Positions 1 through 25,716 are shown, counted from the first letter of the stretch. The stretch is 25,716 bases of DNA from Abditibacteriaceae bacterium (GCA_031372065.1 JANMKN010000007.1:1-25716), one strand, 5' to 3'. Numbers and translations are program-made. The notes: generated by a model not told the origin, from the sequence alone.

Positions 1-140
1 ACCTCAACTTTCGCACCCATCTCAAGCGATTGCAGCGCAAAACCATTTGCTTTTCCAAATCACTCGAAATGCACCAAGCCGTCATCAAACTATACATCCA
101 TGCCCTCAATTCAAAACAGCATCACTTCTGAAACACGACC
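1..140 (+). mobile_element. IS1-family insertion sequence, right end
   Basis: The transposase stop is followed by AACACGACC. The reverse complement of the end reads GGTCGTGTTTCAGAAGTGATG, starting with GGT as IS1 terminal inverted repeats do. The left end is outside the window. Confidence 0.75.
3..131 (+). CDS. insB: IS1-family transposase (InsB-like), C-terminal end; gene truncated by window edge
   Basis: Manual translation from base 3: LNFRTHLKRLQRKTICFSKSLEMHQAVIKLYIHALNSKQHHF*. This resembles the InsB C-terminal motif (NLxLRxHLxRLxRKxxxFSKSxExH). Not in the ORF track. Confidence 0.9.
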   Translation, partial: LNFRTHLKRLQRKTICFSKSLEMHQAVIKLYIHALNSKQHHF

Positions 141-395
141 CAAACAGGAACTGATGCCGGTTGGCAAGCCCTTTCGCGTTTGCCTTCGCTGCCATTGCAA
201 ACTTCGCGCGATTGGCGGCGCATTTTGGCCTTGGCGCATCCCAAACTGTTGCCTATGCTGCCCTTTTTAGGCTGCACGCTCGGCCAAGTTTTGAAGGGAC
301 TCCATTTGGAAAACAACCGCGAATTTTTGGCACTGCTTGAGCGAGATTCAAGAAATCACCGATGTGCGCTTTTGAATTACGATTTCCAAATGTAA
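141..395 (+). pseudogene. Gene fragment abutting the IS1 end, possibly from a phytoene dehydrogenase/CrtD-like oxidoreductase
   Basis: An open frame begins exactly at the IS boundary: QTGTDAGWQALSRLPSLPLQTSRDWRRILALAHPKLLPMLPFLGCTLGQVLKGLHLENNREFLALLE. The family call is a weak resemblance only. Confidence 0.3.
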
Positions 396-1798
396 ACATC
401 GCTCGACAAGCGAAAAGGGAACAGCGAATTTTCGAGAGGCAAATCAATTTCGGCGAAAACAGCAGTAAAAGGCGCATCATCGGCGCCTTTTTTAATATTT
501 TTTTCAATTTGCTGCGTGGCAGTGCGCGTTTCGCCAGTGCCAACAAGCGCTATTTTTTGCGATTTCCATTCGGCTTTACGAAAATCGCGCGTGGCTGAGC
601 GCGCCACCCACAAGCGTGCGTTGCCGAATTTTTCGTCGGCGCTGCTTTTGATTTCGAGGTTGATTTTTCCGCTTTCGCTGCCGCTTAATTTGATTTGCGG
701 CGTGCTTTTTCCTGCCGCCAAACGGCCAAACCAACCACTGGCGGCGGCGAAAACGCGCATTTCTTGGCCGCCCATCGAATGACCCGTATTGGGCGCGTAA
801 AACACATCGGTCTGGCCCGGCAAATCGGCGCGATAAAGGTTCATGGCATCCAACGGCCAATAGGAATCGTTGCTGGCGTTGATGACCAATTTCGGCATGG
901 TGTAGCGTTCGCGATACGTCCACGGATCAATTAAAGACGATAGATATTTACCGCGCGGCGTTTGCAGCGCCGAGGGCAAATCTTTTTCGGTGTAATCGCT
1001 GATGCTACGCGAATACGCGCCCCACGATTCCAGTTGATGCGGCATTTGCTTGCCCAAATTCAGGTTGTTGTAAACCATCGGCACAATGCCAACCACGCGC
1101 TTATCTACAGCAGCCGTGAGCCACGTCGTCCAGCCGCGCTTGCTACCGCCGCTGACGACAAATTTATCAATTTTGTGGCCCCATTCTTTTTGCGAAAATT
1201 CGCTAATGGCATCCATCGCTTTGACGGCGCTTTTAGTCATCGGAAATAACAGCGGCCAATCGGCGTCGCCGGTTTCGAGGTATTTCACGAAAGTGTGGGC
1301 AATCAGCGCGTCTTCTTTTAAATCGAAAAGCGGCTGATTGGGCACGCCGTAAAGAATCGCGGCGGGCGCGCCGTTGGCGTTGGCCGCGACTTTGGCGAGC
1401 ATCGCTTCTTCGGCGCTGCCATTGCCGAAAGTGATGATGAGCAAGGCGCGATCAGGATAAAGCATCTTGGCCGGTTTGACGATTTGCAAGCGATGCGTCC
1501 AAGTGCCGCCTTGCCATTGCAGCGAGGTTAATTGCAAATCTTGCACTTTGGCGTCTTGCGCCAAGCCGCCAAGCAGTAAATCTGCTGTCGGGTCGCCGGT
1601 AACGGCCCCGGCATTGGCAGCCGGGGCTGCTTTTTGCCATTTGTAAACGGTTTCGGGCCGCGCGATATAATCATCTAACTCGTGCGGAATCGTCGCCACA
1701 GGTGCGGTAGCAAGCGCTTGCGGCTCTTGCGCGCGGCAACCGACAGGCAATAAGACAATCAAGCTCAGGAGCAGGGTTTTGGGCAATGGGTTTTGCAT
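377..1798 (-). CDS. PhoPQ-activated pathogenicity-related (PqaA-family) alpha/beta hydrolase, exported
   Basis: Motifs VPNQPL, EDALIAHT, WPLLFPMTKSAVKAMD, SGGSKRGWTTW, IDPWTY. The hydrophobic signal peptide ends in VGC. ATG at 1798 is preferred over GTG at 1828. Confidence 0.88.
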   Translation of the reverse strand: MQNPLPKTLLLSLIVLLPVGCRAQEPQALATAPVATIPHELDDYIARPETVYKWQKAAPAANAGAVTGDPTADLLLGGLAQDAKVQDLQLTSLQWQGGTWTHRLQIVKPAKMLYPDRALLIITFGNGSAEEAMLAKVAANANGAPAAILYGVPNQPLFDLKEDALIAHTFVKYLETGDADWPLLFPMTKSAVKAMDAISEFSQKEWGHKIDKFVVSGGSKRGWTTWLTAAVDKRVVGIVPMVYNNLNLGKQMPHQLESWGAYSRSISDYTEKDLPSALQTPRGKYLSSLIDPWTYRERYTMPKLVINASNDSYWPLDAMNLYRADLPGQTDVFYAPNTGHSMGGQEMRVFAAASGWFGRLAAGKSTPQIKLSGSESGKINLEIKSSADEKFGNARLWVARSATRDFRKAEWKSQKIALVGTGETRTATQQIEKNIKKGADDAPFTAVFAEIDLPLENSLFPFRLSSDVYIWKS

Positions 1799-2205
1799 AA
1801 ACGGCGGTGCTGAAATTTTCACAGGCACTGAAAACGCCTGAAACGGAGGGCGGTGCCAGACAAATTCAAGGCAAATGACATTCGTCGCAACTCACTAATT
1901 TTTGCAAAAGGCTAACCCGAATTCGAGGCAGCATGGCTGTGCGCCGGACAGCCAAAAACGAAACCTCAGCGCCAAAACCCCGCCAGCAAGGACGCAAAGC
2001 CGCATCTAAAATCGCTCTTCAGGCAACGGAAAAGTTTGCCACGTTGCATTTGATCTTTCACTTGTCTGGTGATGGCACGATTTTACATTGTGCGGGCGCG
2101 CTCAACAAACTTTATCTGCTGCCTTCTGATTTTTTTGGGGTGGCGGCGGCAAGAGGTGTTGCCACCAAATTTTGCGGCCTTATTTGACAGCGCTATCGCC
2201 GCTGT

Positions 2206-2560
2206 TCAATTCGCACCTTGCGCGAATGGGGCGCTCTTGGTTTCAAACTCGCCACTGATGATTTTGGAACAGGCTATTCGTCGTTGGCCTATTCAAAGCG
2301 TTTCCCAGTTGATCTTCTCAAAATAGACCGGGAATTCATTCAACGCTTGGGCACGCCGATGCCGATTTCGCCATTGTGCGCGCCGTTGTAACGTTAGCCC
2401 GCGCCTTAGACCTCAAAGTGACCGCCGAAGGCATCGAAACGGCTACCCATTTGACGAATTTACAAACTTTGGATTGTGATCGCGGCCAAGGCTATTTTTT
2501 TCGCGCCTTTTGCACACTGACGACGCCAGCGAACTCTTAACGCGCTTGCAAAAAAGGTAA
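2206..2560 (+). pseudogene. Degraded EAL-domain (c-di-GMP phosphodiesterase) C-terminal half
   Basis: 2251-2340 reads [30 protein letters not shown]. After a frameshift near 2353 it reads [49 protein letters not shown] second frameshift lies in the T-run at 2495-2501, with a stop at 2558-2560. The N-terminal part is not recognisable. Confidence 0.88.
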
Positions 2561-2640
2561 CTTGCGCCCGTCCAGCACTTTTCTCGCTTTCGCAATGGAG
2601 CCAACGCTTTTTGTTATGGTTGAATAGAAAACGGAGTGCG

Positions 2641-3132
2641 ATGATGAAAGTGTTTTTTCTGCTGACTTTGTGCGCAGTGATCGGTTGCGGCTTAATGGCG
2701 GGCTTATTTTTCGCCTTTTCGGTCTGCGTGATGAAAGCTCTGGGCGAACGCCCGCCCGCCGAAGGCATGGCGGCGATGCAATCCATCAACGTGGTCATTT
2801 TAAATCCGGTTTTCTTGTTGGTGTTTATGGGCGCAGCGGCTCTCTGCTTGTGGGCGCTGATTTCTTCGCTGTTGCATTGGAAAACGCCCGGTGCCCCTTG
2901 TTTACTCGCTGGCAGCGTTTTTTATCTGGTTGGCGTTCTACTTGTCACGATGATTTTCAACGTGCCGATGAACGATGCATTGGCCGCAGCGAAACCCAAC
3001 CGCGCAGATGGCGCCCAACTGTGGGCGACTTATCTGGTTAGTTGGACGATGTGGAATCATCTGCGCACTGTCGCTTCGATAGCCGCCACCATCGCTTTTG
3101 CTTTGGCGCTTGCTCGCGCACCGTCATCGTAA
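2641..3132 (+). CDS. DUF1772 / anthrone oxygenase-like membrane protein
   Basis: GLMAGLFFAFS..VMKAL, AMQSIN, VTMIFNVPMNDAL, W..WNHLRT; four hydrophobic segments. Confidence 0.88.
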   Translation: MMKVFFLLTLCAVIGCGLMAGLFFAFSVCVMKALGERPPAEGMAAMQSINVVILNPVFLLVFMGAAALCLWALISSLLHWKTPGAPCLLAGSVFYLVGVLLVTMIFNVPMNDALAAAKPNRADGAQLWATYLVSWTMWNHLRTVASIAATIAFALALARAPSS

Positions 3133-3194
3133 AAATCTAAAATGCGGCGAACTTCTGCTTACAGCACAAACTCCAAAGCGTAAGAGGAAAAGTT

Positions 3195-3437
3195 ATGGAC
3201 TACACAACAATGGGTTGGATGTTTGTTTTTATGGCGGCTTTCTTTGCGCTGGGACTTCTGCCCCAACTCGCAAAACGGTTTTATCCTGATTCGGCCCGCT
3301 TTCGGCTTCGTTTGGCCGCGCCCATTATTTTTGGTTTGATGGCGACAGCTTGTTTTATCGGACTGGCACTGCCAGCGATGGTTCTCACGGTTGCTCTTGG
3401 TCTACCGCTCGTGGTGCAAAGAAAACGGCGCATATAA
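3195..3437 (+). CDS. Small membrane protein, 80 aa
   Basis: AGAGGA SD-like site upstream, 2-3 hydrophobic helices, basic C-tail, followed by a terminator. Confidence 0.65.
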   Translation: MDYTTMGWMFVFMAAFFALGLLPQLAKRFYPDSARFRLRLAAPIIFGLMATACFIGLALPAMVLTVALGLPLVVQRKRRI

Positions 3438-3457
3438 CCCGCTGATTGCCTCGACTC

Positions 3458-3494
3458 AAGCCATCAAATTGCATTGCCAGTTTGATGGCTTTTT
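3458..3494 (+). terminator. Rho-independent terminator
   Basis: AAGCCATCAAAT..GTTTGATGGCTT stem followed by a T-run. Confidence 0.75.
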
Positions 3495-3611
3495 GCTGTG
3501 CGATTAGGTCAAATCAAGCCGAGATAACGGGTTTTATGATAAAACCAATGCGGCACTATTCACTGGACGGCAGGGTAATGGTGCGACTGATTTTGAGGAG
3601 TTTGTTCAACC

Positions 3612-5318
3612 GTGGCTGATTTTTCACTGCGCGATTCGCGCATCGCTTATTTTTCGATGGAAGTCGGTTTACAAACCGATATCCCCACTTATTCCGGCGG
3701 TCTTGGTGTTTTAGCCGGCGACACGCTCAAATCGGGCGCCGATCTTGGTCTTCCCATGATCGCGGTTTCGCTTTTATATCGCAAAGGCTATTTCCGGCAG
3801 GAACTTTCGCTCGATGGCTGGCAAAAAGAGCATCCTGTGGAATGGAGTCCCGCCAATTTCATGACGCTTTTGCCGAACAAGGTCAAAGTGAAAATCGAAG
3901 GGCGCGATGTGTGGATTCAAGCATGGCGCTTCGACATCAAAGGCGCGGGCGGCAGTATTTTGCCGGTGTATTTTCTTGATACCGACCTCAGCGAAAACCA
4001 CGATTGGGACAAAAGCATCACGCATCATTTGTATGGCGGCGATGAAACCTATCGCTGCAAGCAAGAAGTGGTTCTGGGCATTGGCGGCGTGCGAATGCTG
4101 GACGATTTGGGCTATACGGTCAAGAAATATCACATGAACGAAGGCCACGCCGCGCTGCTCACGCTCGAACTTTCGCAGCGCTTCAAGCAGGACATCGAAA
4201 GCGTGTGGTCGGAAGACAAAATTTGGAACACTGAAGCGGTGCGCGACTTGTGCGTTTTCACCACGCACACGCCCGTCGAAGCCGGACATGACCGCTTTCC
4301 TTACGAAGTTGTGCAAAAAGTGTTGGGCGATTATTTTCCGCTGGATGTTTTGAAAACCATTGGCGGCAAAGATGAACTGAACATGACCACGCTGGGCATG
4401 AATCTCAGCGAATTTCAAAACGGTGTGGCAAAAAAACACGGCGAAGTTTCGCGTTCGATGTTTCCCACTTACGACATTCGCTCCATCACCAATGGTGTGC
4501 ATACGCGCACTTGGACACACCCGAAATTCGCCCACATTTACGACGAATACATTCCCGGATGGCGCGAAGAACCCGAACTTTTCGTGCGCGTGGATAACGT
4601 GCCCGACCATCGCATTTGGGACACGCATCAAGCAATTAAGCAGGAATTGTTCGGCATCATCAAACAGCGCACCGGCGTTGACATGAATCCCGATGTGCTG
4701 ACACTCGGCTTTGCGCGCCGCGCCACACCTTATAAGCGCGCCGATTTATTATTCCGCGACCCACAGCGCCTCGCCCAAATCGCGGGCGGCAAGCTGCAAG
4801 TGGTTTACGGAGGCAAGGCACATCCCAAAGACGGCGGCGGCAAAGACAACATTCATCGCATCATCGAATGCGCCCGCGAATTGGCCGGGCAGGTGACGGT
4901 TGTTTACCTGCAAAATTACGAAATGGAACTGGCCCTGCGCATCGTGGCCGGCGTGGATGTGTGGCTCAACACGCCACTGCGCCCACGCGAAGCATCCGGC
5001 ACAAGTGGCATGAAAGCCACGCACAACGGCGTGCCGAATTTTAGCGTGCTTGATGGCTGGTGGATTGAAGGCTGGGTCGAAGATGTCACCGGCTGGAGCA
5101 TCGGCCCCGACGCCACGGAAACTAACCTCGACGCGGTAGATGAATCGCTCGATTTAAACGATCTCTACGACAAACTCGAACACAAACTTTTGCCCGCCTA
5201 TTACGGCGACAAAGCGCAGTGGATCAAAATCATGAAAGGCGCCATCGGCAAAAACGCCTGCTACTTCAACACCCACCGCATGATGCGCCAATACGTCACC
5301 GAAGCGTATATTCAGTAG
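3612..5318 (+). CDS. glgP: Alpha-glucan (glycogen/maltodextrin) phosphorylase
   Basis: AYFSME, YSGGLGVLAGD, HMNEGH, FTTHTPV.AGHD, ITNGVH, GFARRATPYKR, PLP-lysine motif EASGTSGMK; GAGGAG SD before the GTG start. Confidence 0.96.
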   Translation: MADFSLRDSRIAYFSMEVGLQTDIPTYSGGLGVLAGDTLKSGADLGLPMIAVSLLYRKGYFRQELSLDGWQKEHPVEWSPANFMTLLPNKVKVKIEGRDVWIQAWRFDIKGAGGSILPVYFLDTDLSENHDWDKSITHHLYGGDETYRCKQEVVLGIGGVRMLDDLGYTVKKYHMNEGHAALLTLELSQRFKQDIESVWSEDKIWNTEAVRDLCVFTTHTPVEAGHDRFPYEVVQKVLGDYFPLDVLKTIGGKDELNMTTLGMNLSEFQNGVAKKHGEVSRSMFPTYDIRSITNGVHTRTWTHPKFAHIYDEYIPGWREEPELFVRVDNVPDHRIWDTHQAIKQELFGIIKQRTGVDMNPDVLTLGFARRATPYKRADLLFRDPQRLAQIAGGKLQVVYGGKAHPKDGGGKDNIHRIIECARELAGQVTVVYLQNYEMELALRIVAGVDVWLNTPLRPREASGTSGMKATHNGVPNFSVLDGWWIEGWVEDVTGWSIGPDATETNLDAVDESLDLNDLYDKLEHKLLPAYYGDKAQWIKIMKGAIGKNACYFNTHRMMRQYVTEAYIQ

Positions 5319-5344
5319 GCAGGAAGCAGACGGCGGGAGGAAGT

Positions 5345-5383
5345 AACCAAAAGCTGGAAGCGAATCGCTTCCAGCTTTTGGTT
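5345..5383. terminator. Bidirectional terminator between convergent glgP and the defence cassette
   Basis: Perfect inverted repeat AACCAAAAGCTGGAAGCGA-A-TCGCTTCCAGCTTTTGGTT. Confidence 0.8.
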
Positions 5384-5388
5384 TGTGG

Positions 5389-6171
5389 TCAACTGTTCGG
5401 CAAACTATCCAGCAACGTTTTTAAGCGCGTGCGCAGGTCGCTGTCGCCGTGAATCACGCAAAGGCGAACGTGTAAGTCGTCGGGATATTCGGCGATAAGC
5501 GTTCCTTTGCTTCTCGCTTTGCCGTTGACCGGCCACGTTTGAAAAACAGTTTTGATTCGTTGCGCTAAAGCTGGATTGGAAGCCGTTTTCCTTTCGAGGC
5601 GCAGCAGAATGTCCATCGTTTTCAGATTACGCGCTCCTGCTAATTCATCGTCCCATTTATCGCCAAAGAGTAGACGGCCATAATCCAACAAATCGCAAAA
5701 GGAACCCACACATTCAACTTTACCGACAGTGAGCGAAAGTAAATGGGCTGAGTGAAAAAAACCGTTGCGTTGTTCACGGCGGGCGCTCATACGAGTGAGT
5801 AAAGGTTCAATGTCAGTTAAACGAGCGTCACTTTGCAAAACCTCGCGCACGTCATCTTGGATACGATGATAATTCTTAAATCTGTCACGAGGCACTTCCT
5901 TTTCCAACCAATCCACGACATCTTGATTAAATGTGCCGTCGTCTTTGACTTTCTGAATCACAGCTTGCAAAGCGACTTGATGGCGCCGTTGCTCGCGGTC
6001 AAGTAAGTCTGACCATGCGACAACATTTTGTTGAAGCCACAGTTTGGAAGTGAGTTCGGTGTAATCGTCGCACAGCACAAAAGCGGCTTTGAGATATTCT
6101 TCTTCGGTGCGCCCGGTGTAATAAATCTCAACGCCGGTGCAAATGTCGCGCAGTAGCGCTCGCAAACTCAT
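5389..6171 (-). CDS. Putative HEPN-domain protein (RxxxxH ribonuclease motif)
   Basis: N-terminal helix AAFVLCDDYTELTSK and the motif RREQRNGFFH (5752-5769). GGAGG SD, and ATGA overlap with the S-subunit stop codon. Confidence 0.65.
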   Translation of the reverse strand: MSLRALLRDICTGVEIYYTGRTEEEYLKAAFVLCDDYTELTSKLWLQQNVVAWSDLLDREQRRHQVALQAVIQKVKDDGTFNQDVVDWLEKEVPRDRFKNYHRIQDDVREVLQSDARLTDIEPLLTRMSARREQRNGFFHSAHLLSLTVGKVECVGSFCDLLDYGRLLFGDKWDDELAGARNLKTMDILLRLERKTASNPALAQRIKTVFQTWPVNGKARSKGTLIAEYPDDLHVRLCVIHGDSDLRTRLKTLLDSLPNS

Positions 6172-7616
6172 GCTGTTTCACCTCCCAATAACCGCGCCTC
6201 GAATCGTGCTTTCGCGGCTTCCCAATCGTGCGCCGCCTCGTCGCGCAACGCCCGCGCCCGCTCACGCCGCGTGCGCACTTCGGCGGCGATGGATTCTTGA
6301 ATGGCTTTGTCGGGAAGAGGAATGATAAGTTTCTCTAACTCGCCTTGAGTGATTGCTGGATAGTTGCCCCCGCTACTGCGGAAAAACATTTGGCGTAGGC
6401 AAAGGCTGCTGCGGAGAATACTCCATAAATACGCTTTGTTGATTCTCTCGTCAACGCGACGAATCACAGAGAAACCAGTGGAGGCAATAGCACCATCAAG
6501 GTCAGTCTCAATTTGAGCAATGGCACCGTAGTGTGGGCGCGTTGTGCTGATGATAATATCTCCGTCTCTCACTTGCATTCTTGCCCTACTTGGCGCTTCT
6601 GAGACTGCCACATTTTCGGCGGTAGCACTGCCTGTTTTTGGATTTACGCCGCTAATTTCGATGTATCGGAATGTCACTGCGTCTGATGATTTTTCAGGTT
6701 GCCACGTTTCCGAAGAGAAAACAGCTAAATTTTCTAATCGTTCATGAGGAATGCTTTTCACCAAACTTGATAATGTAGTGAACTCCGGCGAGTGGAAATC
6801 GGTATCTAAGCGAGAATTCACTTGGCCCAATTTCACGCCAAAAGCCGCGCGTTTTTCGGTTTTCGGGGCTTGCAAGTCGAGTTTTGCCAGCAGCCAGCCG
6901 TCCAAACCCGACAGCAGCGCGTCGGCTTGTGCCAACTTATCGCACCGCGCTGTGCGCGCCGCTTCCAATTCGTTGACTAATTCGCGTTGGATTTCGAGGG
7001 AAGGCAACGGAATTAAAATCTCTGAAATTTCCTCAACATTGAGGTTGTTTTGAGCTACACCTTTTCCAATGAACTCAATCTGCGTTCGGGACACCTGAGA
7101 ATCGACAAACCAGCAGAAAAACTCTTTGCTAATTAGCTCCTCATCAATGCGAAGATTAATCAATGCAGAATTGAGATTCGCTTCCTTGATTTCTGGTGGA
7201 ATTATGGCAACAGTGCCCAAATTATCTTTTGTGCCGCTGACAGCAAAGATTAAATCTCCCGGCTTTGATTTCGTGCGCGCCAATGTTTTCTCATGAACTT
7301 CGCGCGTAATATGCTTCACTTCAGAAACATCAACTGTGTGATTCGTGAGGTTATTTACTCGTAGAAAGTAAACGCCGTTCTCTGTATCTTCTGTGTAAAA
7401 ACCTTCTCTTGGGCCATCTCCTCGATTCCAGCTCTTAATGAGGTTCCCAATCGGCTGAATTTTTGTGTGAGTCTTCAGTCTCTCAATGATTGCTTGATAC
7501 TCTGGGGAACTAAAATTTACATCCAAGCGCCGATTTACATCCCCCCGCCGCACGGCGAAGCGCGTAACTTCGCCGGGAGCGGGGCTTAGACGAAAAAAGG
7601 CGCGCGATCGTGACAA
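6168..7616 (-). CDS. hsdS: HsdS-like restriction-modification specificity subunit with two TRDs; probably entered by -1 frameshift from the upstream RM ORF
   Basis: Two TRD+helix repeats (GDLIFAVSGT..IPLPSLEIQRELV; GDIIISTTRP..IPLPDKAIQESIA). Repeated lead-in motif FAVRRGDVNRRLDVNFSSPEY / FGVKLGQVNSRLDTDFHSPEF. No ATG in roughly the first 340 codons. Confidence 0.9.
   Translation of the reverse strand: MSRSRAFFRLSPAPGEVTRFAVRRGDVNRRLDVNFSSPEYQAIIERLKTHTKIQPIGNLIKSWNRGDGPREGFYTEDTENGVYFLRVNNLTNHTVDVSEVKHITREVHEKTLARTKSKPGDLIFAVSGTKDNLGTVAIIPPEIKEANLNSALINLRIDEELISKEFFCWFVDSQVSRTQIEFIGKGVAQNNLNVEEISEILIPLPSLEIQRELVNELEAARTARCDKLAQADALLSGLDGWLLAKLDLQAPKTEKRAAFGVKLGQVNSRLDTDFHSPEFTTLSSLVKSIPHERLENLAVFSSETWQPEKSSDAVTFRYIEISGVNPKTGSATAENVAVSEAPSRARMQVRDGDIIISTTRPHYGAIAQIETDLDGAIASTGFSVIRRVDERINKAYLWSILRSSLCLRQMFFRSSGGNYPAITQGELEKLIIPLPDKAIQESIAAEVRTRRERARALRDEAAHDWEAAKARFEARLLGGETA
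7543..7598 (-). promoter_or_regulatory. Candidate programmed -1 ribosomal frameshift signal (slippery heptamer plus downstream hairpin)
   Basis: The mRNA has U_UUU_UUC at 7598-7592, a 7-nt spacer GUCUAAG containing the RM stop, then the hairpin CCCCGC-UCC-CGGCGAAG-(UUACGCG)-CUUCGCCG-UGCG-GCGGGG. Confidence 0.7.
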
Positions 7617-9589
7617 AACCTCTGATATTCGCCCAATAAACCGCTGCCGGGCACCACTTCGCGCGGGCCTTCAAACTTTTCGCTGCCTTTGTATTCGTAA
7701 CGAATGCGCGCATCGAATAAATCGCAGCGCATGGTTTCCGTCCATGAGCCGTCGGCGTGGTCTTCGCGGTCAATCAGCTTCCATGTTTTGCGCCCTGTGG
7801 CATCGTAGCCGATGTTTTCGGGCGCGGCCATAAAAATCTCTTCGTCGTCGCTCGGCACTTCGTTTTCTTCGCGCTTTTCCAAAAATACGATGCTGCTTTT
7901 GACGCCCGCTCCATAGTGGGCAAACGCCATTTGCGGCAGCGAAATCACGGCGCGCAAACGAAAAGCGCGCAGCAGATAATCGCGCACATAAGCGAGGCTC
8001 GAATTGGTCAGAATGCCGTCCGGCAACACCACAACGGCGCGTCCGGCGGGGCGCAAGAACTGGTGAATGCGCTCTAAAAAGAGAATCTCGGTTTTCTGAT
8101 TCTTGCGCGGTTTGCGATTGCCTTTGGCATCTTCGTTTTCGGCCAGTTCAGGATACAGTTCCGATAAATGCGGCTTTTCGCTAAAGGCCACCTGCGCCCC
8201 AAACGGCGGATTGGTCAGAATCAAATCAAACGAAGCCGGCGTGAAACCGGCCTTGATAACATCGAACCGCGCCCACACTTCGAGCGCGTCTTCGCCGATG
8301 ACATTGGTGTGCCCGTCATCGTGCAAAATCATGTTCATCTTCGCCACGCGCGCGATTTCGTCGTTGATTTCAATGCCGAATAATTGGTTTTGCGCGAACG
8401 AATGCCAGTAGTTGTAATGCTTGACCGCTTCGGACGGGTCGGTTTCCCAATCGGAAAAATGTTCGTTGGCTTCGCGGCGAATATGGTCGAGCGCATGAAG
8501 CAAAAAGCCGCCGCTGCCACAGGCCGGGTCCAGCACACGGTCATGCACGCTGGGCGGAAACAGTTCCACGGCGAATTGAATCACTTCGCGCGGCGTGAAA
8601 TATTGCCCGAAATTGCCTTTGAAAAAGCCGTCCATGAAACGCTCGAACGCCACGCCTTTGGTATCGAGTTCGGTCTTCTCCAAGTTGATGCCCTGCAAGT
8701 GAGAAACAACCGGCGAAAGCATCATATCGGGCACTTTGATGGTTTCGTCGAAAACGCCTGCATCGCGTTCGCGCTTGCGATAAGTGTCGTAAAGAGCGCG
8801 AATGCGCACCGCCAACTGCGAGGGCGTTTCGTGGGTGCGAATCTGAAATTCGTAAGGCTGGTTTTTGCGGGTTTCTTTTTCGTCGCAGGTTTTGGCAAAA
8901 ATCAATTTGCACATTTCGCCAAAAGCTGCCGGAGGCGATAGTTTGCCACCGCCCCACAGCGTGTCGTGGCTTTTCTTCATGGCGGCAATGAGGGTTTCTT
9001 TGGAAACCGGCTGAATATCGAGATTGCCGCCCCGCGCAAACTTATATTCCGGCACTTTGCCATAAGCCACCGGCAAGTCGGAAACGATATTATCGTTGCG
9101 CTCCAACACCGGATATTTATCTGTGCAATCGAAAAAGCGCTCAGTGGCACCAGCCACCACGCCAACATAAGTGGCACGAAATTTATGGGCGTGCCCGTTG
9201 CCAAACGCTTGTTCAATAGCTTGGGTAAATTCGGCAGGCGAAATTTTTTCTTTCTTACATTCGATAACGATAAAGGGGTCTTTGCGCGCGTCATCTTTGA
9301 AAATCACGATGTCGGCGGCATCTTTGGGCGTGCGGTCAGGCACCGAAATTTCAATGCCAATGCGCTGCGGTGGATAATGATAATGCTCAATGAGCTTCGC
9401 CCAAAATTCGGCGCGCACCTGTTCTTCGGGGTCGTCGTAAATTTCTTTATGGCCGCTCGGAAAATAAGTAATCACGCGACGGCCTTTATCATCATAAGCC
9501 AAATTCGCCAGTTTTTTGGCGATGACTTTTTCTAAAAACGAACCGGGTAGCGGCACCAGTTTTTGCGGGTCGAAAGGTTTATTGCTCAT
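7586..9589 (-). CDS. Fused endonuclease (HsdR_N-type PD-(D/E)xK) / N6-adenine DNA methyltransferase (type IIB/IIG-like RM subunit)
   Basis: N-terminal PEEQVR..ADIVIF..IECKK nuclease domain; MTase motifs GQYFTPR, LDPACGSGGFL, ILTNPPFG. ATG at 9589 was chosen because 9625 lies inside the upstream terminator. Confidence 0.92.
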   Translation of the reverse strand: MSNKPFDPQKLVPLPGSFLEKVIAKKLANLAYDDKGRRVITYFPSGHKEIYDDPEEQVRAEFWAKLIEHYHYPPQRIGIEISVPDRTPKDAADIVIFKDDARKDPFIVIECKKEKISPAEFTQAIEQAFGNGHAHKFRATYVGVVAGATERFFDCTDKYPVLERNDNIVSDLPVAYGKVPEYKFARGGNLDIQPVSKETLIAAMKKSHDTLWGGGKLSPPAAFGEMCKLIFAKTCDEKETRKNQPYEFQIRTHETPSQLAVRIRALYDTYRKRERDAGVFDETIKVPDMMLSPVVSHLQGINLEKTELDTKGVAFERFMDGFFKGNFGQYFTPREVIQFAVELFPPSVHDRVLDPACGSGGFLLHALDHIRREANEHFSDWETDPSEAVKHYNYWHSFAQNQLFGIEINDEIARVAKMNMILHDDGHTNVIGEDALEVWARFDVIKAGFTPASFDLILTNPPFGAQVAFSEKPHLSELYPELAENEDAKGNRKPRKNQKTEILFLERIHQFLRPAGRAVVVLPDGILTNSSLAYVRDYLLRAFRLRAVISLPQMAFAHYGAGVKSSIVFLEKREENEVPSDDEEIFMAAPENIGYDATGRKTWKLIDREDHADGSWTETMRCDLFDARIRYEYKGSEKFEGPREVVPGSGLLGEYQRFCHDRAPFFV

Positions 9590-9605
9590 GGGTTTTGGTT
9601 GAGAT

Positions 9606-9637
9606 AAAAGGGGCGAAGTTTTCACTTCGCCCCTTTT
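9606..9637 (-). terminator. Terminator downstream of the 9641-10327 gene
   Basis: AAAAGGGGCGAAGT-TTTC-ACTTCGCCCCTTTT inverted repeat. Confidence 0.8.
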
Positions 9638-9640
9638 AAT

Positions 9641-10327
9641 TTACGGTGTTTGACCTCCTTGCGCATTTTGCGCGTGTTCGGGTTCGGCTTCGATGTGCGA
9701 GGCGGTGACCCATTGTTGCAAGGCGTCGGCATCGGCAGTCTCGGCGTCGGGGCCGAAGATGTTGTTGACGATGGAGCGCAACGAACGCAGTTCGCGCACC
9801 GTGATGCGCGTTAGGCGGTCCATTTCTTTGGTGGCTCCCGAACTCGATTGGTCGCCCGCATCTTGATGGTCTTCGGCATCGTTGGCTTGCTGCGCGACGG
9901 TGGAAAGTTTGGTCAGGAAATTGGCTTCCATGCCGTAATCTATGAAAAGCTGCGTGTGTGGCGCGGCTTTTTGGGCATAGGTCGTGGCAGCGGTCAGCCA
10001 TGTTTGCAAGTTGCGCCCGGCGGGTAACGGAAAATCATCGGCGATGTCGGGCAATTCGTCATCGAAGTCAATCGAATCGGCGGTGTCGTGGATGCGCTTT
10101 ATCAATTTGCGCAACGCCTCAAAAGCGCGATTGCTGGCCCCAACAGCGCCGTGCGCGCTGTTGCCGCCGCCCGCTTGCTGCGAATCCAATTGCTTGATGC
10201 GCGTTGTGTTGGCGGCGATGGTCGCCAGTTTTTGCTGCCCTTTGGCGGTTAGTTGGTCGCCCCAGTTGCCGCCCCAAACAATAACCACATCAAATGCGTT
10301 CACTCTACGGCGAAGAAAGTCCTTCAT
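9641..10327 (-). CDS. Hypothetical all-helical protein (228 aa), apparently two tandem helical-bundle repeats
   Basis: ATG at 10327 (MKDFLRRRVNAF) with a TAGGAG SD. The longer 288-aa ORF only reads through the repeat array. The halves share a pattern (QQAGGGNSAHGAVGASNRAFEALRKLIKRI / HQDAGDQSSSGATKEMDRLTRITVRELRSL). Confidence 0.8.
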   Translation of the reverse strand: MKDFLRRRVNAFDVVIVWGGNWGDQLTAKGQQKLATIAANTTRIKQLDSQQAGGGNSAHGAVGASNRAFEALRKLIKRIHDTADSIDFDDELPDIADDFPLPAGRNLQTWLTAATTYAQKAAPHTQLFIDYGMEANFLTKLSTVAQQANDAEDHQDAGDQSSSGATKEMDRLTRITVRELRSLRSIVNNIFGPDAETADADALQQWVTASHIEAEPEHAQNAQGGQTP

Positions 10328-10380
10328 TCTTTTGCTCCTAAAAAGGGATTTACAATGCCTATTATGCCAATTTAAGAAGC

Positions 10381-10670
10381 AAGTTTCGAGAGGCAAAACG
10401 CCTTTTCCAGTGACAAGTAAGCGTCCGGCGCGCAAAATAAGCCGTTCTGTCATCCGAAGAAGCCGTTCTGCGCTTCGCACAACCCGTTCTGCTCTCTGGC
10501 AGAGCATTTCGCCGCTTGATAAGACATTTTGCCACTTGGCAACGAGTTCTTCTATATGAAAAGTAGGATTTGAGCATTCAAACAGAACGTTCTACCACTT
10601 GATAAGACGTTCTGCGACTTGACGGAGCGTTCTGCCGTTTGACGAAGCCATTCGTCTATATGACAAGTAG
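10381..10670. repeat. Degenerate tandem array A, about 14 units of 20-21 bp, core CGTTCTGc.rCTTGa
   Basis: CGTTCT cores at 10443, 10464, 10485 (period 21) and 10588, 10608, 10628 (period 20); degenerate cores at 10422, 10505, 10525, 10545, 10649. Confidence 0.8.
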
Positions 10671-10785
10671 ATTATTCGACAGAATTCTCCAGCGTGATTT
10701 TCATGACATCGCCGCTGCGGGGGTAAAGTTGTCGCCGCGTTCGACCTTATAACTACCTCGAAAGTTTTCACGCGGCTCCCTCTAC

Positions 10786-11373
10786 TTAATCGCCCGTTGC
10801 AACCGCTTCAAATTCCTCTTCCGACTTCATAGCGCCGCGATTGAAAAGTTGTTGCGGGGCGTCGTTGAGCGTGGCAAATTCGGCGAGCGATGGCAAATCG
10901 TCTATGGCGCGCAGGCCAAATAAATCCAAAAACTGCGCGCTGGTGGCATAAAGCCACGGGCGACCCGGCGCTTCTTTGCGGCCCGCCAATTGGACGAGTT
11001 TTTTATCGAGCAACTGATGCAAACTGCCCGCGCAATCCACGCCGCGCAGTTCTTCGACTTCGCCACGCGTGACGGGTTGGCGATACGCGACAATTGCCAG
11101 CACTTCAAAGGCGGCGCGCGATAATTTGGGCTTTTTTTCGTCGCGTAATTGACGAATGTAGCTCGCAAATGCCGGTTTGGTGACGATTTGCCAGCCTTGC
11201 GCCACTTCCACGATTTGCAGGCTGCCAATGCTGGCTTTTTCTTCGCGCAAAACTTCGAGTTCTTCGCGCGCTTTGGCTTCGTCCAATTCGGCGATTTGCG
11301 CCAATTTTTTCAATGGCAACGGCTTTTCGGAGGCAAAAAGCAGGCTTTCGATGATGTCGGCTTTGGTGGGCAT
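10786..11373 (-). CDS. scpB: SMC-Scp complex subunit ScpB
   Basis: IESLLFAS..PL, LSRAAFEVLAIVAYRQPVTRGEVEELRGV, GRPWLYATS..FL..FGL..LP. Confidence 0.96.
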   Translation of the reverse strand: MPTKADIIESLLFASEKPLPLKKLAQIAELDEAKAREELEVLREEKASIGSLQIVEVAQGWQIVTKPAFASYIRQLRDEKKPKLSRAAFEVLAIVAYRQPVTRGEVEELRGVDCAGSLHQLLDKKLVQLAGRKEAPGRPWLYATSAQFLDLFGLRAIDDLPSLAEFATLNDAPQQLFNRGAMKSEEEFEAVATGD

Positions 11374-11375
11374 AA

Positions 11376-11407
11376 AAAGTTCAAAGTTCAAAGTTCCAAG
11401 GTTCAAA
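11376..11407. repeat. Short heptamer tandem repeat (AAAGTTC)x3-4 between scpA and scpB
   Basis: aaagttc aaagttc aaagttc caaggttc aaa. Confidence 0.7.
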
Positions 11408-11426
11408 TTTGGCCTTGGACTTAAAA

Positions 11427-12260
11427 CTAATTCTCCGGCATCTTAATATAAATTTCGTCAAACAATTCTTTTTGCTCGACGCGGGCGCGGCCCCGGCGAA
11501 TCAGTTCGAGGACGGCTAAAAAGGTTATCACGACTTCCAAACGCGTTTCGCAATCGTCGCAGACAGCGCGAAATGTGATGCCTTCCGGCGAAGCCGCAAT
11601 GCGGCGATGCAAATCGCGGATGCGTTCGCCGATGGTAAACGGTTCGCGCCGAATTACGGCTGTCGGGCGTTCGTCCAAGCGCGCCAGCACTTTTTGCAAA
11701 GCGCGCAATAAATCAAAAGTCGAAACGTCTTCGAGCAGCAACGCAGCTGTGATTTCCGTCTCGTCGGCACTCGTTTCTTTGGGCTGCGGCGGGCGCGCGA
11801 ACATATCGAGACGCACTTCGCGCATATCTTTAAGCGTGTCGGCGGCTTCTTGAAACTTTTGATATTCGAGCAGCCGGTCAACCAATTCCTTGCGCGGGTC
11901 ACGGCCTTCGTCGTCCATCGCGTCTTCGTTGGCCGATTGCTGTTTGGGCAAAAGCATTCGCGCCTTGATTTGCATCAGCGAAGCCGCCGTCACCAAAAAA
12001 TCGCCCGCGTATTCCAAATCCACTTCGTCCATCAATTTCAAGTAAGTAATGAATTCGTTGGTGACTTCTTGAATTGGAATATCGAAAATATCATAGCGAT
12101 GGGCGCGCACCAGATAAAGTAGCAAATCCAGCGGCCCTTCGAAAACGCGCAAAGCAATGCGATGACCTGTAAAGCGTTCTGGGTCGCGCACTTGCGGCTG
12201 ATGCAGCGGGCCGGAAATTTCTTCCTGATTTTCGATAAATTCAGGCTGTTCGTTTTCCAC
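11427..12260 (-). CDS. scpA: Segregation/condensation kleisin ScpA
   Basis: FEGPLDLLLYL, AGDFLVTAASLMQIKARMLLP, DPRKELVDRLLEY, VVITFLAVLEL. The probable GTG start at 12260 lies just after the upstream stop. Confidence 0.95.
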   Translation of the reverse strand: MENEQPEFIENQEEISGPLHQPQVRDPERFTGHRIALRVFEGPLDLLLYLVRAHRYDIFDIPIQEVTNEFITYLKLMDEVDLEYAGDFLVTAASLMQIKARMLLPKQQSANEDAMDDEGRDPRKELVDRLLEYQKFQEAADTLKDMREVRLDMFARPPQPKETSADETEITAALLLEDVSTFDLLRALQKVLARLDERPTAVIRREPFTIGERIRDLHRRIAASPEGITFRAVCDDCETRLEVVITFLAVLELIRRGRARVEQKELFDEIYIKMPEN

Positions 12261-12262
12261 AA

Positions 12263-12961
12263 TTACGATGTTTCGATGCTCCTTACCGGCAGGCCGAGAA
12301 CAAAAGACAAGGCAACGCGCGCCAAAATTAAAAATGGCGCCAGCAGATATTTTAGCGAGGGCAGGCTCAAAAAGAGCAGCAAATAAGCGCCCAGCCCCAA
12401 ACGCGCGAAAAACAAGCCCCACGTTGGCGGGCCGAGACGACGCAGCACGAAATAACCATCCAGAGGCGGCAATGGAATGAAATTAAACGCCGCTGTGCAA
12501 ACGTTGAGCAGCACGCCCGCTGCTAAAACGCTCGCGGCAATTTGAGGCCATTCACCGTTGGGCTGCAATTGCATGATTTCGCGCCATGCGCCTTCGTCTA
12601 ACGGCGGGGAAATAAGGCGAAAGAACAACAGCATCAGCAGCCAAAACGCGGCTTGCACCAAATTGCACAGCGGCCCGGCCAAAAGCACCCAAAAGACATC
12701 ACGTTTCGGGTCGCGCAGTTTTTCGCGGTCAAAAACCACCGGGCGCCCCCACACCACCAAAGGCGCGTTTATCAGGGCGGCGCACAGCAAAAGCAAAAAG
12801 CCGGCGGCATCGAAATGCGCCCACGGATCAAGCGTTAAACGGCCCCGTTCGCGCGGCGTGTTATCGCCCAATTTGACAATCATCCACGCGTGCGCAAATT
12901 CATGCAGCGCAATCGCCAAAAACGCGGCGGGCAATGCCAGAAACGGAGCGAGGAAATTCAT
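12263..12961 (-). CDS. Site-2 protease family (peptidase M50) membrane metalloprotease
   Basis: HEFAH zinc motif, GRLTLDP..H, AGPLCN, FNFIPLPPLDG; probable ATG at 12961. Confidence 0.93.
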   Translation of the reverse strand: MNFLAPFLALPAAFLAIALHEFAHAWMIVKLGDNTPRERGRLTLDPWAHFDAAGFLLLLCAALINAPLVVWGRPVVFDREKLRDPKRDVFWVLLAGPLCNLVQAAFWLLMLLFFRLISPPLDEGAWREIMQLQPNGEWPQIAASVLAAGVLLNVCTAAFNFIPLPPLDGYFVLRRLGPPTWGLFFARLGLGAYLLLFLSLPSLKYLLAPFLILARVALSFVLGLPVRSIETS

Positions 12962-12972
12962 TCGAATGAGAA

Positions 12973-13030
12973 ATGCGGAGTGCAGAGCGCGAAGTGATTC
13001 ATTCCACACTCCGCATTCTGCACTCCGCAT
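12973..13030. repeat. Intergenic palindromic element built from 7/14-bp units
   Basis: ATGCGGAGTGCAGA ... TCTGCACTCCGCAT are perfect 14-bp arms; CACTCCGCAT occurs twice, 14 bp apart. Confidence 0.7.
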
Positions 13031-14341
13031 TCACGAAAGGCGTGCTGGAATCTCGTCGCGCGCGATTAAATCATCTAAGGTTTCGCGTTTGATGATGATG
13101 TCGCTTTGGCCGCCATCAACCAAAACCACAGCGGGGCGGCAAAAGCGATTGTAATTGCTTGCCATGGCGTAATTGTAGGCGCCCGTCGAATAAACCGCGA
13201 GAACATCGCCGGGTTGCGTCGGCGGCAGTTTCACATCTTCAAAAAGCACATCGGTTTCGCAATGTTTGCCCGCGATGGTGTAAGTTTCACTGGTCGCCTC
13301 GTGGGCGCGATTGGCGTTGACAACGTGATATTTCGCTTCGTAAAGTGCCGGGCGCGGATTATCGCTCATGCCGCCATCAACAGCGACATAAGTGCGAATT
13401 TCGGGAATCGTTTTCAAGCCGCCGGTGCGATAAAGCGTTGTTCCAGCTTCGCCGACCAATGCACGGCCCGGTTCAACCGAAATATGCGGCACATCAAGAC
13501 CAAGCGCGGCGCATTTGCTTTTCACGGTGCCGATTAAAGTAGCCGCGTAGTTTTCAAAACTCGGCGGTGTGTGTTCGGGCAAATAACGGATGCCAAGACC
13601 ACCGCCCAAATCGAGTTCGGGCAAAACAACGCCTAAATCGGTTTTGATTTCCGCTAAAAAATCGCACATTTGTCCGGCGGCCAGTTCAAAAAATTCGGCA
13701 TCTAAAATCTGGCTGCCGATATGACTGGACAGGCCGACGAGTTCGAGATTTTTCTTGGTGAGCGCTTTTTCTACGCCGCTGCGCGCACCGCCCCCGCGTA
13801 GGTTCATGCCGAATTTGGTGTCTGTCCGTCCGGTTTGAATCAAACGATGCGTGTGCGCGTCCACCGAGGCGGTCAAACGCAGCAAAATTTTCTGTTTGCC
13901 GCCGCGCGCGCCGACAACTTCATCCAGCACATCCAATTCGTGTTCGTTGTCCACTACGATGCGGCCCACTCCAACGCGCACGGCCATTTCGAGTTCTTCA
14001 CGTGACTTGTTGTTGCCGTGAAAAACGATGCGCTCCGGCGGAAAATCGGCGCGCAAAGCGGTGAAAAGTTCGCCCGCCGAGGCCACGTCAATCGAAAGAC
14101 CTTCCTGCGCCACGATGCGCGACAAAGCGAGGCACGGAAACGCTTTGCTGGCATAAATAATCGTCGTTTGCGCGTGCTGATCGGCCAGCGCTTTTTTCAT
14201 GGCGCGCATGACGTGACGAATGTGCGCCTCATCCATGACAAACAGCGGCGTGCCGTATTGTTCGGCCAGTTCAACGGTGTCGCAGCCGCCGATTTCCAAA
14301 TGCCCGGCGGCATTCACTTTTTGGGTTCCAAGCAAAAACAC
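13031..14341 (-). CDS. lysA: Diaminopimelate decarboxylase
   Basis: YGTPLFV, YASKAF (PLP Lys), HGNNKS, HIGSQI, DLGGGLG, EPGRA, HCETD, GAYNYAMASNYN. Probable GTG start at 14341 after GAAGGAAG. Confidence 0.97.
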   Translation of the reverse strand: MFLLGTQKVNAAGHLEIGGCDTVELAEQYGTPLFVMDEAHIRHVMRAMKKALADQHAQTTIIYASKAFPCLALSRIVAQEGLSIDVASAGELFTALRADFPPERIVFHGNNKSREELEMAVRVGVGRIVVDNEHELDVLDEVVGARGGKQKILLRLTASVDAHTHRLIQTGRTDTKFGMNLRGGGARSGVEKALTKKNLELVGLSSHIGSQILDAEFFELAAGQMCDFLAEIKTDLGVVLPELDLGGGLGIRYLPEHTPPSFENYAATLIGTVKSKCAALGLDVPHISVEPGRALVGEAGTTLYRTGGLKTIPEIRTYVAVDGGMSDNPRPALYEAKYHVVNANRAHEATSETYTIAGKHCETDVLFEDVKLPPTQPGDVLAVYSTGAYNYAMASNYNRFCRPAVVLVDGGQSDIIIKRETLDDLIARDEIPARLS

Positions 14342-14454
14342 AATTTCTTCCTTCTTCCAATAAAAACGCCCTGCCAGTGTAGCAAAGCCACCGTTTCGTT
14401 CGCGGCCCCTCACTTGCATGAGACTTTGACAAACCCGAAATAAAAGGATCAGAA

Positions 14455-15306
14455 ATGTCGCCTCGTTTTCTCCTCTTACCGCTTTGCGCTATGGCTTTTG
14501 CCGGCTGCAACGCGCCTTCAGAAACCGCCACAACCACACCCGCGACTGCGCCGGTGGCCCAAGCGACCACCGCCGAAACCTCAGCCGTAGCCGCGCGACC
14601 CAATGAAGCCACGGGCGCTTTTGTGCGCTGCATTCATGTGGTGCCGGGCGCCGGGTCAATGGAACTGCGCGACGGCGATAATTCGCTGATGAAAGGCGTG
14701 GAATTCGGCACGGCTTCGTCGTTTGTGGAAGTGCCTCTCAAAGACAAAAAAGACACCAAACTGAAAATTTCAGCCTTCGGCGATGGCAATACGCACGCAT
14801 CGGGGCCGATGCCGGTTACCGTCGAGGGCGGCGAAGATTTGTCGGTTGTCATCAACGGTGTGCCGGGCGACATCGAAATGATGCCTTTTAAGCACAAAAA
14901 TCACGGTTCGGCGCCCGGCAAAGTCAAAGTCGCCTTTTTGCACGCCGCCAAAGGCTTGCCCGGTGTGGATATTATGGTGGATGGAAAATCGTTTCGCAAA
15001 AACGTGAAATACGGCATCAACACCGATTACGAAACGATGGCGCCGGGCCGTCACACCATGAAAGTGGACTACACCGAAACTGTGTCCGCCGATAAATTGC
15101 CAACGCCCGTTCCGCTGCCCGGTTCGGCGCCCGCACCCGAAGTGATGGTCAAACAGCGCCAGCATATCGCGCTCACGCAAGACCTCGATTTAGTCGGCGG
15201 ACAGGTTTATTCGGTCACGGTTTATTACGACGATAAACATTTGCCACGCTTGCTCGTGGCGCAAGACAAATTCGTGCCGACGCTCAAAAACGCGCCCGAA
15301 AAATAA
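14455..15306 (+). CDS. DUF4397-like lipoprotein
   Basis: Lipobox AFAG-C, Ala/Thr/Pro linker, two repeats VRCIHVVPGAGSMEL / VAFLHAAKGLPGVDI. Confidence 0.82.
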   Translation: MSPRFLLLPLCAMAFAGCNAPSETATTTPATAPVAQATTAETSAVAARPNEATGAFVRCIHVVPGAGSMELRDGDNSLMKGVEFGTASSFVEVPLKDKKDTKLKISAFGDGNTHASGPMPVTVEGGEDLSVVINGVPGDIEMMPFKHKNHGSAPGKVKVAFLHAAKGLPGVDIMVDGKSFRKNVKYGINTDYETMAPGRHTMKVDYTETVSADKLPTPVPLPGSAPAPEVMVKQRQHIALTQDLDLVGGQVYSVTVYYDDKHLPRLLVAQDKFVPTLKNAPEK

Positions 15307-15311
15307 AGACA

Positions 15312-15345
15312 AAAAAGCCGCTTTTCGCAGGAAAAGCGGCTTTTT
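15312..15345. terminator. Bidirectional terminator
   Basis: AAAAAGCCGCTTTTC-GCAG-GAAAAGCGGCTTTTT between convergent genes. Confidence 0.8.
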
Positions 15346-15955
15346 ATTGCTTCGGCGCTTTGAAAGTCCAAAATTTGGCGGCGCTGAAATTCCAAATCAT
15401 CACAAATGGAATGCCGCAAATGGAAGCAATCATTAAATGATCGGGGTTAGGACTGCTTTGGCCCAACAGCACTTTGCCGGAAAAAACGATTAAAAATAGT
15501 TTAGTCATTAACAGGTTGAGCACCAATCCAACAGCATTAGTCGCGAGGAACTTCACATATTGTGCGCGCGAATCGGCTTGCGAGGTAGCGTGTGATTTTG
15601 CGCGGAATGTCCAGCGTTGATTCCAAATAAATCCATTCGTTACTGCCAAACAAAAAGTCAGCGTATTCCAAGAAAACCAAGGCACCCACGGCAATTGCGA
15701 TAAGACCAGTAATTTTTTGGTGAGAACAAAAAGCAAGCCTTTATCAATGATCGTGCTACTGGCGCCGACGATGCAAAATTTGACGAGTTGACGAAATCCG
15801 GCACGCTGCATTAAGCCAACGCGCGTTGAGCCAATATCGTAGGTGTCAAGCGATGGACTGCCCGGTTCGGGAATTGGTGGCAGAGCGGTTGATTCAGGAC
15901 TTGGTTGGGCAGGAGTCGGTTCGGAGGGCATAAAAGAGACAGATTCGGCTGCCAT
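15344..15955 (-). CDS. GtrA-family membrane protein
   Basis: QLVKFCIVGASSTIID, NGFIWNQRWTF, KFLATNAVGLVLN, WNFSAAKFWTF. Confidence 0.9.
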   Translation of the reverse strand: MAAESVSFMPSEPTPAQPSPESTALPPIPEPGSPSLDTYDIGSTRVGLMQRAGFRQLVKFCIVGASSTIIDKGLLFVLTKKLLVLSQLPWVPWFSWNTLTFCLAVTNGFIWNQRWTFRAKSHATSQADSRAQYVKFLATNAVGLVLNLLMTKLFLIVFSGKVLLGQSSPNPDHLMIASICGIPFVMIWNFSAAKFWTFKAPKQ

Positions 15956-16149
15956 TGGTTATATCACAAAAGCTCTTGTTATGACCTTCTGTTCGCCTAA
16001 AGGCAAGGCAAACGCCGGGCCAATAAATTTGGAAGAGCAGCTACGCCTTTCTTCCAAATCATAAGTGAAACGTTGGGTTTAGATAGATAAATCTACCCAT
16101 CTTAGGGGTATTTGAAGGCAAAAAGGGCTGATTTTGCTGATTTTTGTCG

Positions 16150-16401
16150 AAAATTCAATGACTTTTGCGGTTTAGGCACCGCACTTTGGCGAAAAGTCAC
16201 TCCACTTTCGAGAAAAGTGACTATCTAACGCAGAAAGTTGACTCCACTTTCTGCAAAGTGGAGTGCCTAAAGCAAAAAGGTGAGTCAACTTTTGAGAAAA
16301 TTCACTCAACTTTCGTCAAAGTGCGGTGCCCAAAGCAGAAAGTGGAGTCAACTTTCTGCAAAATGGAGTGACTTTTGCCGAAAAATGCGTGCCAAAAGGC
16401 G
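16150..16401. repeat. Degenerate tandem array B, 12 units of exactly 21 bp, quasi-palindromic consensus AAAGTgGAGTCaACTTT+4 nt
   Basis: Units start at 16150, 16171, 16192, 16213, 16234, 16255, 16276, 16297, 16318, 16339, 16360, 16381. 16230-16254 is the exact reverse complement of 16335-16359. Confidence 0.88.
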
Positions 16402-16502
16402 GTTAGCATACAACTAAAGTAGGAAATGAGGTCACAGTCGTCGGGATTTTTGTGCCGTCTGCGAGAAAATTGACCGTAGGGCAAGCGCAGGTGAAGCCGC
16501 TT

Positions 16503-19037
16503 TTATGCTGAATCTTTGAAGCGCAAGAGACGCAAAGCGTTTAACACGACAACTAACGTGCTGCCCTCGTGAAAGACAACGGCCACGCCCAAGCGGGCAA
16601 AGCCAAACAACGTCGCGGGCACGAGGAGCGCGATAACGCCGAGAGCAATCCACAGATTTTGCTGAATAATGCGACGCGCTTGCCGACTAAGGGCCACAGC
16701 GAAAGGCAATTTGGAAAGGTCGTCGCCCATCAAGGCCACATCGGCAGTTTCAAGCGCCACATCGGTGCCGCCCGCGCCCATCGCAATGCCAACGGTGGCA
16801 TTGGCTAAAGCGGGCGCGTCGTTGACGCCATCGCCGACCATCGCCACCATTTCGTGTTGTTTAAGCAAATCGTTGAGCGCGGTTACTTTGTCTTCGGGCA
16901 GTAAATTAGCGCGCACATCGGTCACTCCGGCAGATTGCGCGATAGTTTTCGCTACGCGCTCGTTATCGCCGGTCAGCATGATAATCGAATCAATGCCGCA
17001 TTCGCGCAAAGCCTTCAACGCTGCTGGCGTTTCGGCGCGCAATTGGTCGGCAAACGCGATAACGCCAACGACTTGTGAATTAACACCAATAATCATCGTT
17101 GGCTTGCCGGAATCGCTTAACGCGTGCGCTTGATTTTGCAATTCGTCTGAAATTTCAAGGCCCGCTTCGGCGAACATTTTGGCGTTGCCAAGGCGCACAA
17201 TCTGGCCTTCGACTTCGCTTTGCACGCCGCGTCCCGGCACGTTTTGCAGTTCTCCAGCAACCGGCAAAACGACGTTTTGTTCTGTTGCACGGCGCACAAC
17301 TGCTTGCGCCAAAGGATGGCTCGAACGCGTTTCCACCCCGGCGGCAAAGCGCAGCAATTCGGCTTCGCCCATGCCAATTGCGATAACATCCGTCACTTCG
17401 GGTCGCCCGCGCGTGAGCGTGCCGGTTTTGTCCATCGCAATGGCCTTTAAGCGGCCCAAATTCTCCAAATGCACGCCGCCTTTTATCAAAACGCCGTTGC
17501 GTGCCGCCTGTCCGATGCCCGCCAAAACTGCCGCCGGAGTTGCGAGCGCTAAAGCGCACGGCGAAGCCGCCACCAGCGCCGAAATGCCGCGCAAAACCGC
17601 TTCGTTCCATGTGAGCCAGCCAAACAGCGGCGGCACCACCATCGCCAAAAACGCCACGCCTAAAACAATCGGCACAAAGATGTTTTCAAATTTTTCGGCG
17701 AAAGTTTGCGAGGGCGATTTTTGCGACTGCGCTTCTTCCACCATCTCGATAACGCGCGCCATTGTGGTGTCTTGCGCAAGGCGCGTGACTTCCACTTCCA
17801 AGGCGCCATCGCCGTTGATGCTGCCCGCGAAAACGCCGTCGCCTTGGTCTTTTTCGAGCGGCAAACTTTCGCCGGTAATCGGGCTTTGGTCAACCGCCGA
17901 GCGGCCTTGGCGAATCGTGCCATCAACCGCAATGCGATCGCCGGGACGCACGATAGCAATGTCGCCCAAACGCAATTCCTCGACTGGAATTTCGAGTTCT
18001 TCGCCTTCGCGCCGCACGCGCGCCACTTTGGGCGTGATATTGCCCAAAGCGCTGATGGCATCGCGCGCTTTTTCCATCGCAAAATGTTCGAGGGCATGAC
18101 CGAGCGAAAACAAAAACAGCAAAAACGCGCCTTCGGCCCATTCGCCCAAAATCGCCGCGCCAAGGGCACCGGCTAACATCAAAAATTCAACATCAAAACG
18201 CCCTGATAAAATCGTCGGCAAGGCGTGGCGCGCCAGATTGTAACCGCCCGCCGCATAAGCGCCGAGATAAAAAGCCAACGCCAGCGCGAAGGGAAAATGC
18301 AGCAGGTTTTCGCCGACAAAACCGATAATCAGCAGAGCGCCCGAAAGCAGCGCAAGGGCCATTTCCCGATGGCGCACAATCCACGCTGTGTTTTCATCGA
18401 AATGCGCGCCGCCATGATTGTGACCCGCGTGTTCATCGTGAGAATTAGCGGGCGCGGCGTGCGAAACGTGATTGTGATGCTCATGGCCGCAGTTGGCGTG
18501 GTCATGTTCGTGTTTGGGCGCTGCGACGGGCGCTGTGGGCAACATCGTCAAACTGCGCGATTTATTGGGCACGCGATAACCGAGGCGCGTGACGGCTTTG
18601 ACGATGGTGGTGCGTTCGATAAGCGTCGAATCATATTCGACTTTCAGCTTTTGCGTGGGATAATTGACGTTCACATTCAGCACACCATCTTGCTTGCGCA
18701 CAACGTGTTCGATGCCCGCCGCGCAGGAAGCGCAATCCATGCCCGCCACAGTCAAAGTTTCATGGCGAAAACGCTTGGTGATGGCGGCGCCTTCATCGCG
18801 AGTCAGGCGTTCGAGTTTTTCGAGCGGCACCAAATTCGGGTTGTAATGCAAGCACAGCACGGCCCGGCCACTATCGCGCTCGACGTGGGCCTGCGTGATG
18901 CCGGTTTGCGCTTGCAAGCGCTCTTGCAGACGCGCCACGCAGCCGTCGTCGGCATCGTCAATGCCCGGCAACACAACGGGAATGCCAAGTTGCAGCGATT
19001 GTTCGCCTGCTGGCAAAGGCGCGTGAGAGGTCGTCAT
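16503..19037 (-). CDS. Heavy-metal-translocating P1B-type ATPase (CadA/ZntA-like annotation; P1B-4 membrane motifs)
   Basis: HMA domain GMDCASC, His-rich linker, TGES, ASPCAL, DKTGT, SSHP, GDGVNDAP, HEGST. Confidence 0.96.
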   Translation of the reverse strand: MTTSHAPLPAGEQSLQLGIPVVLPGIDDADDGCVARLQERLQAQTGITQAHVERDSGRAVLCLHYNPNLVPLEKLERLTRDEGAAITKRFRHETLTVAGMDCASCAAGIEHVVRKQDGVLNVNVNYPTQKLKVEYDSTLIERTTIVKAVTRLGYRVPNKSRSLTMLPTAPVAAPKHEHDHANCGHEHHNHVSHAAPANSHDEHAGHNHGGAHFDENTAWIVRHREMALALLSGALLIIGFVGENLLHFPFALALAFYLGAYAAGGYNLARHALPTILSGRFDVEFLMLAGALGAAILGEWAEGAFLLFLFSLGHALEHFAMEKARDAISALGNITPKVARVRREGEELEIPVEELRLGDIAIVRPGDRIAVDGTIRQGRSAVDQSPITGESLPLEKDQGDGVFAGSINGDGALEVEVTRLAQDTTMARVIEMVEEAQSQKSPSQTFAEKFENIFVPIVLGVAFLAMVVPPLFGWLTWNEAVLRGISALVAASPCALALATPAAVLAGIGQAARNGVLIKGGVHLENLGRLKAIAMDKTGTLTRGRPEVTDVIAIGMGEAELLRFAAGVETRSSHPLAQAVVRRATEQNVVLPVAGELQNVPGRGVQSEVEGQIVRLGNAKMFAEAGLEISDELQNQAHALSDSGKPTMIIGVNSQVVGVIAFADQLRAETPAALKALRECGIDSIIMLTGDNERVAKTIAQSAGVTDVRANLLPEDKVTALNDLLKQHEMVAMVGDGVNDAPALANATVGIAMGAGGTDVALETADVALMGDDLSKLPFAVALSRQARRIIQQNLWIALGVIALLVPATLFGFARLGVAVVFHEGSTLVVVLNALRLLRFKDSA

Positions 19038-19057
19038 TTTTCGCTTTCGTGCTTCGG

Positions 19058-20323
19058 TTAATGATCAGGCTGTTCGTTCGGGTCGCCATATTCAAAGCGT
19101 GCCGTGGGACGAAACTGGCCGGTCATGATTTCGCGTTCAAAGGGCGCACCCAAATTGACTCCTTCGCAGGTCACATTGAAAATGAACTGCTGCATCGTCG
19201 GCAAATGGCGCCCGCCGAGGTTGACCGGACGCTTGGCGATGTAAACCGCCCCCCACGGCGCGCAAAAAAAGTGGCCGAGTTTTTTGCCCCATTTATCCAT
19301 CGCGTAATCAATGTCGCCGCGCGCCATGGCCGCGTTGATTTCGCTTTGAATTTCAATGGTGCGGCGCGGGTCGGGGTCGAGGCTCCACAGCGTTTTAATG
19401 GCGCGCACGGCTTCGCGGTCGTCTTGAAACCGCAGGCGCGCTTCGGGTTCGGTCAGGCACCACATATCAAAACCGGCCTCGTTTGGCCCGCCCAAACGGC
19501 TCGGCGCGGCAAACGATGTTCCTTTGGAAAGCAGCGAAGTCAGCGGATTGACCGAAGGCACGATGGGATTCGCGGGCGGCGTCAAAACTTTGCCCGACAG
19601 TTGTGGCATGGCGAGTAGTTGGCCGAGCAAATAAAATTTTTCGACGGCTTCTTTGACGTGTTCTTCGACGCGCTCATGCACATCGCGCGAGGGGTTGCCG
19701 CCCATCATGTCGTCGGCGTAGCGCGCGGTTGTCATAGCCGCTGCGTGCAACTGGCGAATCTGGTTGAGGCTTTTTTCTTGTTCCTTGCCTTGCGGGGGCG
19801 AATCATTCAAAAAAATCAAGGCCGCTTCGGTGTGGTCGCGCACAGCGCGCATCGCTTCGAGCATTCCAAACAAATGTGCGTTCGGGCACGGCTCCACTTC
19901 GCTCCAACCGGGAAATTCGGCAGGCACGGAAACATCCAATTTGTAATCGGGATTATGATGCGCCTGCTGCGCGCGGTTGAGCCAGCCTTCGACTTGGCCG
20001 TAAAAGCACAAAATCTGGTCGGCGGTAATGGCGGGCACAAAGCCGACCGTTTGCGGGTTGCCTTCGTAATCGGCATCCAAAAATTTATCGCCCAAAGTTT
20101 GCAGCACAAAGGCGTTCCATGTGCAAAGAATTTCCGCTTGTGTTGAAGCGGGTAAAGTCCACGCATTTAGTCCGGCGTCTTTGGCTTGCCGGCGATGCTC
20201 TTCGCAGTGTTCCAGCGCGTCATAGACCGCCAAACTGGCGCGGCGATAGGCTTCCAGCGTATCGGCTGACACTTCGCCACTCATGGCGGCGCACATCCGG
20301 TTCCACATCGTTGGTTTGATCAT
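19058..20323 (-). CDS. Hypothetical protein, about 421 aa, probably co-transcribed with the ATPase
   Basis: Long ORF with host-like codon usage, AAGGAG SD before the ATG at 20323, 20-bp gap to the ATPase start. Confidence 0.85.
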   Translation of the reverse strand: MIKPTMWNRMCAAMSGEVSADTLEAYRRASLAVYDALEHCEEHRRQAKDAGLNAWTLPASTQAEILCTWNAFVLQTLGDKFLDADYEGNPQTVGFVPAITADQILCFYGQVEGWLNRAQQAHHNPDYKLDVSVPAEFPGWSEVEPCPNAHLFGMLEAMRAVRDHTEAALIFLNDSPPQGKEQEKSLNQIRQLHAAAMTTARYADDMMGGNPSRDVHERVEEHVKEAVEKFYLLGQLLAMPQLSGKVLTPPANPIVPSVNPLTSLLSKGTSFAAPSRLGGPNEAGFDMWCLTEPEARLRFQDDREAVRAIKTLWSLDPDPRRTIEIQSEINAAMARGDIDYAMDKWGKKLGHFFCAPWGAVYIAKRPVNLGGRHLPTMQQFIFNVTCEGVNLGAPFEREIMTGQFRPTARFEYGDPNEQPDH

Positions 20324-20408
20324 TCTCCGTCTCCTTGCCACAAATCATATCAAATAGAGCATTGCCATTTATCACCCAATCACGGCTGCCAAAGAGTGTA
20401 GAAACAAA

Positions 20409-20441
20409 AAAACGGCGTGCGCTTGAAGCGCACGCCGTTTT
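20409..20441 (-). terminator. Rho-independent terminator after the CSLREA gene
   Basis: AAAACGGCGTGCGCTT-G-AAGCGCACGCCGTTTT, with an A-run giving a U-tail on the minus strand. Confidence 0.82.
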
Positions 20442-20452
20442 GAAAATACTTC

Positions 20453-23400
20453 TCAGCGCCCGAAACTAAGGACGACTAAGTTACTTGGCGCGGAGGTCGC
20501 GGTGTTGCCCACCACGTTGGTGGCTATCGCTTGCGACTTGTAAAAACCGGGCGGTATCGAAGCATCCAAACTCCAAGAAACTGTGCCCTGCGGCGTGCCG
20601 ATGGGCTGAGTTGCATTTACTTTGGCTTCGCGTTCGAAGGTTTGCACTATCGGCCCATGCAAACTTTGGCGCTGCTCGAAGCGCACTTTGACGGATGTAA
20701 TACCTTTAATATCGCGCGCGGTGCCTTCGAGATGAACAGTTGAGCCGAAAGTGAGGCCCGATGTTTTGAGAATCGCCACTTGAGGCCGTGATTTATCCAC
20801 CGTTGCCGCGATGGTTTTTGCCAATTCGCTGGTGTCGCCGGTAGTTTGACTGGTGGCTGTTGCGGTAATGAACTTGCCGGCCAATGCCTTGGGCGCATTG
20901 AACGTGAAGGCCGCGTTGCCAGAGCCATCGGTTCGCACTTCGATACTACCCAAATATTGATCGGCTTGCGCTTTCTTCCCGACTGGAGCGCCGCCTACAA
21001 AGAACTCGATGAGATAAGTTCGGTTGGGACGGCTGTTGAGCGTGCCGCGCACAAACGTGCTTTGGCTGGTTAAAAATTCGCGCAGCACAGGGAAGTTTTG
21101 CAGGTTGTTTGGGCCTTTGTCGGCATCGCCAAGGTCGTTGGGCGTGATGAAATCTGTGGCCCGTTTGTCGTTTGGCGCTTGCAGATCAATGCCAATCAGC
21201 GAGTTACCGGCGATTTCATTTTGAAGAATGGCGTTGCCCACGGCGTTGGTTCCAAGCACGAAAACGCCGCCATCGTAGTTATCGAAGATTCCATTGTTGT
21301 AAATGGTGTTGTCCGTGGCGTCATCTATAATAACTCCATCGAACTCATTAGCCTCAATGTCATTGCTTGCCACGACGTTGCCATCTGAAAAATCCTGAAT
21401 CGCCACGCCGTAATTGCCGTTATTGACAATCAGATTGCCTTCGTCTTCGGCCTGTCCCCCTATCAGGTTGAAGGCAGAGTCACTAATTCTAACGCCCGAA
21501 AAGCCGTTGCCTAAACCGAATTCGGCGTTGGCATCAGCGCCGATGATGTTGCCTTGCACCGCATTTTGCTCGGAAGATTCTTCGATGAAGATGCCGCGCG
21601 AAGCGTTATAGGACACCACGTTCCCTTCGCCTTGGCCGCCCCCGCCAATCAAGTTGCCCGATGAGAACATGAGATGAATGCCGTTTTCATCGTTGCCGAC
21701 GCCCACTTCGCCTGTGGCATCGGTGCCAATGTAATTGCCTTGAATGGTGTTGTCATCGCTGGCATACAAAAAGATACCCTCGTTGTAGTTGCCGGTAATC
21801 ACGTTGCCCGCATACGGTTGACTGCCACCGATCAGCGTGTGGGTCACGCCTTGGTTAAGGATGATGCCGTTGCTGTTGCCGATGGTGTGCGTGTTGTGTT
21901 CGTCAATGCCAATGTTATTGCCTTGAATCGCATTGCCGGAAGTCTCAGGCAAGAAGTTCTCTGAACCAACATAAACACCCGCTTGGCCATTGCCGGAAAT
22001 GAGGTTGCCAGTGCCTCTTGTGGGGCCGCCGATGACGTTGTCCTGCGCGTCGGCAATATAGACTCCGTAAACATTGCCTAAGGCACCGCCACCTGCGCCA
22101 ACGCCAATTGAGTTGTTTTCCACATGGTTATGCTTTGAAATCGGGCCGGGCAAACCTTCGTCTTCATAGTTGATGGCGACCAGACCGTAGTAGCTATCGC
22201 AAATCAGGTTGCGACTTTTGCCCGCGCCGCCAATGAGGCTGTTCTCGCAACCTTGCAATACCACGCCAGCAACCCGGTTCCCTAAGGGGGCATTGCCGCT
22301 TTTGTCGGTGCCGATGTAGTTGCCCTGCACACGGTTGTCTCTGGCAACGCCAGTCTTGAAGGCAGCGAGGCGCACGCCAACCGCGTTGCCGGAAATTACG
22401 TTACGCTCGGCTCTGCTTGTGCCACCAATGAGGTTAGCGCTGGCATTGCTAACCATGATGCCCGCATCTCCGTTGCCCAACGCCTTTAAACCTGTCCGGT
22501 CAGTGCCAATGTAATTGCCTTGAATAATCACGTTGGCATTTGCCTGTGACATAGCTGCGTATTTGTTGCCTTGCTTTCCCTTAACCGCTGAAAAAGGTGG
22601 TGGCGGCGGGGGCATCGGAATGGAGTCTCTAACTACCACACCTATGATGCTATTCCCGCTAATCACATTACGCTGTTCTGTTGAGGTGCCACCGATTTGA
22701 ATACGGCTTACATCTTCCAAGAAAATGCCATAAAACTGGGGGCCACCGGCGACACTTCCCGTGGCATTGGTGCCGATATAACAGCCTTGAATCACACAAT
22801 CATGTGTCCGCTCACCAAATATCTCAATGCCGCTAAAACCAAACGAATTGATCACCAGCGACTTTATCGTGCAATTGGAGGCACCAATATACAGCCCTGA
22901 ACCACCACCTGTCTGGGCACCGCTTATTTCAATCAGCGGGCTATTCTTGAAACCGGGCTGCGAACTACCATCAATGGTTATGGGCGTATTGATTACTGGC
23001 AAATCCTGAACTGGCTTGATGGTCTGAACGCCGGTGCCGGGGATATCGAAGTTGATAACATTGGCGCCGGGCAGCTTATTGGCGGCGTTAATCGCCTCAC
23101 GCAGCGAACAATGGCGAACGGTGCAGGCGCCGTCGTTTTTGTCGTCGCTGGTGTTCACGATCAACGTGGTGCCGTCTTGCACGGAATCCGTTGGTGCTTC
23201 GTTGCCTTGCAATTCAAAAGCGCCGATGTCGCTGCCATCGCTGCCAGAGGCATTCGGATAATTAACTAAGTTCACCGGACGCGCCTTGCCGCGTTGATCT
23301 GTTGTCAGCCCGAAGCGATTGCCGCTGTCCAAGACGGGACTATCAGGCGCGGGGCGGTGCGAACGCTGAAAACCACCGTAGAAATTCAACGCTTCCAGCT

Positions 23401-24355
23401 TGGGGTCAACCGGCGTAGACGAGGTGCCGACAAGGTCGCCTTTGGCGCCAAAACCGTTGCTGCCCTCGCTGTCGCCGATGAGGTTGTATCCCGACGAAGT
23501 CACATCACCGAAGACATCGTTGCCTTGCGGCGCGCTGTTTTTGGCGAAGATGCTATTGGCTACGCTGGCGTTATTGATTTGACGAAGCCCGCCGCCCGTT
23601 TCCGAAGCGTTGTTTTGGGTAAGCGTCACCGCTTTGAGATTCAGCGTGCCCGTATTGTAAATGCCGCCGCCGCTGCCCCGCGCGCCAATGCCCGCGTTGT
23701 TGCCCGAAACAGTGCAATTGGTTAGCGTGGCGGTGCCGAGGTTCAATAATCCGGCGCCGCTGCCCGAAGTGTTGTTACCTTCAATGCTGCATCCGAGCAT
23801 ATTCAGTTGGCCGTTGTTGAAGATACCAGCGCCATCACTGGCGAAGTTCTGTGATATTTCGCATTGACTCAGCGTTAAAACGCCACCGCTCCTGACCGTG
23901 ACGCCCGCACCGCTTAAACGGGTGCGCCCGCCGACAAAATCAACCCGCAAAATGCTAACCGGGCTGGCTTCTACGCTTAACAAGCGAAAACGCCCGGTGC
24001 CCAACACGGCGATATGGTTGCCCGTGTAGTTAAGAATCTGAACCTTCTGCGTTACGGCAGGCAGTTCACTTTGCAAAGTAATCGGCCCAATCAAGCCACC
24101 CGCGAATTCGATGTAGTCTTGGTCAGCGTTCGCGTTGGCGGCGTTCACCGCCTCACGGAGCGTGCAATCCTGAAAGGAGCAGCTTCCGTCGTCATGATCT
24201 TCTAATGTTGTCACGAACTGCGTGAATGTGGGAGGCGGAGGCGGACCTTGTGCGCTCACCGAATGCGCTCCAACAAAACCAACTAACATCACAGCGGCCC
24301 CAGCCAGATACTTCTTTTCCAACCTACGACGCACAACATCAGCAAACCAAGTCAT
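20453..24355 (-). CDS. Large secreted CSLREA-domain / right-handed beta-helix surface protein with C-terminal Ig-like domains
   Basis: Signal peptide (..AHSVSA-Q), CTLREAV and CSLREAI motifs, GGGIYN repeats, TDQRG..DIGAFE (choice-of-anchor Q-like), repeated QGNYIGTD / RNVISGN, GPNNLQNFP. GGAGG SD before the ATG at 24355. Confidence 0.9.
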   Translation of the reverse strand: MTWFADVVRRRLEKKYLAGAAVMLVGFVGAHSVSAQGPPPPPTFTQFVTTLEDHDDGSCSFQDCTLREAVNAANANADQDYIEFAGGLIGPITLQSELPAVTQKVQILNYTGNHIAVLGTGRFRLLSVEASPVSILRVDFVGGRTRLSGAGVTVRSGGVLTLSQCEISQNFASDGAGIFNNGQLNMLGCSIEGNNTSGSGAGLLNLGTATLTNCTVSGNNAGIGARGSGGGIYNTGTLNLKAVTLTQNNASETGGGLRQINNASVANSIFAKNSAPQGNDVFGDVTSSGYNLIGDSEGSNGFGAKGDLVGTSSTPVDPKLEALNFYGGFQRSHRPAPDSPVLDSGNRFGLTTDQRGKARPVNLVNYPNASGSDGSDIGAFELQGNEAPTDSVQDGTTLIVNTSDDKNDGACTVRHCSLREAINAANKLPGANVINFDIPGTGVQTIKPVQDLPVINTPITIDGSSQPGFKNSPLIEISGAQTGGGSGLYIGASNCTIKSLVINSFGFSGIEIFGERTHDCVIQGCYIGTNATGSVAGGPQFYGIFLEDVSRIQIGGTSTEQRNVISGNSIIGVVVRDSIPMPPPPPPFSAVKGKQGNKYAAMSQANANVIIQGNYIGTDRTGLKALGNGDAGIMVSNASANLIGGTSRAERNVISGNAVGVRLAAFKTGVARDNRVQGNYIGTDKSGNAPLGNRVAGVVLQGCENSLIGGAGKSRNLICDSYYGLVAINYEDEGLPGPISKHNHVENNSIGVGAGGGALGNVYGVYIADAQDNVIGGPTRGTGNLISGNGQAGVYVGSENFLPETSGNAIQGNNIGIDEHNTHTIGNSNGIILNQGVTHTLIGGSQPYAGNVITGNYNEGIFLYASDDNTIQGNYIGTDATGEVGVGNDENGIHLMFSSGNLIGGGGQGEGNVVSYNASRGIFIEESSEQNAVQGNIIGADANAEFGLGNGFSGVRISDSAFNLIGGQAEDEGNLIVNNGNYGVAIQDFSDGNVVASNDIEANEFDGVIIDDATDNTIYNNGIFDNYDGGVFVLGTNAVGNAILQNEIAGNSLIGIDLQAPNDKRATDFITPNDLGDADKGPNNLQNFPVLREFLTSQSTFVRGTLNSRPNRTYLIEFFVGGAPVGKKAQADQYLGSIEVRTDGSGNAAFTFNAPKALAGKFITATATSQTTGDTSELAKTIAATVDKSRPQVAILKTSGLTFGSTVHLEGTARDIKGITSVKVRFEQRQSLHGPIVQTFEREAKVNATQPIGTPQGTVSWSLDASIPPGFYKSQAIATNVVGNTATSAPSNLVVLSFGR

Positions 24356-24637
24356 AAAGACCTCCACAAATCAATAAAATTTTGTGCGGCTGCAACAATG
24401 AGAGTGACTCTTGGAGAAGATTAGCAGGCTTATCGAACGGTAGCAAGACGAATAGCGCTCAGTTCTCAGTCCTTGAGGCAATCATTTATCTAATATAAAC
24501 GCCTCACGACCCAAAATGAAATTCCCGAAGCATAAAATTCGCCGTCTTTTGACCAAATAACGGCTCAATTAGATGAAAAACCGCTTCCTTCCCCACGAAA
24601 ACAAGCATGATTTAGCCGAAATAACTCTTACAATTAC

Positions 24638-24868
24638 CGATTGTAAGAATTATTTCTTCGATTGTAAACGATATTTCGTTAATTGTAAGAATTCTTTAAA
24701 TAAATGTTGATTATCTTTTAAGGAAAGTCAGATTACTTTTAGTAATTTCAAGTTTGCTTTTAATACTTGCAATCTACCTTTTAGCGATTGTAAGATTACT
24801 TTTAACGATTGTAAAAGCGCTTTTGGTCGAAATCGAACGTTTTTAGGGCGTTACGAGGCCGTTTTTGG
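24638..24868. repeat. Degenerate tandem array C, about 11 units of exactly 21 bp, consensus cGATTGTAAGatTaCTTTTAr
   Basis: Units at 24638, 24659, 24680, 24701, 24722, 24743, 24764, 24785, 24806, with degenerate units at 24827 and 24848. AT-rich relative to the window. Confidence 0.88.
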
Positions 24869-24896
24869 CCGTAAATGAACAGGAATCAGGAGAAAT

Positions 24897-25535
24897 ATGG
24901 GGCAATTTCCGCGTGACCGAGCCAAAATCTTGGAGTTGGCTCAAAAAATTGGAATCGGCATGAGTGATCCCAATCATGTCAGTGCGTTTACCGCTTCGCC
25001 GGTTTCAGCGACGGAAATCAGCGAGGCCATAGACGCGACCACAGTAACCGCAGCGACTCGTCACCTTGCGCAACTGGCGTTAAACGATGCCATCGCCGCC
25101 GATCAAAACGCCGTTACCGAGCTTGCCCTGCTGATGCAGCAAGTCATCGGCTATGCACGCGGCAAGAAGAATAGCCAGCCCAAGATTCTGAAATGGATTG
25201 ATGTCGAAACCGCGCCACATAATAAATTGCCGCCCGGTTCATGTCGTGGTTTTAAGGAAGTATCGCGCACGTCCGACACGCTGTTTTTGAGTTGGAAAGG
25301 CCCGAAGTTTGGCACCAATATCAGCGACGGCGAGGGGGGCCGCGCCCGCATTTATGAAGTGGTGTGGCGCGAAAATGCCGCTTCCGAATGGCACGTCGCT
25401 GCGACAGTTCTCGAAAACAAAGCGCAAATTGCGTTGGCCTTGTTGGGCGACAGCAAAGCCATTTCAATCACCGTGCGCGCCGTCAACAAACAAGGCACCG
25501 GCCCGATTTCGCCGCCGATTACGCTGTCTTTGTGA
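24897..25535 (+). CDS. Hypothetical protein: N-terminal helical bundle plus C-terminal fibronectin type III-like domain
   Basis: AGGAGA SD; FN3-type pattern LFLSWKGP..YEVVWR..W..ITVRAVNKQGTGPISPP; no signal peptide. Confidence 0.82.
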   Translation: MGQFPRDRAKILELAQKIGIGMSDPNHVSAFTASPVSATEISEAIDATTVTAATRHLAQLALNDAIAADQNAVTELALLMQQVIGYARGKKNSQPKILKWIDVETAPHNKLPPGSCRGFKEVSRTSDTLFLSWKGPKFGTNISDGEGGRARIYEVVWRENAASEWHVAATVLENKAQIALALLGDSKAISITVRAVNKQGTGPISPPITLSL

Positions 25536-25616
25536 CTTTACCGACAGGAAAACGCTTCTGCAATGTTCAACCTATGAATTGAGGTAGGCGCTGGTAAGAG
25601 CAGCGTTGCTGCTCGA

Positions 25617-25661
25617 CCCCTCACCCAACCTCTCCCCCAATCGCTGCGCTGGGGAGAGGAG
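25617..25661. repeat. REP-like palindromic element (CCCTCACCC..CCTCTCCC..GGGAGAGG type)
   Basis: CCCCTCACCCAACCTCTCCCCCA-ATCGCTGCGC-TGGGGAGAGGAG hairpin. Confidence 0.65.
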
Positions 25662-25716
25662 TGTTTTACGCAAATGATCCTGCTCACTCCAATAGAGAAA
25701 GGGCGTAACAGGTAAG

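Follow-up and report, generated by a model that had tools for sequence, protein, structure and literature searches.

The systems closest to the locus described here are the Type IIB restriction-modification enzymes BsaXI and BcgI, for which an (RM)2S composition is given in the accessible text of PMC11997821 and PMC4081073. Both possess one chain that combines nuclease and methyltransferase (RM; MTase) and, as a separate protein, a specificity subunit (S) with two TRDs. In other Type IIB enzymes, AloI and TstI (layout RMS) and HaeIV (RM plus one TRD), these parts are joined in a single chain. TstI is a homotetramer with its domains in a ratio of 1:1:1 (PMC4027205, available sections), and the imbalance of the RMS layout was called not entirely understood (PMC4081073, available sections). 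A fusion of MTase and specificity subunit was also obtained by mutagenesis: the engineered HsdM-HsdS protein of EcoKI was active and needed extra M in vitro, and in the EcoKI structure the C-terminus of M lies near the N-terminus of S (Roberts et al. 2012, PMC3510504, as far as the accessible text goes). EcoKI is, however, a motor-containing Type I enzyme, the natural genes of which are translationally coupled, and no programmed frameshift takes part in its formation.

A second point of comparison is dnaX (tau/gamma), in which a heptamer and a 3' stem-loop lead to two products, one short and one long, that have their N-terminus in common, as is proposed here for RM and RM-S. Both wirings are described for dnaX, with the stop codon either in the -1 frame or in the 0 frame, together with a reversal when shifting is near 50% (Atkins 2016, PMC5009743, available part of the text). 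Both are also matched in the present material, the 0-frame stop in the locus under study and the -1 stop in a relative, L050 (see below). Unlike dnaX, the site in our locus is U_UUU_UUC and not A_AAA_AAG, a conserved 5' Shine-Dalgarno sequence is lacking, the proteins are unrelated, and the case is known from sequence only.

The locus is located on a stretch of 25,716 nucleotides from Abditibacteriaceae bacterium (GCA_031372065.1 JANMKN010000007.1:1-25716), which was analysed as a whole and is referred to as the window. All features of the RM/S locus lie on the minus strand. The RM subunit (7586..9589, 667 aa) was recognised as an ORF with the Pfam domains HSDR_N_2 (residues 54-122) and N6_Mtase (309-595) and is, judged by its sequence, an N-terminal PD-(D/E)xK-type nuclease and a gamma-class N6-adenine MTase in one chain. 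D90, E110 and, in the NPPF motif of the MTase, N460, P461 and F463 did not vary among 43 homologues, and K112 and P462 hardly varied. The top PDB sequence match was RM.BsaXI (E 5.5e-37), which is longer with 916 aa. The S coding region (6168..7598), read in the -1 frame, comprises 476 aa counted from the heptamer and matches Pfam Methylase_S in two stretches. Its profile matches included the S subunit of EcoKI and S.BsaXI, and an alignment of 21 S frames likewise gave a layout with two TRDs. The S frame is open from 7670 to the stop at 6170-6168.

By domain content, with nuclease and gamma-class MTase in one chain and a specificity module with two TRDs, the locus is likely a motor-less, Type IIB-like RM system. 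The best PADLOC models for the locus are labelled Type I. The separate HsdR of a Type I system was nevertheless not seen: the nuclease forms one chain with the MTase, and the flanks contain no gene of hsdR size. Within the window no motor-sized ORF was present beside the locus, and HsdR/ResIII was absent among the best Pfam matches for 45 of the 54 neighbouring ORFs scanned (flanks of up to about 3 kb). The locus resembles BsaXI and BcgI in its nuclease-MTase chain and its S with two TRDs. It differs in that a start of S is not conserved and that S would occur solely as part of a fusion with one RM. The trans-frame product would have the RMS layout of AloI and TstI; in comparison to TstI, the free RM of our locus would restore a ratio of 2:1.

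The 3' end of the RM gene reads CCT TTT TTC GTC TAA. The slippery heptamer U_UUU_UUC (T_TTT_TTC, 7592..7598) shares its frame with the final pair of Phe codons, and the 0-frame stop (7586..7588) follows one codon later. An earlier note on this DNA had proposed this heptamer and a -1 slip that would reach the S frame, and the sequence confirmed the heptamer and the -1 position of the S frame. Among 2889 stop-to-stop ORFs of at least 300 aa in the same genome, the heptamer was found one codon before the stop only once, in the RM gene itself. One tRNA-Phe, with the anticodon GAA, was found in a search of the genome.

The S frame reaches its first ATG about 340 codons (1010 nt) downstream of the RM stop. 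The TTG at 7616 is preceded by GAGG at a distance of only 2 nt, and the hairpin encloses the next GTG (7553), all of which agrees with the earlier note. S of this locus is therefore without a credible start codon. The predicted trans-frame product amounts to 1140 aa (664 plus 476) and aligns unbroken with natural in-frame fusions as well as with RM followed by an S that starts with ATG.

On this basis, it is very probable that -1 ribosomal frameshifting yields both RM and RM-S from this locus and thereby a Type IIB-like enzyme of the composition (RM)2S. A ribosome with tRNA-Phe on UUU and UUC would meet the hairpin, which is predicted to stimulate the slip. A fraction of the ribosomes would then slip by -1, with both tRNA-Phe re-pairing on UUU UUU. 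Unshifted ribosomes would stop one codon further on and release the RM of 667 aa, and shifted ribosomes would read 476 more codons to give RM-S with 1140 aa, the only form in which S would be made in this locus. One RM and one RM-S together would have the composition known from BcgI and BsaXI, and one mRNA would supply the 2:1 mixture. Beside the slip itself, we infer an efficiency that may approach 50%, the assembly of the heterodimer and a two-sided cleavage.

U_UUU_UUC is a weaker shift site than A_AAA_AAG in E. coli, and the efficiency may therefore be far below 50%. In the literature searched, no paper measuring the shift efficiency of U_UUU_UUC was found. In a different system, a fusion of C protein and REase, a -1 shift was tested and gave no product (Liang 2013, PMC3850674, accessible text).

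For comparison, loci were fetched with a profile seeded on MTase core patterns and not on the junction, and additionally from the genomes of relatives. This yielded 29 loci with an RM ending in FF[VA], from which the duplicates L016 and L017 were dropped; among the remaining 27, L031 and L032 share their junction. A contig scan with the RM protein alone as query gave two loci, both duplicates of this set. T_TTT_TT[C/T] stands ten bases before the RM stop in all 27 loci, and the stop itself is at the same position in each of them. The first Phe codon is TTT throughout (27/27); the same genes use TTT for a fraction of 0.09-0.85 of their Phe residues. The codon preceding the Phe pair likewise ends in T in 27 of 27 loci (CCT 22, TCT 3, CTT 2), and CCT accounts for 0-0.48 of the Pro codons in the genes of these loci. 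The heptamer is thus kept through synonymous choices across related loci. The same choices recurred in two further loci, L112 and L118, and two more distant ones, L011 and L058, had a T-heptamer, a hairpin and, without an early ATG, an extended -1 frame.

In a tree of 92 RM cores, 26 of the FF[VA] loci were placed inside one clade of 29 leaves (support 0.82), and the cassette is absent in the other three leaves, L020, L043 and L029, two of which have divergent tails and one of which is an in-frame RM with one TRD. The grouping by the FF ending is partly circular; of the features compared, it leaves untouched only the synonymous choices and the hairpin. The -1 frame was open for 432-486 codons in 21 of the 27 loci, ran to the contig end in four and was broken early in two (L003, L032). 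No meaningful Rfam match was obtained, a blastn search of the junction against plasmids gave no match, and tblastn searches of plasmids and phages gave distant relatives only, none above 60% identity; two of these records were opened and the cassette was not seen in them.

Downstream of the heptamer, fold and alignment indicate a 3' hairpin (7542..7585; folded span 7584-7543), which starts 6-7 nt past the heptamer and is the predicted stimulator. The centroid energy is -31.3 kcal/mol (MFE -32.3; z -2.86), and one of 200 shuffled sequences folded as well. The hairpin of the earlier note is hereby verified, with the refinement that the outer stem holds the conserved pairs and the inner stem varies. 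For the comparison, the 61 nt after the RM stop were folded in the 25 loci whose sequence was long enough, L028 and L032 being left out. The median z was -3.1, with values below -2 in 21 of these 25 loci. In the same family, 29 ordinary RM/S junctions had a median of -0.06 and a single value below -2. Four control offsets within the FF[VA] loci gave median z values near 0. The spacing between heptamer and structure was 4-7 nt across the 25 loci and 6 nt in most of them.

The consensus outer stem comprises 6 bp, with a 5' arm of the type [GC]CCCCG and a 3' arm CGGGG[GC], and starts 6 nt past the heptamer. It was paired to 96.7%, in comparison to 44-63% in slid controls. Compensatory pairs occurred at the first position (G-C 12, C-G 9) and once as U-A at the fifth; the loci are kin, so that the exchange of G-C and C-G may be a single event and probably only two compensatory events are independent. 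The sequence of the inner stem is variable among the homologues, yet it folds in each locus. A scan for promoters and terminators yielded no hit that exceeded chance and, at the hairpin, no terminator-like site. A 5' internal Shine-Dalgarno stimulator is an optional part of -1 cassettes of the dnaX and IS type. In the 26 loci considered, a conserved one was not found, the pairing energies ranging from +2.4 to -10.3 kcal/mol (-2.2 in our locus).

The junction therefore shows both parts of a -1 frameshift cassette, a conserved in-frame heptamer linking two ORFs and a 3' structure with compensatory change. Conservation of the -1 overlap, the heptamer and the hairpin, which the earlier note had named as a check of its frameshift idea, was borne out by synonymous constraint and by the compensatory pairs. 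On these features, the recoding site is real and conserved, and it is probably functional.

Two other explanations would leave the ribosome in its frame. S might be translated on its own, through coupling to RM or through re-initiation at a near-cognate codon in the vicinity of the RM stop, with FF being a protein motif and the hairpin serving coupling or mRNA stability. Junctions of hsdM and hsdS are as a rule coupled (PMC3510504, accessible text), and an ATG of the S frame between -30 and +20 of the RM stop was present in 28 of 29 control relatives. Among 26 FF[VA] loci, the corresponding number was five, and seven had a GTG at +23 to +38. Nine of the 26, however, contained neither ATG, GTG nor TTG between -46 and +48. 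All five ATG cases are A+TGA overlaps, and since their close relatives have A+TAA instead (GCATAA in L022 and L040), the S start lacks the conservation that would be expected of a coupled M/S pair. A free S could be produced by coupling in these five loci. Nor would a protein motif explain why the first Phe is TTT in 27 of 27 loci and why the codon before it has T in its third position in 27 of 27, and L050 retains heptamer and hairpin within a single in-frame ORF, in which a start of S is not needed. Synthesis of S by coupling is therefore considered improbable.

The fusion could, secondly, arise by transcriptional slippage, in which one U would be added in the T6 run and the ribosome would not be involved. 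One extra T would indeed put RM and S in frame, T7 runs occur in three loci and in one more with CTT before the heptamer, and T. thermophilus dnaX makes use of this mechanism (PMC5009743). The same source, as far as its text is available, gives about 9 A or T for such sites, but the runs here comprise 6-7 T. Moreover, the conserved structure follows the run on its 3' side at the spacing of a ribosomal stimulator, and the RNA polymerase would presumably not yet have made it while copying the T's. Transcriptional slippage is as improbable as coupling.

Still less credible, and rejected, is an origin of the layout by faulty assembly, by decay into a pseudogene or by phase variation of an in-frame fusion that is here in its off state. 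The wider family does contain in-frame RM-S fusions, and S is broken further on in two of the 27 loci (L003, L032). T6 is, however, read without a gap in a contig from a second sample of the same study (7517-7816) and in one of a diverged relative from another study (7534-7900), a check at the level of contigs, in which a rare variant would stay hidden. In addition, 27 of 27 diverged loci share the -1 offset and have S frames that are long and open, and fusion is absent from the best 120 of 7100 RM homologues.

These homologues were the 120 best of 7100 passing among 8000 scored proteins, with proteins of up to 1168 aa being eligible. All 120 were unfused with 524-674 aa, and 117 of them end in FF[VAL]. 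Cultured bacteria with an RM that ends in FFV include Nostoc sp. C117 and Pseudanabaena mucicola. The named ones presumably belong to the Planctomycetota, Cyanobacteria, Chloroflexota, Nitrospirota and Acidobacteriota. The homologues are not in-frame fusions, and the FF[VA] loci are not provided with a conserved S start (ATG in 5/26); either finding would have spoken against the frameshift of the earlier note.

Frameshifting as the source of RM-S gains a counterpart in L050, a natural in-frame RM-S of 1072 aa with the junction GAT TTT TTC GTT AAA. T_TTT_TTC is retained in this gene, the outer stem (-24.5 kcal/mol) is that of our locus, and the -1 frame stops after three codons. Our S is colinear with the C-terminal part of L050 (E 2e-44). 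A slip in L050 would, judged from this arrangement, release a free RM from the fused gene and would be the mirror image of the locus under study. Reciprocal wiring was seen in DNA in this one locus; two scans of viral contigs yielded no further in-frame fusion with the heptamer. In the wider family, in-frame RM-S fusions comprise both chains with RM and two TRDs and chains with RM and one TRD.

The L050 family was searched with the junction region of a relative as query, which itself bears FF. FF was present at the junction in 74 of the 120 listed proteins, and the residue two places past FF was K, N, E, S or D in 72 of these 74 (background 0.32-0.39); each of these residues can create a stop in the -1 frame. 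The choice of K, N, E, D or S could also be a protein preference. When classed by tail length, at the level of the protein only, 62 of 83 chains with two TRDs had the junction FF, in comparison to 2 of 15 chains with one TRD; eight proteins had no anchor motif and 14 belonged to other length classes. Of the 21 chains with two TRDs but without FF, 16 read [ND]-F-[PS]-[NDE] at the same place, which would fit an A_AAU_UUU site. Since the data are at protein level except for L050, depend on kinship and were obtained with an FF-bearing query, the pattern is only suggestive.

The earlier note had also suggested that the heterodimer has a 2:1 stoichiometry. This idea is strengthened at sequence level by the reciprocal wiring of L050 and by the loss of the junction signature in one-TRD chains. 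We lean slightly towards a wider reading, in which loci with the annotation 'RM + S' and many with that of a single-chain 'RMS' make the same RM/RM-S heterodimer by mirror wirings of one U_UUU_UUC-hairpin cassette, which is dropped in one-TRD chains, these being already balanced. Frameshifting would then act throughout the family of motor-less RM enzymes as a switch of their stoichiometry.

The same layout also occurs in other genes. When viral contigs were scanned for the pattern, 45 loci were obtained, two of which are RM/S loci of the present set and three of which are fused in frame. In 13 others of the 45 that were scanned further, the upstream ORF was Portal_Mu (13/13) and the downstream ORF Phage_Mu_F (12/13). 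Its presence in an unrelated gene pair agrees better with a general -1 signal than with a protein motif of RM.

To our knowledge, few cases of programmed frameshifting in cellular bacterial genes are known. Within the openly accessible papers searched, programmed frameshifting between RM and S was not found to be described. The word 'frameshift' is absent from the accessible text of PMC4081073, PMC4027205 and PMC11997821, the available part of PMC5009743 contains no RM case, and PMC6158711, likewise in its accessible part, uses 'frameshift' for an engineered fusion. In the available text of Antonov 2013 (PMC3711429), DNA methylases appear only in the contexts of phase variation or coupling; one supplement outside this scope might list such a cluster.

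If frameshifting is confirmed, a widespread family of defence enzymes is mis-annotated, with false starts given to S and a second product hidden in fused genes. The ribosome would set the stoichiometry of the subunits, and split, half-fused and fused RM architectures would be one-base switches apart. How RMS single chains serve two half-sites with one catalytic module (PMC4081073, accessible text) becomes a testable question, and it can be predicted how such enzymes must be cloned for activity. The family-wide switch, if true, would additionally solve the imbalance of catalytic and specificity modules for this single-chain Type IIB-like family.

Beside RM and S, the locus contains a gene for a protein of 260 aa (5389..6171, minus strand), which overlaps the S stop by ATGA and is accessory, outside the frameshift. 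No match in Pfam or PADLOC was obtained for this protein, and its Atlas neighbours were weak HEPN only (0.81-0.82). It carries an R-N-x-x-x-H motif, which we take to resemble that of HEPN RNases. A homologue with 36% identical amino acids is encoded directly after S in locus L026.

Both arrangements of the nuclease-methyltransferase (RM) and its specificity region (S), split or fused in frame, may occur within one genus. Among the Microcystis proteins P0121, P0126 and P0332-P0341, the RM-S fusions are about 1200 amino acids long and carry FF at the junction. Since P0333 (720 amino acids), a member of this cluster, terminates exactly at the junction FF where the fusions continue, the protein sequences are compatible with the presence of both forms. 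Furthermore, the loci L029 and L030 encode an in-frame chain of RM and one target recognition domain (TRD), which is nested within the clade of RM cores whose loci mostly carry the frameshift cassette; here, the heptamer and the hairpin were lost.

Two more distant RM loci beyond the main clade (L011 and L058) likewise combine a T-heptamer with a strong hairpin, and their long -1 frame lacks an early ATG. Because these features are shared outside the main clade, the frameshift signal may be ancient or may have emerged repeatedly. At the junction of L010, at least 438 codons of the -1 frame are free of stops and its first ATG comes only at +389, but this junction has no T-heptamer.

The same cassette of T_TTT_TTC, stop codon and GC-rich stem joins genes for a Mu-type portal and MuF in viral contigs (L120-L164). 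The portal protein was the upstream partner in all 13 scanned loci and MuF the downstream partner in 12 of these 13. Several of the MuF-side proteins carry toxin-like C-terminal domains, and an in-frame fusion together with a short -1 frame was found in L128, L143 and L152.

In L032 and in L003, from the genome of a relative (G017), S is disrupted 35-45 codons past an intact junction; the RM of G017 also seems to be in two pieces. In a contig of a diverged relative, obtained from a sequencing run of another study, the alignment spans RM and the hairpin and becomes dissimilar from the start of TRD1 (window position 7534). As judged from this alignment, the divergence point is where it would be expected if TRDs are swapped just 3' of the cassette.

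Coupled to the stop codon of S is a gene for a protein of 260 amino acids (5389-6171, minus strand) with an R-N-x-x-x-H motif resembling that of HEPN RNases. A homologue (36% identical) is located after S in L026, and the gene may serve as an RM-linked backup in defence. For the uncharacterised gene directly upstream of RM (9641-10507, minus strand), Pfam and PADLOC searches yielded no match. Another uncharacterised gene (24897-25535, plus strand) showed a weak fn3 match.
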